Positions 1-64,000 of a stretch of 64,000 bases of DNA are shown here, in pieces. Positions within the stretch are counted from its first letter, which is position 1. Every line of letters begins with the position of its first letter. The stretch is from positions 24,185 through 88,184 of the IMG/VR virus record IMGVR_UViG_3300048687_000070. One strand, 5' to 3'. The notes under the pieces were generated by a model. It saw nothing but the letters and a program-made list of their open reading frames with translations. It ran no database searches and had not been told where the DNA came from. Position numbers and translations under genes: made by a program. This DNA is from a virus.

Positions 1-71
1 CAGGCCCGCCGGGGCGACCCCCCCCCGGAGCCCCGGCGGGCCTCCCTTCGCACACCCTTTTGGAGCTCGAA

Positions 72-362
72 ATGCAGAACATGAGCCGCGAGGAACTCAT
101 CAGCCTCCTCGACAACATCAAGGACCGCGTTGCCTCCGGTGACAGCCTCGAAGGCAATCTCCAGTACCTGCTCGCCGATGTTGATGCCGAACATCCCTAC
201 GACGTAGCCGCCACCTTCCGAGTCGGCAACCGGACGGGGCAGGGCGGCTGCATCCTGATCGGCGCCGACTCCGGCCCTCTCGGCTGCAAGTGCGGCGACA
301 CGGTCGGCCCGTTCGACGCGAAGACCGGCCGCTGCGAGACCTGCACCGAGGCCGCCGCATGA
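72..362 (+). CDS. Hypothetical phage protein with C-terminal CxC...CxxC Zn motif
   Basis: GGAG RBS before ATG72; stop overlaps next start (ATGA). C-terminus shared with 62805..63134. Confidence 0.75.
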   Translation: MQNMSREELISLLDNIKDRVASGDSLEGNLQYLLADVDAEHPYDVAATFRVGNRTGQGGCILIGADSGPLGCKCGDTVGPFDAKTGRCETCTEAAA

Positions 363-1234
363 CCACGATCGCCGAGCCGACGACCACCGAGGCGCCCGCC
401 CTGGGCCTGCACACGGACCTCTCCAACGAGGCCTACCACGCGGACAAGACGAGCCTGTCGTCGTCCGGCGCCCGCAAGCTCCTGCCGCCGTCCTGCCCCG
501 CCAAGTTCCGCTGGGAGCAGGACAACCCGCAGCCGGCCAGCAAGACGTTCGACTACGGCAACGCCGCCCACAAACTCGTGCTCGGCAACGGCCCGCAGCT
601 CGTCGTCATCGACCACGACACCTGGAACACCAAGGCCGCCAAGGCCGCGGTCGCCGAGGCCCGCGCCATGGGCGCCATCCCCCTCAAGCGGCACGAGATG
701 CAGATGGTCGCCGACATGGCCACCGCCATCCGACGCCACCCGCTCGCCGCCGCGCTCCTCGACCCCGCCTACGGGGCGCCCGAACAGTCCGGGTTCTGGA
801 TCGACGGCCCGTCCGGGATCCGGCGCCGAGTCCGCTTCGACTGGCTGCCCTCCATGCAGGGAGGCCGACTGATCGTCCCCGACTACAAGACAGCCGCCGA
901 CGCCAGCGACGACGCCTTCCAGAAGGCCATCGACAAGTACGGCTACAACCAGCAAGCCGCCTGGTACGAGGAAGCCGCCCAAGCCCTCGACTTCGGAGAC
1001 GAGACCACCGAACTCCTCTTCGTGGTCCAGGAGAAGACGGCCCCCTACCTGGTCAACGTCATCGGCCTCGACTACTTCGCCCGCGAGATCGGCCGCGCCA
1101 AGAACCGGGCCGCCATCGAGACCTTCGCCGAGTGCACCGAGAGCGGCAACTGGCCCGGCTACGCCGACGAAAACCCCAACTACGTGCCTCTGCCCGGCTG
1201 GGCCGAGAACCGCGACAAGGAGATCTACCTGTGA
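359..1234 (+). CDS. RecE/exonuclease VIII-like PD-(D/E)XK nuclease
   Basis: NEAYHA..SLSSSGARKLL..CPAKF, FDYGNAAH, RVRFDWL, PDYKT, YNQQAAWY motifs. Confidence 0.9.
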   Translation: MTTIAEPTTTEAPALGLHTDLSNEAYHADKTSLSSSGARKLLPPSCPAKFRWEQDNPQPASKTFDYGNAAHKLVLGNGPQLVVIDHDTWNTKAAKAAVAEARAMGAIPLKRHEMQMVADMATAIRRHPLAAALLDPAYGAPEQSGFWIDGPSGIRRRVRFDWLPSMQGGRLIVPDYKTAADASDDAFQKAIDKYGYNQQAAWYEEAAQALDFGDETTELLFVVQEKTAPYLVNVIGLDYFAREIGRAKNRAAIETFAECTESGNWPGYADENPNYVPLPGWAENRDKEIYL

Positions 1235-1240
1235 GCTTCC
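395..1240 (+). repeat. Long near-identical direct repeat, copy 1 (copy 2 at ~63158-64000)
   Basis: Same nuclease gene with scattered substitutions, e.g. PQLVV/PKLVV, KAIDK/KATDK, DYFA/DFFA. Confidence 0.95.
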
Positions 1241-2103
1241 CCGCCCCCACCCAGCCGGCCACCCAGATCGGGCAGGCCACCGCGATCGAGCTCTCGCGTG
1301 CCGAGGCCGAGGTCAAGGCCGCCGTGTTCGTCGCCAAGCAGAACCCGCGCAACATCCAGACCGCGCAGGCCGAAATGCGCTTCGTGTGCAGCCAGCTCGC
1401 CGTCGCCGAGAAGGCGTTCTTCTCGTACCCGAAGGCGAAGCAGATCATCAAGGGCCCGTCCATCCACCTCGCCCGCGAACTCGCCCTGATCTGGGGCAAC
1501 CTCCAGCACGGAACCATGGAACTGTCCCGCGACACCGCGGCCGGCCAGTCCGAGATCCTCGCCTACGCCTGGGACCTGGAGCGCAACTCCCGCAGCTCCC
1601 AGATCTTCATCGCCCCGCACGTCACGGACACCAAGCAGGGCAAGAAGAACCTCACCGATCTTCGCGACATCTACGAGAACAACAGCAACCTCGGCGCCCG
1701 CCGCCTCCGAGAAGCGATCTTCGCGGTCCTGCCGGCCTGGTTCGTCGCCGAAGCCGTGACGCTCTGCCAGCAGACGATCGACAACGGCAACGGAACCCCG
1801 CTCGCAGAGCGGATCGAAACGGCCGTCCGCGAGTACAAGGCCGTCGGCGTCACGCTCCAGCAGCTGGAGAAGAAGCTCGGCCGACCGCAGGCCGAGTGGA
1901 CCGACAAGGACGCAGGCGAACTCCAGGTCATCTACCAGTCCGTGTACCGCGGCGAGATCACCCGCGACCAGGCCTTCCCGCCCGAGCACATCACCGGCGC
2001 CGAGATCACCAAGAAGCGCGAGACGCCGACGGCGAACGACCACGCGCAGGAACCCAAGCCCGAGCCGGCCGACTGGCCCGAGACCGTACAGCCCCCGCAG
2101 TAG
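1231..2103 (+). CDS. Putative ssDNA-annealing/recombination partner of the RecE-like nuclease
   Basis: GTGA overlap with the nuclease; occupies the RecT position; GPSIHLARELA..WGN motif. Function inferred from position. Confidence 0.6.
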   Translation: MSFPAPTQPATQIGQATAIELSRAEAEVKAAVFVAKQNPRNIQTAQAEMRFVCSQLAVAEKAFFSYPKAKQIIKGPSIHLARELALIWGNLQHGTMELSRDTAAGQSEILAYAWDLERNSRSSQIFIAPHVTDTKQGKKNLTDLRDIYENNSNLGARRLREAIFAVLPAWFVAEAVTLCQQTIDNGNGTPLAERIETAVREYKAVGVTLQQLEKKLGRPQAEWTDKDAGELQVIYQSVYRGEITRDQAFPPEHITGAEITKKRETPTANDHAQEPKPEPADWPETVQPPQ

Positions 2104-2163
2104 CCCGCACACGCCTGACCCGGCTGCGGGCAATGCAGCCGGGTCCCCAACAGGAGACCACAC

Positions 2164-2439
2164 ATGACCAACCAGACGTCCGACTTCCGCTCCACCTCCG
2201 CGCAGGAGTGGGCTGACGCCCTCCAGACGAGCAAGCTCCAGCCCGGCCCGACCTTCGGCTACCAGATGGTCGACGGCACCTGGACCTGCGCCCTGCACCT
2301 CGCCATCAGCAGCGAGCTCACGGCCGACGCGCAGCGCCTCCTCGCCGCCGAACTCCAGCAGGCCATCAGCGACACCGTGAACCGCGTCCTCTACCTGGAC
2401 CCCGTCAGCGTCCGCGTCCGCGAGGAGGCGGCCCGATGA
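2164..2439 (+). CDS. Hypothetical protein
   Basis: AGGAG RBS; coupled to next ORF. Confidence 0.7.
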   Translation: MTNQTSDFRSTSAQEWADALQTSKLQPGPTFGYQMVDGTWTCALHLAISSELTADAQRLLAAELQQAISDTVNRVLYLDPVSVRVREEAAR

Positions 2440-2831
2440 AGGCACTGACCATCAAACAGCCCTGGGCGGACGCGATCGCCCACAGCACGAAGCGGACCGA
2501 GAACCGCACCTGGACCACTCGCTACCGCGGCCCGATCCTCATCCACGCCGGCGTCAGCTACGACCGCCACGCCGACCTGCCCGACGGCACCGTCGTACTC
2601 GACTGGCCCGACTACCGGGGCGCGATCATCGCGACCGCCGAACTCGCCGACGTCCACTTCTCTGCTGGTTGCTGCACGCCGTGGGGCGAACCGGACGTCT
2701 ACCACTGGCAGCTCACCGAGGTGTACGCCCTGCCGGAGCCCGTACTCACCAAGGGACGCCTGCAGCTGTGGACGCCAGCGCCCGCCATCATCCGCGCCGC
2801 CCTCGACCAGGTCGAGGAGGACGCGTCATGA
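2436..2831 (+). CDS. ASCH domain protein
   Basis: MKALTIKQPWA..K..ENRTW..YRGPILIHAG signature. Confidence 0.85.
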   Translation: MKALTIKQPWADAIAHSTKRTENRTWTTRYRGPILIHAGVSYDRHADLPDGTVVLDWPDYRGAIIATAELADVHFSAGCCTPWGEPDVYHWQLTEVYALPEPVLTKGRLQLWTPAPAIIRAALDQVEEDAS

Positions 2832-3193
2832 GCGCCCAACTTCAGTTCCCCGAGCCGGTCCACGGCGCCATCAGCCCCGCCGCGGCCGAGCAGGCGAAGG
2901 CCAACGGCATAGCCCGCGCCACCGAGAACACGAACCCCGACTGGGCGACGGCCTGCCGCAACGCGATCACCGTCATGGCCCGCCGCGGCATCCCGTTCCA
3001 GGCCGCCGACCTCATCGCCGAACGCCTCGTCGACGAGCCGGACTCCACCGCCCGCTGGGGCGCCGCCTTCAACGGCGCCGCCCGCGCAGGCCTCATCGAG
3101 GAAGCCGGCTTCGTCAAGTCCAAGCGCGCCACCGTCCACGGCTCCATCTGCAAGCAGTGGACCGGCACCGCGCAGGGGAGGGCCGCCGCGTGA
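2828..3193 (+). CDS. Hypothetical phage protein
   Basis: GAGGAGG RBS; ATGA overlap. Confidence 0.7.
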   Translation: MSAQLQFPEPVHGAISPAAAEQAKANGIARATENTNPDWATACRNAITVMARRGIPFQAADLIAERLVDEPDSTARWGAAFNGAARAGLIEEAGFVKSKRATVHGSICKQWTGTAQGRAAA

Positions 3194-3453
3194 AAGAGGA
3201 CGTCCTCGCCGCGATCGCCACGTTCGCGACGCTCACCGAGCTCATCACCTGGCTCCTCATCGCCGCCGCCGCCATCGGCTACACGGTCATCGGCTGGCTC
3301 ACCTACCGGATCGTCCACCTCACCGCCGCCGCCATCGCCGACCGGCACCGCCTCCGCCGCGACCTCCGCCGCCTGGAGAGCTACATCAACCACCCCAGCG
3401 TCCGCCGCTACCACGACAGCGTCCAACCCGCCCGGAAGGAGGAGACGCCATGA
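3190..3453 (+). CDS. Small membrane protein
   Basis: Hydrophobic N-terminal stretch; GTGA overlap. Confidence 0.65.
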   Translation: MKEDVLAAIATFATLTELITWLLIAAAAIGYTVIGWLTYRIVHLTAAAIADRHRLRRDLRRLESYINHPSVRRYHDSVQPARKEETP

Positions 3454-4301
3454 CCAGCACCAAGACCCTCCCGCCGCACGGAACCTACGCCCGCGCCAAC
3501 GGCAGCCCCGGAAGGCGCCCCGCATGCCACTGCGAGCCGTGCCGGACCACACGTAACCGCATCAAGAAGCGCAACAAGGTCAACCGAGAGCTCGGCCGCG
3601 CAGCCATGGTCAACGCCACCTCCGCGCGAGCCCACTTGGCATTACTGCGGCAGACCATGACCTGGCCGCAGATCGCGGACCGCACCTCCTGCGAAGAAGG
3701 GCACCTCCGGGAGATCGCTGTCGGCAAGGTTCCGACCATCCGGCGCACCACGCTCAACAAAGTGCTCGCAACGAAGCCCGAGCCGCCAGCCCCCGGCAAG
3801 TTCGTCGACGCCACCGGCACCATCCGCCGGGTACGTGCCCTCCGAGCCGTCGGCTACTCGGCGACGAACATCGCCACATCGTTCGGGTTCGCCGAGACCC
3901 ACGTCCGCCAGATCTCCCGCGGCACCCAGCCGACCGTGCGGCAGCGCATCGCCGACAAGATCGCCGCCGTCTACGCGGAAATCAGCAACCTGCCTGTACC
4001 CATCGGTGCGGGCGCGACCATGTCCCGCAACTACGCGGCAGCCCAAGGATGGGCGCCACCCGGAGCCTGGGACGACATCGACGACCCAAACTCCACGCCG
4101 GATACGACGGTCATCGAGCTCAACTTCCACGAGCGTGCCGAACTCCGCCGCGAAGAGATCATCCACTTCGCCTGGTGCGGCCACACCCCCGAGCAGATCC
4201 TCGACCGCCTCAACGGCGAAGTGTCCATCTCCACCGTCCGCGCCGTCGTGCACGAGTGGCGCACCGGGGAGAAGCGCGACCGGAAGCAGGTGGCCGCGTG
4301 A
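3450..4301 (+). CDS. Zn-motif plus multi-HTH putative DNA-binding protein
   Basis: PHGTYAR..CHCEPCR, then HTH-like segments MTWPQIADR and GYSATNIA. Confidence 0.7.
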   Translation: MTSTKTLPPHGTYARANGSPGRRPACHCEPCRTTRNRIKKRNKVNRELGRAAMVNATSARAHLALLRQTMTWPQIADRTSCEEGHLREIAVGKVPTIRRTTLNKVLATKPEPPAPGKFVDATGTIRRVRALRAVGYSATNIATSFGFAETHVRQISRGTQPTVRQRIADKIAAVYAEISNLPVPIGAGATMSRNYAAAQGWAPPGAWDDIDDPNSTPDTTVIELNFHERAELRREEIIHFAWCGHTPEQILDRLNGEVSISTVRAVVHEWRTGEKRDRKQVAA

Positions 4302-4729
4302 ACGCCAACCGTGTCGGCGCCGGCCAGCGCGAACGCCTCTACGCCTCCACCACCGTCACCTTCGACGGCGACCTCGACCTCATCGCCATCGACCGTGCCC
4401 TCAACGGTGAACACGTGAAACTCACCGCCGATGAGAAGCGGTACGCGGCACGGATCCTCGACGCCCGCGGATATGACTTGACTGCCATCGGGAAGCGCAT
4501 CGGCTCCGACCGCACCACCGTCGAGGGCTGGAAGAGGAACGACTGGAAGCCCGGCCCTTCGTCCATACCGCCGACGTACAGCCTCCCCGCCGAGCCGAAG
4601 TGCGGCGAGCCCCGCATGTACCGCCGACACCTCAAGAACGGCGAGAAGCCGTGCGACGCCTGCCGCGCCGCCAACGCTGCCGCCGACCGCCGATACCGGC
4701 TCACCGGCAGCCGCGCACCAGCCGCGTGA
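4298..4729 (+). CDS. HTH protein with C-terminal CG..YRRH..CDAC Zn motif
   Basis: LTAIGKRIGSDRTTVEGW helix-turn-helix-like segment. Confidence 0.7.
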   Translation: MNANRVGAGQRERLYASTTVTFDGDLDLIAIDRALNGEHVKLTADEKRYAARILDARGYDLTAIGKRIGSDRTTVEGWKRNDWKPGPSSIPPTYSLPAEPKCGEPRMYRRHLKNGEKPCDACRAANAAADRRYRLTGSRAPAA

Positions 4730-4790
4730 CCGGCCGCCGCGCCGGGACCTGACCAACCCGCCTCACCCGCTCCGCCAGAGAGAAGTTCTC

Positions 4791-5816
4791 ATGCCCTGGG
4801 TCCGTTTGGACGATCGCTTCCCCTCGCACCGCAAGGTGGCGCTGCTGTCCGATCGCGCCTTCAGGCTGTACATCTCGGGCCTCTGCTGGTGCTCGGAGAA
4901 CCTCACCGAAGGCAAGATCCTCGACCGTGAACTCGCCGTCGTGTCCCGAGTCCGAGGCCTCAAGGCCGCCGCGAAAGAGCTCGAAGAAGCCCACCTGTGG
5001 GATCGGGTTAGCGGCGGCTGGCAGATCCACGACTACCTCGAATACAACCCCGAGCGCGCCAAGATCCAGGCCGATCGTCAGGCCAATGCCGCCCGGCAGC
5101 AGTCATTCCGCGACCGGAAGAAAGCGGAGCGCGCAGCCAAGAAGGTCGCCGAAGAAGCAGCCCGTAACGCCATGCGTAACGGCGTTACGGACCCTGCCGA
5201 GAACGGCGAAAACGATACGACGGCGACAGGAACGCGACACGACGACGACACGACGACGCGAGAAAGCCACGCGCAAAATCAGCGATCGTCGCAGGTCAGC
5301 GAGATTCGTAACGCCGTTAATAACGGCACCCCCGTCCCACTCCCCGTAGTTCCTCCTACGGAGGAACTACAACAACAGAAAGCTAGCTACGAAGAGCCCG
5401 CCCGCATCGGCGATCGCCCCCGCATCCCCGATGCCTCGCGCCCCCTCGTCGACAAGATCACCGCCCAAGGCATGGTCGTCGGCTGGGACCTGCAGCCCAA
5501 CGAGTGGTTCCTCATCGACGCCCTCATCCGTCGCTGCGGCGTGGACGCCCTCGTCGTCTCCGCGGTCGGCAGCTGGCAGGGCGCCCGCAGACAGCCCCGT
5601 TCCGCCCGCTACTTCATCCCGGCATGGCGAGACGTGCCCGACGCGATCACCCCAGAAGCGCCCCACGAACACTCCCTGCCCATCGCGGTCGGACAGGTCG
5701 TTCCGATCAACGGCCAGCAGCGCCCCGCCACTTCAGACCTCCGCACCCAACAGGCGATCGAGACCGGTCGCCGCCTGCAAGCCCTCGCCGACGCCAAGAA
5801 CCAGGAGAACCGATGA
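4791..5816 (+). CDS. Replication initiator (lambda O-like replisome organiser)
   Basis: MPWVRLDDRF..HRKV N-terminus, WQIHDYLEYNP, and an internal repeat-rich linker. Confidence 0.7.
   Translation: MPWVRLDDRFPSHRKVALLSDRAFRLYISGLCWCSENLTEGKILDRELAVVSRVRGLKAAAKELEEAHLWDRVSGGWQIHDYLEYNPERAKIQADRQANAARQQSFRDRKKAERAAKKVAEEAARNAMRNGVTDPAENGENDTTATGTRHDDDTTTRESHAQNQRSSQVSEIRNAVNNGTPVPLPVVPPTEELQQQKASYEEPARIGDRPRIPDASRPLVDKITAQGMVVGWDLQPNEWFLIDALIRRCGVDALVVSAVGSWQGARRQPRSARYFIPAWRDVPDAITPEAPHEHSLPIAVGQVVPINGQQRPATSDLRTQQAIETGRRLQALADAKNQENR
5161..5330. promoter_or_regulatory. Putative replication origin (iteron-like repeats) within the initiator gene
   Basis: CGTAACG repeats, palindrome CGTAACGGCGTTACG, and a CGACACGACGACG array. 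Confidence 0.55.
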
Positions 5817-6499
5817 TCAGCTACGAAGAGGCCGGACAGCTCCTAGGTCTCGCCGCCGCCCGAGACCAGCGCACCGTCGGAGACGCCGACGTCCTCGCCT
5901 GGCACGCAGACCTCAACACGGCGGGCGTCTCCTACGCCGACGCCAGCGCCGCCCTCACCCGCTTCTACGCCGTCGACATGGCCGGCCTCGAACCCGAGAA
6001 GCGCCGCCGCGTCACCACCCCCGACGTCATCGGCATCGCCCGCAAGATCCGCAACGAGCGCCTCGCCAACTTCACCTACGAACCGCCACCCGGTGACTCC
6101 GACCCGGACTATGTCCGGCGCCTCCGCGGCCAGATCGAAGCCACCGCCAGCGGGCAGGTACCGCCACCGCGGGAGCGCCCCGCCCTGGAGGGCGAGCCCA
6201 GCGCGCAGATGCGAGCCCTCGTTGCCGGGATCGGGCGCCCCGTCGCCGACACCGACGAGGAAGCCGCCGCGGAGGCCGAGCGCGACACCGTCCGCCGCTC
6301 CGGACCGCTCGGCCGGGAGTGCCCCAAGTGCGCGGCTGCCATCGGCCGGCCGTGTCGCACACCCCGCGGCAAGGAGCGTGCACCGCATCCGGCCCGCAAG
6401 GGCGAGACAGCGAACCCCGAGGAAGAGCGCGCCGAGATGGACCGGCGCCGCGCCGCCTCCGCCGCCTCCCTGCAACGCCGCCAAGAGGAGATCGCCTGA
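5813..6499 (+). CDS. Helicase loader/inhibitor-like protein with Zn finger
   Basis: EAGQLLGLAAARDQRTVG..VLAW N-terminus directly after the initiator; CPKC..C..H motif. Confidence 0.6.
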   Translation: MISYEEAGQLLGLAAARDQRTVGDADVLAWHADLNTAGVSYADASAALTRFYAVDMAGLEPEKRRRVTTPDVIGIARKIRNERLANFTYEPPPGDSDPDYVRRLRGQIEATASGQVPPPRERPALEGEPSAQMRALVAGIGRPVADTDEEAAAEAERDTVRRSGPLGRECPKCAAAIGRPCRTPRGKERAPHPARKGETANPEEERAEMDRRRAASAASLQRRQEEIA

Positions 6500-6792
6500 T
6501 GGACGCCAACGACCCGCGCATGGACCTCGTCGACTGCGAGCTCGCCCGCATGCGCTACGAGGCCGGCGACACCGGCATCCAGATCGCAGAAGGCTGGGCG
6601 GCCGCCGCGGTGTACGCGATCCTCGCCGTCCACGAAGGCCGGGCCAAAGACCCGCGATCCTTCCCGGGCTTCGGTGACGGCACTCCGGAGGAGACAGCCC
6701 GCCGCATCGTCGCCCGGCTCCTCGACGCCGGATGGCGACCACCGGACGCCGAATGCCTCGACGTGCCGGAGATCCCGGAGTCTGCGTCGTGA
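6499..6792 (+). CDS. Hypothetical protein
   Basis: GAGGAG RBS; TGATG coupling. Confidence 0.7.
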   Translation: MDANDPRMDLVDCELARMRYEAGDTGIQIAEGWAAAAVYAILAVHEGRAKDPRSFPGFGDGTPEETARRIVARLLDAGWRPPDAECLDVPEIPESAS

Positions 6793-7106
6793 GCGACTTC
6801 GAGCCGGAGATCGACGACATCCGGGCGATGCGCCGCGAGAACGGCGGCGCCGACCTGAAGGCGTTCCTCCGCCAGCAGATCGCGAACGGCCGCACCCGCC
6901 GTGAACAGCCCGCCGCAGGGCCGGTGTTGAAGCCGCCCGGCCACCGCCCCGGCGCCTGGCCGCCCGGTTGTAGCCCGCCCGGCCCACCGCCGGAACGCCA
7001 GATACCCGACCACGTGTGGCGGGCCGCAGCCCGCCACACCAGCAACGAGACCAACCGACCCGACGAGCCGTGCGACTGCGGCAACTGCCCTGAGGAGACC
7101 CGATGA
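6789..7106 (+). CDS. Hypothetical Pro-rich protein
   Basis: GTGA coupling; C-terminal CDCGNC. Confidence 0.65.
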   Translation: MSDFEPEIDDIRAMRRENGGADLKAFLRQQIANGRTRREQPAAGPVLKPPGHRPGAWPPGCSPPGPPPERQIPDHVWRAAARHTSNETNRPDEPCDCGNCPEETR

Positions 7107-7408
7107 CCCTGCATTCCGGCGCCCCGATGCCCGACAGCCTGCGGCACTTCATGCGCGCCAAGCAGCACCCGGCCCGCTCCGTGCCGTGCCCGCACTGCGG
7201 GGCGCACGCCCACCAGCCGTGCCATCTCCGCACTGCCAACCGGCAGTTGGTTCAGCCGCACCCGCAGCGGGTCTCGGACTGGGCGCAGACGACGGCCTGC
7301 TGCCCCGAGTGCCAGGTCGAGCCGGCCATCCAGTGCCACGACGACGGCCGCGCCCGCAACACCGTTCACGCCCGCCGCTACCAGGAAGCCGAGGAAGTCG
7401 CCGCATGA
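7103..7408 (+). CDS. Tandem Zn-finger protein
   Basis: Two CPxC...C...H motifs. Confidence 0.75.
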   Translation: MTLHSGAPMPDSLRHFMRAKQHPARSVPCPHCGAHAHQPCHLRTANRQLVQPHPQRVSDWAQTTACCPECQVEPAIQCHDDGRARNTVHARRYQEAEEVAA

Positions 7409-7749
7409 CCGCCAACCGCAAGGCTCGCACTGAGGGCGACACGGCGATCTCCCGGGTCGTGGGGCAGAACCTCAAGCGCCTGCGGGCCGCCCGTGGGCTG
7501 TCCCAGCGCCGACTGGTGGCACTGGCGCAGGAGAAGGGTTTCCGCCTCAATCACGCCTCGTACTCCCGAATCGAGCTGGGCCGCAATGCGAAGGGCGGGC
7601 TGCGCGCGGTCACCGTTGACGAACTGGTGGCCTACGCCACGGTTCTCGAGGTCCGGCCCGAGCGCTTGCTTGAGGAGCCGACGTGTCTCGCCTGCTGCGG
7701 CGCGCCGCCTGCAGGGTTCGCATGCCGCGAGTGCGGAGCCGAGTCGTGA
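7405..7749 (+). CDS. XRE-family HTH regulator
   Basis: GQNLKRLRAARGLSQRRL..SRIELG. Confidence 0.8.
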   Translation: MTANRKARTEGDTAISRVVGQNLKRLRAARGLSQRRLVALAQEKGFRLNHASYSRIELGRNAKGGLRAVTVDELVAYATVLEVRPERLLEEPTCLACCGAPPAGFACRECGAES

Positions 7750-7961
7750 CTGCGCTCGACCGCCTGATGGCGGAGTCTCTGCCGACAGGCACGTTCGGTC
7801 ACGCCGTCCCCGAGAGGCCGCGCGTCCTCGAGCGGCGGTCCCTCTGGACGGCGACCGAGCAGGCCGCCCATGTGGCAGCGCTGGAAGCCGAGTTGGACCG
7901 CCTCGAAGGCCGTGGCACCGGCAAGCCGGCGCTGCGGGTGATTGACGGCGAGGCCGCGTGA
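7746..7961 (+). CDS. Hypothetical protein
   Basis: GTGA coupling. Confidence 0.6.
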   Translation: MTALDRLMAESLPTGTFGHAVPERPRVLERRSLWTATEQAAHVAALEAELDRLEGRGTGKPALRVIDGEAA

Positions 7962-8163
7962 TGCCGCGCGTCGTGTCCCGCCTGGGTGACCGGTGGCCGC
8001 CCGGGTCGCGCCCGCGGGGCCTGTGCGGCGGTCTGGAGCACCGCTGGACGCCTCAACCCGGCCCCGGCGGCCCTCGCGTCGTCCGGGAGGCTCCTGGGCG
8101 CTCTCAGAGCCGCACAGGGCGTCGCGGCGCCACTGGCCTCAACCCCGGGCCGTGGGGCCGCGG

Positions 8164-8367
8164 ATGACCACCCCGCCCGCCCCGCGCTGCGCCGCCTGCC
8201 GTCGCCGCCTGAGGCGCCCCACCACATCGGGTCTCGGCCCGGTCTGCGAGAAGCGCCTCCAGCCCATCCACACCCCGACCGCCGCGAGCAGCGGGCCAGT
8301 GCCCGTGACCGACGGCCAGGTCGAACTGCCGCTGACCGAACACCAACCAACCCTCTGGAGCCTGTAA
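8164..8367 (+). CDS. Small Zn-ribbon protein (DUF6011-like)
   Basis: CAACRRRL...GLGPVC motif. Confidence 0.6.
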   Translation: MTTPPAPRCAACRRRLRRPTTSGLGPVCEKRLQPIHTPTAASSGPVPVTDGQVELPLTEHQPTLWSL

Positions 8368-8804
8368 TGACCACACGAGTTCGCACCCATACGCCGGACC
8401 GCGAGAACCCGGACGGCTCGACGACGATCCACCTGAAGCGCGCCTGCAACGGCTGCGGTCTGAAGCTCGGTGACGTCGAGGACTGGGACGTCGACGACCG
8501 CGGTGAACTGACCGACGTGCGTGACGAGTGCGCGCACTGCCAGCCGGTCGTCGAAGCGGAGCTCGCCGGCTGCCGTACCTGGGAGTTGCTGCCGCGGAAC
8601 ATCGCCCGCGTCGACAACGACATCGACCAGTACGGGGTGTTCGCGAAGGGCCACTGGCAGGAGGTCGACGGCAAGCTGCAGGTTGTCGGGCTGCGCATCG
8701 GCGCGGGCGAGGACCGGGTGGTGGCCCGATTCGGCGACTGGATCATCCGCCGCCCGGACGGGACGTGGGCCGTGCACGCCGCGCCGAAGGAGGCGCAGCG
8801 ATGA
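8367..8804 (+). CDS. Hypothetical protein with CxxC motifs
   Basis: TAATG coupling; GGAG RBS. Confidence 0.7.
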   Translation: MTTRVRTHTPDRENPDGSTTIHLKRACNGCGLKLGDVEDWDVDDRGELTDVRDECAHCQPVVEAELAGCRTWELLPRNIARVDNDIDQYGVFAKGHWQEVDGKLQVVGLRIGAGEDRVVARFGDWIIRRPDGTWAVHAAPKEAQR

Positions 8805-9010
8805 CCGATCCCCGTGTCCGCGCTCTCGCCGAGGCCTACCACCGCACCGTCCAGCCGAAGACCACGGAGCCCCGGGCGTGGAACGACCTGACCGGTGCCG
8901 AGCAGAACCGGCTCCTGTGGGACGCCGAGCGCTGGCTCACCGCAGCCGTCGAGGCCGGTATCGCACCCGCCCAAGAGATCAGCAGCCCGACCCGAAGGAG
9001 CAGCAAGTGA
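8801..9010 (+). CDS. Hypothetical protein
   Basis: AGGAGG RBS; ATGA overlap. Confidence 0.65.
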   Translation: MTDPRVRALAEAYHRTVQPKTTEPRAWNDLTGAEQNRLLWDAERWLTAAVEAGIAPAQEISSPTRRSSK

Positions 9011-9285
9011 CCACCTACCGAATCGAGTTCGGCCCGGCCTGGCCCGTCCCGCCGATCACCGTCGACTTCAGTGACCGCACTCAGGCTGCCCGCACTGTCG
9101 CCGAGCACGCCATCCCTCACCTGCGTCCCGTCCTCGCCGAGAAGGGGCGGTCGGAGCTGGCGGACTGCTTCTTCCAGACCAACCGGGAGCTGACGGCGGG
9201 CCAGTTCATGTGGCTCGACCTGGCGGGCGAGAAGGCCGCCCAGTTCTGCCCGGCCCGGCTGACCGTCGTGGAGGCGCAGCGATGA
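9007..9285 (+). CDS. Hypothetical protein
   Basis: AAGGAG RBS; GTGA overlap. Confidence 0.65.
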   Translation: MTTYRIEFGPAWPVPPITVDFSDRTQAARTVAEHAIPHLRPVLAEKGRSELADCFFQTNRELTAGQFMWLDLAGEKAAQFCPARLTVVEAQR

Positions 9286-9674
9286 GTGCCCCGACTCGTA
9301 TCCAGCGCCGCCGTACCGCCGGGTGGCGCGCCCCGGAGGGTGCCGTGTATGTCGGTCGCCCGACCCGCTTCGGGAACCCGGCTCGCCTGATCCGTGTCGA
9401 CCACGGCCAGTTGATCGTCCGCTGGGATCTGAACGGCATCCCTGTCGGCACTTGGCCGGCCGACGGAGTGGATGCCCGCCGCTACGCCACCGAGCTGTAC
9501 GCATCGTGGATCAACCAGCCCGAGCAGGAGAGCGCCCGGAAGCTTTTCCGCGCCCTGCTGTATGGCCGCGATCTCCTGTGCTGGTGCCCGCTCCCGGAGC
9601 CCGGCCAGCCCGACCACTGCCACGGTGCGGTGCTGCTGCGGCTCAGCAACTCGACGGCCGGGGTGCAGCGATGA
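9282..9674 (+). CDS. DUF4326-like protein
   Basis: RIQRRRT.GWR.PEGAVYVGRPTRFGNP ... GRDLLCWCP...CHGAVL. Confidence 0.8.
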   Translation: MSAPTRIQRRRTAGWRAPEGAVYVGRPTRFGNPARLIRVDHGQLIVRWDLNGIPVGTWPADGVDARRYATELYASWINQPEQESARKLFRALLYGRDLLCWCPLPEPGQPDHCHGAVLLRLSNSTAGVQR

Positions 9675-10093
9675 CCGGCCAGCCCGCCGTGATCGAGTGC
9701 CTGTACGGCATTGAGGCCGGTCACTACGACGGCAACGACGAGTGGCAGCCGCAGCGTGTCGTCGCCTTCCGGATCACGAAGAAGACCGCTCGGCGGATCT
9801 ACTACGACGCCAACCTGACCGGCAACCGGGCGGCGCAGATCCGCTTTGTGCCACGGCAGTTGATCGAGGCCGAGGGCACGGTCTGCCGCAAGTCCGCTGG
9901 TTGGTGGGAGTCCGACCTTCAGCTGTGGCTGGAGCCGCCGCAGACATGGCCGCCCAAGCAGCAGCCGGACTTGAACCAGCTGAAGTCCGAGATGGCCGCA
10001 GCGCACCCCGACCGCGGCGGCACAGATGAGGCGTTCATCGCGGCCAGGCGCCGATACGAGGACGCAAAGGCCGCCAGCACCCCCGCCCCGTGA
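9671..10093 (+). CDS. Protein with C-terminal truncated J-domain (HPD motif)
   Basis: AAAHPDRGGTDEAFIAARRRYE. Confidence 0.65.
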   Translation: MTGQPAVIECLYGIEAGHYDGNDEWQPQRVVAFRITKKTARRIYYDANLTGNRAAQIRFVPRQLIEAEGTVCRKSAGWWESDLQLWLEPPQTWPPKQQPDLNQLKSEMAAAHPDRGGTDEAFIAARRRYEDAKAASTPAP

Positions 10094-10167
10094 TCACAGC
10101 AGCGCACCGCCCGGCGCGTATCCGGGCGGTGCTCCGCCGATCGTCCCACAGCCCACAGGAGAACCCC

Positions 10168-11169
10168 ATGACTGAGAAGCCCGAGACCTGCCCGAACTGC
10201 CATCACTCGCACCACCTGCCCGGCACTGAGTGCGCGACCCCGGTCAACCACGGCCCGAACCGATTCCACCTCTGCCTCTGCCTGGCCCGACCGGGCGCGG
10301 CGGCTGCTTGCCCGCCCCAGATGACCTGCCAGGGCGGGACGCTCGGATACAGCGACATCTGGTATCTCCAGCGCGGGCACACCGTGTCGACACCAGACGG
10401 AGAGATCTCGCCGGAAGTCCTGACCGCCGCCCCGTCTGCGCCCGCCGACCAGAACCTCCGCGACCGCATCCGCCGCGCGATTTGCGAGGCTGAGGGCTTC
10501 GCTTGGGACACCGACATGCTGGAGCCCGACGAGTACGGCGAAGTCGCCGACGCCGTCCTGGCCGTCCTCCCCGCGGGGGCCACGGCTGACATCCGGAAGC
10601 TCGTCAAGCGCCTTGTCGCCCACGCGAAGGGCTTTCAGGACGTGCTCGACGAGGGCGATAGCGGGGCGTGGGGGAGGACGGTCGGCGCGGACATCGAGGA
10701 GCTGCGTGCCGCTGTGGTCGACCGTCCCGCGCCCGCCGACCGGGCCGCCGTGGCAGACGTCGCAGCGGCCATCGTCGCGGCGCTCCAGGAGCGGGCCGGT
10801 GAACTGTCCGATCTGGCCGAGGAGCAGATGCGCCCGAGCCTGGAAGAGCGAGCGCAGGAGTGGCGCGAGGCAGCGTCCGTCGCGCGCCGCATGGTCGACG
10901 AGGCGCAGCAGGCTCCGCCCGCCGTCGATCGCCGCGACGTGCAGGCCGTCCTCACCGAAACCGTCGCCGTGTACGCCGCCGACCGGCTCGGCGTGAGCGT
11001 GGCCGATGTCCTGGACGCCGCCGCCGACGCTTCGGCCGCCAAGCGCGCCCCGACACGGCCTGCCGGGTGGGCGCAGGGCCGGGAGTGGAAAGCCGACCTG
11101 CTCCACCAGCAGGCCGACGCGATGCGGGCCGCCGACGAGGCGCAGCAGGCGGGGGAGGGTCGTGGCTGA
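10168..11169 (+). CDS. Hypothetical mosaic phage protein
   Basis: AGGAG RBS; Cys/His-rich N-terminus. Confidence 0.7.
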   Translation: MTEKPETCPNCHHSHHLPGTECATPVNHGPNRFHLCLCLARPGAAAACPPQMTCQGGTLGYSDIWYLQRGHTVSTPDGEISPEVLTAAPSAPADQNLRDRIRRAICEAEGFAWDTDMLEPDEYGEVADAVLAVLPAGATADIRKLVKRLVAHAKGFQDVLDEGDSGAWGRTVGADIEELRAAVVDRPAPADRAAVADVAAAIVAALQERAGELSDLAEEQMRPSLEERAQEWREAASVARRMVDEAQQAPPAVDRRDVQAVLTETVAVYAADRLGVSVADVLDAAADASAAKRAPTRPAGWAQGREWKADLLHQQADAMRAADEAQQAGEGRG

Positions 11170-11527
11170 CGACCAGGCGACGTGGGGCCGCTACGGAACG
11201 CCGTGCGCCAACGAGCGCTACCTCGCGCACTTCGGGCTGCAGGTCGATCCGTGGCGGCTCGATGAGTGCCGGGAGTGCGAGTTCTGCGGGAGCTGCCAGA
11301 TCCACATCTGCTACCGCGACGACGCGTCCACGCTCCTGCACCGCGACTGGTTCAAGGACTTCGCGAACCCAGACGACACCGTGTGCGGGCATGTGGGCGG
11401 ACCGGCGCATCTCGTGCCGAGCCAATACCAGCCCCGGCCCTGCCAGCTCCCGGCCGGCCATGAGGGCAAGCACCGGTCCCGCATGGGCTGGTCCTGGCCC
11501 GTCGCCAAGACAGCACCCGCCAACTAG
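11162..11527 (+). CDS. Cys/His-rich hypothetical protein
   Basis: GGAGG RBS; CQLPAGHEGKH motif. Confidence 0.65.
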   Translation: MADDQATWGRYGTPCANERYLAHFGLQVDPWRLDECRECEFCGSCQIHICYRDDASTLLHRDWFKDFANPDDTVCGHVGGPAHLVPSQYQPRPCQLPAGHEGKHRSRMGWSWPVAKTAPAN

Positions 11528-11548
11528 CCCACCCACCTGGAGGAATCC

Positions 11549-11947
11549 GTGTCATATCCGCAACTGCTCACCCCCGCCGAGAAGCTCACCGACGCGAAGG
11601 AGCGGCTGAGTATCCCGACGGTCGTCGCCATCTGCGGCTCCACCCGCTTCATGGACGACATGAACGCCGCCGACGCCGAGCTCACGTGGGCCGGCCACAT
11701 CGTCGTCAAGCCCGGCTGCAACATGAAGCAGCCCCACGAACTGTGGGCCGACGAGACGGAAGCCGAGGCCGGGAAGCAGCGGCTCGACGATCTCCACCGG
11801 GCGAAGGTCAGGCTCGCCGACCAGGTGCTCGTCGTCGGCAACTACGTGGGCGACTCGACCCGCGCGGAGATCGCCTACGCGCGGGAGTTGGGCAAGCCCG
11901 TCACGTTCACCCACCCCGAGGTGGACCCGGCAGGGGATGCGGCCTGA
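11549..11947 (+). CDS. Nucleoside 2-deoxyribosyltransferase-like (Rossmann-type) protein
   Basis: VVAICGSTRF ... LHRAKVRLADQVLVV..YVGDSTRAEIAYARELGKPV. Confidence 0.65.
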   Translation: MSYPQLLTPAEKLTDAKERLSIPTVVAICGSTRFMDDMNAADAELTWAGHIVVKPGCNMKQPHELWADETEAEAGKQRLDDLHRAKVRLADQVLVVGNYVGDSTRAEIAYARELGKPVTFTHPEVDPAGDAA

Positions 11948-12210
11948 TGCCCCGATTCCGTAAGCGGCCTGTCGAGATCGAGGCGCAGCAGTTCACCCGC
12001 GAGACGTTCCGCGCCGGAGTCCGCTTCGTACCGCTCGACCAGTTCGGATCGGCCGGAGAGGCGGACGACGGCACCGTCTTCATGACCATCAAGACGCTCG
12101 AAGGCGTCATGCGCGTCGACGAAGGCGACTGGATCATCCGAGGCGTCGAAGGCGAGCACTACCCCTGCAAGCCCGCGATCTTCGACAAGACCTACGAGCC
12201 CGCCAACTAG
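11947..12210 (+). CDS. Widespread small phage protein (RKKPV..TLEG..GDWII..YPCKP family)
   Basis: RFRKRPVEIEAQQF, IKTLEG, GDWIIRGVEGEHYPCKPAIFDKTYE. Confidence 0.8.
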   Translation: MPRFRKRPVEIEAQQFTRETFRAGVRFVPLDQFGSAGEADDGTVFMTIKTLEGVMRVDEGDWIIRGVEGEHYPCKPAIFDKTYEPAN

Positions 12211-12221
12211 CCCACCCCCTT

Positions 12222-12254
12222 GGGGTGGGGCGGCATCCTCCGCCGCCCCACCCC
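12222..12254 (+). terminator. Stem-loop, probable intrinsic terminator
   Basis: GGGGTGGGGCGGC-loop-GCCGCCCCACCCC just after stop 12210. Confidence 0.6.
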
Positions 12255-12274
12255 GCACCGACAGGAGACGCACC

Positions 12275-12859
12275 GTGCATGATCCGCTGACCGTCGCGTT
12301 CGAGATCCGCCGCCCCTGGCCACGGACCGAAAACTGGAAGACTGAGCAAGCCGCGCGCACCGGACAGCGCTGGCAGATCGGCGCCGCCTTCTGGGTGCTC
12401 GCTGGCCGTGGCCTCTACTGGCCCTGCATGATCACCGTCTGGCACCGGGACCCGTCTGGCTATGACGACACCACCTGTCACGGCAAGCGGTGGCGTCTCC
12501 ACCTTCACCACTGGCGCATTCAGGTGTCGCTCCTACAGCATCTGCGCCGCCGCCTCCGTACCCGGTGCGCATGGTGCGGCGGGCGTGACCGAAAGGGTGA
12601 CGCGATCAACGTGTCCCATGACTGGGACCGCCCGCGAACCCGGTGGTGGCAGGGCGAACGGGGTCTCTACCACCGCGACTGCTCGCTGATCAGGAGCGCT
12701 CACTCGACCTGCGTCTGTGATCAGCCCGTACTCGAACACGACGGGTGGGGGAGGTGCGCGCGCTGCACTCGTCACCGGAGCTACGGCGCGACAGCCGAGT
12801 GGATAGACCGGGCCCGAATGCTGTCTGCCCTCCCGCACGGAGAGCGGAGCCAGTCGTGA
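12275..12859 (+). CDS. Hypothetical Trp/Cys-rich phage protein
   Basis: AGGAG RBS; ITVWHRDP motif. Confidence 0.7.
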   Translation: MHDPLTVAFEIRRPWPRTENWKTEQAARTGQRWQIGAAFWVLAGRGLYWPCMITVWHRDPSGYDDTTCHGKRWRLHLHHWRIQVSLLQHLRRRLRTRCAWCGGRDRKGDAINVSHDWDRPRTRWWQGERGLYHRDCSLIRSAHSTCVCDQPVLEHDGWGRCARCTRHRSYGATAEWIDRARMLSALPHGERSQS

Positions 12860-13053
12860 CCGCCCGCCGACAGCCCGTCATGCCGTCGCTGCGTATGTGG
12901 CAGATCCTCACCCGCTGCTACCGCGGCGAGAACCGCGGCGATGTCCTTGAACGCGCCCTCGTCATGCTCGCCAACGCCGACGGCCACCTGCTGCCCAACG
13001 GGCAGATCAAGAACGGCGTCGGCGGCAGGCCTGTCACCCGGAGGCCGTCATGA
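12856..13053 (+). CDS. Hypothetical protein
   Basis: GTGA coupling. Confidence 0.6.
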   Translation: MTARRQPVMPSLRMWQILTRCYRGENRGDVLERALVMLANADGHLLPNGQIKNGVGGRPVTRRPS

Positions 13054-13210
13054 CCGGCCCGTCGTCCACCCCCCGCGCCGAGCACACGCCCCGCCCCAAC
13101 GTTTGGTGGATCACCACCGTCGGATGGTCCGGCGAGCAGGTCATAGCCGACGACGCTCCCGACCCCAAGCCGAACCGGGCCACCCGACGAGCCGCACGAC
13201 GGAGGAAGAA

Positions 13211-13417
13211 GTGAACCGCCACACCGCCAACACGATCACCGACGAAGCCCTCGACGCCCTGTACGACGAGCTCGACGCCCTCCGCGTCCCCGGCGCCGAC
13301 GGTGCGCCGACCGTGCCGCTGTACCGGTGGCAGGACGAACGCCGCCGCCGCGTCATAGCCGAACGCGAACTCGCCGGCGTCCGCGCCGAACTCGCCCGGC
13401 GCCGCAACCACCGCTGA
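13211..13417 (+). CDS. Hypothetical protein
   Basis: GGAGG RBS; TITDEALDALY motif. Confidence 0.6.
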   Translation: MNRHTANTITDEALDALYDELDALRVPGADGAPTVPLYRWQDERRRRVIAERELAGVRAELARRRNHR

Positions 13418-13458
13418 GCCACAGCCCGCCCCGCACGCCCGCCAAGGAGCACCACGCC

Positions 13459-14097
13459 ATGCACCTCGACGACGCCACTGTCCCCGCCTGCTCGATCTGC
13501 CGCAGCGGCCTGTACGAGTACGAGTTGAACCACCAGGCCTGCCGGCCGTGTGCCGACCGCATTGACCAGCAGCTGCGGGGGCTCGCCGGATCGGACGGCC
13601 TGTACGCCCGCCTGCGCCTTGCTCTCACCCCCGGATCGGGCGGGGGCGGCCCCGCGGTCTCGGGGAGCCGCACAGCCCCGCTCCCGGTCCGCCTGGAGCC
13701 GCTGTCGCTGTCGTCCCGCGGCGGCATCGTCACGATCCTGCAGACCTGGCTCGTCGACTGGCACGAGCAGCTCGCGTACCGGTACCCGCGGTGGGACGGC
13801 AACCTGCAGCAGCAGTGTGACCAGGCCGTCCAACGCCTCCGCGTCCTCCTGCCCTGGGCGGTCGAACAGCACCCCGCCATCGCAGAGTTCGCCCACGAAC
13901 TGGCCACGATCACGCGCCAGTGCCGCGGACAGGTCGACGGCGAACGCCCGCCCCGCCGCGTCCACGTCGAATGCGGCTGCGGGCAACGGCTCAGCTTCAC
14001 GCTCGACACGCTCGGGCTGCGCTGCCCCACCTGCCAGACCCAGCACGGGCACGGGGAGCTGTTGCGGCTCCCGCTGGCGGAGAGACGGGCGGCGTGA
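13459..14097 (+). CDS. Zn-ribbon protein ending the early operon (possible late-gene regulator)
   Basis: N- and C-terminal CxxC pairs; last gene before a terminator. Confidence 0.65.
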   Translation: MHLDDATVPACSICRSGLYEYELNHQACRPCADRIDQQLRGLAGSDGLYARLRLALTPGSGGGGPAVSGSRTAPLPVRLEPLSLSSRGGIVTILQTWLVDWHEQLAYRYPRWDGNLQQQCDQAVQRLRVLLPWAVEQHPAIAEFAHELATITRQCRGQVDGERPPRRVHVECGCGQRLSFTLDTLGLRCPTCQTQHGHGELLRLPLAERRAA

Positions 14098-14138
14098 AGC
14101 ACTCGACCCGCTAACAGATCTCCGAATCCACGACGAGT

Positions 14139-14174
14139 AAGGCCCCCGTCAGGCATTGGCCTGGCGGGGGCCTT
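14139..14174. terminator. Intrinsic terminator
   Basis: AAGGCCCCCGTCAGGC / GCCTGGCGGGGGCCTT inverted repeat. Confidence 0.7.
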
Positions 14175-14196
14175 CTGCATCCCTGAAGGAGTCTCC

Positions 14197-14385
14197 ATGA
14201 AAGACATCGCCAATGCCGACCCTGCCGTCCTCGCCATCCTTGGTGGAACCGCATGCACCATCACCTTGATTATCGTCGTCGGATGGATCGCTAACGGCAT
14301 CGTCCAGGCAGGTGACCGGACTGGCGTCGCCGCGTGCTTCCGGGCCCTCGGCGAACTGGTGAAGTCGTTTCGGCGACGAGCGTGA
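14197..14385 (+). CDS. Small membrane protein
   Basis: AAGGAG RBS; single TM segment. Confidence 0.6.
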   Translation: MKDIANADPAVLAILGGTACTITLIIVVGWIANGIVQAGDRTGVAACFRALGELVKSFRRRA

Positions 14386-14387
14386 CC

Positions 14388-14576
14388 TCAATCCCGGGAC
14401 GGCACCCGGGCGGCCAGGTTCCCCAGCAGGTACCGGGCGAACTCCTCGTCGACCCTGTCGCCGTCGAGGACCGCGGCGAGCAGCATCAGCAGCTCCTGCG
14501 CCTCCTCCAACGTCAACAGGGGGAGGCGCACGGCCGGCGGATCCACGGCCATCGGCACGTCAGGGAAATCGTCCAC
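14388..14576 (-). CDS. Small hypothetical protein
   Basis: LPLLTLEEAQELL...NLAARVPS; start uncertain. Confidence 0.55.
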   Translation of the reverse strand: MDDFPDVPMAVDPPAVRLPLLTLEEAQELLMLLAAVLDGDRVDEEFARYLLGNLAARVPSRD

Positions 14577-14592
14577 GAGCAGCACAACGACA

Positions 14593-14622
14593 CGGCCCCC
14601 ACCTCGACACGAGGTGGGGGCC
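14593..14622 (-). terminator. Stem-loop terminator
   Basis: GGCCCCCACCTCG / GAGGTGGGGGCC inverted repeat downstream of the 14658..14954 gene. Confidence 0.6.
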
Positions 14623-14657
14623 GCGGTCGTGCGTGCGGGGTCAGGCGGCAACGGGCC

Positions 14658-14954
14658 TCAGCCCGCGTCAGGCAGCTGCTCATCCGCAGGCAGCGGCGGC
14701 ACCTCCTTGAGCCCGGCCGCCTTCGCGGCCTCTCGCCGCGGATCCCTCAACACCGATCGGATCCACGACTTCGTCAACCCCAGCCGTGCAGCCAGCGCAT
14801 CCATCGGCACCCCACGCCGGTTAGCCGCACTCAACGCCAAATTCCGGCGCAACTTCAGCCGGCTCACCGCAGCATCCGACGCCAGCCAGCGATGCCATAC
14901 CGCCGCGAACGCCAACAATGCCTGACCGGATAAGTGGTCCCACTTGTCCTTCAC
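14658..14954 (-). CDS. Small HTH protein containing a TTA codon
   Basis: GVPMDALAARLGLTKSWIRSVL; TTA at 14931-14933. Confidence 0.55.
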   Translation of the reverse strand: MKDKWDHLSGQALLAFAAVWHRWLASDAAVSRLKLRRNLALSAANRRGVPMDALAARLGLTKSWIRSVLRDPRREAAKAAGLKEVPPLPADEQLPDAG

Positions 14955-15248
14955 GAGGCCCCCCAGAGGTTGAAGCCACAACCCGTTGAAAGGTCACCGT
15001 CAGACGGAATGCGGGCCTCGACAAGAGCGCAGAACGGCGCACACAACGCCCCCGCAACTGCGACGGCGCAGCAACGGGGGCGCATGCGGGGCTCGCGGGG
15101 GAGCCGTCTCAGGCGCGAGAAACCTCGAGCCCCTCCGGCAGTACCGGTCGCGGCCAGTCGAATACCTCCGCCAGGAGCATCCGCGCCGCGGTGTCGTGCT
15201 CGAACTCCGACCGGTTCGGCGGCATTGCCAGAAGGCGAGGGCTCGGTG

Positions 15249-15842
15249 CTAGGCGCCGGCCACGCTAGTGCTCATGCCAACGATCAGCGCTTTGCCGGTG
15301 GAGCGACTCACTAAGCCTTGGGCGACTAGTAGCTGAAGTCCACGGCGGACGGTGAGTTGACTGACGCCGAACTCGAAGGCCAAGGACACGACTCCAGGAA
15401 GCTGCGCCCCCGTGTCGTAATCTCCGGACGTGATCTGTTGCGAGATCTGCTCGGCGACAAGCTCAGGCATTGAGATCTTCCGCCGCCTGCTCTCCTTGTC
15501 CACGGCGAGACCTCGCAGGAAGAGAGCTTCCTTCGCGGCCTTGGCGCGAGGAGATGCGGCCTGCTTAGGGGGCTGCCAGCCTTGATCCCGATCAGCGACA
15601 GTCGGGACGTGTGCCCGATTGTGGATTGCGCCCTCGGTGCGTATCGCGGCGAGTTCAGCGACTTCCGCCTCCCGTCGAGACTCGAACCACTGGACTCGCT
15701 CCCCGCGGACATCTGGCCACCAGGTCTTGGCGTGTTCCAGGGCGTGCTGCTTCCACCGGCGGTGCGGGTTGCTAGAGATCCCGACGTACAGGAGGCGGTC
15801 GTCCGCGTCGTAGAGGCGGTATAGAGCGGTCCGTTCCGTCAT
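15249..15842 (-). CDS. GIY-YIG-like domain fused to GntR winged HTH
   Basis: TALYRLYD..LLYVGIS..RRW.QH...E..AI...N, then I.SGDY..GAQLPG..LAFEFGVSQLTVRRGL. Confidence 0.85.
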   Translation of the reverse strand: MTERTALYRLYDADDRLLYVGISSNPHRRWKQHALEHAKTWWPDVRGERVQWFESRREAEVAELAAIRTEGAIHNRAHVPTVADRDQGWQPPKQAASPRAKAAKEALFLRGLAVDKESRRRKISMPELVAEQISQQITSGDYDTGAQLPGVVSLAFEFGVSQLTVRRGLQLLVAQGLVSRSTGKALIVGMSTSVAGA

Positions 15843-16588
15843 TCTGGCCTCCGGCTATACCGTGCCAGCGCGCCCTGGGTTGTGGACGCTTCCTGAAGTG
15901 AGAGCGCCCATGGTCCGGTGTTGGTGTCCATGTCCTTGCCGAAGCCCACCCACTTGCCGATCATGCGTGTGCCTGTCGGCTCGACGAGCATCTGGATCGC
16001 CCCGTGGTAGCGGGCGCCCCGGTAGTAGCCGTCGGTTGCGGTCTGCTCAACCCAGGTGCCGGTAATGACGCTGCCGTCGACCGTCAGGTCCATGGTCAGC
16101 GGGGAGTCCGGGTTCGTGGACGCGCCAGGGAGGGATCGGACCGTGAGGCGGTTCCCACGCTGGAGCACGAGCACGTAGTGCTGGGCGACGAAGGTCTCGT
16201 CGCGCCCACTGGAGTAGAACTCGTAGCGCGACAGCCAGACACCGTTGTAGCTGCTCCGGGGGGACGCCTGGGGTACCGGGCCCGGGGCCGGCGGGGCGAC
16301 ACCTTCCGGAGATGGCCGGACGTCGTGACCACCAGAGCCGTCTTCGGAGACGTGAGGGAAGTTGGCCGACGCGGAGAAGCCGAGCTCCTCGACCGCCATT
16401 CCGGTTACTGCTTCAAGGGCGCGAATGTAGGGCGGCTGAGGGCGCCGTGTCTGCCCTGACTCCCATCGTTGGACGAGCCGCTTGTTGGCTGCTGCTGCCC
16501 CGTTCTCCTTGAGCGCGGATGCGAAGCCCTCCTGACTCAGGAGCATGCCCATGCGGACAGCCCGGAGTGTGGCGTTTGGTGTCGTCAT
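15839..16588 (-). CDS. XRE regulator with C-terminal beta-barrel domain
   Basis: LRAVR..LSQEGFA..VQRWESG HTH; GVWLSRYE...TGTW..YHGAIQ...GKWVG beta-rich C-terminus. Confidence 0.8.
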   Translation of the reverse strand: MTTPNATLRAVRMGMLLSQEGFASALKENGAAAANKRLVQRWESGQTRRPQPPYIRALEAVTGMAVEELGFSASANFPHVSEDGSGGHDVRPSPEGVAPPAPGPVPQASPRSSYNGVWLSRYEFYSSGRDETFVAQHYVLVLQRGNRLTVRSLPGASTNPDSPLTMDLTVDGSVITGTWVEQTATDGYYRGARYHGAIQMLVEPTGTRMIGKWVGFGKDMDTNTGPWALSLQEASTTQGALARYSRRPE

Positions 16589-16599
16589 GCAAGTAACGG

Positions 16600-16735
16600 T
16601 AGCCAGCGAAGCTAGGGAATGACACCGGTTTGACGCCCTAATGACGTCAAAGGGACGTCACGTTTGCCGTCGCGGGAAGCGGAGGTGCGGGGTCACTGTG
16701 TGGTCATGACTGATCACGGCATGCCCCCGGCTCGG
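16600..16735. promoter_or_regulatory. Operator-like TGAC repeats upstream of the XRE gene
   Basis: ATGACACC, TTGACGCC, ATGACGTCA and GGACGTCA clustered in 16619-16660. Confidence 0.4.
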
Positions 16736-16954
16736 CTATTCCTCGGTCCCTGGCGTCTCGCTGGCGCCAGCGGCCAGCACGATCCGCCGCACCTGTTGGC
16801 GGGTGTACCCCGTCGCGTCGCAGATGTCCTTCTGGGTTACGCCGTCGCTGTCGGCGTCCCGAATGGCGACAGCAAGCGCCTGGCGCAGGACTTCAGTCCG
16901 CATCTCGGCGTCCCTGAACTGCTTCGCCACCTGCTCCAGTGATCGCTTGTCCAT
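16736..16954 (-). CDS. Small HTH protein
   Basis: GVTQKDICDATGYTRQQVRRI. Confidence 0.75.
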   Translation of the reverse strand: MDKRSLEQVAKQFRDAEMRTEVLRQALAVAIRDADSDGVTQKDICDATGYTRQQVRRIVLAAGASETPGTEE

Positions 16955-17160
16955 GCAAGTTAGTGTCCCATCCGCTGGCATGTGACATGACGTTACGTGA
17001 ACAGCTCGAAATTGCCTAGGTCTAACGCTTGACGGAGGGAACATCGTGTTCCTATGGTGGAGCTCGTTGGAAGGCAAGACGCCAACAAAAATGGCCCCGC
17101 CCGGTGTTGGAGCACCGAAGCGAGGCCTAGGTCAGACGCCCTCAGTACAGGGAGACCAAC
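16955..17160. promoter_or_regulatory. Divergent promoter region between regulators and transfer operon
   Basis: Lower GC; TTGACG at ~17029; imperfect palindromes TGTGACATGACGTTACG and GAACATCGTGTTC. Confidence 0.55.
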
Positions 17161-17162
17161 TC

Positions 17163-17606
17163 ATGAGCACAACCGTACAGCCCGCGCCCCTGGCGCTGGA
17201 GTCCACTTCCCGTCTCGTCCCGGCGATGGTTGGCCGGCCGGGCGCCACGCAGACCGTATGGATCACCTGCCCCGCATGGTGCTCCCAGGACCACCTCGCT
17301 GACCGTGAGGTCGCGATCGAGGACATCGACCACTACTCGACCCCGTCGGGCTGGAGTGTCGGTTCGATCCTCGCCCCTGACGAGGCCGTGCACGACCTGT
17401 ACGTGCGGGTCCACTCGGACCCGATGCACGAGCTGCCCGCTCTGCGTGAGGCGCATGTCCTCCTCGGCAACGGCTCGCCGTTCGACTCGTACCTGACGCC
17501 GGACATGGCGGAGGCGACGGCCGACGAGCTGGTCGCCATGGCCTCCCAGATCCGCCAGGCCGCCACCATCGCCCGCGAGCAGCAGGTCGGGGAGGTGTCG
17601 TCATGA
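17163..17606 (+). CDS. DUF6907-like protein
   Basis: TCPAWC..DH...DIDH..LTPDMAE motif seen in actinomycete mobile elements. Confidence 0.7.
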   Translation: MSTTVQPAPLALESTSRLVPAMVGRPGATQTVWITCPAWCSQDHLADREVAIEDIDHYSTPSGWSVGSILAPDEAVHDLYVRVHSDPMHELPALREAHVLLGNGSPFDSYLTPDMAEATADELVAMASQIRQAATIAREQQVGEVSS

Positions 17607-17821
17607 CGACCACCCTGAGCCCCGCCGACGTTGCCGCCCACGAGCTGGCCTCCTATGTCCGTCCCCGCCGGATCCTGCAGCGTTTCCCGGCTGGTGGCCC
17701 GCGCGGCTCCTGGCCGGCGGAGGAGTACGCGAACCAGCGTCGCCTGGAGGGTCAGCCCGCCGAGGTCGTGATGGATCTTCGGTCTGACGCGTTCCTGGTG
17801 ATCGTCCGGGAGGCGTCGTGA
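17603..17821 (+). CDS. Hypothetical protein
   Basis: GGAGG RBS; ATGA coupling. Confidence 0.65.
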   Translation: MTTTLSPADVAAHELASYVRPRRILQRFPAGGPRGSWPAEEYANQRRLEGQPAEVVMDLRSDAFLVIVREAS

Positions 17822-18081
17822 GTGGCTCTCGGTTGACGTCCGCGGTGCAGGCGGTGATTGCGGTCGGTCGGGCGATGCGGGCTGCGGATCCGTTGCCGGA
17901 TGCGTCGCCGTGGCTGGTGTTTGAGCTGCGGGATCCGGCCGGCGAGCTGCTTTTTGACGGTCATCTGTCGTGGCTGGGTGCGGAGCGGGTGGTGGCGGTG
18001 TTGGAGGCGGCTGCGGCCGTGCAGCACCGTCGGCCGGCCGCTCCGACTCGCCCGCGGTTGCATCTGGTGCGTAACCCCTAG
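17818..18081 (+). CDS. Hypothetical protein
   Basis: GGAGG RBS; GTGA coupling. Confidence 0.55.
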   Translation: MSGSRLTSAVQAVIAVGRAMRAADPLPDASPWLVFELRDPAGELLFDGHLSWLGAERVVAVLEAAAAVQHRRPAAPTRPRLHLVRNP

Positions 18082-18166
18082 ACCGCCGCGGTCGACGGTC
18101 GATCCCCCCATCCCGTCGGCCGCGGCGCCCACCCACACCCCAACTTCCCGAGAGGGCTTGATCGTG

Positions 18167-18406
18167 ATGTCTCCGTTCCTGTCCGACGCCGATCTGGGCG
18201 TCACCGACATCGGCCGCAAGAAGCGCGCCTCGACGACCGTCGGCGACGTGTCGGACGCCTACGCCGCCCAGCTGATCGACGAGTACCTGGCCGCGCGCGC
18301 CGCCCGCAGCTTCGAGCTCATGGCGTTGATCCGCGACCACGCCGCCGCGATCGACCCGCTCCTCGTCGACGAGCTCGACGGCATCGACTACCCGGCCGCC
18401 GCCTGA
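18167..18406 (+). CDS. Hypothetical protein
   Basis: High-GC3 ORF starting MSPFLSDADLG. Confidence 0.6.
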   Translation: MSPFLSDADLGVTDIGRKKRASTTVGDVSDAYAAQLIDEYLAARAARSFELMALIRDHAAAIDPLLVDELDGIDYPAAA

Positions 18407-18549
18407 TGTGGGGCCAGCTGCTGGTCATCGTCATCGTCGGCGCCCTGTTCCTCGCGACGGGCTGGCTTCGGTGGCGCATCGAGCAGCCGGAGCGGGTCGA
18501 GTGTCGTGGCCACGGCTGCTGCCACACCTGCTGCAAGGGAGCTGCGTGA
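18406..18549 (+). CDS. 47-aa membrane peptide with Cys-rich tail (not in ORF track)
   Basis: MWGQLLVIVIVGALFLATGWL...CRGHGCCHTCCKGAA; TGATG-coupled on both sides. Confidence 0.6.
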   Translation: MWGQLLVIVIVGALFLATGWLRWRIEQPERVECRGHGCCHTCCKGAA

Positions 18550-18929
18550 TGGCCGCCGTTGACATCACGTCGTTCGGCTACCTGCACGACGGGCCGCCGG
18601 CCGCGCACCTGACGGTCGATCTGCGCCAGCACTTCCGCGACCCGCACGTTAGCCCGGAGCTGCGCCACATGACCGCCGACGACGAGCCGGTCCGTACCGC
18701 GGTCCTGAACACGCCCGGCCTCTCTGCGCTGGTGCAGGCCGTGACCGCGGCGGTCGAGGCGTTCGCGTCCGGCCCGTCCGCCGGTGCCGTCACGGTCGCC
18801 GCCGGGTGTGCGGGAGGCCGGCATCGCGCTCCCACATTTGCCCGCGCTCTTGCCGACCTGCTTTCTGCAGCCGGCCACCAAATCACCGTCCAACACCGCG
18901 ACATGGACAAGCCCGTCGTCCAGCGGTGA
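18549..18929 (+). CDS. Standalone RapZ C-terminal-domain-like protein
   Basis: ITSFGYLH..P..DLR..FRDPH..LR ... VAAGCAGGRHRA...I.V.HRDM. Confidence 0.8.
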   Translation: MAAVDITSFGYLHDGPPAAHLTVDLRQHFRDPHVSPELRHMTADDEPVRTAVLNTPGLSALVQAVTAAVEAFASGPSAGAVTVAAGCAGGRHRAPTFARALADLLSAAGHQITVQHRDMDKPVVQR

Positions 18930-18936
18930 ACCGGCA

Positions 18937-18984
18937 GCCCCGATGGTCGCAGGCCGGGTTCGACTCCCGGCCGGGGCACGCACC
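18937..18984 (+). ncRNA. Mini tRNA-like structure (acceptor stem plus T-arm only)
   Basis: GCCCCG...CGGGGC stem enclosing GCCGG-GTTCGACTC-CCGGC; no D or anticodon arm. Confidence 0.45.
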
Positions 18985-19017
18985 ACCAACTCGTTCACCG
19001 AATCAAAGGAGTACGTC

Positions 19018-19248
19018 ATGGGCCTGTGGCCGCGCAGCAACCGTTTCGAGGACGCCCGTCAGCAGCCGATCAGCGAGAGCAGCACGCGTGAGGCGGTGTC
19101 GAACCTGTCCGCGATGGCGAAGGCGTCGGAGGCCTCCGGGGACAGCCAGTCGGCGGCGACGGCGCGGGAGGCGTTGGACATGGAGCTGGACACCCTCCAC
19201 GAGATCAGGAACCTGCAGGCGCACGGATTCAAGCAGCCGAAGCGCTAA
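19018..19248 (+). CDS. Hypothetical protein
   Basis: AAGGAG RBS before ATG19018. Confidence 0.65.
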   Translation: MGLWPRSNRFEDARQQPISESSTREAVSNLSAMAKASEASGDSQSAATAREALDMELDTLHEIRNLQAHGFKQPKR

Positions 19249-19391
19249 CCCCCTGGTCGCCGCGGGCGGGTGTTCACGGTTCCCCTCCGTCCCGCCCGCG
19301 GCTCCCAGCCTCGGCCCGAGTTCCCGTCGTATGCCGCAAGGCAGACCGAGGCGCGCACCACCAACCGAACCCAACCCGAGAGGAGCCCTTC

Positions 19392-19541
19392 ATGGGCCTG
19401 CGCGACAAGATTTTTGGCACGCCGGAGCAGCAGGAGCACAACGCCCGCTTCAACAACCGGGACACCGACCCGGACAGCGAGGAGTACCTGGCCTCCCACG
19501 ACCGGGTCATCGCCGCGGAGAAGACGGCGAAGAAGGCGTGA
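19392..19541 (+). CDS. 49-aa hypothetical protein (not in ORF track)
   Basis: AGGAG RBS; MGLRDKIFGTPEQQEHNARF...; TGATG coupling. Confidence 0.6.
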   Translation: MGLRDKIFGTPEQQEHNARFNNRDTDPDSEEYLASHDRVIAAEKTAKKA

Positions 19542-19723
19542 TGGCCGCCTACCACTGCAAGCAGGACGAGACGCACGCCGAACTGCACGCCGGCGGGGCG
19601 AACCTGCCGTGCACCCAGTGCAAGGCCCACGCGAACAGCATGCCCATCGCGGGCGGCTGTCTGATCGTGACGCTCGTGTCCACCGCCATTGGCGCACTGC
19701 TGTACGGCCGGAAGAAGACCTGA
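19541..19723 (+). CDS. Small Cys-containing protein with C-terminal TM
   Basis: CTQC and a hydrophobic tail. Confidence 0.6.
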   Translation: MAAYHCKQDETHAELHAGGANLPCTQCKAHANSMPIAGGCLIVTLVSTAIGALLYGRKKT

Positions 19724-19755
19724 ATCCGAACCAACCGCCTGGAGAGGAGGCCGTC

Positions 19756-19959
19756 ATGCGGCCCCTGAAAGTCCTGCTCGTGACGGCCGTCCTCGCCCTG
19801 TTCGGCGCCTGCCCGTCGCTCGCCACCGCCCTCGGTGACGCGCTCGGCCTCGTGTTCGGCGGCGCCGCACAGATCGTCACCCAGCCCGCGCTGTTGCTCG
19901 CCGTGGCCCTCGGTGGCCTCGTTGCCGTCGTCGCCCGGCGTGGCCGGAGGGCCATCTGA
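19756..19959 (+). CDS. Small 2-TM protein (Spd-like)
   Basis: GAGGAGG RBS; very hydrophobic with a basic tail. Confidence 0.65.
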   Translation: MRPLKVLLVTAVLALFGACPSLATALGDALGLVFGGAAQIVTQPALLLAVALGGLVAVVARRGRRAI

Positions 19960-20246
19960 TGCCGATCACCCTGCCCGCGTTCCTGACCCGCCATAAGGAG
20001 AGCCCGGTGTCCGAGACCACCGCCCCTGCCGAGAACGGACCCAATGTCCTGATGCGGTTCCTCACCCTGGGAGGAGCTATCGCGATCGTCACCGGGTCCG
20101 GCAGCTACGGGGCCGAGGACTGCCACTGGAAGTGCCTCGGCTGCGACGACACGGACAACGGCATCCCCCGATGGGGCTGGAACGCGCGGGACGCAGCCAA
20201 CGCCCACGCGGGGCAGTGCCGGGCGATGCCGAAGCCGGGGGCGTGA
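19959..20246 (+). CDS. Small Zn-binding protein
   Basis: WKCLGC...ANAHAGQCRAMP. Confidence 0.65.
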   Translation: MPITLPAFLTRHKESPVSETTAPAENGPNVLMRFLTLGGAIAIVTGSGSYGAEDCHWKCLGCDDTDNGIPRWGWNARDAANAHAGQCRAMPKPGA

Positions 20247-20247
20247 C

Positions 20248-21060
20248 GTGAACAGCCCACCTTCCCGCGCCCGGTGGGATCCGCTCGTCGCGGTATCCCT
20301 GATCGCCGGTGTCGGCTTCACTGCGATCGCCGAGTACCAGCTCGCCAGAAAGATCGGCTCCCCGGTACCCGTGGCGGTACTACTGCCCGTGGCATTGGAC
20401 GTGTACGTGGTCGCCGCCATCCGCCGCTCTCGCGGCCGGGACATCGCACTCGCACTCCTCCTCATGGGCGTCGCGCAGGTGTCGGCGCACATGCTCGAAG
20501 CCGGCGTCGTCGAGATTTCAGTACCGCTCGTCGCGGCCGTCTCCGTCCTGGTACCGCTCGTCATCTGGCGGGTGCACGCGCTGGCGGTACTGCCGAAGAA
20601 GCAGCCCGCCGGTACCGGTACCGCCCCGGCCGTGAGCGAGCCGGTTCCGGACGCCACCGTCGAGCGAGTACCGGCATCCGCGCCCGCCCCGGTACCGCCT
20701 GCGGTACCGGTACCGCCCGCGAGCCGCCCGGAACTCGAGGCCGTACCGGAAGCAGTACCGGCCCCGGTACCGGTACGGCCGCGCCGCCCGAACAGCCAGA
20801 AGACGCCGCGCAGTACCGCCCCGAAGTCCCGGCAGAAGAAGACCGGTACCGGCTCGTTCGACGACCACGTCCGCACCGCCATCGGCTGGCTCGGCGACGA
20901 ACCGGACCTGTCCGGTACCGCCATCGGCGAGCGGCTCGGTACCGGCGACTCCTACGGCCGCCGCGTGCGCCGCGAAGCCCTCGCGAAGGCCGGTACCGAA
21001 CCGGCTCCTGGCCCCGAGCACCGGGACCACAACACCGACCAAATCCTCACCGGAAGCTGA
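20248..21060 (+). CDS. SpdB/DUF2637-like membrane protein: ~4 TM, Pro-rich linker, C-terminal HTH
   Basis: AEYQLAR..LLPVALDVY TM block; LSGTAIGERLGTGDSYGRRVRR HTH-like end; directly upstream of the FtsK gene. Confidence 0.7.
   Translation: MNSPPSRARWDPLVAVSLIAGVGFTAIAEYQLARKIGSPVPVAVLLPVALDVYVVAAIRRSRGRDIALALLLMGVAQVSAHMLEAGVVEISVPLVAAVSVLVPLVIWRVHALAVLPKKQPAGTGTAPAVSEPVPDATVERVPASAPAPVPPAVPVPPASRPELEAVPEAVPAPVPVRPRRPNSQKTPRSTAPKSRQKKTGTGSFDDHVRTAIGWLGDEPDLSGTAIGERLGTGDSYGRRVRREALAKAGTEPAPGPEHRDHNTDQILTGS
20360..21000. repeat. Dense (G)GTACCG motif array inside the spdB-like gene
   Basis: Roughly 20 GTAC(C) cores by eye, including GGTACCGGTAC tandems at ~20611, ~20703 and ~20766. Confidence 0.85.
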
Positions 21061-21063
21061 CCC

Positions 21064-23205
21064 ATGAGCGCCCACCACACCGCGCCGGCCGACCCGAAGC
21101 CCGCCCTGAAACTCGTTCCCTCGACCGACACGGCCGTGCAGGTGTCGACTCGCCCGGAGCGGCGCCGCCTGCGCGCGGACCGACTGCGGCGCATCGTCGT
21201 CGCCACCCGCAACAACCCGGGGTACCGGCTCGCCGTCCGGCACGGCGCCTACACCCTCGGCGGGACCCGCATCCTGACCCGTCGCGCCTGGGACGCACGG
21301 ACCGCGGCCCGGTACGAGCGGATGATGCGCATCGCCGAAGCGTCCGGGAACGAGGAGGCCACACGGGTGTGGGAGCAGCGGGCCCACGCCTACCGGTTCG
21401 CCCGGCGCCGCGGACGCATGGAACTCCTGCAACTGATCCTCAACGCGCCCAAGGCGGTAGCCATGGGCGCGGGCGCAACCGCTGGCGTTCTCCTGCTGCT
21501 CGGGATGATGCTGGCCGCTGCCAGGGAAGACATCAGTGACGTCCTCGTCCCGCTCAACGCCGTGATTCAGCTGGTCAGCTGGGTTGCGTTCATCGCGGGC
21601 GTCGTCTGGCGGCCGTTGCTGGTGTCGCTGCCGTTCCTCGCTCTGGCCGGGGCGTGGGCGGTCGGACGCCACCAGAAGTCCGCACCGGTATGGGCACTGC
21701 CCGTCGACCCCGGCGAGCAGGGCATCGTCCCGGACGAGAACGCCATCATGCGGGCGCTGGGCAAGCTGAGCATCGCGGAGCTCAATGCGGCCATCAAGGA
21801 GGGCTGGCAGCCGCGTTGGGTGCAGGGCACCGTCCGCTCCGGCAACGGCTATCACGCCCAGCTGCAGCTTCCTCTTGGCGCCCCCGTCGAGATGATCATC
21901 AAGAAGAAGAATGTTCTCGCGCACAACCTGCTCCGCAAGCCCGTCGAAGTGTGGCCCACCGAGCCGCCCCGCATGCCTGGCGTCCTCGACCTGTGGGTCG
22001 CCGACCAGGGCTCCCTGTCCGGGAAGATCCCGAGTTGGCCGCTGCTGCACGAGGGCACGACCGACTACTTCGAGGGCGTTCCCCTCGGCGTGTCCCAGCG
22101 CGGTGATCCGATCATCGGGAAACTGATGGCCGCGAACTACATGGTCGGCGGGATCATGGGATCCGGTAAATCGTCGCTGGTCATCTCGCTGCTTCTGGGC
22201 GCCGCCCTCGATCCGATCGTCGACATCGAGGCCTACGTCATGGCCTACAACGTCGACTACGACCCGCTCAAGCCCCGCATGAGCGTCCTGGTCAAGGGCG
22301 ACGACGACGAGCAGCTGAAGACCGCCCTCGACCGGCTGCGCAGCCTGACCAACGAGGTCACCGAACGCGGCAAGCTGCTGGAGGAGCTCGGCGGCGAGAC
22401 CACCAAGCTGACGCGGGAGCTTTCGCTGAGGGACCAGCGGATGCGGCCCAAGGTCATCGTTTTCGACGAGTGCCACGAGCTGTTCATGCACAAGGGCTAC
22501 GGCAAAGAGGCCGCTGAACTGGCCATTCGCGTCATGAAGAAGGCCCGCAAGGTCGGTATCACCCTCATCTGGGTCACCGTGTCGCCGACCGCCGACAGCA
22601 TCCCGCGCGACGTCACCCGCAACACGAGTCACCGTGTCGCGTTCGCCGTCGGCGACCACGTCGCCAACGACGGACTGCTCGGCTCCGGCCGCCACAAGGC
22701 CGGCATCACCGCCACCACACTCATCCCCGGCGAGGACGTCGGCACCGCCGTCACCGTCGGCTTCACCAGCAAGCCGTTCGAGGTGGTGCGCGCCCACTAC
22801 GTGGCCCGCGACCCGGAAAAGAACATCGACCAGGTCACGCCCGTCGTCGAGCGCTCCTTGACGGCGTACAAGCGCGGCGACGTGTGGGAGGTGCCCGCAC
22901 CCGAGAGGGTCGACCACCTCGTCGACATCGCGAAAGTCCTCGGCCACGAACCCAAGCTGCTCACCCAGGACGTCCTGCACGAACTCCACAACCTGAACCC
23001 GGACGTCTACGGCGAGTGGACGTTCCGGGACCTGCGCAGCGTCCTCGACACGGCCGGCCACGGCGAGTACAAGACCGGCGGGCGCCAGCACGTCAGCCTC
23101 GACCGCATCCTCGACGCCATCGCCGCCCGCGACGAATACGCCTCCGAGGACGCCGTAGAGATCGGCTACAGCGAGGGAGGCGATGAGGGAGGAAGCGATA
23201 CGTGA
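21064..23205 (+). CDS. traB: TraB-like FtsK/SpoIIIE DNA translocase
   Basis: N-terminal TM helices, Walker A GGIMGSGKS, Walker B VIVFDECHE, KARKVGI motif, C-terminal wHTH-like domain. Confidence 0.85.
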   Translation: MSAHHTAPADPKPALKLVPSTDTAVQVSTRPERRRLRADRLRRIVVATRNNPGYRLAVRHGAYTLGGTRILTRRAWDARTAARYERMMRIAEASGNEEATRVWEQRAHAYRFARRRGRMELLQLILNAPKAVAMGAGATAGVLLLLGMMLAAAREDISDVLVPLNAVIQLVSWVAFIAGVVWRPLLVSLPFLALAGAWAVGRHQKSAPVWALPVDPGEQGIVPDENAIMRALGKLSIAELNAAIKEGWQPRWVQGTVRSGNGYHAQLQLPLGAPVEMIIKKKNVLAHNLLRKPVEVWPTEPPRMPGVLDLWVADQGSLSGKIPSWPLLHEGTTDYFEGVPLGVSQRGDPIIGKLMAANYMVGGIMGSGKSSLVISLLLGAALDPIVDIEAYVMAYNVDYDPLKPRMSVLVKGDDDEQLKTALDRLRSLTNEVTERGKLLEELGGETTKLTRELSLRDQRMRPKVIVFDECHELFMHKGYGKEAAELAIRVMKKARKVGITLIWVTVSPTADSIPRDVTRNTSHRVAFAVGDHVANDGLLGSGRHKAGITATTLIPGEDVGTAVTVGFTSKPFEVVRAHYVARDPEKNIDQVTPVVERSLTAYKRGDVWEVPAPERVDHLVDIAKVLGHEPKLLTQDVLHELHNLNPDVYGEWTFRDLRSVLDTAGHGEYKTGGRQHVSLDRILDAIAARDEYASEDAVEIGYSEGGDEGGSDT

Positions 23206-23353
23206 GGGAGAAATCCCTCCGCGCCTCCCCACCTGCCTCCCCACGCCTGACCTGCACAAAGGCCCGGTTGGGGAGGCAAGGGAGGCAAGGGAGGCAGCCC
23301 TCCCAAGACCCCGGAAAACGCGCTGCGGCCTCCCCTCGGCTGCCTCCCTCCCC
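23175..23353. repeat. clt-like locus: GGGAGG(C) direct and inverted repeats
   Basis: GGGAGGCAA-GGGAGGCAA-GGGAGGCAG at 23271-23297 plus further GGGAGG/CCTCCC copies in both orientations at the traB 3' end. Confidence 0.7.
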
Positions 23354-23378
23354 ACCCCGACACCGAAGGAGAACCGGC

Positions 23379-24008
23379 ATGAGCGGCACGGTGAAAGTGC
23401 AGCAGATGACGGTCGACGGGGCACCGTACACGTGCCCCGAGTGCGACTCGCACACGTTCACACTCGACGGCCACCCGGTCTTCGACGCGCTCCCCGCGAT
23501 AGCCAACTGCGACTTCTCGCACCACTGGGACGACTCGTTGATCACCGGTGACACGCTCGTGATGATCCGCGGTTCGCGTACCGGCCGCCCCCGCGCCCAC
23601 GACGAGGACACGTTCGACGTCACCCACAACGGCATCCGGTTCGAAGGCACCCTCGTACCCGAACTCGTCTACGACGACCTCCGTCAGGCCGGCCGCATCT
23701 ACTGGAAGCGGATCATCAAGCCCACCGTGCGGAAGAAGAAGCGGGCCGCGCTGCGCACCCTCGCCCGCCCCGGAAAGCAGGCTGCACGCAAGGCCCGCGA
23801 CGCCGCATCGGCAACCAAGGCCGCCACCATCGCCGCCGCCTGGACCGCCCAGACCGGCGGCTACCAAGACGACGCCGACTACCAGAGCGAGTCCGTCATC
23901 CCCTGCGGAGCGGGCTGCACCGACGGCTACTTCCCCCTCGACACCCATATCCACGGCGCCGCCCAAGTCCGGTGCTCCGTATGCCACGGAACCGGCGAAA
24001 CCCTGTAA
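23379..24008 (+). CDS. Zn-ribbon protein with DnaJ-type CxxCxGxG end
   Basis: AAGGAG RBS; CPECDS and CSVCHGTG. Confidence 0.7.
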   Translation: MSGTVKVQQMTVDGAPYTCPECDSHTFTLDGHPVFDALPAIANCDFSHHWDDSLITGDTLVMIRGSRTGRPRAHDEDTFDVTHNGIRFEGTLVPELVYDDLRQAGRIYWKRIIKPTVRKKKRAALRTLARPGKQAARKARDAASATKAATIAAAWTAQTGGYQDDADYQSESVIPCGAGCTDGYFPLDTHIHGAAQVRCSVCHGTGETL

Positions 24009-24022
24009 GGAGATCCAACCCC

Positions 24023-24511
24023 ATGACCATGCCGCTGCCCGAGCCGCGCCCGACCATCCAGGCCGGGCAGCGGCAGCTCTCCCCGGAGACCCGGAAGATT
24101 CTCGACGAGATCGAGACCGTGTACAGCAAGTCCGTACCGACATCGGTGCGCGTTGAGGAAGTGCCGCACCCGGCCCCGCCAGCCGTCCAGCAGCCCGGCC
24201 GGCCCCCCATGAGCCCGCGGGCGACCGGGGTGTCCGTGATGCTCGTCGCCGGCGGCTTCTTCTCCCTGTGCCTCGGCGCGGCGACCTCGATGGTCCTGTA
24301 CTTCTCGCAGGCCGCCAACGAGACCGTCGTCATCACCCTGTGCGCGGCGCCCCCCGCCGTGTTCCTGTCGCTCGGCGCCCTCGTCAAGAAGATCCGCAAG
24401 GCGATGCCCGACGAGCACCACCACCACTACGAGGCGCCAGTGTTCCAGGACCAGCGCACCACCCACACCGAGACCCGCGGCGTGTGGGCGCGCACCAACA
24501 ACACGCAGTAG
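24023..24511 (+). CDS. SpdD-like 2-TM protein
   Basis: Pro-rich N-terminus, two TM helices, EHHHHYEAPVFQ tail. Confidence 0.6.
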   Translation: MTMPLPEPRPTIQAGQRQLSPETRKILDEIETVYSKSVPTSVRVEEVPHPAPPAVQQPGRPPMSPRATGVSVMLVAGGFFSLCLGAATSMVLYFSQAANETVVITLCAAPPAVFLSLGALVKKIRKAMPDEHHHHYEAPVFQDQRTTHTETRGVWARTNNTQ

Positions 24512-24580
24512 TTGACGCGTTGACGTGGGCGAACGTAACGTGTGATTCGCTGGTCTTAAGTGTCAAGAGGGCTACCTGAT
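24512..24580 (+). promoter_or_regulatory. Putative promoter for the late region
   Basis: TTGACG twice (24512, 24520) in an intergenic gap. Confidence 0.4.
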
Positions 24581-24614
24581 GCAGGTGGCCCTCTTTGCGT
24601 TCCCGGAGGTGACC

Positions 24615-24851
24615 ATGACCGCCTCCACCCGCGGCCTGCTCACGGAGGGCGAGGCCGCCTACTACGCGGGCCGGCCCGGCGCCACGATCCGCCGGTGGGC
24701 CCACGAAGGCCGCATCCACCGGCACGGCTCGGGCCGCGGCAACGTCCGCTACAGCGTGTTCGAGCTCCCCAAAGCCGAACGCGACGAATGGACCCGCGCG
24801 CTGCTCGCGCCCGGCGCAACCCCACCTCTCCCCGCGGTCCGCGCCGCATAG
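24615..24851 (+). CDS. MerR/Xis-like HTH protein
   Basis: LLTEGEAAYYAGRPGATIRRWAHEGRI. Confidence 0.75.
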   Translation: MTASTRGLLTEGEAAYYAGRPGATIRRWAHEGRIHRHGSGRGNVRYSVFELPKAERDEWTRALLAPGATPPLPAVRAA

Positions 24852-24962
24852 ACCGGGGCGGCTGCTCACCGCCCCGACGTCCCGCCGCCCCACTACCCCC
24901 CAGGTACAGGCGGCGGGACACCCCCACCCCGCGCCACGCGGCGCCCAGTTGAAGGAGGCCGC

Positions 24963-25349
24963 GTGGCCGACAACCTCAGCGCGACAGCCGAGAACCTCGC
25001 CCTGGACTGGCTCACAGGCGTCGGCGCACCGACCCGGCCCAGCGCGCCGCTCAAGGTCGCACTCGTCACCGCCAACGGCTCTGACACCACCGCAGGCACC
25101 GAAGTCACCGGCGGCTCCTACACGCGGCAGACGCTCACCGTCGCCGCAGCCGCAACCGGCGCCACCGCCAACGCGGCCGACATCGTGTTCACCGGCATGC
25201 CCGCCACAACCATCGTCGGAGTCGAAGTCTGGGACAGCGCCAGCACCCCGATACGCCTCTGGTACGGGGCGCTCGCCACCCCCCGCACGCCAGCCGCCGG
25301 AGACGACAGCCGCTTCACCGCAGGACAGCTCACTCTGTCCCTGTCCTGA
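24963..25349 (+). CDS. Putative minor virion/fibre protein
   Basis: LKVALVTA..GTEVTGGSYTRQ motif typical of actinophage virion proteins. Confidence 0.7.
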   Translation: MADNLSATAENLALDWLTGVGAPTRPSAPLKVALVTANGSDTTAGTEVTGGSYTRQTLTVAAAATGATANAADIVFTGMPATTIVGVEVWDSASTPIRLWYGALATPRTPAAGDDSRFTAGQLTLSLS

Positions 25350-25361
25350 CAGGGAGGCGCC

Positions 25362-26471
25362 ATGCCGTCGCTCTCCCTCCTCGTGGACAACTTCAACGAC
25401 AACGACATGGGCCCCGAATGGGGCGACTCCTACGCCGGCGCCACCGAGACCGGAGGCCGGGCCCGCGTCCCCGTCGTAGCAGGAACCTACGCCGGCTACC
25501 AGACCGGCCGAGCCTGGACCTTCGCCGGCGCCACCGTCTACCTCAAGCTCGCCACCAGGCCCGCCGCATCCACAGGCACCGACGTGTCCGCGAACTTCCT
25601 CGTAACCAGCAGCGTCGACGGCACGTCGATCGGCTTCAAGTACAACGCGGTCACCGCCATGCTGCGCATGCAGTCGAACGTCGACTACTACGACACGGAC
25701 GGCGTCGAGATCGCCTACTCGGCGACCGATCACCTGTGGCTGAGACTCCGCGAAGACGGCACCAACGTCTACTGGGACACCTCGCCGAACGGCAGCACGT
25801 GGACCAACCGGCGGACGCTCGCCACCCCCTCCTGGATTACAGCGGCCGTCGACACGTGCGCGCTCGACCTGTACGCCTACCGCAACGCAGGCGTCAGCGA
25901 CTACGCCGAGTTCGACAACGTCAACACGATGTCCGACGGGGCTGTGTGGGACCTGGTGGCAGCCCTGTCGGGCCAGTCGGCCCTCACGGCAGCAGTCAAG
26001 TCGACGACAGTCCTGACAGCCGCACTGAGCGCGGAAAGCAGCCTCACCGCATCCGCCACACAGGCCCTGAACGTGTCGGCCGACCTCGCTGTAACAGGCA
26101 CGCTGACCGCCGACCTGAACAACACCGAGATTCCGGAGGTGGCAGCAATGGCCGCCGGAGACCTCGACCTGTACATCGAGCAAGGCGCCACGTTCGTCCA
26201 GACGTACACGGTCACCGACCTCGACTTCACATGGGCCGGCTGGGCGGCGCGAGGCCAGATCCGGTCCGCCGCCAACAGCGCGGGCGAACTCCTCCTCGAC
26301 CTCACCGCACACCTGACCGTCGATGGGCCCGCCGTGCGCCTCGCCATTCCCGCCACCGTCACCCAGACCCTCACCCGCAACGGGCGCTGGGACCTGGAGA
26401 TGGTCAACGGGCCGACCGTCGTCCGCATCCTCAACGGGCGCGTCCACATCAGCCCGGAGGTGACCCGGTGA
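25362..26471 (+). CDS. Putative virion fibre/adhesin (lectin-like domain plus BppU-like C-terminus)
   Basis: WLRLREDGTNVYWDTS; LYIEQGATF...WDLEM..G.V.ISPEVTR. Confidence 0.7.
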   Translation: MPSLSLLVDNFNDNDMGPEWGDSYAGATETGGRARVPVVAGTYAGYQTGRAWTFAGATVYLKLATRPAASTGTDVSANFLVTSSVDGTSIGFKYNAVTAMLRMQSNVDYYDTDGVEIAYSATDHLWLRLREDGTNVYWDTSPNGSTWTNRRTLATPSWITAAVDTCALDLYAYRNAGVSDYAEFDNVNTMSDGAVWDLVAALSGQSALTAAVKSTTVLTAALSAESSLTASATQALNVSADLAVTGTLTADLNNTEIPEVAAMAAGDLDLYIEQGATFVQTYTVTDLDFTWAGWAARGQIRSAANSAGELLLDLTAHLTVDGPAVRLAIPATVTQTLTRNGRWDLEMVNGPTVVRILNGRVHISPEVTR

Positions 26472-28393
26472 AAATCCAGGTCACCGGCGAAACCACCGCC
26501 GACGAGATCACCGTCAACGGCGGCAAGCCCTCCACCGTCATCGAAGTCGCCGCCGGGCTCGTCTCCTCCGTCAACGGGCGCACCGGCGGAGTCGACGGCC
26601 TCGCCGAAACCGCCGCCATCCCCGGCATCGCCGCCGACGTCGCCACCGGCATCAGCGACGCCGCGGTCGGCGCCCACAACGGGCAGACCGCAGGCGTGCA
26701 TGGCATCCCCGACACGACGGCGCTCCTCACCGCCGTCCCGTTCGACGACGACGCCATCCGCGACATCACCGCCAACTCGCAGGCGGGCACCAGTAGTCAT
26801 GCGGCCCGCGCCGACCACACACATGGCGGAGGCGGCGGGAGCGGCCTCACCGGCGTCTACGACGTCACCCGCGGGCCGTACAACGCTGTCGGCAACGGCA
26901 GCCACGACGACCTCGATGCGATCCAGGACGCGCTCGACGACGCGTATGCAGCCGGCGGCGGCATCGTCTACCTGCCGCCCGGACGCACCTACGCGATCAG
27001 CGACTACCTGCACATCCTCACCGGGACGACGGTCCTAGCGCACGGGGCCACCATCAAGGGCATCGCCAACCGCGGCCTCGTGAAGCTGTTCCGGGACTCG
27101 GAGACGACGACGACCGGCTACAACGGGCACTCCCGGATCCGGATCCGTGGCGGTATCTGGGACGTCAACGCCGCCAACGCGGGCGTCGGCACGGTCACGG
27201 CGATCGTCGACGGATTCCTGATGGGCCACAACAACGACGTGCTCTTCGACGGCGTCACCGTGCGAAACGTGTCCGGCGCGCACGGCATCGACATGACTGC
27301 CTCGCAGAACGTGCGGATCATCGGCTGCCGCTTCGAAGGGTTCAAAGACAACACCAGCGACCAGTCCTCCAGCTTCCGTGAGGCGATCCAGCTCGACTAC
27401 GCGATGACCGGCTCTGGTATCAACGGCGCCTTCGACAACACGCCTTCGCGGAACGTGTACATCGAGGGCTGCTACTTCGGGCCGTCCTCCCGCCTCGGCG
27501 GCTTCGGGCGTGCGGTCGGCTCCCACACCAGCGTCAGCGCGACCGTCTGGTGCGAGAACATCCACATCCGTGGCTGCCGCATCGAAGCCACCACGCAAGA
27601 GGGCATCCGTGCCTACGCGTGGCGCAACGCCGTCATCGCCGACAACATCATCTCCGGAACCGGCCTCTCCGGAATCATGGTCACCGGGCCCGACCCGGCC
27701 GTCGCCGGATACGCCAACCTGTGCCAGAACATCAGCGTCGACAACAACACCGTCGCCGCACCCGGCTCCGCCAGCGGCAGCCCCATCCGCGTCACCGGAT
27801 ACGCCACCGCCCGGCCCACCGGCATCACCATCACCCGCAACACCGTGACCGGATCCCTGTCGACCGGCATCTACGTGTCCCAGGCCGACACCCCGCAGAT
27901 CGCCACCAACCGAATCCTGGCCTGCACCAGCAGCAGCATCTACGCGATCAACAGCGCCGCTCCGCACATCGCGACCAACCATGTCAACGGAGCTGGCGGT
28001 GCCAGCATCGGCGTCGACACCTGCACCGGCGGACACGTCACCGGCAACGACGTCGAAGGCGCCGGAGGCCACGGCATCCTCATCGCCGGCGCCTCCAACG
28101 TCAGCGTCGCCACCAACCGCGTCGTCGGCGCCATCGGATCAGGCATCCGGGCTGCAGGCACCGGCACGGTCCGGCCCCGGATCATCGGCAACACCATCCT
28201 CCGGAACGGCGTCGCCGCCACCTTCGGGCTCGACGTCGCCGCCTCGGCCACCGACGCCCTGGTCATCAACAACGACCTCACCGGCTCGACATGGCCCGGC
28301 AGCACCGCCTACAACCTGGTCGGCACCCGGCAAATCCTCGACTGGACAGGCGCCGTAGGCGTCACCGCCCCCGGCCAGAACCTCGCCAGCTAG
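26468..28393 (+). CDS. Right-handed beta-helix (pectate-lyase-like) tailspike/depolymerase
   Basis: VYDV...AVGNGSHDD..AIQDALD...GGGIVYLPPG..Y followed by parallel beta-helix repeats. Confidence 0.85.
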   Translation: MKIQVTGETTADEITVNGGKPSTVIEVAAGLVSSVNGRTGGVDGLAETAAIPGIAADVATGISDAAVGAHNGQTAGVHGIPDTTALLTAVPFDDDAIRDITANSQAGTSSHAARADHTHGGGGGSGLTGVYDVTRGPYNAVGNGSHDDLDAIQDALDDAYAAGGGIVYLPPGRTYAISDYLHILTGTTVLAHGATIKGIANRGLVKLFRDSETTTTGYNGHSRIRIRGGIWDVNAANAGVGTVTAIVDGFLMGHNNDVLFDGVTVRNVSGAHGIDMTASQNVRIIGCRFEGFKDNTSDQSSSFREAIQLDYAMTGSGINGAFDNTPSRNVYIEGCYFGPSSRLGGFGRAVGSHTSVSATVWCENIHIRGCRIEATTQEGIRAYAWRNAVIADNIISGTGLSGIMVTGPDPAVAGYANLCQNISVDNNTVAAPGSASGSPIRVTGYATARPTGITITRNTVTGSLSTGIYVSQADTPQIATNRILACTSSSIYAINSAAPHIATNHVNGAGGASIGVDTCTGGHVTGNDVEGAGGHGILIAGASNVSVATNRVVGAIGSGIRAAGTGTVRPRIIGNTILRNGVAATFGLDVAASATDALVINNDLTGSTWPGSTAYNLVGTRQILDWTGAVGVTAPGQNLAS

Positions 28394-28403
28394 GAGACCC
28401 GTC

Positions 28404-28736
28404 ATGCCCCGCACCACACTCACCGCCGTCCAGGCTTCGCGCGCGGGCACGACGCTCCCGACCGCGACCGCGGGCGATGCTGTCAACGGCAATCAGATCA
28501 ACAACGACGGCCGCGTCGTCCTCATCGTCAAGAACACCAACGCGGCCACGACCGCACGCACGATCACCTTTGCGACCACGGTGAAGGTCGACGGGCTCAC
28601 CGCACCCACCCGCAGCGAGACCATCCCCGCAGGCGAGACCCAGGCGTTCGGGCTGTTCCCGCCCAACGACTACGGCACCGTGCTCCAGATCAACGTCGAC
28701 AACGCCGAGCTCACCATCAGCGCCATCCACGTGTGA
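28404..28736 (+). CDS. Putative virion structural protein
   Basis: AGGAG RBS; Thr/Ala-rich beta protein. Confidence 0.65.
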   Translation: MPRTTLTAVQASRAGTTLPTATAGDAVNGNQINNDGRVVLIVKNTNAATTARTITFATTVKVDGLTAPTRSETIPAGETQAFGLFPPNDYGTVLQINVDNAELTISAIHV

Positions 28737-28827
28737 GCGACAGGAACGTTACGACCCTGCCACAGGCGTACCCGCGTGTGCGCGATGCCTCTACTCTCCC
28801 TATGTCAACAGGACATTGGGGGGATTC

Positions 28828-29004
28828 ATGGCAAAGATCAGAACACGGCAGAAGATGGGATGGATCGCGATCACGTTCCACTGGACGATGATCGTATGCA
28901 CTGTGGGGCTCTGGACGCCCATCTACCTGGCTGCACGCAGAAGGCGCGTCACCATCACACAGATCCCCAACGGATACCAAGGGCCCGTACCGCCCATGCG
29001 CTAG
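28828..29004 (+). CDS. Small membrane protein (moron-like)
   Basis: FHWTMIVCTVGLWTPIYL TM segment; lower GC than flanks. Confidence 0.6.
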   Translation: MAKIRTRQKMGWIAITFHWTMIVCTVGLWTPIYLAARRRRVTITQIPNGYQGPVPPMR

Positions 29005-29027
29005 GCGACGTACAGGTGGGGTGACTG

Positions 29028-29411
29028 ATGCCCGTTGCCCCGCCTACACGATGTTGCATCGCTGCATGCCATGAGCTGGCCATCAAGCGTGGTCGATGTG
29101 AGGAGCATCAGCCTGAGCCATGGGCTGATCGCCCCTCGCCTCAAGAGCGTTACGGCATGAGCAGTGGCACGATGCGCGCACTCAAGGCCAGGGTCATGCA
29201 GCGTGATCACGGATGCTGCTATGTGTGCGGCGGCGAGGACGCCGACGAGCTGGAACACAAGATCCCCGTGAGCCAGGGCGGAGCCGCACGTGACCTCGAC
29301 AACCTCGGACTGATCCACTCCGAGCCCTGCCACCGCGAGAAGACCGCGCGCGAAGCCCTCGAAGGCAGCCGGCGCGCCCGCGCCAAGCGCGCGACCCGAT
29401 CCCGGGGGTAG
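29028..29411 (+). CDS. HNH endonuclease (cos-packaging associated)
   Basis: RDHGCCYVCG...EHKIPVSQGG...NLGLIH..CHREKT; immediately before terS. Confidence 0.9.
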   Translation: MPVAPPTRCCIAACHELAIKRGRCEEHQPEPWADRPSPQERYGMSSGTMRALKARVMQRDHGCCYVCGGEDADELEHKIPVSQGGAARDLDNLGLIHSEPCHREKTAREALEGSRRARAKRATRSRG

Positions 29412-29533
29412 GGGAGTCAAAATCACGGCGCAAGATCACTGGGGGACCGACGCGGCCAGTCAGGATGGCGCGCGCTCACTACGTACATAAGGGGCAGGCC
29501 TCCGACCTGCGGCGATGCCGAGGGGAGACGATC
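29412..29533. other. Probable cos region
   Basis: Intergenic gap between HNH and a P27-type terS, the usual cos position; exact overhang not determined. Confidence 0.45.
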
Positions 29534-29998
29534 ATGCCTCGTACCGCCAAGCCGGCGACCCTGAAGTTGATCGAGGGCCGGGCGGTCGGCCGGGACTCCG
29601 GGGGCCGCAAGGTCGAGAAGGGGCCGGCCTTCAAGCGGGTCCCGCCGGAGGCCCCGGAGTGGCTGTCCGAGGAGGCGGCCGCGGAGTGGGAGCGGGTGAT
29701 GCCGGAGCTGTCCCGCCTGGATCTGGTGAAGGAGTCGGACCGGGCGGCCCTGGCGTCCTACTGCGAGGCGTGGGCGACGTTCCGCGAGGCGACGGAGACG
29801 GTTCAACGCGACGGTCTGACGATCGAGGCGCGGCAGGGAACGCTCGCGCACCCTGCGGTGGCGATCGCCCGCGCGGCGGGCCGCGAAGTGCGGTCGTGGG
29901 CGGCGCACTTCGGGCTGACTCCGTCGACGGAGCAGGCTCTGGCGCGAAGCGGGGGCGACGATGGCGACGAAGCGAACCCGTTCGCCGGCTCCGGCTGA
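29534..29998 (+). CDS. terS: Terminase small subunit (P27 family)
   Basis: KPATLKLIEG, PEWLSEEAAAEW, LASYCEAW, HPAV, FGLTPS. Confidence 0.9.
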   Translation: MPRTAKPATLKLIEGRAVGRDSGGRKVEKGPAFKRVPPEAPEWLSEEAAAEWERVMPELSRLDLVKESDRAALASYCEAWATFREATETVQRDGLTIEARQGTLAHPAVAIARAAGREVRSWAAHFGLTPSTEQALARSGGDDGDEANPFAGSG

Positions 29999-31682
29999 GC
30001 TGGGGATCAGTGCCGAGGTCGCCTGGTACATGAAGGAGCGGGGTATCCCGCTGCCGGACTGCCCGCCGAAGGTGCAGACCCCGAATCCGGGCGAGGCGCC
30101 GGGTGCGGTGTTCGATCCGGCGAAGGTGGACCGGGTACTGACGTCGTTCCATCTGCTGCGGCACACGCAGGGCAAGTGGGCGGGCAAGCCGCTGGATCCG
30201 GATCCGTGGCAGGTGGCCTATGTGCTTGCGCCCGTCTTCGGGTGGGTGCGCTGGGACGACGAGGCCGAGGGCTACGTGCGGATCGTCCGCAAACTGTACG
30301 TGGACGTGCCACGGCGTAACGGTAAGACGACGCTGTCGGGAGGCATCGCCGTCTACCTGATGGCGGCGGACTCCGAGCCGGGCGCCCAGGTGTACGCCGC
30401 GGCGACCAGCGAGAAGCAGGCCCGGTACACGTTCGACCCGATCAAGACGATCGCGGAGCGGGCGCCGGCGTTGAAGGGCAACGTCAAGGCGTACACGAAG
30501 AAGATCACGCACCCGGCGTCGGGCTCATACTTCACGGTGGTCTCGTCGGTGGCGGAGGCCCTGCATGGGGCGAATGTCCACGGTGGCATCATCGACGAGC
30601 TGCACGTCCACAAGAGCCCGGATCTCGTCGAGACGATCGAGACGGGCACCGGCTCCAGGCGTCAGCCTCTCGTGGTGATCATCACGACGGCGGATGAGGG
30701 CAAGCAGGAGTCGATCTACGACCGGAAGCGGCAGTACATCGAGCAGCTGGCCCGCGGCTCCCTGCACGACCTGGACACCTACGGCGTGGTGTGGGGCGCG
30801 GACGAGGACGACAATCCTCACGACGAGGCGACCTGGCGCAAGGCGAACCCCGGCTACGGCGTATCCCCTTCGGCCGCGTACCTGCGCGGCGCGTCCGCCG
30901 AGGCCCAGCAGTCGCCCGCGGACCTGGCGAAGTTTCTGCGCCTGCACTTGGGTATCCGCACCAAGCAGTCGACGCGCTTCCTGATGATGGACTCCTGGGA
31001 CAACAACGCGGGCCTCGTCGACGAGGAGGCGCTGCGCGGCCGGGACACCTGGGGCGGCCTCGACCTCGCGTCGACGTCCGACCTGTGCGCGCTGTGCTGG
31101 CTGTTCCCGGACGACGAGACGGGAACGCTGGATGCGCTGTGGCGGTTCTGGACACCGGAGGACAACCTCAAGGCGCTGGACAAGCGCACCGCGGGCGCGG
31201 CGACGAAGTGGGTGCGGCAGGGCTACCTGACGACAACGCCCGGCAACGTCGCCGACTACGACTTCATCGTCGAGCAGATCAAGCGCGACCGGGACGCGTT
31301 CACGGTGAAGAGCATCGGCTACGACCCCTGGAACGCCTCGCAGTTGACGAACACACTGGTCGCGGAGCGGGCGCCGATGGTGAAGGTCCGGCAGGGCTTC
31401 GCCACCATGAGCCCGGTCTTGAAGGAGATTCAACGGCTGGTGCTGCAGGGCACCCCGCGGGCTCCGGCGTTGCGGCACGGCGGCCATCCGGTGGTGCGCT
31501 GGTGCGTCGACAACCTTGCCGTGACCATGGACCCGGCGGGCAATGTGAAGCCCGACAAGGCCAACTCGGGTGACAAGATCGATGGCGTGTCTGCGCTGGC
31601 CACCGCCATGGCAGAGATCGTGGCCCGGCCCCCGAAGCGGCGTTCCGCATACGAGGACGCCGACGAAATGATGATCGTGTGA
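29961..31682 (+). CDS. terL: Terminase large subunit
   Basis: VPRRNGKTT, IIDELH, ITTA, GGLDLASTSD, KIDGVSA. Confidence 0.95.
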   Translation: MATKRTRSPAPAELGISAEVAWYMKERGIPLPDCPPKVQTPNPGEAPGAVFDPAKVDRVLTSFHLLRHTQGKWAGKPLDPDPWQVAYVLAPVFGWVRWDDEAEGYVRIVRKLYVDVPRRNGKTTLSGGIAVYLMAADSEPGAQVYAAATSEKQARYTFDPIKTIAERAPALKGNVKAYTKKITHPASGSYFTVVSSVAEALHGANVHGGIIDELHVHKSPDLVETIETGTGSRRQPLVVIITTADEGKQESIYDRKRQYIEQLARGSLHDLDTYGVVWGADEDDNPHDEATWRKANPGYGVSPSAAYLRGASAEAQQSPADLAKFLRLHLGIRTKQSTRFLMMDSWDNNAGLVDEEALRGRDTWGGLDLASTSDLCALCWLFPDDETGTLDALWRFWTPEDNLKALDKRTAGAATKWVRQGYLTTTPGNVADYDFIVEQIKRDRDAFTVKSIGYDPWNASQLTNTLVAERAPMVKVRQGFATMSPVLKEIQRLVLQGTPRAPALRHGGHPVVRWCVDNLAVTMDPAGNVKPDKANSGDKIDGVSALATAMAEIVARPPKRRSAYEDADEMMIV

Positions 31683-31694
31683 CGGGGGTGGGCT

Positions 31695-31913
31695 GTGTTC
31701 GCGTGGCGTCGTACCGCAGTGCGTAAGCGGGTTGTGGTGAACCTGGCGGACAAGGCTTTCTCCGGGGTGCTGTGGGCGCAGCGCGGCCCGCTCCTGGTCC
31801 TGCGCGACGTGGAACTGCTGGAGGCCGGCCGGGAGGCTGCGCGGGTGGATGGCGAGGTCGTCGTGGAGCGGTCCCGCATCGAGTTCACCCAGGTGCTGGC
31901 GGGCGGTGGCTGA
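31695..31913 (+). CDS. Small Sm-like hypothetical protein between terL and portal
   Basis: VVVNL..KAFSGVL..LVLRDVE; coupled to portal. Confidence 0.7.
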   Translation: MFAWRRTAVRKRVVVNLADKAFSGVLWAQRGPLLVLRDVELLEAGREAARVDGEVVVERSRIEFTQVLAGGG

Positions 31914-33847
31914 TGGCGTTCGTGGTGTCCTCTGGGCAGATGCAGCTGACGGGTGCGGGGTCGCTGCTGTCGTATGGGGCGGCGTCGCCGCTGTCGCAGG
32001 CATCGTGGGAATACGCGGCGATGTGGCGGGCTCAGCCGCAGGTGCGCACGGTGGTCAACTTCCTGGCCAGGAACATTGCGCAGCTCGGCCTGCACACGTA
32101 CCGCCGGGTGTCGGACACGGACCGGCAGCGCCTGACGGATCATCCTGTGGCGCAGCTCCTCGGCGAGCCGCTGCCACGGGTGACGACATACCGGCTCATT
32201 GAGCGCCTGATCTCGGATCTGGCGATCTACGACGAGGCGTACTGGATCAAATGGAATCGTGACGGCCGCCGACTGCTGCTCCCGGTCCCGCCCACGCTGA
32301 TCCGCCCCTCTGAGGGCAACTGGGTCGCACCCAAGGAGTACGTGACGGCCGGCGGGATCAAGTTCGATCCGGAGCAGGTCGTGCACTTCCACGGCTATTC
32401 GCCGGAGGATCTAGTCGTCGGGGCCTCGCCGTTGGATGCCCTGCGTGCGCTGCTCCTTGAGGAGAGCGAGTCGACGAAGCAGCGGGCCGCGATGTGGCGC
32501 AACGGCGCCCGCGCGACCGGTGTGCTGGTGCGTCCCGCGGATGCCGAACCGTGGTCGCCGGAGGCGAAGCGGCGGTTCGGTGAGATGTGGCGGACGTTCT
32601 CGCAGGGGGGTGGCGCCGAGGGCGGTACGCCGATCCTTGAGGACGGCATGACGTATGACCAGATCGCGATCGATCCGCAGCGCGCCCAGTACATCGAGTC
32701 CCGCAAGCTGTCGCGCGAGGAGGTCGCTGCGGCCTACCACATTCCTCCGCCGCTGGTCGGGATCCTGGATCACGCGACGTACTCGAACATCACCGAGCAG
32801 CACAAGATTCTCTATCAGGACACGCTCGGCCCTTGGCTGACGATGGTGCAGCAGGAGGTTTCGGCGAACCTGCTCTCCGACCTGCCGGACAGCAAGGACG
32901 TCTACGTCGAGTTCAACATCGCGGAGAAAATGCGCGGGAGCTTCGAGGAGCAGGCCGCCGCCGCGTCGACGGCGACGGGCGGGCCGTGGATGACCCGCAA
33001 TGAGCAGCGCGCCCGGTTCAATCTGCCGCAACTGCCGGACGGCGACGAGCTGATCACGCCGATGAACGTCACCGAGGGCGGGATGGCATCACCTCGGGAC
33101 ACCGCGCCGGAGCCTGACGCACTCCCAAAAGCGCGAGCCCGGCAGGTGACCACCAAGGCCGGGCAGCCTTCGGAGGCGTCTCCGCTCGATGACCTGCGCG
33201 AGCAGTTCGCGACGGAGCTCGGTGGTCTCACCGACGCGCAGTTCGCCGACCTTGTCGAGTCGGCGCCGGGTGGCGTGGATACGGTGAGGGCCTGGTGGGA
33301 GAGCGGGCGCGCGGTGCGCCAGGCCCGCTTCCTGAAGGTCATCAACGACTACATGGTCCGCGCTGGCCTGCTTGCAGCGCGCCGCGTCCTGGATGAGTTC
33401 AACGCGTCCGGAGATGGCTGGTCCGCAGAGGTGATGGATCCCTGGCTGGCCGCGGCGGCACTGCACCACGCGGAACTGCATGACGCGGCCGGCCAGCAGG
33501 CGGCGGTGGAGGCGGCCGAAGCCCCGACCGAGGAGGGCGGCATCGCGGGCGCCCTGCTTCTGGCCGGCGGCCTGTGGGCGCTGGCCGCACTGCGGCGCAG
33601 CGAGACCGCGGTGACCGAGGCGGTGTCCTTCGGTGGTCACGATGCCGCGACGGCGTCCGGACTGAGCCACAAGGAGTGGCACACGACGAGCGGTCATCCC
33701 CGCTCGCAGCATGCCGCCTTGAACGGGGAGAAGGTCCCCGTCGACGCCCTGTTCTCCAACGGGCTGCGTTGGCCCGGCGATGCGACGGGCGATGCGGATG
33801 AGACAGCGAACTGCCGCTGCGTATTGACGTATTCACTGACGGAGTAG
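31913..33847 (+). CDS. HK97-type portal fused to a MuF/minor-head-like C-terminal domain
   Basis: GASPL, NGA, ILEDGM, EVAAAYHIPP, YSNITEQ, WMTRNEQR; C-terminal KEW...R..HAALNG...FSNGLRWPGD...NCRC. Confidence 0.9.
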   Translation: MAFVVSSGQMQLTGAGSLLSYGAASPLSQASWEYAAMWRAQPQVRTVVNFLARNIAQLGLHTYRRVSDTDRQRLTDHPVAQLLGEPLPRVTTYRLIERLISDLAIYDEAYWIKWNRDGRRLLLPVPPTLIRPSEGNWVAPKEYVTAGGIKFDPEQVVHFHGYSPEDLVVGASPLDALRALLLEESESTKQRAAMWRNGARATGVLVRPADAEPWSPEAKRRFGEMWRTFSQGGGAEGGTPILEDGMTYDQIAIDPQRAQYIESRKLSREEVAAAYHIPPPLVGILDHATYSNITEQHKILYQDTLGPWLTMVQQEVSANLLSDLPDSKDVYVEFNIAEKMRGSFEEQAAAASTATGGPWMTRNEQRARFNLPQLPDGDELITPMNVTEGGMASPRDTAPEPDALPKARARQVTTKAGQPSEASPLDDLREQFATELGGLTDAQFADLVESAPGGVDTVRAWWESGRAVRQARFLKVINDYMVRAGLLAARRVLDEFNASGDGWSAEVMDPWLAAAALHHAELHDAAGQQAAVEAAEAPTEEGGIAGALLLAGGLWALAALRRSETAVTEAVSFGGHDAATASGLSHKEWHTTSGHPRSQHAALNGEKVPVDALFSNGLRWPGDATGDADETANCRCVLTYSLTE

Positions 33848-33849
33848 CC

Positions 33850-34737
33850 ATGCGGATCAAATCCTGCCCGGTGCGGATCAAGGCCGCGGGCACCCATGAA
33901 GGCACCGACGAGGGCGTGTTCGAGGCCATCGTCGCCGCCTACAACCTGGACAGCGTCGGCGACAAGATCGCGCCGGGCGCATTCGCCGAGACCCTCGCCG
34001 AGTGGAAGGGGCGCGGCGACCCGATCCCGGTCCTGTGGTCGCACATGTCCCACGACCCCGAGTACCACATCGGCTACGTCGAGGATGCCGAGGAGCGCCC
34101 TGAGGGCCTGTGGGTGAAGGCCCGCATCGACCTCGACGAGGGCACGAAGGCCGCCCAGGTCTACAAGCTGATGAAGGGCCGCCGGGTCACCCAGTTCTCC
34201 TTCGCCTACGACGTGGAAGAGGGCTCCTGGGTCGACGAGAAGGAAGGCCCCGGCCACTACGAGCTGCGCAAGCTGAAGCTGTACGAGGTGGGCCCGACAC
34301 TGATCGGAGCCAATCAGGCCACCGAGCTGCTGGACGTGAAGTCCGCGGCCGGTGCCTCTCTGCGCATCGCCATGGACGGCGCGACCACGCAGTTCGCCGA
34401 CGAGGCGTGCACGGCCGTCGAGAAGGCCATGGACGACCACCTCACGCACGTGCGCGAGGCCGTGACCGCGGCCATCGACGCCAAGGCTGGCAGGACGCTG
34501 TCGGCCGCCAACGAGGAACGCGTTCGTGAGATCGCGCGCCTTTCCACGGAGCTGCTGGACTCCCTGCCCTCCAGCACCGAAGACGCCGAGAAGGCCACGC
34601 CGACCCCGCCTGAGTCCGCCTCGCCGCAGGAGCCTGCGGCCAAGGCCGACGAGCAGGCCCGGCCCGGAACCGCCTCGCTCCGTCTGCGCACCGACATCGA
34701 GGTTTTCGCCCTCGGTGCCTCCACGCTCACGGACTGA
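33850..34737 (+). CDS. HK97-family prohead protease
   Basis: DSVGDKIAPGAF, PVLWSH, FSFAYDV, LYEVGP..GAN. Confidence 0.9.
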   Translation: MRIKSCPVRIKAAGTHEGTDEGVFEAIVAAYNLDSVGDKIAPGAFAETLAEWKGRGDPIPVLWSHMSHDPEYHIGYVEDAEERPEGLWVKARIDLDEGTKAAQVYKLMKGRRVTQFSFAYDVEEGSWVDEKEGPGHYELRKLKLYEVGPTLIGANQATELLDVKSAAGASLRIAMDGATTQFADEACTAVEKAMDDHLTHVREAVTAAIDAKAGRTLSAANEERVREIARLSTELLDSLPSSTEDAEKATPTPPESASPQEPAAKADEQARPGTASLRLRTDIEVFALGASTLTD

Positions 34738-34746
34738 GGAGACTCA

Positions 34747-36057
34747 ATGAGCAAGGTCAAGGAGCTCACGGACGAGCTCACGCATCACTTGAAGGCCCTG
34801 CAGGACATCTCGGCGAAGACCGAGGAAGAGAACCGGGACTTCACCGACGAGGAGCGTTCGCTCGTCGTCGAGCACATGGAAAAGGCCAAGGCCGCCAAGG
34901 AGTCTCTGACCCAGGCCAAGGCGGACGGCGACATGCTGAAGGCCATCGCCGAGCTCGGTGACAGCATCGGTGTCACCGAGACCAAGAGCGAGAAGCGCAC
35001 CCCGTCCGGGCTGATCGTGCCCGAGCGCAAGAGCGTTGGCGAGCACTACGTCGACTCGCCGGAGTACAAGAGCCTGCTGGCCACCGCCCCCAACGGAGGG
35101 TTCGGCGCCAAGCAGCGCGTGCAGTCCCTGCCGACCGGGTTCAAGAGCCTGGTCACCGGCACCTCGGACACCTCCGGCGGCGCGTTCGTGCAGAACGACT
35201 ACCTCGGCCTGCAGGTCGCCGCAGACGCCTTCCAGCGCCCGCTGACCCTGCGCGACGTCGTCACGTCCGGCACGACGACGTCCGACACCGTCGAGTACGT
35301 GCGGATGACCAGCTACACCAACAACGCGGCCCCGGTGGCGGAGGCCACGTCGTCGGCAGCCCCGACGGCTCCGGGCGGAGCGGGCGCCCTGGTCAACAAC
35401 GCGGGGGGCGGCTACAAGCCGGAGTCGGCGCTGGCCGCGGCGAAGGTCACCACGCCGGTCCGCACGATCGCCCACTGGATCCCGATCACGAAACGGGCCC
35501 TGTCGGACGCCGCGCAGATCCGCACCCTCATCGACGCCTTCCTCCGCTACGGCCTGGAGGAGGAGCTCGAAGACCAGATGATCGGCGGTGACGGCACCGG
35601 CGAGAACTTCGAGGGCCTCGGCAACGTGTCAGGCGTGCAGGCGCAGGCCTGGGACACCAACGCGCTCACCACGCTACGCAAGGCCAAGACGAAGGTCCGC
35701 CTCGTCGGCCGCTCGCTGGCCAACGCCTACCTGCTCAACCCGGCCGACCTGGAGTCCATCGACCTCCTGCAGGACAACGAGGCCCGCTACTACTTCGGCG
35801 GCCCTGCCGGCGTCGGCACTGCAGGCACCCTGTGGGGCCTGCCGGTCATCGAGACCGAGGCCGTCCCCTCAGGCGTCGGCTACGTCGGCGACTTCCGCAA
35901 GGCGATCCTGTGGGACCGCGAGCAGGCATCGATCAGCGTCACCGACAGCCACGCCGACTTCTTCGTCCGCAACCTCGTCGCGATCCTCGCCGAGATGCGG
36001 GCCGCGTTCGGCGTCATCCAGCCCAACGCCTTCGTCGAGGTCGACCTCACCGCCTAA
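34747..36057 (+). CDS. Major capsid protein (HK97 fold)
   Basis: Coiled-coil delta domain, KPES, TIAHWIPIT..LSDA, GDF, FVRNLVAILAEMR. Confidence 0.95.
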   Translation: MSKVKELTDELTHHLKALQDISAKTEEENRDFTDEERSLVVEHMEKAKAAKESLTQAKADGDMLKAIAELGDSIGVTETKSEKRTPSGLIVPERKSVGEHYVDSPEYKSLLATAPNGGFGAKQRVQSLPTGFKSLVTGTSDTSGGAFVQNDYLGLQVAADAFQRPLTLRDVVTSGTTTSDTVEYVRMTSYTNNAAPVAEATSSAAPTAPGGAGALVNNAGGGYKPESALAAAKVTTPVRTIAHWIPITKRALSDAAQIRTLIDAFLRYGLEEELEDQMIGGDGTGENFEGLGNVSGVQAQAWDTNALTTLRKAKTKVRLVGRSLANAYLLNPADLESIDLLQDNEARYYFGGPAGVGTAGTLWGLPVIETEAVPSGVGYVGDFRKAILWDREQASISVTDSHADFFVRNLVAILAEMRAAFGVIQPNAFVEVDLTA

Positions 36058-36067
36058 GGAGGCTGAC

Positions 36068-36280
36068 ATGACGTACCTGAATGCAGCCGCCGGCGCGGCC
36101 CGGGAGGGCAAGCAGACGGCGGCCGTCGCCGACGCAGGCGCGGCGACCTCGGTTGTCGCCGCTGGGGCCAACCCGACGAAGGCCGAGTACGACGCGCTGC
36201 GTGCCGACTATCTGGCGCTGCGCACCAAGGTCAACGCGCTGCTGGCGGCGATGCGCACGTCCGGCCAGCTCGCGCCGTGA
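36068..36280 (+). CDS. Head decoration/fibre-like protein
   Basis: PTKAEYDALR..LRTKVNALLAAMR. Confidence 0.65.
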   Translation: MTYLNAAAGAAREGKQTAAVADAGAATSVVAAGANPTKAEYDALRADYLALRTKVNALLAAMRTSGQLAP

Positions 36281-36621
36281 CGCTCATCAACTCGCGGATG
36301 GTTCGAGGGCGGTGTCCGTGCGGCGCCGAGCATGCGGCGTGCGGTCCGCCCTCCACCAGTCAGCCGGTCCTCGAACATCTGGAGGTGGCCGCCGTGGGCG
36401 GACCGCTGAAGAAGTACACCGTCACCTCGGCCAGCGGCGTCGAAACGGTCATGAAGCTCAACCAGGCCGACGCCCGATTCCATGGCGTCCTGGGCGAGCC
36501 GGAGCCTGCTCCTGTCGCAGGCGAGGGCGAAGAGAAGGCCCCCGTGAAGAAGCGCGCCACCAGCAACAAGGCCCGGACCGCGGCCAACAAGGACGGCGGT
36601 ACGAACGGTGGCGACGACTGA
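36277..36621 (+). CDS. Hypothetical head-region protein
   Basis: Position; basic tail NKARTAANK. Start may lie further downstream. Confidence 0.55.
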   Translation: MTLINSRMVRGRCPCGAEHAACGPPSTSQPVLEHLEVAAVGGPLKKYTVTSASGVETVMKLNQADARFHGVLGEPEPAPVAGEGEEKAPVKKRATSNKARTAANKDGGTNGGDD

Positions 36622-37162
36622 TTATCTGGCCGAACCGGCAGACCTGGCGATCTGGCTGGGCGTACCGGCCACGGACCCGAAGCTGCTACAGGCCCTGGCC
36701 GCGGCATCCAGCCGGTTCCGCGGCCAGGTTCGCCACCACGTCTCACTCGTCACCGACGACCTCCTGACGCTGGACGGCAACGGCTCGCGGTCGGTCCTGT
36801 TGCCCGCCGAGCCGGTCGCTGCCGTCACCTCGCTGCTACTGAACGGCGACCCGCTCGTGGACGGTACGGACTTCGAATGGTCCGAGGACGGCTATGTACG
36901 GCGCCTGGGCTGCGGCCTGTGGCCCAACAAGCTGCGCTGCATCCGGATCACGTACAGCCACGGCTACGCCGAGATTCCGGAGGACATCGCGGAGGCTGTT
37001 ATCGATCAGGCGCGCGCCCAGCACGCTGTCCGACCTGGTGTGCAGTCCGTACAGGTGGGCGGCCAGTCGGTGGCGTTCGGCGCCCAGGCGTCGATCGGCG
37101 TGACCGCGCAGTGGTCGGCTGCGGTCGCCAAGTACCGGCTCAACCGGGGTGACCGGACATGA
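36608..37162 (+). CDS. Head-tail adaptor
   Basis: LAEPADLA, ITYSHGYAEIPEDI. Confidence 0.8.
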   Translation: MATTDYLAEPADLAIWLGVPATDPKLLQALAAASSRFRGQVRHHVSLVTDDLLTLDGNGSRSVLLPAEPVAAVTSLLLNGDPLVDGTDFEWSEDGYVRRLGCGLWPNKLRCIRITYSHGYAEIPEDIAEAVIDQARAQHAVRPGVQSVQVGGQSVAFGAQASIGVTAQWSAAVAKYRLNRGDRT

Positions 37163-37512
37163 CGCTGATGTTCGAACAGGCCATCGTCATCGTGAGGGCC
37201 CCGCTCGTCGCGGACCGCTACCAGAACAAGACGCGGGACTGGAGCAACGCTGCCCGTGTTCCCGTCGAGGGCGTCAACGTACAGCCGGCTGGCGCTCCCG
37301 TGCGCTCCGAGGAGGACACCGTGGACCGGCAGACCACGGTCACCACATGGACCCTGCAGACACGGGAGGGCGTCGACCTCGATCTGATGGCGACGGACCG
37401 GGTCGAGTTCGACGGCATGACGTTGGAAGTCGACGGCAAGGTCGGGCGCTGGCCCGATCCGTTCACCGGAGCCGTGCACCACGTCGAGGCCCGGCTGAAG
37501 GAGATCGACTAA
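37159..37512 (+). CDS. Head closure/stopper protein
   Basis: DRY....DW, TDRVEFDG..EVDG, HHVEARL. Confidence 0.75.
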   Translation: MTLMFEQAIVIVRAPLVADRYQNKTRDWSNAARVPVEGVNVQPAGAPVRSEEDTVDRQTTVTTWTLQTREGVDLDLMATDRVEFDGMTLEVDGKVGRWPDPFTGAVHHVEARLKEID

Positions 37513-37880
37513 TGGCCCGCACCCAGTTCATCCTGGACCGGCGCATGTTCAGTCAGATCGCTTCCAGTCCCGAGATGGCCGCGTACCTGCTCGCCCTGGC
37601 CAATCGCGGCAAGGCGATCGCGGACGCGCTTGCCCCGTCCTATAGCGGCCCGACCTGGGGCGGCGGGACACGCGCGAACGACTACAAACGATCTCTGGAA
37701 GCGAAGTTGGACCGCACCAGCTTCGGCTGGCGCAGCGAGATCGCAGCGAACGTCGCCTACGCCGTGCAGGTCGAGTTCGGCACCGGCCGCCCGTACACGT
37801 CCCAGGAGCGCCCCCAGGAAGGCCATTCACCGAAGTGGCGAACGCTGGGCCGCTCCCTGGAAGCCCTGAGGAGCACCTGA
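37512..37880 (+). CDS. HK97 gp10-like neck protein
   Basis: YAVQVEFGT motif. Confidence 0.75.
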   Translation: MARTQFILDRRMFSQIASSPEMAAYLLALANRGKAIADALAPSYSGPTWGGGTRANDYKRSLEAKLDRTSFGWRSEIAANVAYAVQVEFGTGRPYTSQERPQEGHSPKWRTLGRSLEALRST

Positions 37881-38083
37881 TGCCCCGTATCAAGCTCGCC
37901 CACTGGCTGGGCTCTCGCAGGCCCGGCGACGAGATCGACGTGAGCGACGGGGAGGCTGCCGCGCTCGCGCGCGACGGCCGTGTCGCAGAGGTCGTCGCAC
38001 CGCCTGCAGCGCTCATGCCAGAGCCCGCCCGGGAGGCGCCGGCCGAGCCCGAGCCTGTTGTGACGGGCCGCAAGCGGCGATGA
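37880..38083 (+). CDS. Small hypothetical virion-region protein
   Basis: PGDEIDV..EAAALARDG. Confidence 0.6.
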   Translation: MPRIKLAHWLGSRRPGDEIDVSDGEAAALARDGRVAEVVAPPAALMPEPAREAPAEPEPVVTGRKRR

Positions 38084-38481
38084 CGCTGCCGGTGGCGCCG
38101 ATGCCCGACGTCGAGCAGGTGGCCATCGGCCTGCTGTCCGAGGTCCTCGATCCTGCGGTGACGGTCACGAGCGAGTGGCCGGAGGGGCTCGCACAAACCC
38201 TGCCGGTCGTCGCCGTATCCCTCGGCCCCGGAGGCGGATCCGGCGTCAAGGCGGTGACCGCCAACCGCGGACTCGACATCGACATCCTCGCCGAGACGAA
38301 GGGCGAGGCGTTCGACTTGGCGGCGCTCGTCTCCGCTCAGCTTCTGGCAGCGCAGGGCACGGTCCGGCCCGGCGCCCGCATCTACGGCGTTGAGGAGACC
38401 AGCCTCATCTGGCTGCCTGACCAGGTCACGAACATCCCCCGCTATGTGCTGGTGATGTCCCTGGTGGTTCGCCCCGCGTAG
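38080..38481 (+). CDS. Tail terminator
   Basis: Position before the tail tube gene; PDVE, PRY motifs. Confidence 0.7.
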   Translation: MTLPVAPMPDVEQVAIGLLSEVLDPAVTVTSEWPEGLAQTLPVVAVSLGPGGGSGVKAVTANRGLDIDILAETKGEAFDLAALVSAQLLAAQGTVRPGARIYGVEETSLIWLPDQVTNIPRYVLVMSLVVRPA

Positions 38482-38562
38482 CTCGACCAACCCGCGCTCC
38501 CTCACCCATTTCACCCGTCGGCGTGTGGCCGTGCGGGTCCTCGCTATGCCTGGAGGCATCCC

Positions 38563-39126
38563 GTGGCAAACGACGCCGACAACGTGCGCGTTGGTCTCAA
38601 CGGTTCTGTGTACATCGCCCCGAAGGGCACGACCGCCCCGGTCGATCTGGATGCGGCGTGGGCGGACGGCTGGGTGGATCTCGGCTACCTGTCGGACGAC
38701 GGCGTGGAGATGTCGTACTCGACGGACTCGGAGGACGTGGGCGCCTGGCAGTCCCTCAGCCCGATCCGGAAGATCCTGACGGGTGTCGACATGACGCTGG
38801 CGTTCACCGCGCTGGAGTTGAAGACGTCCACGATGACGCTCTACTTCCCGAGCGCCACGATGGAGGACATCGGCGGCTCGGTCCACAAGCTCAGCATCCC
38901 GGCCGCTCCGGCGCCGGATGAGCGGGCGATCGGTCTGGAGTGGGTCGACGGCGACATCAAGAACAGGCTCGTCATCGCCCGCGGCGAGGTCACCGACCGT
39001 GAGTCGATCACGATGGCCCGCTCCGGTGCGGTCGGTCTCGGCATGACCGTGTCCGCCTATGCCGACACAGCGCCGGAGATCGCCGTGTGGCTGTCCAACG
39101 ACCCCGCATGGGGTGCCGCCGCGTAG
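38563..39126 (+). CDS. Major tail (tube) protein
   Basis: YIAPKGT, DLGYLSDDG, AWQ. Confidence 0.85.
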   Translation: MANDADNVRVGLNGSVYIAPKGTTAPVDLDAAWADGWVDLGYLSDDGVEMSYSTDSEDVGAWQSLSPIRKILTGVDMTLAFTALELKTSTMTLYFPSATMEDIGGSVHKLSIPAAPAPDERAIGLEWVDGDIKNRLVIARGEVTDRESITMARSGAVGLGMTVSAYADTAPEIAVWLSNDPAWGAAA

Positions 39127-39204
39127 CTCCCTCTTCTCCCCGGCAGGCACGCACGCGGGTCGCGCCTGCCGGGGTCCAACCCGCGAACCCGCAAGGAGAA
39201 CCGC

Positions 39205-39534
39205 ATGCCCAGCAAGACCACCGGTACCGAGGTCGTCGACCTCAACTCGCTTGCCCAGCAGCGCCGCGATGCGCTGCCGGAGCCGACGACGTACAACCTG
39301 TTCGATGTCGAGTTCACGCTGCCACCCATCAAGGGCCTGCCCTTCTCGCTGCAGGAGCGGGTCGGTGACCTCGACAACACCGTCGAGGTCCTCAAGGAGC
39401 TCCTCGGCGCTACGAAGGTCAAGGAGATGTATGCCGCCGGGTACACGTTCGGCGACCTGGAGCTGATCGCCGAGCAGTGGCAGCAGCGTTCCGGGATGGA
39501 GCCGGGGGAATCGGTGGCCTCCGCCGCTTCCTAG
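39205..39534 (+). CDS. Tail assembly chaperone (G)
   Basis: Between tail tube and tape measure; ends EPGES at a slippery site. Confidence 0.85.
   Translation: MPSKTTGTEVVDLNSLAQQRRDALPEPTTYNLFDVEFTLPPIKGLPFSLQERVGDLDNTVEVLKELLGATKVKEMYAAGYTFGDLELIAEQWQQRSGMEPGESVASAAS
39504..39510 (+). other. Programmed -1 frameshift site GGGGGAA
   Basis: -1 frame stays open to 39953 (G-T fusion). Confidence 0.75.
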
Positions 39535-39953
39535 AGCGGTACGGGGAGGCCGTCGAGTGGGACATCGCCCGGTACTGGCCGGGCCGGTCCCTGCTGGAGC
39601 TGTACCGCGGGGACATGTCGTGGCGTGAGCTGCGGGTCTTCCTGAAGTTCCTGCCGGCGGATGCGGCGACCGCGCGCGCGGTACGCGGCTCGTCGGCGGA
39701 AGAGGACGCCTGGACGCTCGACCGGCAGCTGCTGGCGTCCGCCGTGGACGCGATCCGCGAGAACACGTTCGCCACGGTCAAGCTCGGCGGCGATCCGAAG
39801 AAGACCGGGCGCCTGAAGCCGCCGAAGCCGATTCCGCGGCCGGGTGTGGCTGAGCCGAAGAACAGCAACACGATCCGTTTCGGGGGCCGTCACGGCTCCG
39901 GGGCAAAGCAGTTGGCGGCCGTCTTCGGGAGGCCTGCCGCGAACCAGTCGTAG
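39510..39953 (+). CDS. Tail assembly chaperone frameshift extension (T)
   Basis: EAVEWDIARY, LP..ATAR, KPPKPIPRPG. Confidence 0.8.
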   Translation: MGGLRRFLERYGEAVEWDIARYWPGRSLLELYRGDMSWRELRVFLKFLPADAATARAVRGSSAEEDAWTLDRQLLASAVDAIRENTFATVKLGGDPKKTGRLKPPKPIPRPGVAEPKNSNTIRFGGRHGSGAKQLAAVFGRPAANQS

Positions 39954-39963
39954 GGGGTGCGCG

Positions 39964-42900
39964 GTGGCCGGTGGTGTGCTCGTCGGGCGCGGATACGTCA
40001 GCATTCGCCCGGAGTTCGAAGGGGACTGGTCCCGCTCCGTGTCGTCCCGCGCTTCGAGTGCGGGCCGGTCCGGGGCGGGCGCTTTCTCGAAGGCGTTCGG
40101 CGCTGGCCTGAAGGGGATCGGTGCGCTCGCCGGCGTGGCGATCGGCGCGAACCTGTCGTCGGCCGCTGCCGGTGCCGCCGTCCTCGCCCCGGCTCTGGCT
40201 ACGGCCGGTGCCGCCGCGGGCGCGCTCAAGCTCGGGCTGTCGGGTGTGGGTGACGCGTTCAAGGCGGCGTTCGCCGACTCGTCGTCGCAGGCATCCTCTG
40301 CCGCGTCCGCGACGAAGGCCGTCGAGTCCGCACAACGCGGCCTGGCGAAGGCGCAGCAGGGACTGGCGGACGCACGCGTGCAGGCGGCCGAGCGCATCAA
40401 GGACGCGCAGAAGGCCGTCGGGGAGGCCGAACAGAACCTGGCCCGGGTCGTCGAGGAGTCGGCGCAGCGGCAGAAGGACGCCCAACTGTCCGTCATGGAC
40501 GCCGAGCGCGACCTCAAGGACGCCCAGGCTGACGCCCGGCAGGCGCAGCTGTCCCTCAACGACGCCCGCAACGAGGCGGTCCGCTCGTTGCAGGACATGA
40601 ATGACCAGCTTGCCGGGGCCCGCCTCGACGAGCGCGAGGCCGTCATGCGGCAGGCCGAAGCGGAGAAAGCGCTCCGCGCGGCACAGCAGAACCCGGGCGT
40701 CACCCCCGAGCAGCTCGCCAAGCTGCAGCTCGCCTACGACCGGGCCGCGCTGAACCTGTCGGAGCAGCGCCGCGAGACGAAGGAACTCGCGACCGACACA
40801 GCCAAGGCGAACAAGGCCGGAGTCGAGGGCTCAACGCAGGTCACGCAGGCCAAGCAGCGCATCGCCCAGGCCAACCAGACGGTCGTCGACCGCGAGCGCG
40901 ACCTGACGAAGGCGCGCGAGACCCAGCGGCGTACCGCCGTCGACTCGGCGCGCGACATCGCCGACGCACAGCAGGGGGTCGCGGACGCGCAGGCGGATGT
41001 AGCGAAGGCCCGTCAGGAGGGCTCTCGGCAGATCCGCGACGCGGAGCAGGCGGTCGCCGACGCCGCGTCGGCTGTGGCGGACGCGCAGGCGGCAGCGGCA
41101 GCGCAGACGTCTGCCTACGCGCAGGCCATGGCGAAGTTGGCGCCGAACGCGCAGAGCTTCGTGCGCGCCGTACAGGGCCTCGCGCCCGCGTGGGACGCGA
41201 TGAAGATGTCCGTGCAGAACAGGCTGTTCGAGGGCCTCGACAGCACGGTCACGTCACTGGGCAGGACAACGATCCCGATCCTGCAGCGGCAGCTGACCGC
41301 GACGGCCGGCGTGTGGAACTCGATCGCGAAGAACGCTGCGGGCGCCGTCATGGAGATGGCCAAGTCCGGGCAGCTCGACCAGATCCTCGCCGGAGCGACC
41401 AAGAATCTGGCGGTGTTCCAGAAGACGCCGGGCCAGATCGTCACGGCATTCGGACAGCTGGCGGTCGCTGCGCAGCCCGCGTTCAATCAGTTGCTCACCC
41501 AGTTCGCCGGCGCCATCACCAGTTTCACCGACGGAATTGCCGCCTCGTTCACCTCGGGCGGTTTGCAGGATGCCATCACGACGGCGTTCGGGATCCTGTC
41601 CAGTTTCGGGACGCTGCTGGGCAACGCGCTCGGCGTCGTCACCGAAATCTTCAAGGCCGCCTCCGACGCGGGCGGCCAGATCGTCGGCGTGCTCGGAACC
41701 GTCCTCGGCACCATCCGGGACGTGCTGGCCGGGCCGGAGATCCAGGCTGCGCTACGCCAACTCTTCGGCTCGATCGGTCAGATCGTGGCCGCGATCGCGC
41801 CCGTCTTCGGGTCCATCGTGCAGGCCGTGGTGCCGCTGCTTGCGACGATCGCCCCGTTCGTCGCGCAGCTGGCCGAGGTGCTCGGCCCGGTACTTCAGCA
41901 GCTGGTCACCTCGCTGGGCGCCGCACTGATGCCGGTGATCCAGGCATTGATGCCGGTGCTGCTGCAGGTCGGTACGGCGATCGTGCAGATCGTGCAGGCG
42001 GTGATGCCGCTCTTGCAGCCGATCGGCGAGCTGATCGCCGGGGTGATCTCGGCGCTGGCGCCCGCGCTGACGCCGATCATCAACATCATCACGCTGCTGG
42101 TACGACAGTTGGTCGGCCCGCTGTCGACGGTCGTGCGTGCTCTGACGCCTGTGTTCGTCACCCTCGGTAAGATCATCGGTCAGGTGTTCACGGCTCTGGG
42201 GCCGCTGCTCACGCCGCTGATCAAGCTCGTTGGCCAGGTCGCGCAGATGCTCGCCGGGGTGCTGTCGAAGGCACTGATGACCGTGATGGGCGCGCTGCGC
42301 CCGCTGATCCCGGTAGGTATCCAGCTCATCCAGTCCGTGATCGGTGCACTGACCCCGGTGCTCCCGGTCCTCGGCAAGGCTTTCGGCATGGTCGCGCAGG
42401 CACTCGTGCAGATCGTCGCGGCCATCGTCCCGGTCGTCGCCCAGTTCGCCAGCAGCCTCGGCCCGGTCATCAAGGCGCTCGTGCCGGTGATCTCACAGAT
42501 CGCGACCACGATCGGCAGCACGCTGATGGCGGTCCTCCCGCCGCTGCTGCAGGCCCTGGTCACGCTGGCGCCCGCGTTCGGTCAGATCGTCGGCCTGGTC
42601 GTGAAGCTGGGCGCGGACGTGATCACGGCGCTCCTGCCGTCACTGGGGAAGCTGATCCCGGCTGCCGTGCAGCTCGTCCTCGCGCTCGTCCCGATCCTTC
42701 CGCCGCTCGCGAAAATCATCTCCCTGGTTGTTCAGCTGGCGGTACGGGTGCTGTCGTGGCTGCTGCCGCCACTGATCAAACTGGCCGGGTTCCTGATCGG
42801 CAAACTGGCCGGCGCGCTGGCGACGGCGATCCGCTGGATCTCCAACATCATCGGCTGGATCGTCAAGCTCGTCGGCTGGGTGCGCGACAAGCTCGGCCCG

Positions 42901-44613
42901 ATCATGAACTGGCTGAACGGCAAGGTCATCCAGCCGGTTTGGCGGCGCATCCGAGAAGCCGTCTCCGCCGCCTGGGGCAAGATCCGGCCCGTGTTCGACA
43001 CGCTCAAGACGGCTGTCGGGCGCGTCGGAGACGCCTTCAAGTCGGCCCGTGACGCGATCAAGAAGGCGTGGGGGCAGCTCCAGGACATCACGAAGAAGCC
43101 CGTCAACTTCGTGATCAAGTGGGTGTACACCAACGGCATCAAGGCCGTCTGGGACAAGGTCGCCTCGTTCGTCGGGCTCAGCAAACTCCCCAAGGCGCCC
43201 AAGCTCCTCGCGAAGGGCGGCACAGTCGGCGACGGCTTCGGCCCGGCGCGGCCGATGGTCACCAACCGGCCGACAGCGATCGTCGGTGAAGGCAACCCGC
43301 GCTTCCCCGAGTTCGTCATCCCCACCGACCCGAAATACCGGACGCGGGCGCTCGCGCTGCACCAGGCAGCCGGAACCAAGCTGATGGCGGACGGCGGGAT
43401 CCTCGGCAGCATCGGCTCGGCCTGGGACTGGACCAAGGACAAGGTCTCCGACGTCGTCGGCAAGGGCATCGACTGGGCGAAGAAGGGCGCCGACCTTCTC
43501 GCCAACCCGTCGAAAATCTGGGACTCCCTGATGAAACCCGTCATCGGGAAGATCGCCAAGGGGGTGGGGGACTCCCAGATGGGCAAAGCCATCGGGAAGA
43601 TCCCCCGCAAGATGATCAGCGGGCTGAAGGACAAAATCGTCTCCGCCGCAAAGAGCCTCTTCGCCGACGGCGGCCAGTGGGTCAAGCCCGTCGACGTCCC
43701 CTACGGCACACCGTTCGGCAAACGCGGCCCCATGTGGTCCTCCGGCTATCACACCGGCCTGGACTTCCCCGCCGCTGTCGGCAAGGCCGTGAAGGCGGTC
43801 GCTGACGGCTCCATCACCTCCGCATCCAGCGGTGGCCCCTACGGCAAGCACATCTCCATCTCCCACGGCGGCGGCCTGTCGTCGCTGTACGCCCACCTGT
43901 CCAACATCATCAAAAGCTCGGGGGTAGTGAAGGCCGGCCAGCGCATCGGCTCCGTCGGCGCCACCGGCAACGTCACCGGACCACACCTGCACTTGGAGGC
44001 CCGGAGAAACGGGCGCGCGGTCGACCCGATGCCGTTCCTCACCAGCGGCGGCGGCTTCAACGCGCAGGCCGTGGGAGCCGCCCAGCAGTACGCGAAGTCG
44101 ATCCTCTCCCGCTACGGGTGGGGGCCGAGCCAGTTCGGGCCGCTCAAGAAGCTCTGGCAGGGCGAGTCGGGTTGGCGCTGGAACGCGAAGAACGCCAGCT
44201 CAGGGGCGTATGGCATCCCGCAGGCACTGCCTGCGAACAAGATGGCATCCGCCGGCCCCGACTGGCGGACGAACGCAAAGACGCAGATCCGGTGGGGCCT
44301 CAGCTACATCAAGGGTCGCCCGGACTATGGGAGCCCGTCGCGTGCATGGTCCAAGTGGCAGTCGCGGTCACCGCATTGGTACGACTCCGGCGGCTTCCTG
44401 CAGCCCGGCCTCAACCTGGCCTACAACGGGACCGGCAGCCCGGAGCCCGTACTGACCGGCCAGCAGTGGAACCTGCTCGCCAACCAGTCGGGCACATCGT
44501 CGGAGCCGGTCGTCATCGAAATCCACACCCGCGATCAGGCGCTCGCCGAGTTCATCGACGTGCGCGTCATCGGGCACCAGGACGCGCTCGTTCGCACAGT
44601 CCACGCCATGTGA
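39964..44613 (+). CDS. Tape measure protein with M23 peptidase and lytic transglycosylase-like domains
   Basis: Long helical amphipathic repeats; HTGLD..YAHL..TGPHLHLE (M23); ESGW...AYGIPQALP..KM...YI..Y. Confidence 0.92.
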   Translation: MAGGVLVGRGYVSIRPEFEGDWSRSVSSRASSAGRSGAGAFSKAFGAGLKGIGALAGVAIGANLSSAAAGAAVLAPALATAGAAAGALKLGLSGVGDAFKAAFADSSSQASSAASATKAVESAQRGLAKAQQGLADARVQAAERIKDAQKAVGEAEQNLARVVEESAQRQKDAQLSVMDAERDLKDAQADARQAQLSLNDARNEAVRSLQDMNDQLAGARLDEREAVMRQAEAEKALRAAQQNPGVTPEQLAKLQLAYDRAALNLSEQRRETKELATDTAKANKAGVEGSTQVTQAKQRIAQANQTVVDRERDLTKARETQRRTAVDSARDIADAQQGVADAQADVAKARQEGSRQIRDAEQAVADAASAVADAQAAAAAQTSAYAQAMAKLAPNAQSFVRAVQGLAPAWDAMKMSVQNRLFEGLDSTVTSLGRTTIPILQRQLTATAGVWNSIAKNAAGAVMEMAKSGQLDQILAGATKNLAVFQKTPGQIVTAFGQLAVAAQPAFNQLLTQFAGAITSFTDGIAASFTSGGLQDAITTAFGILSSFGTLLGNALGVVTEIFKAASDAGGQIVGVLGTVLGTIRDVLAGPEIQAALRQLFGSIGQIVAAIAPVFGSIVQAVVPLLATIAPFVAQLAEVLGPVLQQLVTSLGAALMPVIQALMPVLLQVGTAIVQIVQAVMPLLQPIGELIAGVISALAPALTPIINIITLLVRQLVGPLSTVVRALTPVFVTLGKIIGQVFTALGPLLTPLIKLVGQVAQMLAGVLSKALMTVMGALRPLIPVGIQLIQSVIGALTPVLPVLGKAFGMVAQALVQIVAAIVPVVAQFASSLGPVIKALVPVISQIATTIGSTLMAVLPPLLQALVTLAPAFGQIVGLVVKLGADVITALLPSLGKLIPAAVQLVLALVPILPPLAKIISLVVQLAVRVLSWLLPPLIKLAGFLIGKLAGALATAIRWISNIIGWIVKLVGWVRDKLGPIMNWLNGKVIQPVWRRIREAVSAAWGKIRPVFDTLKTAVGRVGDAFKSARDAIKKAWGQLQDITKKPVNFVIKWVYTNGIKAVWDKVASFVGLSKLPKAPKLLAKGGTVGDGFGPARPMVTNRPTAIVGEGNPRFPEFVIPTDPKYRTRALALHQAAGTKLMADGGILGSIGSAWDWTKDKVSDVVGKGIDWAKKGADLLANPSKIWDSLMKPVIGKIAKGVGDSQMGKAIGKIPRKMISGLKDKIVSAAKSLFADGGQWVKPVDVPYGTPFGKRGPMWSSGYHTGLDFPAAVGKAVKAVADGSITSASSGGPYGKHISISHGGGLSSLYAHLSNIIKSSGVVKAGQRIGSVGATGNVTGPHLHLEARRNGRAVDPMPFLTSGGGFNAQAVGAAQQYAKSILSRYGWGPSQFGPLKKLWQGESGWRWNAKNASSGAYGIPQALPANKMASAGPDWRTNAKTQIRWGLSYIKGRPDYGSPSRAWSKWQSRSPHWYDSGGFLQPGLNLAYNGTGSPEPVLTGQQWNLLANQSGTSSEPVVIEIHTRDQALAEFIDVRVIGHQDALVRTVHAM

Positions 44614-44624
44614 GAGGAGCCTCG

Positions 44625-46856
44625 ATGCCGATCCCCGGGAATCTCCTCTCGGCGACGACGGAGATGGTCGACCCCAACTCCAGCGGCTGGACACCCAAGT
44701 CGAACTGCACGTTCCTGGTCGGTGTTGGCGGCCGGAACGGGAACGGCTGCCTCGCCGTCAAGAGCACGGCGGCGGGGGAGGTGCAGGCCCGCACCGTCAC
44801 CGCCTACCCGGTGACCGCGGGCACGCTCTACCAGTGTTTCGCGGATGCGGCGGGCGCGGTCCCGGAGCGGATCGGGATCCGCTGGCTGACCGCTGCCGGA
44901 TCGGAGATCAGTGTCGCCTGGTCGCTGACCACGCTGACCGCCTCGTCGGGCTGGCATCGAGTCGGCGTCGCCGGTACCGCGCCTGCGGGCGCGGTCACGG
45001 CGCAGGTACTGCTGTCGTCGACGGAGACCGCGGCGAACGCTCAGCACTACTGGGAGAACGTCTACCTCGGCCTCCCGATCAGGACCGTCGGCAACCTGTT
45101 CGCGTTCACGACGGAGAGCAGCGAGGTCGACGCCAGCGGCTGGACACCGCAGGTCAACGCAACGATCTCCCGCCAGGTCCCCATGATTCAGTGGGCGGTT
45201 GACACCTATACGGCGGGCGGGCACACGCTCGCCATGACGGCGGTCGCCGCAGGCAACGCGTCGATCGCGGCCGTCGACAGGCCGGGCGTGACACCGGGTG
45301 TCGAATACCTGGCCTACGCCTACCTCAGCCCGCCGACTCTCGCGTCCGTCGCCTGGATCGAGTTGCGGTTCTACGACAGCAACGGCAACCAGTTCAGCAC
45401 CCAACGGTCAACGCTCGTCGTTCCGCCTTCGGGCGCCGGCATGTACCGGCAGTACGCTTCCGCGACCGCCCCGGCCACGGCGGCAACCGCCTCCGTGGCA
45501 GTCGGCATGGACGGCGCGTCGGCCGGCCAGGTGCTGCGCGTCGAGACCGTCGTCATCACCGTCGCACCGCCACTCCAGGCGGGCAGCGTCCTGCCCTACG
45601 CCGACGCATCGTTCGAGCAGGGCATCGCCGGATGGACAAAGATCAGCGGTGTGGCGACGATCGCCCGCTCCACCCCGTGGGGGAGCGGGGGGTACGGCTA
45701 CTACGGCATGCTCGTCAGCTCGTCGACCGCGACCGCGTCGACGATCCGCTCGGCGAGGTTCCCGCTCGGCGCGGGTGCGGGCGGGCAGAACTGGCGTGCC
45801 TGGATCGCCGCCAAGGTCGGCGCGGGCTCGTGGGCGTCGGTGCGCGTCCAGATCCGCTACTACGACGCCGCCACCGCCGATCTCGGCGTCGGCGGGGCGA
45901 CGTGGACGATGGGCGTCGCCGGCTGGGTCGGCCTGCCCGCGGACGTGCTGGCTCCGGCGACGGCGACGCAGGCGGCGATCGAGCTCGTCGTCACCGCCTC
46001 GGCCGCGACGTCGACGCTCATCCTCGACGCGGCGCTGCTGTATCCGGTGCTGCCGCTCGTCGAGGTGGAGGCCGTCGACTCCGGCGGCTACACCGTGCTG
46101 ACGCTGCGGGAGCTGGCTCTCGACCATCGGATCTCGGTGTACCGGGTGATGCCCGATGGTGCGCGCGTTCTCGTGCGCGGCGCGTCCGGGCTCATCGACC
46201 GGCAGGCCATCACGTCGGACCTGCTCGTCGTCGAGGACCATGAGGCGCCGCTGAACGTCGAGGTCTACTACCGGATCGAGCTGCTGCAGCCGAACGGGCT
46301 GGTGGGCACACGCACGTCGGACACCGTGACGCTGACGCTCGCCGACGCGAACGAGGCGTGGCTGAAGGATCCGGGGAACCCTCAGCGGAACACCGTGGTC
46401 GTGGTGCAGGCGGCGCCGGACTGGCAGCGGCCGGTCGAGCAGTCCGCGTACATCGTGAAGGGCCGCCGCAACAAGGTGGTGCTCAGCGGCCGACGCCAGG
46501 GCCTGGAGGGCGAGCTCGCCGTGTGGACCCGTACCGACGAGGAACGCAAGGCCCTCCACCTGCTCCTCGACAGCGGCAACACCCTGCTGTGGCAGGCGGT
46601 CCCGGGCATGGGCGTCGACGACATGTATGTCACCGTCGGCGCCGTCGACGAGGCCCGCATCGGCCCCCTCGCACAGGAGCAGTGGCGGGCCTGGAAGCTC
46701 CCGCTCATCGAAGCCGACCGCCCGGTCACGACCGGCGTCAACGGCAGCGGCGGCCGGACCTGGCAGGACGTGATCGCCGAGTTCTCGACGTGCGCCGACC
46801 TGCTGCCCGTGTACGCGACCAGCGAGGCACTGCTCCTCGACAGACGGACGGGGTGA
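44625..46856 (+). CDS. Distal/minor tail protein with carbohydrate-binding-like repeats
   Basis: After TMP; repeated GW...RF/W beta modules; WLKDP C-terminal domain. Confidence 0.8.
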   Translation: MPIPGNLLSATTEMVDPNSSGWTPKSNCTFLVGVGGRNGNGCLAVKSTAAGEVQARTVTAYPVTAGTLYQCFADAAGAVPERIGIRWLTAAGSEISVAWSLTTLTASSGWHRVGVAGTAPAGAVTAQVLLSSTETAANAQHYWENVYLGLPIRTVGNLFAFTTESSEVDASGWTPQVNATISRQVPMIQWAVDTYTAGGHTLAMTAVAAGNASIAAVDRPGVTPGVEYLAYAYLSPPTLASVAWIELRFYDSNGNQFSTQRSTLVVPPSGAGMYRQYASATAPATAATASVAVGMDGASAGQVLRVETVVITVAPPLQAGSVLPYADASFEQGIAGWTKISGVATIARSTPWGSGGYGYYGMLVSSSTATASTIRSARFPLGAGAGGQNWRAWIAAKVGAGSWASVRVQIRYYDAATADLGVGGATWTMGVAGWVGLPADVLAPATATQAAIELVVTASAATSTLILDAALLYPVLPLVEVEAVDSGGYTVLTLRELALDHRISVYRVMPDGARVLVRGASGLIDRQAITSDLLVVEDHEAPLNVEVYYRIELLQPNGLVGTRTSDTVTLTLADANEAWLKDPGNPQRNTVVVVQAAPDWQRPVEQSAYIVKGRRNKVVLSGRRQGLEGELAVWTRTDEERKALHLLLDSGNTLLWQAVPGMGVDDMYVTVGAVDEARIGPLAQEQWRAWKLPLIEADRPVTTGVNGSGGRTWQDVIAEFSTCADLLPVYATSEALLLDRRTG

Positions 46857-46860
46857 TGCG

Positions 46861-47952
46861 TTGTACCCCGTCTCCGACCGGTTCCTCGCCCGCCTCGCAG
46901 AGAGCCACACGCCGGTGACGCGCGTGCAGCTGTTCCTGACGGACGGCCGCGTCGTCGACCTCGACCACACGGGCGGCTCCGTGTCCGTGGACCGGTCGCA
47001 GGCCATCCGCCGCACCTGCTCGATCACCTGCCCCGACCCGTCGCTGATCCCGCGCACTGCTACCGACAAGCTCGCCGTCTACGGATCACGGCTGCGTGTC
47101 GCCCGCGGTGTCGAGTACGGCGACGGCACGCAGGAGCTCGTGCCGCTCGGCGTGTTCCGCCTCGACAGCGTCGACGGCGACGTCAGCGACGGACCCGTCA
47201 CCCTCGCAGGCAAAGCCCTCGAAGCGGCGGTCGCGGACGACAAATTCACCGAGCCGTACACGGCGACGGGCACGGTCGTCGGCGCCGTGACCGCGCTTAT
47301 CGAGCGGACTCTCCCGGACGCCGACGTCCTCTCCACCATCGTCGACGTCCCCATCGGCTCCCGCGCGTTCGACGTCGAGGCTGACCCGTGGGCGGGCGCG
47401 CAGGAGATCGCCGCCACCGCAGGCGCCGAGGTCTACACGAACGCCGACGGGGTTTTCGTCATCGCCACCCTCCCGGACCTGCTGACGGCGGATCCGGTGT
47501 GGGCGGTCGAGGCGACCGAGGGCGGCGTCTACATCTCCGGCAACCGGGCCATGACCAGCGACAACGTGTATAACGGGGTGCTCGCGCGCGGGGAGAACAC
47601 GGCGGACGACGCTCCGGCGGTGAGTGCGCTCATCGTCGACGCCGACACCGGATCACCGACCTACTGGGGCGGACCGTATGGCAGGCGACCGAAGTTCATC
47701 TCCTCGTCGACACTGACCACGGTCAACGCGTGCGCGCAGGCCGCCGCCCTGGAGCTCGCGAAGGCGCGGGCGCCGAACGCCTCGGGGGACATCAGCAGTC
47801 TGCCGAACCCCGCATTGGAGCCCGGCGACGTGCTGCGGGTCGCGCACCCGGACGACACCCGCGAACTCCACCAGGTCGCGAGCCTCTCCGTCCCGCTCGA
47901 CGAAGGCGGCGACTTCCCGATCACGACGATCAGCGCGAAGGAGGACGCGTGA
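46861..47952 (+). CDS. Minor tail protein (DUF5047-like baseplate hub)
   Basis: GGSVSVD...RRTC, VPLGVF, VYNGV, PNPALEPGDV. Confidence 0.8.
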   Translation: MYPVSDRFLARLAESHTPVTRVQLFLTDGRVVDLDHTGGSVSVDRSQAIRRTCSITCPDPSLIPRTATDKLAVYGSRLRVARGVEYGDGTQELVPLGVFRLDSVDGDVSDGPVTLAGKALEAAVADDKFTEPYTATGTVVGAVTALIERTLPDADVLSTIVDVPIGSRAFDVEADPWAGAQEIAATAGAEVYTNADGVFVIATLPDLLTADPVWAVEATEGGVYISGNRAMTSDNVYNGVLARGENTADDAPAVSALIVDADTGSPTYWGGPYGRRPKFISSSTLTTVNACAQAAALELAKARAPNASGDISSLPNPALEPGDVLRVAHPDDTRELHQVASLSVPLDEGGDFPITTISAKEDA

Positions 47953-48608
47953 AGAGTGCCCACGCCAGCACCCGCGACCTCGCCGCAGCACTTAAGGCGA
48001 GCGCCCAACGGACGGGCGAGCAGGCGCCGTCGGTGCGGGGAGCGGACTGGCGCACCGCCACCGTCACCGCCGTCGACGCCGGAACCATCACCGCGGACGG
48101 CATCACTGCCCGCTGCATGGAGACCTACCAGCCGCTCGTCGGCGACACCGCCGTCATCTCCCAGTCCAGCAACGGGAACTGGATCGCATTCGGGCGACTG
48201 TCCTCCGGCAATCCGGGATGGGTGCAGCCGTCGCTCGGCACCGGCTACACGCAGGGCAACACCACGTCGACCGGCAACCTGAACGGGCCGATCCGCTACC
48301 GCCGCATCCTCGTACAGGGCACCTGGTTCCTGGAATGGGACGGCGGCGCCAACCGGACCTCGGGCGCCCAGACCGACAACATCCTGCTCGCCGCACTCGG
48401 CACCGCCAACAGGCCCGCCGCCCGCGCCTCGTTCGTCACCGCCCGCAACGCGACCGCCATCACCGGAGTCGCCGCGAGCACGTCCGTCTACCACTCCCTC
48501 AAGGTCGACTTTCAGCAGGACGGCACCGTGTCCCTGGTCACCGCCACAGCAGGCGACCAGGAAGCCACCTGGTTCTCCCTTAAGGGAATCCGCTACCCCC
48601 TCAGCTAG
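47949..48608 (+). CDS. Minor tail protein
   Basis: ADWRTATVTAV..Y.P.VGD. Confidence 0.75.
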   Translation: MKSAHASTRDLAAALKASAQRTGEQAPSVRGADWRTATVTAVDAGTITADGITARCMETYQPLVGDTAVISQSSNGNWIAFGRLSSGNPGWVQPSLGTGYTQGNTTSTGNLNGPIRYRRILVQGTWFLEWDGGANRTSGAQTDNILLAALGTANRPAARASFVTARNATAITGVAASTSVYHSLKVDFQQDGTVSLVTATAGDQEATWFSLKGIRYPLS

Positions 48609-48616
48609 GAGGCCCC

Positions 48617-49252
48617 GTGCCCACCACGGACAGCTACGGGCAGGGCATCAGCCTGGCCTCGCTCACCGACGCCCCCGACATGCCGAAGGCGATCTCGGAT
48701 GTTGCAGCGGGCGTGATCCCGCGCGGCGTCATGCGGTTCGCCTCCGCGTCGGCGCGCGGCGCCACCCTCACCTCACCGGCCGCCGGAATGGTCGCCTGGC
48801 TACAGGACTCCCGCTATCTGACCCTGTACGACGGCACCGCGTGGGTGGTCATCTCCGCAGGCACGCAGGCATGGACCGCGGTCAGCCTCGCCAGCGGGTT
48901 CTCGAACACCGACAACAACAACCAGGGCAACCTGATGTACCGCGTGGTCAACCTCTTCGGCGAGCCCACGTTGATGTTCAAGGGGGGCCTGCACGTCGCC
49001 TACTCGGGCTCGCCGTCGGTCATCGCGAACAGCGGGTTCGTCACGTCGAGCGCACTGCCGGCCAGCGCCCGCCCTACTGCTCTGCGCACGCTGACGGGGG
49101 CCTGCTCGACCGTCACCTCAGACGTCCTCTCCGTGAAGATCGACGTCAACACGGACGGCCGTATCCAGATCGTCGGCACCACCACGTCCACGGCAAGCCC
49201 GAAGATCCAACCGCCGTGGGTGTCCTTCAACGGGATCTTCTGCAGCCTCTGA
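48617..49252 (+). CDS. Minor tail/fibre protein
   Basis: RFASASARGA..GMVAWLQD..YDGTAW. Confidence 0.75.
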   Translation: MPTTDSYGQGISLASLTDAPDMPKAISDVAAGVIPRGVMRFASASARGATLTSPAAGMVAWLQDSRYLTLYDGTAWVVISAGTQAWTAVSLASGFSNTDNNNQGNLMYRVVNLFGEPTLMFKGGLHVAYSGSPSVIANSGFVTSSALPASARPTALRTLTGACSTVTSDVLSVKIDVNTDGRIQIVGTTTSTASPKIQPPWVSFNGIFCSL

Positions 49253-49262
49253 GGAGCGCGTC

Positions 49263-49694
49263 ATGGCCACCGTCTGCAAGCTGTACCGCGGCGAGCAGCC
49301 GCAGCTCATCCCGCCCAACGAGTGGACGCTCGTCACCTACGAGTCCGTGCTCAGCAACGACCGCAAGATGGCCCGCGACCTGTCTCTGATCATGCCGCCG
49401 CTCGACGGGGATTTCATCTGGGCGAGGAACCACAGGTGGACCGCGATCGACATCCCCGACGGCGACCTGCGGCCACGGCAGTTCATGTCGCGGTTCATCC
49501 GTGATCCGTTCGGCGTCCGTGACGACACCGGAGCCGACGACCGGGTCGCCACACCCGGCCGCAGCTGGCAGACCGTGGCCTGGCCATTCGCCGGCCACGC
49601 CAATCAGCCGGTCGGCGTCGAGGTCTGGCACGACCACCACGAGGCGTGGGCCCTCGAACATGCCCAATTCGTCGGCACCACCAGCGACTACTGA
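49263..49694 (+). CDS. Hypothetical protein
   Basis: GAGGAG RBS. Confidence 0.7.
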   Translation: MATVCKLYRGEQPQLIPPNEWTLVTYESVLSNDRKMARDLSLIMPPLDGDFIWARNHRWTAIDIPDGDLRPRQFMSRFIRDPFGVRDDTGADDRVATPGRSWQTVAWPFAGHANQPVGVEVWHDHHEAWALEHAQFVGTTSDY

Positions 49695-49704
49695 AGAAGG
49701 CCGC

Positions 49705-50547
49705 ATGACCCGCACCGGACCGCAGAAGTATCCCGGGGCCAGCACCACCGCGTGGTATGGCTCCCGATATCCCGGCTCCGCGATGGAGGCCAACGTCATC
49801 GTGTGGCACTCGACTGAGGGGACCGGGCTCCCGACGTACTCCGGGGGCGCCGAGGCGCCCAACTTCACTGCCGCGCCCGACTTCAAGAACAAGCGGCTCA
49901 AGTGGTTCCAGCACTTCGACTTCGACATCTCCTCCCGCGCCCTCGTCAACAAGAGCGGCGGCGCCGAGACGAACACGCTCAACGTCTGTCAGGTCGAGAT
50001 CGTCGGCACCTGCGACCCGTCCACCCACAAGAAGTGGGGCAGTACCCCGCACCTGTACACGCCGGAACTCCCCGACTGGGCGATCCGCGACCTCGCGGCT
50101 TTCGCGAAGTGGGCCAACGCCAACCACGGTGTCCCGCTCACCAGCGGCGTCACGTTCAAGGCGTACCCGTCCAGCTACGGCAACAGCTCGGTACGCATGA
50201 GCGCAGCCCGATGGGACGCGTTCACCGGCCACTGCGGACACCAGCATGTCCCCGAGAACGACCACGGGGACCCTGGCGCGCTCCCGATGGCCGCCATCCT
50301 CGCCGCCGCCAAGGGCGGCACCACTCCATCGACCAGCGGAGACCTCGACATGACCCCCGAGCAGGTACACGACGCCGTGTGGGGACGCGACGCCATCCCG
50401 TCCCCGACCACCGCCTCCACCCACACCACCAACCCGACCTGGAAGGCCGAGAGCTACCTACCGTCCTTGTACGACCAGCTCGCCGCCCTCACCGCCAAGG
50501 TCGACGCCCTCACCACGCAGGTCGCCGAACTGAAGAAGGAGGCCTGA
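49705..50547 (+). CDS. Endolysin, N-acetylmuramoyl-L-alanine amidase type
   Basis: VWHSTE, QVEIVG, GHQHVPENDHGDPG. Confidence 0.85.
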   Translation: MTRTGPQKYPGASTTAWYGSRYPGSAMEANVIVWHSTEGTGLPTYSGGAEAPNFTAAPDFKNKRLKWFQHFDFDISSRALVNKSGGAETNTLNVCQVEIVGTCDPSTHKKWGSTPHLYTPELPDWAIRDLAAFAKWANANHGVPLTSGVTFKAYPSSYGNSSVRMSAARWDAFTGHCGHQHVPENDHGDPGALPMAAILAAAKGGTTPSTSGDLDMTPEQVHDAVWGRDAIPSPTTASTHTTNPTWKAESYLPSLYDQLAALTAKVDALTTQVAELKKEA

Positions 50548-50549
50548 CG

Positions 50550-50915
50550 ATGAAGGTCTTCGGGAGAGAACCGGCCCTGATCCTCAACACGCTCTCCGCC
50601 GCCCTCGGCTTGGTCGTCACTTTCAACGTCGGGCTCACCGAGAGTCAGGCCGGATGGATCGTCGCCGGCGTGTCCGCGATCCTCGGCGTGGTCGCCGCGC
50701 TCATGACGCGCCCCATCGCCGTGCAGGCGTTCACGACGCTGGTCGCCACGGCCGCGTCCGCCGTCGCGGCGTTCGGCTACGAGGTGCAGCCCACGACGAC
50801 CGCAGCCATCAACGGCGCGATCCTCGCGATCCTCATGTTCATCACCCGCGGCCAGGTCACCCCGTCCTCGCCGTCGGCACCCGCTGCGGCCAACGGTCCG
50901 ACCTCGGTGGTCTAG
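50550..50915 (+). CDS. Holin
   Basis: FGREPA, several TM helices, RGQVTP; follows the endolysin. Confidence 0.8.
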   Translation: MKVFGREPALILNTLSAALGLVVTFNVGLTESQAGWIVAGVSAILGVVAALMTRPIAVQAFTTLVATAASAVAAFGYEVQPTTTAAINGAILAILMFITRGQVTPSSPSAPAAANGPTSVV

Positions 50916-51358
50916 TGGGATGCCGTGTGGTCCGGCGGCTGCGTAGAAGGCTGGGCCGCCGCGGCACGTTCCTGTTGATCGTCGGCACCGGCAAAACGTG
51001 CTGGGGCCTGTCCTTCCTCGTTGACCCGCCCGACGACCACGGCCTCCAGTTGCTCACCCGGGTCTGCGATCTGCGGCACTGGGCATGGCTATGGATCGGC
51101 TGCGGCATCATCACCGCAGCGTCCGCGTTCCTGCGCGTCGGCCGCGACCGGCTCGGGTTCGTTGCAGCACTGCCACCCCCACTCGTGTGGGCCACCGCCT
51201 ACACGGCCGCCGCCATCGGCGGCGACTACTCCCGCGGCGCCTACGTCGCGATCTGGTACCTCACCTCCCATGTGGGGGTCATCATGTGGGCGGCGACGGT
51301 GCCCGAGCATTCGGTCCCCCACGCGCCGAGACCGGCCCGGAAAGGCAAGGCGCCGTGA
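50915..51358 (+). CDS. Lysis-cassette membrane protein
   Basis: LGRRGTFLL plus ~4 TM segments. Confidence 0.7.
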   Translation: MGCRVVRRLRRRLGRRGTFLLIVGTGKTCWGLSFLVDPPDDHGLQLLTRVCDLRHWAWLWIGCGIITAASAFLRVGRDRLGFVAALPPPLVWATAYTAAAIGGDYSRGAYVAIWYLTSHVGVIMWAATVPEHSVPHAPRPARKGKAP

Positions 51359-51714
51359 CGCTATGGGCTGGGCTGGTCGCCGCGTTCGGAACCATCGGCA
51401 TGATCGTGGCAGGAGTGTTCGCCGCGCGCGCCACCACACGGGCAGCATCCGCGACCGCCGAAGCGACGCAGGCTGCGGCGCGCGTACAGGCCGAGCCGAA
51501 CCAGCGGGCCGCGGACCTCCAGGCGTTCCAAGCGATCCGCGACGACATGCAGGAAGAGATCAGCGAAATGCGCGCCGAGACGCGCTCCCTCAAATCGTTG
51601 GTGCGCGCGTTCGCCTGGTACGTGGGGGAGCTCACCACGCAGATGCGCGGCCACGGCATCGAACCGCCGGCGCCACCGAACCGCATCGACGAGTACAACC
51701 GCACCGGAGTCTGA
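51355..51714 (+). CDS. TM plus coiled-coil lysis-cassette protein
   Basis: N-terminal TM, heptad region, GIEPPAPP. Confidence 0.7.
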   Translation: MTLWAGLVAAFGTIGMIVAGVFAARATTRAASATAEATQAAARVQAEPNQRAADLQAFQAIRDDMQEEISEMRAETRSLKSLVRAFAWYVGELTTQMRGHGIEPPAPPNRIDEYNRTGV

Positions 51715-51716
51715 CC

Positions 51717-51893
51717 ATGCCCGACGCTCAGCCGATCTTCCGGCCGCCTGACGACAGCGCCGCCGACATCGCCTCGCTCGTCCGCCTCGGCCTCGCCGAA
51801 CCCCAGCCCGTACCCGAACCGCCCTCGACGAGCCCGTTCGTCGAACCGACATACCCGGACCCCGTCGACCAGCCGGACGACGAACCCGCATGA
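51717..51893 (+). CDS. Small Pro-rich protein
   Basis: GGAG RBS. Confidence 0.55.
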   Translation: MPDAQPIFRPPDDSAADIASLVRLGLAEPQPVPEPPSTSPFVEPTYPDPVDQPDDEPA

Positions 51894-51897
51894 CAAC

Positions 51898-51932
51898 GCC
51901 CCGCCCTCCTGCCTCGGCAGGGGAGCGGGGCG
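51898..51932. terminator. Bidirectional terminator at end of late operon
   Basis: GCCCCGCCCTCCTGCC / GGCAGGGGAGCGGGGC between convergent genes. Confidence 0.65.
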
Positions 51933-51942
51933 CATCGTCGTG

Positions 51943-52305
51943 TCAGCGCTTGCCGAGCCACTTTCGGACGGCCATCCGATCGACACCGGCCTGCTGTGCG
52001 AACCCGGCTTCGGTGGCGTCGCCGTTGTTGATGCGGGTGACGGCGATCTGGCGAAGGGCGACGAGGGCCTTGCGCTCGGCAACGCGTGCCGCGGTGCGCT
52101 CGCCGGCGAGTTCGGCTACGAGGTCTTCCGGGGCCTCAACCTTGAGCCGGTAGGCGGCGGTGAGGGCGGCCTCTCGGTCGTCGGCGTCGTCCTGGCCGGG
52201 GTACTGCTCCTCGATCTCGCCAGCGGTGTGCAGGAGTTCATCGATCTGGTCGTCGGTGAGCTCGTGGTCGTCGCCGAGCCAGGCTTCGAGTTCGTAGCGC
52301 TGCAT
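51943..52305 (-). CDS. HTH protein
   Basis: TEAGFAQQAGVDRMAVRKWLGK. Confidence 0.75.
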   Translation of the reverse strand: MQRYELEAWLGDDHELTDDQIDELLHTAGEIEEQYPGQDDADDREAALTAAYRLKVEAPEDLVAELAGERTAARVAERKALVALRQIAVTRINNGDATEAGFAQQAGVDRMAVRKWLGKR

Positions 52306-52338
52306 GGTGGCCCCCTCTTGGAGCGCCCCTCGCTCCAT

Positions 52339-52380
52339 CTGTAGACTACTCTACAGGTGAGGTGTAGTCCTGTCTACAGG
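52339..52380. promoter_or_regulatory. Paired inverted-repeat operators upstream of the HTH gene
   Basis: CTGTAGACTACTCTACAG and TGTAGTCCTGTCTACA. Confidence 0.55.
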
Positions 52381-52485
52381 CTTGTGTGTGCTCAAGCCCC
52401 AACCCGGCGGGGCGAGTCGGGGCGTGGAACTCTCGGTAACCCACACGTACCGCCGACTCGGAAGCCCTGGCGATCAATCAACTCC

Positions 52486-52513
52486 ATGGTTGATAATGAC
52501 AGTTATCCAATAT
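52486..52513. other. dif/Xer-like 28-bp recombination site
   Basis: ATGGTTGATAA-TGACAG-TTATCCAATAT (11-6-11; ATAA/TTAT inner ends), upstream of a Xer-like recombinase. Confidence 0.6.
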
Positions 52514-52537
52514 CGGCTGCAGTGAAGGAGAGATCGC

Positions 52538-52885
52538 GTGAGCGAGTTCACGGACGACACCCTTGGCCGCTACCTAGACCAGCAGGGCGGGATGCGGCGG
52601 GCGCTTCTCGAAGACCCGGTACAGCACGCGCAGACCGAACAGATGCGGGCCCTACTCGACGTTGCCGAGCGAGCCATGGCTACGGAAGGGGTATCCGAGG
52701 ATGCTCGACGCAGGGTCGTGAACCGGATCGTCTGGGGTGAGCCCGAGGGGCGCGTGGACGTGTACGAGGAGAGGCGCAGGCAGGCAATGGCGGTATCCGG
52801 ATCTCTGCAGCCGTCCGCCGAGCAGTTGGCGGCCCTCCTCGTGGACGGCGCGGGGCCTGTGGCCCCCGGCGAGGACTCCGCATGA
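52538..52885 (+). CDS. Hypothetical protein coupled to the recombinase
   Basis: AAGGAG RBS; ATGA overlap. Confidence 0.7.
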   Translation: MSEFTDDTLGRYLDQQGGMRRALLEDPVQHAQTEQMRALLDVAERAMATEGVSEDARRRVVNRIVWGEPEGRVDVYEERRRQAMAVSGSLQPSAEQLAALLVDGAGPVAPGEDSA

Positions 52886-53919
52886 CCGCCCTCGTCCCGC
52901 GCCCGTCGTCGGAGCTGTCGACCGACCGGCACGACCCCCGCGACGACTGGCCCGACGAAGCCCGCGCCCTCGCCGACCACCTCACAGGCATCTACGGCGA
53001 CCGCGACCCGCTGCCCACCCTCGCAGGAGGATGGATCGCCCGCCAGAAGAGCCGCCACACGCGGCGGGCCTACGTCCGGACGTTCAAGTCGTGGGAGGAG
53101 TACGCGCGCTCCACCGGCATCCACCCGCTCCAAGCGAAGCTGCCACTCGCCGACGCCTACGCCAAGCACCTCGCCAAGACGCCGACGAGGAACGGCAAGC
53201 CGCCCGCCGAGACCACCCAGGCCCAGGCCCTCGCCGCCGCCGGGAGCTTCTACACCTACGCCGCCCGCCTCCAGGCCGTCGACAGTGACCCGTTCGTCGC
53301 CGTCAACCGGCCCTACGTCGACCCCGACTACTCGCCCACCGAAGGCATGACCGACGCCGAGACGATGCGGCTCATCGAAACCGCACGCGACTGGGCGCCC
53401 CGCTCCTACGCGCTCGTCATGCTCCTCTACCTCACCGGCGCCCGCGTCGACGAACTCCTGTCCCTGAACGCCGACCAACTCGGCTACGACCGAGGCCACC
53501 GCACACTGCCCCTCACACAGAAGGGCGGGAAGAAGCGGCCCGCGCCCGTGCCGCCGCTGGCGCTCGACGCGCTACTCGGCTACCTCGGCGCGCGCGCCGA
53601 CGGCCCCCTGTTCGTCACCGAGTCCGGCCGTCGCTGGACGCAGCCCGAAGTGTGGAAGCACCTCCGCGTCCTCGCCCGCCGCGCAGGCATCCCCCAAGCC
53701 GCGTCGATCAAGCCCCACACCTTGAGGCATCAGTTCATCACTGACAACCTCGCCAACGGGGTACCGCTCCAAGACGTGCAGGACGCGGTGTCGCACTCCG
53801 ATCCGCGCACCACGCAGCGATACAACCGGCGGCGACGGCAGCTCGACAACCACCCCGCATACCAACTGGCGGCCAAGCTTGGTGAGCGGCTCGAACGCGA
53901 AGAAGGAGCGCCTGCATGA
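52882..53919 (+). CDS. XerC/D-like tyrosine recombinase
   Basis: TGARVDE, KGGK, PHTLRH, HSDPRTTQRY; no arm-binding N-terminal domain evident. Confidence 0.9.
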   Translation: MTALVPRPSSELSTDRHDPRDDWPDEARALADHLTGIYGDRDPLPTLAGGWIARQKSRHTRRAYVRTFKSWEEYARSTGIHPLQAKLPLADAYAKHLAKTPTRNGKPPAETTQAQALAAAGSFYTYAARLQAVDSDPFVAVNRPYVDPDYSPTEGMTDAETMRLIETARDWAPRSYALVMLLYLTGARVDELLSLNADQLGYDRGHRTLPLTQKGGKKRPAPVPPLALDALLGYLGARADGPLFVTESGRRWTQPEVWKHLRVLARRAGIPQAASIKPHTLRHQFITDNLANGVPLQDVQDAVSHSDPRTTQRYNRRRRQLDNHPAYQLAAKLGERLEREEGAPA

Positions 53920-54233
53920 AGGCAGAGATCCGCCCCACAGGGGACCCGAAGCGCTTCACGATCTACGAGGACGACGAGTGGATTGGGGAGATTGTCAAGG
54001 ATGAGGACATCTGGAATGGCGTCGTACAGAGCGACGATTTCCTCTGGCTCGTCGAGGTCTGGAGCCAGATGGGCACCGGGAAGAAGTGGGCCGAGAGCTG
54101 CGAGACCTGGGAAGAAACCGAGGAGTTCGTGCGTGAGGCCCATCAGGCGATGGTGGGCGAGCGCCGTGAACTGTCCAAGGGCTCGCGTCCGCCGACCATC
54201 AGTACGCCGATGGGTGGCCAGCGACGCAGGTGA
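53916..54233 (+). CDS. Hypothetical acidic protein
   Basis: AAGGAG RBS; ATGA overlap. Confidence 0.65.
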   Translation: MKAEIRPTGDPKRFTIYEDDEWIGEIVKDEDIWNGVVQSDDFLWLVEVWSQMGTGKKWAESCETWEETEEFVREAHQAMVGERRELSKGSRPPTISTPMGGQRRR

Positions 54234-54234
54234 C

Positions 54235-54447
54235 TCACGCCGCGTCGTAGTGGTGCGCCCGCCCGCCCCGCCACTCCACCCAGGCGGGATCGTCGAGGAG
54301 CGTCTCGGCGTCGGGGAGCCCGGCCCGCCGCAGGAACTCGATCGCGTCGTGGTCGCTGTGGGCGAGGCCGAGGATCTGGTCGTGTGCGGTGACCCGCCGG
54401 CCGCCCGTGGGCGACGGCGGATGCACGACGATCGGCGCCCGGTCCAT
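54235..54447 (-). CDS. Small hypothetical protein
   Basis: IVVHPPSPTGGRRVT..ILGLAHS..EFLRRAGL..VEWRGG, a motif common in Streptomyces prophage ends. Confidence 0.7.
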   Translation of the reverse strand: MDRAPIVVHPPSPTGGRRVTAHDQILGLAHSDHDAIEFLRRAGLPDAETLLDDPAWVEWRGGRAHHYDAA

Positions 54448-54587
54448 ACGTCCAGAGTGCGACGGGCGTGGACGTCCGGCACGCCGGGACTGTCAGTGGC
54501 CGCCGATACGCTGGTGTCATTCCATTCGCGCTGCGGACGCGGTGGCTGCTCGAAGCGCCCTGTCGACGTTATGCACCGGCGGGGCGC

Positions 54588-54803
54588 TCAGCCGTAGTAC
54601 GTGTCCGTGTAGCGTCCGTTGTCGCAGCCCTGATCGCGGTCCGGGCCGCCGCCGTGAGTGATGACGAACGCGTAGCCCGCGCCCATCGAACACCCCTTGT
54701 CCGTCCAGCCGTCGGCCACCATCGTCCACACCACGAACGCGATGATCGCCAGCACGATCCACTTGTTGTTCCGGATCAACCACTTACGCTGCGCCTCAGC
54801 CAT
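54588..54803 (-). CDS. Small membrane protein
   Basis: WIVLAIIAFVVW TM segment. Confidence 0.55.
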   Translation of the reverse strand: MAEAQRKWLIRNNKWIVLAIIAFVVWTMVADGWTDKGCSMGAGYAFVITHGGGPDRDQGCDNGRYTDTYYG

Positions 54804-54877
54804 GCGGCACATCCTCACCGCCCACACGCGCCGCACAGCCTCACGTGACGACATCGTGATGGGGAAGCAGCGATTCC

Positions 54878-55090
54878 CTACGCCGCGTCGGCTTCCGGCT
54901 CCGGGTGGCGGACGTGCCGCTTGAGCTGCATCTCGACGGCGAGCCGGGTCTCGTCGACGTCCTCGCGGGCGACGTAGGCGGCGACGGCCTCGTGGACCGC
55001 GAGCGCGGTCTCCACGGTCAGCTCGCCGGCCTGGATCTCCGTCCAGGCGGAACGTTCCAGCTCAATCAGCTCAGTGGGGAGATCACTCAC
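54878..55090 (-). CDS. Hypothetical protein
   Basis: LIELERSAW...RLAVEMQLKRHVRH. Confidence 0.65.
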   Translation of the reverse strand: MSDLPTELIELERSAWTEIQAGELTVETALAVHEAVAAYVAREDVDETRLAVEMQLKRHVRHPEPEADAA

Positions 55091-55099
55091 GGGCGGATC

Positions 55100-55279
55100 T
55101 TACGCCGCCTCCACGATCTCTCCACGCACGGCCGCGGACCATTCGACGACGAGGATCTCGTAGCGGGTGCGGGTCTCCCCGTACAGCCAGCCGCCGCACG
55201 CCTCGACGAGTTCGCGGATCTCCGCGTTCACCGCAGCGGCAGGCCGCGGCGAGCCCGCAGGCGGGGGAGTGGGGGACAT
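55100..55279 (-). CDS. Small hypothetical protein
   Basis: RPAAAVNAEIREL..RYEILVVEWSAA. Confidence 0.6.
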   Translation of the reverse strand: MSPTPPPAGSPRPAAAVNAEIRELVEACGGWLYGETRTRYEILVVEWSAAVRGEIVEAA

Positions 55280-55344
55280 GTGGAGAACGGTAGTCCGCTC
55301 CACTGACAATGATCCAGGGCGGGCGAGAAGACGGCATATACCGA

Positions 55345-55578
55345 TCACCGGGCGACGACGAAGATCCCCATGCCGTCCACGGTTTCGACGAGGCCTTCGT
55401 CCTTGAGTACCTGGGTGGCCTTGCGGAGGGTGTCGCGGGCGACGCCGTATTCCTGTTCCATCTCCACCATCGACGGGATGCGCCGGCCGGGGGGAATCGT
55501 GCCGTCCTCGATTTTCCGGCGCAGGTCGTTGGCGATCTGGCGGTACGGGGGAACGGGCCCCTCCCTGTCGATGATCAT
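55345..55578 (-). CDS. Standalone GntR wHTH regulator
   Basis: PPYRQIA..IPS..EYGVARDTLRKA..L..EGLV...GMGIFV. Confidence 0.85.
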   Translation of the reverse strand: MIIDREGPVPPYRQIANDLRRKIEDGTIPPGRRIPSMVEMEQEYGVARDTLRKATQVLKDEGLVETVDGMGIFVVAR

Positions 55579-55728
55579 GGTAGCGGACGCTAGACCACCG
55601 CCCCCACCCTGCCATAGCTACCCCCGGCCCTAGCAGGGGGTAGTACGGTTCTGTCACCACGCAAGAAACCCCCGCATCCGAGGGCACGGACCGGGGGCAG
55701 GCCGACGACGACAAACCGGAGCGTCGAC

Positions 55729-55932
55729 ATGAACCAGCCTAGCCAGTCCGCACCGCGCGTCGAGATCGCCTACATCTGCCACATCCGCAAACCCGACGGG
55801 ACGATCCGCTGCAACCGGCCCCAGGGGCACCAGGGCAGCCACGAGAACTACTACGTCGGAGAGACGGACGCCTCCGGGATCCGCCCCGTCGTCTCCTGGC
55901 CGCGCCGCCTCGGCGAGACGCAGGCCGACTGA
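55729..55932 (+). CDS. Small Cys/His protein
   Basis: GGAG RBS; CNRPQGHQGSH. Confidence 0.55.
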   Translation: MNQPSQSAPRVEIAYICHIRKPDGTIRCNRPQGHQGSHENYYVGETDASGIRPVVSWPRRLGETQAD

Positions 55933-56131
55933 AACGCCCGCCCGCCATCGACGGCGGACCCCCCCGTGGGGTCTCGGTGGCGGGCGGGTTCACCCCTGAG
56001 CGTGACCAGGTGTCACACACGGGTGTGAACGGAATGCGGCAACTCTTGCGCTATACACGCTTACCGCATATGACAATTGACGCGAGAGTAAGTAACGCCG
56101 GGCCCGGACCCTGCTCGGTGGCTTGTGTCCG

Positions 56132-56371
56132 CTAGCGGAGGAGGTCGCTGACGTGCATCCGCAGCGCGTGGGCAATGAGGAGCAGGTCCGAGTACGTCGG
56201 GTCGCGCACCGCATTTTCGTAGCGCTGGATGCTGCGCCTCTCCATGCCGGCCAGGTTGCCGAGTTCCTCCTGTGACAGATCGGCGGCGCGACGGAAATCC
56301 GCGATGCGCTTGCCGAGCGCGACACGACGGGTGAGTACCCAGTCGGGTCGGGGAGTTCGGCGGGCGGGCAC
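56132..56371 (-). CDS. XRE regulator
   Basis: LSQEELGNLAGMERRSIQRYE. Confidence 0.8.
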   Translation of the reverse strand: MPARRTPRPDWVLTRRVALGKRIADFRRAADLSQEELGNLAGMERRSIQRYENAVRDPTYSDLLLIAHALRMHVSDLLR

Positions 56372-56533
56372 TCGACAAACCCAATGACTGAAACGATCAT
56401 GTGTCAGTACCCAAGTAGTCGCTTTTCGTGATCTTGGCCGACTGTGGCCGGTCGTGGCGGAAAACGTGAAGAGGCGTCCGCCCCCTTGCGGCATATGCCG
56501 AAACGCCGCAGGGGTGGATCTGCTCTGATCTAA

Positions 56534-56549
56534 TCGAACGCATGTTCAC
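56534..56549. promoter_or_regulatory. LexA (actinobacterial SOS) box-like site
   Basis: TCGAAC-GCAT-GTTCAC versus consensus TCGAAC-N4-GTTCGA; a further TCGAAC half-site follows. Confidence 0.55.
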
Positions 56550-56732
56550 TCGAACGGGCGAATGACGGGCGCGGCCTGTATCCGTTAGACCGGGTAGCGG
56601 GTCGCACCCCCAAGGCGTGCCGGCCTGTCGCCATCGGTTGCCCCCCTCGGTGACGGACCGGCACAGGATGGCTCCCGCATGCCCTGCGGGGGCCATCCGC
56701 TCGATTCGCCTGCGTGAGCTGCGGGGATACGT

Positions 56733-57028
56733 TGATCAATTAGGGGATATTTGGGGGCCGGGGCCTTGTGTTCGTGGCGTGCACTGGCGTGACGCTGACG
56801 AGCACTGCCGGATCGTGCTTGACGGGAAGCTCAAGGATTGTGCAGGTCAAAGCGGTTTATGAGCCCGTGACCTCAAGAGACAGCGTTCGCCGAGAAGTTC
56901 CTCAACTTCATCATTTCCGAAGTCATCCGCCACCACGAACAGATCGCGGAAGAGGCCGGGATCAGCGGCGGAGCCGGGACTCAAGGGGCCCAGTGATCGC
57001 AAACTGATCATTTAGGAGAGATTTGGGA
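56733..57028. other. attP-like junction with arm-type repeats
   Basis: TGATCAATTAGGGGATATTTGGGG (56733) and TGATCATTTAGGAGAGATTTGGGA (57005) flank the core, next to the integrase stop. Confidence 0.7.
56883..56996 (+). pseudogene. 3' fragment of a chorismate mutase-like gene (att core/replacement end)
   Basis: Reads AFAEKFLNFIISEVIRHHEQIAEEAG...stop; in-frame stop just upstream at 56868-56870, no start. Confidence 0.7.
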
Positions 57029-57030
57029 GA

Positions 57031-58284
57031 TCAACTCTCCCAGATCGACCCCCAGCCCAGATTCCCCATCGCCCGCTCATACAGCAGCTGCAGACCATCA
57101 AGCCGGGCCTGCCGCATCGGCGGTGTGGGATGCCGGTACGTGCCCTTGATCCCAGGGTACTTGTGCCCCATCTGCTCGTACCCCAACACCGGCCGCACGT
57201 CGATCTGCTCCTGCCACGAGTCGTGCGTGTGCCGCAGATCCCGCATCGTCAGGCCGGGCATCAACGGCTCCCACTCCGGACAGGGCGGTCGGCCGCGTCC
57301 GCGCGGGCGTTCGTCCCGGCCGTCCGCCGCCGGGCGCAGCACCTCGTGCCAGTAGCTCCGCCACCACCACTTGCCCTTCTTGGTGGTGAACACGAAGTCG
57401 TGCGGCCACTCCTCCAGATGCTCCCGCAGCAACTGGGCGAGGAATGGGGGCAGGTCTATGTCCCGGGCCGACTTGTCGTTCTTGGGCGGCTCAAGGCCAC
57501 GGAATATCTTCCGCTTCCCCTCCTCGGTGCGCTTGTAGTACTCGGCAAGCGCCCCCTCGTCCTTGTCGACCCGGATGACGGGGCACGTGAAGAACCCGCC
57601 GTCGTGACTCTGCCGCCGCTCCAGCAGTGCGTTGCGGCGGTGCAGACCCACGAGCTCCTCGTAGCGCATACCAGTGAAGGCGTCCGTCAGGACGTGCAGC
57701 CCGTACACCGGGCCGAGGCGCCGCGCCAGCCGGAGTACCACCTCGGGCTCGGCGACCTGCTCTTCGTCGCTCTTCTTCTTCGCCGGGTCCGCAGGCAGAC
57801 CTGTGAGGCGGCGGCCGGCAAGCGGGTTGACAAGGAGGTGCCGGGAATCGACGGCGCCGTTCACGATGCGCGTCATGAGCTGCACGCAGTCCTTCGTCGT
57901 GCTGCGCGCACACTTCAGCGTGCGCGCCCATGCTTCGACGTCGAACCAGTTGACCGCGATCAGTGGGGTGTCCTTCCAGCGTGGAAGGATGTGCGCGTCC
58001 AGCCGCTCCCACCGGTTGATCTCGGTGCGCCCACGGGGTTTCTGTGCGGCCATCCATTGCTTTGCAAAGACGCCGAACCTCTTGCGCGACACCTCAGGGT
58101 CGATCCAACGGCCCTCATCCATGGCCGCTTCCTGCTTGGCGCCCCAGTCCTCGGCCAGCTTCTTCGTCGGGAACCCGGGCTCGCTGCCCCACGAGCCGTC
58201 GGGCTTCTTGTACCGAGCCCGCCACGTGAACTGCTTGGTGGTTTTCCCGTTGCGGACCTTGTAGACCTTCTCTGCGTAGGCCAT
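57031..58284 (-). CDS. int: Phage tyrosine integrase
   Basis: N-terminal arm-binding WRARY..GFPTKKLA; TGMRYEE, PKN, RDLRHT, MGH, TYRH. Confidence 0.92.
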   Translation of the reverse strand: MAYAEKVYKVRNGKTTKQFTWRARYKKPDGSWGSEPGFPTKKLAEDWGAKQEAAMDEGRWIDPEVSRKRFGVFAKQWMAAQKPRGRTEINRWERLDAHILPRWKDTPLIAVNWFDVEAWARTLKCARSTTKDCVQLMTRIVNGAVDSRHLLVNPLAGRRLTGLPADPAKKKSDEEQVAEPEVVLRLARRLGPVYGLHVLTDAFTGMRYEELVGLHRRNALLERRQSHDGGFFTCPVIRVDKDEGALAEYYKRTEEGKRKIFRGLEPPKNDKSARDIDLPPFLAQLLREHLEEWPHDFVFTTKKGKWWWRSYWHEVLRPAADGRDERPRGRGRPPCPEWEPLMPGLTMRDLRHTHDSWQEQIDVRPVLGYEQMGHKYPGIKGTYRHPTPPMRQARLDGLQLLYERAMGNLGWGSIWES

Positions 58285-58308
58285 GACCGCCCCCCTCTCC
58301 GTGTGCGC

Positions 58309-58710
58309 TCAGCTGGCCCGATTCCGGGCGGCGTGCGCATCGGGCACTCGATGCCAGTGTGGCGAGCGCTCCGTCAGCTTGCGGGAGATTACGGCGGCTC
58401 CGTAGGCGCTGATGGCCTCGTCCGCAACGATGTAGGTGATCGACCGGGGGGTGTCCTCGAGGCGGAGCCGGAACGGGTTTGGCAGATCCGGTTCGCGCAC
58501 AATGCGCACCGGGACGACGGGACCGCTCTTCATGCCGGTGGGGCGCGGTACCCAGCGGCGCGCCTGCTCGGTCATGGCCTGGGAGAACCAGGTGGCACCG
58601 TCGGGCGTGATGTCGTCGTTGTGGAACGTGAACGTGCAGCCGTCATCGTGATCGACGATGAACGGCGCGAAGTGACTCCCACCCAGACGCTCAACTTGCA
58701 TGACCCACAT
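58309..58710 (-). CDS. Hypothetical protein between repressor and integrase
   Basis: Co-oriented ORF; no HExxH motif, so not an obvious ImmA protease. Confidence 0.6.
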   Translation of the reverse strand: MWVMQVERLGGSHFAPFIVDHDDGCTFTFHNDDITPDGATWFSQAMTEQARRWVPRPTGMKSGPVVPVRIVREPDLPNPFRLRLEDTPRSITYIVADEAISAYGAAVISRKLTERSPHWHRVPDAHAARNRAS

Positions 58711-58807
58711 GCTTACTTCACCGATCCGAGATGTGCCCCCCTCGGTGGCGGTTTGAGCATGTTGGCATATTCAGACGGTCAACGCACCGTCAGTACCGTA
58801 AATATCT

Positions 58808-59338
58808 TCACGTCTCTTGAGGATTTTCTGTCTCAGATGCGACTCCCTGCAGATGCCGCCGGGCCTTGCGGTATTGCTGCCATCGCCGGTCGAGCTCTTC
58901 TTCGCTCATACCCTCAGCGCCCTTGAGGACCACGATGATCCTCGTGTCGTCATCGTCATCGTCGCCGCCGAGGTGGATGACGGCGCTGTCCAGCGTCTCC
59001 CCGGAGCGGAGCTCCAGCTCGACGGCCGGCGGCAGGTTCGAGCGGACGGCACCCGAGGCGGCAGGCTCGGGGGGCTGCGGGGCGGCCTGAGGGGTGGGGG
59101 CGTCGCCGTCGAGGACGGCGTCGGGGGAGCTCTCAGTCCAGCCGACAAGACGCGCGTAGGCGCGCATCGTATTGGTGACCTTGGTGAACGGTTTGCCGTT
59201 CGACTGCCGGCCTCGCTCGATGGCCTGGATCGGTGTGCGGCTGACGTGCAGCTGCTCAGCAGCTTGGACCTGCGAGAGGCCGAGTGTTTCGCGGGCGTCG
59301 GCGAGGGCTCGGCCGAGCCGCTTCCAGTCTCGTTCCAT
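58808..59338 (-). CDS. Immunity repressor (XRE)
   Basis: RLGRALADARETLGLSQ...IQAIERG; divergent from a Cro-like gene. Confidence 0.85.
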   Translation of the reverse strand: MERDWKRLGRALADARETLGLSQVQAAEQLHVSRTPIQAIERGRQSNGKPFTKVTNTMRAYARLVGWTESSPDAVLDGDAPTPQAAPQPPEPAASGAVRSNLPPAVELELRSGETLDSAVIHLGGDDDDDDTRIIVVLKGAEGMSEEELDRRWQQYRKARRHLQGVASETENPQET

Positions 59339-59554
59339 GGCCCCTCATCATGCACTACTTCCATGCAACCCCCTAGCCGGGATTCGGCCTTTTGACCTGC
59401 GTCTTAGCTCGCAAATAGAGCGTTTGGGTTGCATGGGGCGCGTATCGATCGAAGGTGCCTATGGGGTGTTCGACGTCAGTAAGGGCTCTAAAAAAGAGCA
59501 TTGATGTGGCGTTGATGCTTGCCTAGCGTGCCATTGGCGGCTAGGTTTTGTGGC
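59339..59554. promoter_or_regulatory. Lysis-lysogeny switch region
   Basis: Lower-GC divergent gap; inverted copies CCATGCAACCC (59361) and GGGTTGCATGG (59426). Confidence 0.65.
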
Positions 59555-59761
59555 GTGAGACCGCACTCCGGCGCTATCCGCTACAGACGGGAGGCTCTCA
59601 AGATGAGCCTTGCAGCACTATCCGCCCGCACCGGCATCCACGAGAGTCACCTCTCCAAGGTGGAGCACGGCAAGGCCGGACTGGGCGACACGAACATCCA
59701 CCGACTGGCGGACGCCCTGGGTGTCACCCCCAACGACATCACCCACGAGGAGAAGCCGTGA
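59555..59761 (+). CDS. Cro-like XRE protein
   Basis: MSLAALSARTGIHESHLSKVEHG. Confidence 0.85.
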   Translation: MRPHSGAIRYRREALKMSLAALSARTGIHESHLSKVEHGKAGLGDTNIHRLADALGVTPNDITHEEKP

Positions 59762-60036
59762 CCGCCCCCCAGGCCGCGCGCAAGCCCAGGATCCGAGAGG
59801 CGCTTCCCGCGCCCCAGACCGACGAGGGCCTCTACTTCCACTACACGCCCTACGAGGCAGCGAAGTGGGCCCCGTTTTCCGGCAGGACTCTCGCCGACAT
59901 GATCGCCCGCCGCGAGATCGACTACGTCTTCAACGGCCGCGACAACTACCTGACCGGCGCCCAGATCCTCACGCTCGTCGCCAAGTACACCGTGACGCCG
60001 TTCCAGAAGCCGGCCGCCACCCGCGCCGCCGCCTAG
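59758..60036 (+). CDS. Excisionase-like HTH protein
   Basis: YTPYEAA...SGRTLADMIARREI. Confidence 0.6.
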   Translation: MTAPQAARKPRIREALPAPQTDEGLYFHYTPYEAAKWAPFSGRTLADMIARREIDYVFNGRDNYLTGAQILTLVAKYTVTPFQKPAATRAAA

Positions 60037-60126
60037 AGCGGCATGCGGCCCCAACCGCCGGGGGCCTAAGCCCGGCAGCCGGGGCCTCGATTCACCACCC
60101 GAACCGTGAAGAAACAGGAGTGAACC

Positions 60127-60465
60127 GTGAGTTCATCATCCCAGAACCCGCGCCCTGCGCCGAAGCCGACGGGCCTTGGTCGCGACGAAGCGAAGGCCCG
60201 CGTGCTGGCCAAGATCGAAGCAGAGAGGGCACTCCCCGCGAGTAAGCGGATTGCCAACATGCTGCACGCGGTGCACACGACCGCCGATGCGCAGGAGGTG
60301 CTGAACCGCTTCCGCGCCGAGGTGCTCCGTGAGGCGGAGGGCATCGCAGTCGAGATCTTCGACGCCGCCAATGAGCGCGGTGACCGAGCGGCCGCCAATA
60401 TCGCCGAGCAGATCGCCGACCGCCTGGAGCGTGAAGCCCGCGAGGCTGAGGGCGGTGCGCGATGA
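60127..60465 (+). CDS. Hypothetical protein
   Basis: AGGAG RBS; RAEVLREA motif. Confidence 0.65.
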   Translation: MSSSSQNPRPAPKPTGLGRDEAKARVLAKIEAERALPASKRIANMLHAVHTTADAQEVLNRFRAEVLREAEGIAVEIFDAANERGDRAAANIAEQIADRLEREAREAEGGAR

Positions 60466-60707
60466 ACGACCGCACCCGCATCCCGACGCCGCCGGCCGTC
60501 TCGGTCTTCCGCGCCCTGCACCTGCCGCCGGTCATCTTCGAGGCGATGGTCCTCCAGGCCGACATCGAGCGCGAGCTCCCGCGTCTGCGCCCGCTGGCCT
60601 CGGTCGAGGACCAGGGCGACCGCGAGACCATCCTCGCCCGGCACGCCGCCGCCGCGAAGACGCTCGCCGCCTACCCGTCCATCGTCGGCGCCCGGAGCCT
60701 GTCGTGA
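60462..60707 (+). CDS. Hypothetical protein
   Basis: ATGA coupling. Confidence 0.65.
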   Translation: MNDRTRIPTPPAVSVFRALHLPPVIFEAMVLQADIERELPRLRPLASVEDQGDRETILARHAAAAKTLAAYPSIVGARSLS

Positions 60708-61210
60708 GCGCCCGCCTGTCGCCGCAGCGCGAAACCGAGATCACTGAGGAGCAGGCCCGCCAGCGAGTTGCGGACCAGATCCTTCCGATCGTCTTCGCAA
60801 CGAACGTGTCCCGCGCCGCCTGTCTCACCGAGCCGCCCGAGGCCATTCCGCTTCTGACGGCTCGCCGAATTGCCTCCAACGTCAAGAAGTGGGTGCTCAC
60901 CGGCGACTGGCAGGACAGGGCACTCACCGACCTGGAGTTCGAAAACGTGAGCCGCGCGAGCGTTCCCGCACTCCTTGCCGAACTGGTTACGGCCCGCGCC
61001 GAACGCGACGAGGCCCGCGCGCAGTTGGCGAAGTACGTCGGCCACGAGCCGACGAGCGCCGAGGAGATGGCCTACCTGTCCCGCTGCCTCGACGCCGTCC
61101 GAGACCTGTGCGACGACGCGGAGAAGCAGGCGAAGCGGTGGGAGACGCCGCTGCCGGTCCCCGAGTGGGTCGACCAGGTCCGCGCCGCAGCCGAGGGCGG
61201 TGCCCGGTGA
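60704..61210 (+). CDS. Hypothetical protein
   Basis: GTGA coupling; VPALLAEL..RAERDEAR. Confidence 0.65.
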   Translation: MSARLSPQRETEITEEQARQRVADQILPIVFATNVSRAACLTEPPEAIPLLTARRIASNVKKWVLTGDWQDRALTDLEFENVSRASVPALLAELVTARAERDEARAQLAKYVGHEPTSAEEMAYLSRCLDAVRDLCDDAEKQAKRWETPLPVPEWVDQVRAAAEGGAR

Positions 61211-61416
61211 CCGCCGACATTGCCGCTCTGGACATGGCGCTCGCGCAGGTCGAGGCGAACGCCCGCGTCCTGACGCTCCACGCCGCCGAGGCCCGCACCC
61301 ACTCCGTCTCGGACGCGCTCGCGTACCGGCTCGACGAGTGGCTCGTCACCCACCCCGACGCCCCGGTCTCCACTGGCGCCGACTACCCGAACTGGACGCC
61401 CGGAGGCGCCTCGTGA
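61207..61416 (+). CDS. Hypothetical protein
   Basis: GTGA coupling. Confidence 0.6.
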   Translation: MTADIAALDMALAQVEANARVLTLHAAEARTHSVSDALAYRLDEWLVTHPDAPVSTGADYPNWTPGGAS

Positions 61417-61784
61417 GCATCGACCTCGCCGCGGTCTACATGACGGCCGCCGACATCATCCGCGTCAACGGGCACGCCAAGGGCCACTACTTCAACCGTC
61501 CCGAGTCCGGCGTTGGAATCGAGCTGAGCGCCCGCGAGTGCCCGCCGTGCGTCGCTGGCGCCATCTCCATTGTCCTCACCGACTGGCCCGTACCGATGGC
61601 CGACGACGAGAGCGACCTCGACGACTACGAAGGCGCCGTCCTACGGCTGACCGAGCTGCTCGACCTGGAACGCGACCCGATGCTCGAACCCGTCGCCCGC
61701 CTTGCCGCCTGGAACGACGCCGACGAGCGCACCCAGGGCGACGTCATCGCCGCCCTGGAGAACGCAGCGAAGGCGGTGGCGTAG
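61413..61784 (+). CDS. DUF6197-like protein
   Basis: AADII..NGH.KG..CVAGAI...AWND..RTQ.DVIAAL..AA. Confidence 0.7.
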   Translation: MSIDLAAVYMTAADIIRVNGHAKGHYFNRPESGVGIELSARECPPCVAGAISIVLTDWPVPMADDESDLDDYEGAVLRLTELLDLERDPMLEPVARLAAWNDADERTQGDVIAALENAAKAVA

Positions 61785-61958
61785 ATGGTGCCCCGTCTCG
61801 CTGACGAAGAGGTCACGGAGCTCGCCCGCGTCGACCAGACCGCCCACGAGGACTTCGGCCGCGACGAGGCCAGTTGGACGCCGCCCCAGTGGCGCCGCTA
61901 CTTCGCCGACATCGACGCCATCCACGCCCAATTCCCGCACGAGGAGGTGGCCGCGTGA
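61785..61958 (+). CDS. 57-aa hypothetical protein (not in ORF track)
   Basis: MVPRLADEEV...EEVAA fills the operon gap exactly. Confidence 0.55.
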   Translation: MVPRLADEEVTELARVDQTAHEDFGRDEASWTPPQWRRYFADIDAIHAQFPHEEVAA

Positions 61959-62131
61959 CCGCGCTCCTGCCCGAGCAGCCCGTCGCGATCGCCCCGCAGC
62001 TGCTCCGCGCCCTCGACCTCGTACCGAAGCCGGCCGTACCCCGCTGGGCGGCCGACCCCGACTTCATCGCATCCGTCCTCGCCGGACTCGTCGACATCCC
62101 CGACGAGTTCACCACCCAGGAGGCGCAGTGA
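61955..62131 (+). CDS. Hypothetical protein
   Basis: GAGGAGG RBS; GTGA coupling. Confidence 0.6.
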   Translation: MTALLPEQPVAIAPQLLRALDLVPKPAVPRWAADPDFIASVLAGLVDIPDEFTTQEAQ

Positions 62132-62631
62132 GCATCCTCAACCTTCGCGGCACCGGTACCCGCCGCGCCGTCGACAAGGTCGGCGAACTCCGTGACGAGA
62201 ACCGGCGCCTGCTGACCGCGTACCACCGCGCGGGCGACCACGTCGCGCTCCTGGAGCAGGACCTCGCCACCGCCCGCCTCCGGCAGGCCGAAGCCGAGGA
62301 GATCGTCGTCAAATTGCAGGCCGACCTCTTCGACCTCACCGCGGAACGCGACGCTCTCGCCGACGAGGTGCGGCACCTGCGCGCCGCACTCGCCAACGCG
62401 ACCGCCGTCACCGTCCCGCCCGCGGTGCGCGACACCCGGAACGGCGCCGACCAGGCGACCGCACCCATCGACGTCCGCTCCCTCCGCGACGCCGCCGACG
62501 TCGGACTCCTCAGCCCCATCGTCCGCGTCTCGACCAGCGGCGCCAGCGCCAACCCCGGCCAGCCGCCCGTCACCTGGGGGCGCGGCACCGACGACACACA
62601 GCCGCTGCCGCGCGCCAACCCCGCCGCCTGA
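62128..62631 (+). CDS. Coiled-coil hypothetical protein
   Basis: Heptad region; AGGAGG RBS. Confidence 0.7.
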   Translation: MSILNLRGTGTRRAVDKVGELRDENRRLLTAYHRAGDHVALLEQDLATARLRQAEAEEIVVKLQADLFDLTAERDALADEVRHLRAALANATAVTVPPAVRDTRNGADQATAPIDVRSLRDAADVGLLSPIVRVSTSGASANPGQPPVTWGRGTDDTQPLPRANPAA

Positions 62632-62804
62632 TCCCGCCGCCGCGCCGGATGTGACCGGCCGGCGAGGCGGCGACCCAGACAAACAAATCCATAGACCGCC
62701 GCGTCGAACCCGCCCCCAGGGCTCCGCGGCAACGAGGGCCGCCCCGTCCCCCTCCCCCTGTCGGGCGGGGCGGCCTTCACCTCGCACACCCTTTTGGAGA
62801 CCTC

Positions 62805-63134
62805 ATGAGCACCACAAGCCCCACCATTCCGGCAGAAACCGCACGCCACGTCCTGTGGCGGTACGACCGCCAAGGCGGCGCCCAGCCCGGCTCGTTCACC
62901 CAGCACCTCATGGCGGCGATCGAGAGCGCCGACGTGGTCCACCGGGCCATCCTCCGCGACGCCTACCCGGTCCTCTCTGAGGCCCTCCACCTCGCCCGCT
63001 ACGACGAAGAAGGCCTCGCCAAGCTCCAGCGCATCGCGACCGGGCAAGCGCCGCTCGGCTGCAAGTGCGGCGACACAGTCGGACCGTTTGACCTTCAGGG
63101 CCGCTGTGAGACCTGCGCCGAGGCCGCCGCATGA
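62805..63134 (+). CDS. Hypothetical protein with C-terminal Zn motif
   Basis: QPGSFTQHLMAAI..AD; C-terminus shared with 72..362. Confidence 0.75.
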   Translation: MSTTSPTIPAETARHVLWRYDRQGGAQPGSFTQHLMAAIESADVVHRAILRDAYPVLSEALHLARYDEEGLAKLQRIATGQAPLGCKCGDTVGPFDLQGRCETCAEAAA

Positions 63135-63997
63135 CCGCCGCCGTCGAGGTCGACGCCCCCGCCCTGGGCCTGCACACAGACCTCTCCAACGAGGCCTACC
63201 ACGCGGACAAGACGTCTCTGTCGTCGTCTGGCGCCCGCAAGCTCCTGCCCCCGTCCTGCCCCGCCAAGTTCCGCTGGGAGCAGGACAACCCGCAACCCGC
63301 CAGCAAGACGTTCGACTACGGCAACGCCGCCCACAAGCTCGTCCTCGGCAACGGCCCGAAGCTCGTCGTCATCGACCACGAAACCTGGAACACCAAGGCC
63401 GCCAAAGCCGAGGTCGCCGAGGCCCGCGCCATGGGCGCCATCCCCCTCAAGCGGCACGAGATGCAGATGGTCACCGACATGGCCGACGCCATCCGACGCC
63501 ACCCGCTCGCCGCCGCACTCCTCGACCCCGCCTACGGGGCCCCCGAACAGTCCGGGTTCTGGATCGACGGACCGTCCGGGATCCGGCGCCGAGTCCGCTT
63601 CGACTGGCTGCCCTCCATGCAGGGAGGCCGACTGATCGTCCCCGACTACAAGACGGCCGCCGACGCCAGCGACGACGCCTTCCAGAAGGCCACCGACAAG
63701 TACGGCTACAACCAGCAAGCCGCCTGGTACGAGGAAGCCGCCCAAGCCCTCGACTTCGGCGACGAGACCACCGAACTCCTCTTCGTGGTCCAGGAAAAGA
63801 CGGCCCCCTACCTGGTCAACGTCATCGGCCTCGACTTCTTCGCCCGCGAGATCGGCCGCGCCAAGAACCGGTTCGCCATCGAGACCTTCGCCGAGTGCAC
63901 CGAGAGCGGCAACTGGCCCGGCTACGCCGACGAAAACCCCAACTACGTGCCTCTGCCCGGCTGGGCCGAGAACCGCGACAAGGAGATCTACCTGTGA
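63131..63997 (+). CDS. RecE/exonuclease VIII-like nuclease (second copy)
   Basis: Near-identical to 359..1234 apart from the N-terminus and ~8 residues. Confidence 0.9.
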   Translation: MTAAVEVDAPALGLHTDLSNEAYHADKTSLSSSGARKLLPPSCPAKFRWEQDNPQPASKTFDYGNAAHKLVLGNGPKLVVIDHETWNTKAAKAEVAEARAMGAIPLKRHEMQMVTDMADAIRRHPLAAALLDPAYGAPEQSGFWIDGPSGIRRRVRFDWLPSMQGGRLIVPDYKTAADASDDAFQKATDKYGYNQQAAWYEEAAQALDFGDETTELLFVVQEKTAPYLVNVIGLDFFAREIGRAKNRFAIETFAECTESGNWPGYADENPNYVPLPGWAENRDKEIYL

Positions 63998-64000
63998 GCT

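Follow-up and report, generated by a model that had tools for sequence, protein, structure and literature searches.

SpdA2 of plasmid pIJ101 is reported to bind palindromes that lie within its own coding region (Thoma et al. 2014, PMC4170104), and synonymous removal of these sps sites lowered segregational stability (PMC4170104). A second type of site, the clt loci of pSVH1, pJV1, and pWTY27, is described as an element-specific array of short repeats (7 to 9 bp) that engages DNA with a membrane machine; four to nine repeats, placed at the 3′ end of traB or behind it, are read by the C-terminal domain of the translocase (PMC4447253, PMC3583192). According to the account of pSVH1, SpdB2 forms pores, binds double-stranded DNA and peptidoglycan, and interacts with TraB, and homologues have been reported on actinophages (PMC4447253).

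Here, we analyzed a stretch of DNA of 64,000 nt (the window), which is part of a Streptomyces phage replicon of 88,184 bp held as a virus record. One gene in the window encodes a putative membrane anchor with a small C-terminal tail and carries about 20 copies of an 8-bp word in its own coding sequence. In the limited literature searched, we found no published description of in-gene arrays of this kind. The features of the locus are as follows, in window positions.

20248 to 21060, plus strand: membrane-protein gene, 813 bp, 270 aa, from the open reading frame listing
20248 to 20577, plus strand: anchor-coding part, aa 1 to 110, with four hydrophobic stretches, ending at WRVH
20578 to 20850, plus strand: linker-coding part, Pro-rich, where the array is densest
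20851 to 20991, plus strand: tail-coding part, 47 aa of the "YGRR" type, helix-turn-helix (HTH)-like by sequence pattern only
20363 to 21000, no strand assigned: CGGTACCG-type array of 21 GTAC-centered sites, consensus cCGGTACCGs, 10 of them exact CGGTACCG
21064 to 23205, plus strand: traB, FtsK-like DNA translocase, 713 aa, Pfam FtsK_SpoIIIE
23175 to 23352, no strand assigned: clt-like GGGAGGCA cluster, five exact and five one-mismatch copies in both orientations, overlapping and following the traB stop
55345 to 55617, minus strand: small GntR-type winged-HTH protein, 90 aa, Pfam GntR (2.3e-16)

By analogy, SpdA2 with its sps sites is the nearest demonstrated case. As far as the published account goes, the likeness lies in a mobile-element binder with sites in its own gene and in membership of a Streptomyces spread or stability gene set. 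The two differ in build: SpdA2 is described as small (135 aa) and soluble, with its binding domain at the N terminus, whereas the window protein has a four-transmembrane (TM) anchor and a C-terminal tail. The sites differ as well, since sps is given as one to three copies of a 12-bp palindrome, CGTCACGTGACG, conserved across plasmids, whereas the window gene repeats an 8-bp word about 20 times, and the word varies between relatives. No sps site was found near the window gene; the window holds two matches at up to two mismatches, fewer than expected by chance. With SpdB2 the window protein shares four hydrophobic TM stretches and a place beside traB in the tra/spd operon, but SpdB2 is described as a protein of 409 aa with an N-terminal coiled coil and nonspecific DNA binding (PMC4447253), compared with 270 aa here. 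A tblastn search of 72,556 plasmid records, with the window protein rather than SpdB2 itself as the query, found no SpdB2 likeness; the one matching record (L046) matched in the tail only.

Outside these elements, the ParB-parS and RacA sites concentrate a DNA-binding protein at a single locus through many copies of a short sequence, and the ori iterons of phage lambda lie in the linker-coding part of gene O, the binding protein's own gene. The ParB, RacA, and lambda O proteins are soluble, and partners bring them to the membrane or pole, whereas here the binder itself would be the anchor. Recognition of clt repeats by TraB is said to have been described by Vogelmann in 2011. By analogy, the window array is one that would work like clt and centromere arrays, yet by its position, word, and co-variation it falls outside the clt, sps, and tre classes.

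The gene, its product, and its setting

The window gene starts with GTG and sits within a co-directional run. A 95-aa upstream open reading frame stops 1 nt before this GTG, and 3 nt separate the stop of the window gene from the ATG of traB. TraB matches Pfam FtsK_SpoIIIE at E = 3.6e-5 (23.8 bits, against a cutoff of 24) and is 67 to 69% identical to the TraBs of two other loci (L031 and L043). Genes for a large terminase, portal, protease, major head protein, and tape measure lie downstream in the replicon, the terminase gene being 9 kb from the window gene.

Hydropathy places the hydrophobic stretches of the anchor at aa 11 to 30, 38 to 59, 66 to 83, and approximately 88 to 110. Positive charge is strongest in the loops after TM2 and TM4, which makes a cytoplasmic tail probable. 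The linker (aa 111 to 195) has 22 Pro, 15 Ala, and 12 Val among its 85 residues, and in an alignment of the 47-aa tail the pattern L..P.L.G..G...D.YGRR..R.A is invariant. An earlier note, made from this DNA alone, had described a protein of about four TM helices with a C-terminal HTH-like segment; the four hydrophobic stretches agree with the first part, while no tool confirmed the HTH.

Searches for a known fold or family gave little beyond leads. The window protein has 59 homologues at E ≤ 0.001 but no Pfam match (E ≤ 0.01), no PHROG match, and no tblastn match among 50,697 phage records. The tail on its own had no Pfam match at E ≤ 5, and a PDB profile search with it found no sequence relative (best E, 1.1). 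Relatives of the tail had weak, subthreshold matches to Sigma70_r4 (0.049), HTH_11 (0.074), and HTH_23 (0.0061), and the Atlas entry of a stored homologue offered, as leads only, spdA-named, DUF2637, and HTH_23 clusters at 0.86 to 0.91. PHROGs returned nothing for eight of nine family members; the ninth (L053) matched phrog_733, annotated as "excisionase."

For DUF2637 (PF10935; cutoff, 22.8 bits), there was no match with the window protein at E ≤ 0.01, with its anchor at E ≤ 5, or with any of 24 close homologues. An hhalign comparison of nine window-type anchors with three true DUF2637 anchors gave a probability of 9% with E = 0.0035. The same tail is carried by a true DUF2637 anchor in 11 of 34 representative proteins (best E, 8.3e-38). 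The cutoff was passed by L053, P0058, and P0059, and the L045 anchor reached 18.9 bits.

A short word is selected at the DNA level in the window gene

The earlier note had seen about 20 GTAC(C) cores, many of them as GGTACC, and our counts bear this out. There are 22 GTAC cores in the gene (18 GTACC, 2 GTACT, and 2 GTACG) compared to 212 across the 64,000 nt of the window, and stretches of 700 bp elsewhere in the window have a median of 2 and a maximum of 8. The gene holds 12 GGTACC, 16 GTACCG, and 10 copies of the full word, the 8-bp palindrome CGGTACCG, of which the whole 88,184-bp replicon has only 13. On both strands together, GTACCG occurs 88 times in the window (shuffle mean, 24.7; largest, 40), and 30 of these fall within positions 20363 to 20998. 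A position count over the 21 sites gave c-C-G-G-T-A-C-C-G-s, with no further information outside it.

The word is read in different frames, as had also been claimed: 13 cores are read as GTA-CCx (Val-Pro), seven as xGT-ACC (Gly-Thr or Ser-Thr), and the third frame accounts for the remaining two. Sites were mapped in the TM-coding part (gene nt 116, 128, 274, and 304), in the linker, and in the tail region that the note had called HTH. The four anchor-coding sites coincide with conserved Val-Pro positions, at which relatives have the same residues with other codons. GTA is indeed rare, making up 3.5% of Val codons in the replicon but 14 of 36 in the window gene; for Gly, GGT accounts for 7 of 20 codons compared to 8% in the replicon.

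We compared these counts with two codon-shuffled nulls of 5,000 draws each. The first null kept the protein and redrew synonymous codons from replicon usage, while the second permuted the gene's own codons among like residues. None of the 5,000 draws reached the observed 22 GTAC cores under either the first null (mean, 2.56; standard deviation, 1.33; maximum, 9) or the second (mean, 10.1; maximum, 18). The full word was likewise enriched beyond the gene's own codon use, with 10 copies observed, 2.5 expected, and 0 of 5,000 nulls reaching the count. Tandem Repeats Finder reported only two short tandem stretches in the gene (15 and 34 bp), so slippage accounts for few sites. Amino acid repeats or slippage alone thus do not explain the enrichment, and the note's proposal that selection acts on the DNA stands, also because the choice among synonymous codons differs between groups of homologues with different words, as described next.

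Words and codon choice in homologous genes

Our comparison covered 44 genomic loci and one plasmid record and later took in 6 viral and 6 genome loci. For 45 genes, the commonest 6-mer was compared with 300 synonymous nulls; L038 was omitted because of a stop or N in frame. In 24 of the 45 genes, one 6-mer beat all 300 nulls: CGGAAC in 19, CGGTAC in 4 (the window gene included), and CCGGTA in 1 (L042). The count of CGGAAC in L009 was reached by 1 of 300 nulls. Eight further genes, of the GCGAAC(ACC), GGATAC, CGGGTAC/CGTACC, and GAGTGC types plus L034, passed only a statistic limited to 6-mers with at least two A/T. Four genes were marginal, and eight (L003, L004, L024, L026, L032, L036, L037, and L044) had no array by this comparison of 6-mers with nulls. 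Viral scans with other tails supplied one useful replicate (L058) and one exception (L059); L060 to L069 were dropped, being portal-like or HNH proteins matched by short patterns.

Synonymous choice follows the word of the group. With related genes pooled, GTA-CCG accounts for 76 of the 90 Val-Pro pairs of the CGGTACCG group and GTT-CCG for 42 of the 83 in the CGGAACC group. Pooled in the same way, Gly-Thr is spelled GGT-ACC 40 times out of 48 in the former and GGA-ACC 96 times out of 126 in the latter, where 128 of 157 Glu-Pro pairs are GAA-CCG or GAA-CCA. The conserved Ser-Val-Pro and Leu-Val-Pro of TM4 are encoded with GTA-CCG in the CGGTACCG group and with GTG, GTC, or GTT in the others. 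Nonpalindromic words are strongly one-stranded, as in L014 (CGGAACC, 12 plus and 0 minus).

Site number is kept while site positions turn over. Seven CGGTACCG genes have 18 to 21 sites each, of which only 11 to 16 share an alignment column with the window gene, and 12 of the 40 site columns among these seven genes are found in a single gene. In most groups, the first sites come directly after WRVH, where TM4 ends; in the group of the window gene, four or five sites have been added in the anchor-coding part. Spacings in CGGAACC arrays cluster near 9 to 13, 21 to 22, 31 to 34, 42 to 43, and 54 bp (related, and hence nonindependent, genes pooled), a pattern like that of sites that share a single helical face.

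The word follows the linker-plus-tail cassette

The same tail type occurs with the same word in all eight elements that have them (the window, L001, L002, L045/L046, and L047 to L050). In the 10-kb loci L047 to L050, every CGGTACCG copy lies inside the open reading frame (6 of 6, 12 of 12, 9 of 9, and 14 of 14, respectively). Tails of the YGRR type are found on five anchor clades, true DUF2637 (L053) among them, and always with CGG[T/A]ACC. In a tree of 56 anchors, a tight clade of 27 rows (support, 100/97) includes 21 YGRR tails, every one with CGGAACC, four tails of a different type, which all go with GGATAC, and L036, whose word is GTGACCAC. The anchor of L045 pairs with that of L042 (97/87), and the anchor of L024 pairs with those of L052 and L054; in both cases, the words go with the tails instead. 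Single-linkage clustering put all anchors and tails into one class and was not used.

Breaks in homology point the same way. In comparisons of L018 with L036 and L038, and of L014 with L038, DNA homology of 78 to 86% runs through the flanks and the TM-coding part and is broken from after the TM domain to the stop codon; neighboring genes stay homologous where cassette and word change. At a larger scale, the 88-kb phage and the complete 36.7-kb phage-plasmid L046 have only five proteins in common. The most similar of these is the tail (68%), the others being an integrase (44%), two structural-type proteins, and GntR (34%), and 9 of the 13 CGGTACCG copies of L046 lie in the tail half of its gene. 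These comparisons show that, at the level of sequence, the word follows the linker-plus-tail cassette rather than the membrane anchor. The motifs differ between homologues and change together with the C-terminal tail, a point that the earlier note had raised for testing. Because the array lies inside linker- and tail-coding DNA, co-inheritance of word and tail is partly automatic, and the argument depends on all else being unchanged.

The linkage has exceptions on a fine scale. L059 has a GGATAC-like tail helix but the word GTACCCG, with seven copies in the gene and six near the translocase start, and breaks the tail-word rule. The CGGGTAC group has one word despite quite different tail helices, and its translocase gene always carries a second cluster at the 5′ end; another reader may be involved in this group. 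In L003 and L004 the tail is present, yet there are only three or four sites of the CGGAAC type and the array is not significant. The helix SYGRRVRR is found both in tails that go with CGGTACCG and in tails that go with CGGAACC. Of the 47 tail columns, just three (2, 31, and 32) tell the CGGTACCG tails from the CGGAACC tails (8 versus 26 tails), and columns 31 and 32 (Thr-Gly) are themselves encoded by a motif copy.

Candidate readers of the array

We consider it most probable, at roughly 0.6, that the tail binds its own gene and thereby forms a membrane tether, with both the binding and the HTH fold of the tail being predictions. That the gene is its own binding array, as the earlier note proposed, is the best-supported reading on comparative grounds, given the tail-word linkage and the poorer fit of other readers.

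An unlikely alternative, though the strongest of those weighed, is that the array is a tre-like operator or titration array for a GntR/Kor-type repressor of the transfer operon. TraR of pSVH1 is reported to bind 14-bp repeats, TTTGGTACACAACT, with a GGTAC core (PMC4447253). The window does encode a small GntR protein, with homologues at 13 loci and in L046, and the second cluster of the CGGGTAC group lies at the 5′ end of the translocase gene, where tre sites would be expected. However, tre sites lie in a promoter region and co-vary with GntR, whereas this array is intragenic, and about 20 sites spread through a coding region are unlike known operators. The GntR proteins and the words also part company. 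Among loci with CGGAACC, the GntR recognition helix comes in three different sequences, the arrays of L018 and L036 differ although their GntR proteins are nearly identical, and the window and L046 share a word although their GntR proteins are only 34% identical. No GntR protein was found within the available flanks of L001, L002, L047, L049, and L050. Lacking co-variation, GntR is retained only as a rival.

It is more doubtful still that some other factor reads the sites, the array then being a set of in-gene replication-origin iterons, a packaging signal, or a target of a host protein. In CGGAACC prophages, the gene lies 2.5 to 3 kb before genes for the small terminase, a 550-aa protein, and the portal, and the helix-face spacing of CGGAACC sites (again from pooled related genes) would suit such a reader. 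The distance of 9 kb to the window terminase gene argues against packaging, and we rejected a replication origin because neither a GC-skew turn nor an A+T-rich stretch is present at the window gene. Variation of the word among phages that share a host genus speaks against a host reader, and the flanking genes stay homologous as cassette and word change.

Our initial expectation had been that TraB is the reader, the array being a clt by which the FtsK-like translocase picks up DNA. We now regard this as slightly less probable again and rejected it in view of the separate GGGAGGCA cluster and the lack of co-variation. The array directly precedes traB, its 8-bp word has the length reported for clt repeats (PMC4447253), and clt can overlap coding sequence, as described for pWTY27 (PMC3583192). 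Yet the usual place of clt, at or behind the 3′ end of traB, is taken in the window by the GGGAGGCA cluster, which is likely the TraB site and separate from the CGGTACCG array, which lies before traB. GGGAGGC repeats are also present behind traB in L031, L043, and L047, and CCGCTAG-type repeats are found there in L033 and L022. Despite GGGAGGC behind TraBs that are 67 to 69% identical to that of the window, L031 and L043 have CGGGTAC as their in-gene word.

Conversely, the same word occurs beside very different neighbors. In L047 and L048, the array adjoins a TraB only 32% identical to that of the window, and in L001, L002, and L050 its neighbor is an unrelated protein (about 680 aa). L049 has no such neighbor within 5 kb of the array, and the complete 36.7-kb sequence of L046 has no TraB and no PF01580. 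In all four genomes tested, TraB homologues were on contigs other than that of the array. Unlike clt, then, the CGGTACCG array does not vary with a cognate TraB, and the comparisons show it, at the sequence level, to be independent of TraB. The earlier note had placed the tether next to TraB; this is true in the window, but TraB appears unnecessary, the same tail and word being found with other neighbors or none.

Finally, it is highly improbable that the word has no protein-binding role and reflects amino acid repeats, slippage, or a translation effect of rare codons: the linker is rich in Val-Pro and Gly-Thr, 6-bp tandem copies occur at three places in the window gene, and the "array" of L036 is largely a 12-bp tandem repeat, but the enrichment beyond both codon nulls and, for the full 8-mer, beyond the gene's own codon use, the reading of the word in two frames and on both strands, the switch of synonymous choice by group, and the sites in the conserved TM-coding part, where relatives use other codons, all argue against it.

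A proposed membrane tether

Under the preferred reading, in which the tail binds its own gene, the product would be a four-TM protein whose cytoplasmic linker, Pro-rich and about 85 aa long, leads to a small putative DNA-binding tail that recognizes the 8-bp word CGGTACCG. Such a tail would prefer CGGTACCG over CGGAACCG or a scrambled core. With about 20 copies of the word in the gene itself, most of them built from rare GTA and GGT codons, a single 650-bp patch would attract many protein molecules, and the protein gathered there would hold the phage genome at the membrane. Since the tail is made last and the product would insert in the membrane during synthesis, binding would favor the copy of the genome that encodes it. 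The patch lies directly before traB, with the GGGAGGCA site 2.2 kb downstream, and the tether probably positions DNA for TraB-driven spread or for segregation in hyphae, a role suggested by the Spd literature. DNA binding by the tail, membrane topology, preference in cis, and biological role are all what we infer from these comparisons.

A broader proposal is tentative, and we would give it appreciably less than an even chance. The linker, tail, and array would together be a self-contained, cis-acting membrane "centromere" by which copies of a genome are tied by their own protein. Streptomyces phages, phage-plasmids, and integrative elements would trade such cassettes as specificity modules with incompatibility-like behavior, and together with TraB the cassettes would allow particle-free spread of phage DNA through the mycelium.

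Should the tail read its own gene, the locus would be a compact attachment of genome to membrane that uses one gene and no partner proteins, and exchange of the cassette would change its specificity. The widespread DUF2637/Spd-like membrane proteins found on actinomycete phages and conjugative elements would gain a concrete, testable role, and there would be an explanation of how a phage that carries TraB could move as naked DNA between hyphal compartments. Natural pairs of word and tail could then serve as ready, orthogonal parts for DNA tethering. The gene also offers a clear example of a protein linker whose codon choice and amino acid makeup are both shaped by a DNA signal, which matters for annotation and recoding. 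The tail family itself comprises only 109 representative clusters at E ≤ 0.001 among 1.84 billion, in which the tail is almost always C-terminal, and the tail was seen in 7 of 401 sampled genomes of the genus Streptomyces.

Repeat clusters around the translocase gene

We compared the window with loci that carry homologues of the membrane protein (numbered with L). A cluster of clt-like GGGAGGCA repeats, resembling the recognition repeats of TraB, lies across and behind the traB stop, with five exact and five one-mismatch copies. GGGAGGC repeats were also found behind traB of L031, L043, and L047, and CCGCTAG-type repeats occupy the corresponding place in L033 and L022. Downstream of the GGGAGGC repeats, L047 contains a separate second region that matches the last 100 aa of TraB and may be a duplicated recognition domain.

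Window 23175-23352, clt-like GGGAGGCA cluster, both orientations (order - - + + + - - -)
L047 7996-8265, second match to TraB C terminus

Among loci whose in-gene word is CGGGTAC, the translocase gene has a further cluster of this word at its 5' end, approximately 1 kb past the membrane-protein gene. This second cluster may be a tre-like operator, similar to those of the GntR-type TraR.

Second clusters of the in-gene word
L043 7520-7794
L031 7267-7468
L033 7893-8054
L022 7902-8391
L041 8011-8277
L059 4242-4493

The L036 "array" is largely a tandem repeat: its linker contains tandem Glu-Val-Thr-Thr repeats, coded by a 12-bp unit with GTGACCACC inside.

L036 6283-6320 (gene nt 337-372), Glu-Val-Thr-Thr tandem repeat

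Neighboring genes

In five loci, TraB is replaced by another conserved protein, about 680 aa long. Pfam gave no match for it at E ≤ 0.01, and its likeness to TraB is limited to a weak match resembling a Walker B motif. It may be an unrecognized translocase.

Loci with the ~680-aa protein
L001 3033-5072
L002 7580-9676
L024 7690-9810
L041 8227-10236
L050 6007-7410

Just upstream of the membrane-protein gene, 17 loci encode a DUF6907 protein. Furthermore, many prophages share a stand-alone short GntR winged-HTH protein (about 88-90 aa), whose gene lies approximately 2 kb downstream of that for the membrane protein.

L027 5609-5995, DUF6907 protein (Pfam)
Window 17046-17606, DUF6907-like ORF (likeness by eye only)
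Window 55345-55617, minus strand, short GntR protein
L018 8451-8717, short GntR protein
L036 8293-8559, short GntR protein

A homologue in a phage-plasmid

One homologue is encoded by L046 (NZ_CP108470.1), a circular, 36.7-kb "plasmid" typed as non-mobilizable. The record contains genes for capsid, portal, terminase, and tail tube, as well as ParA, DnaB, and integrase; it is a phage-plasmid.
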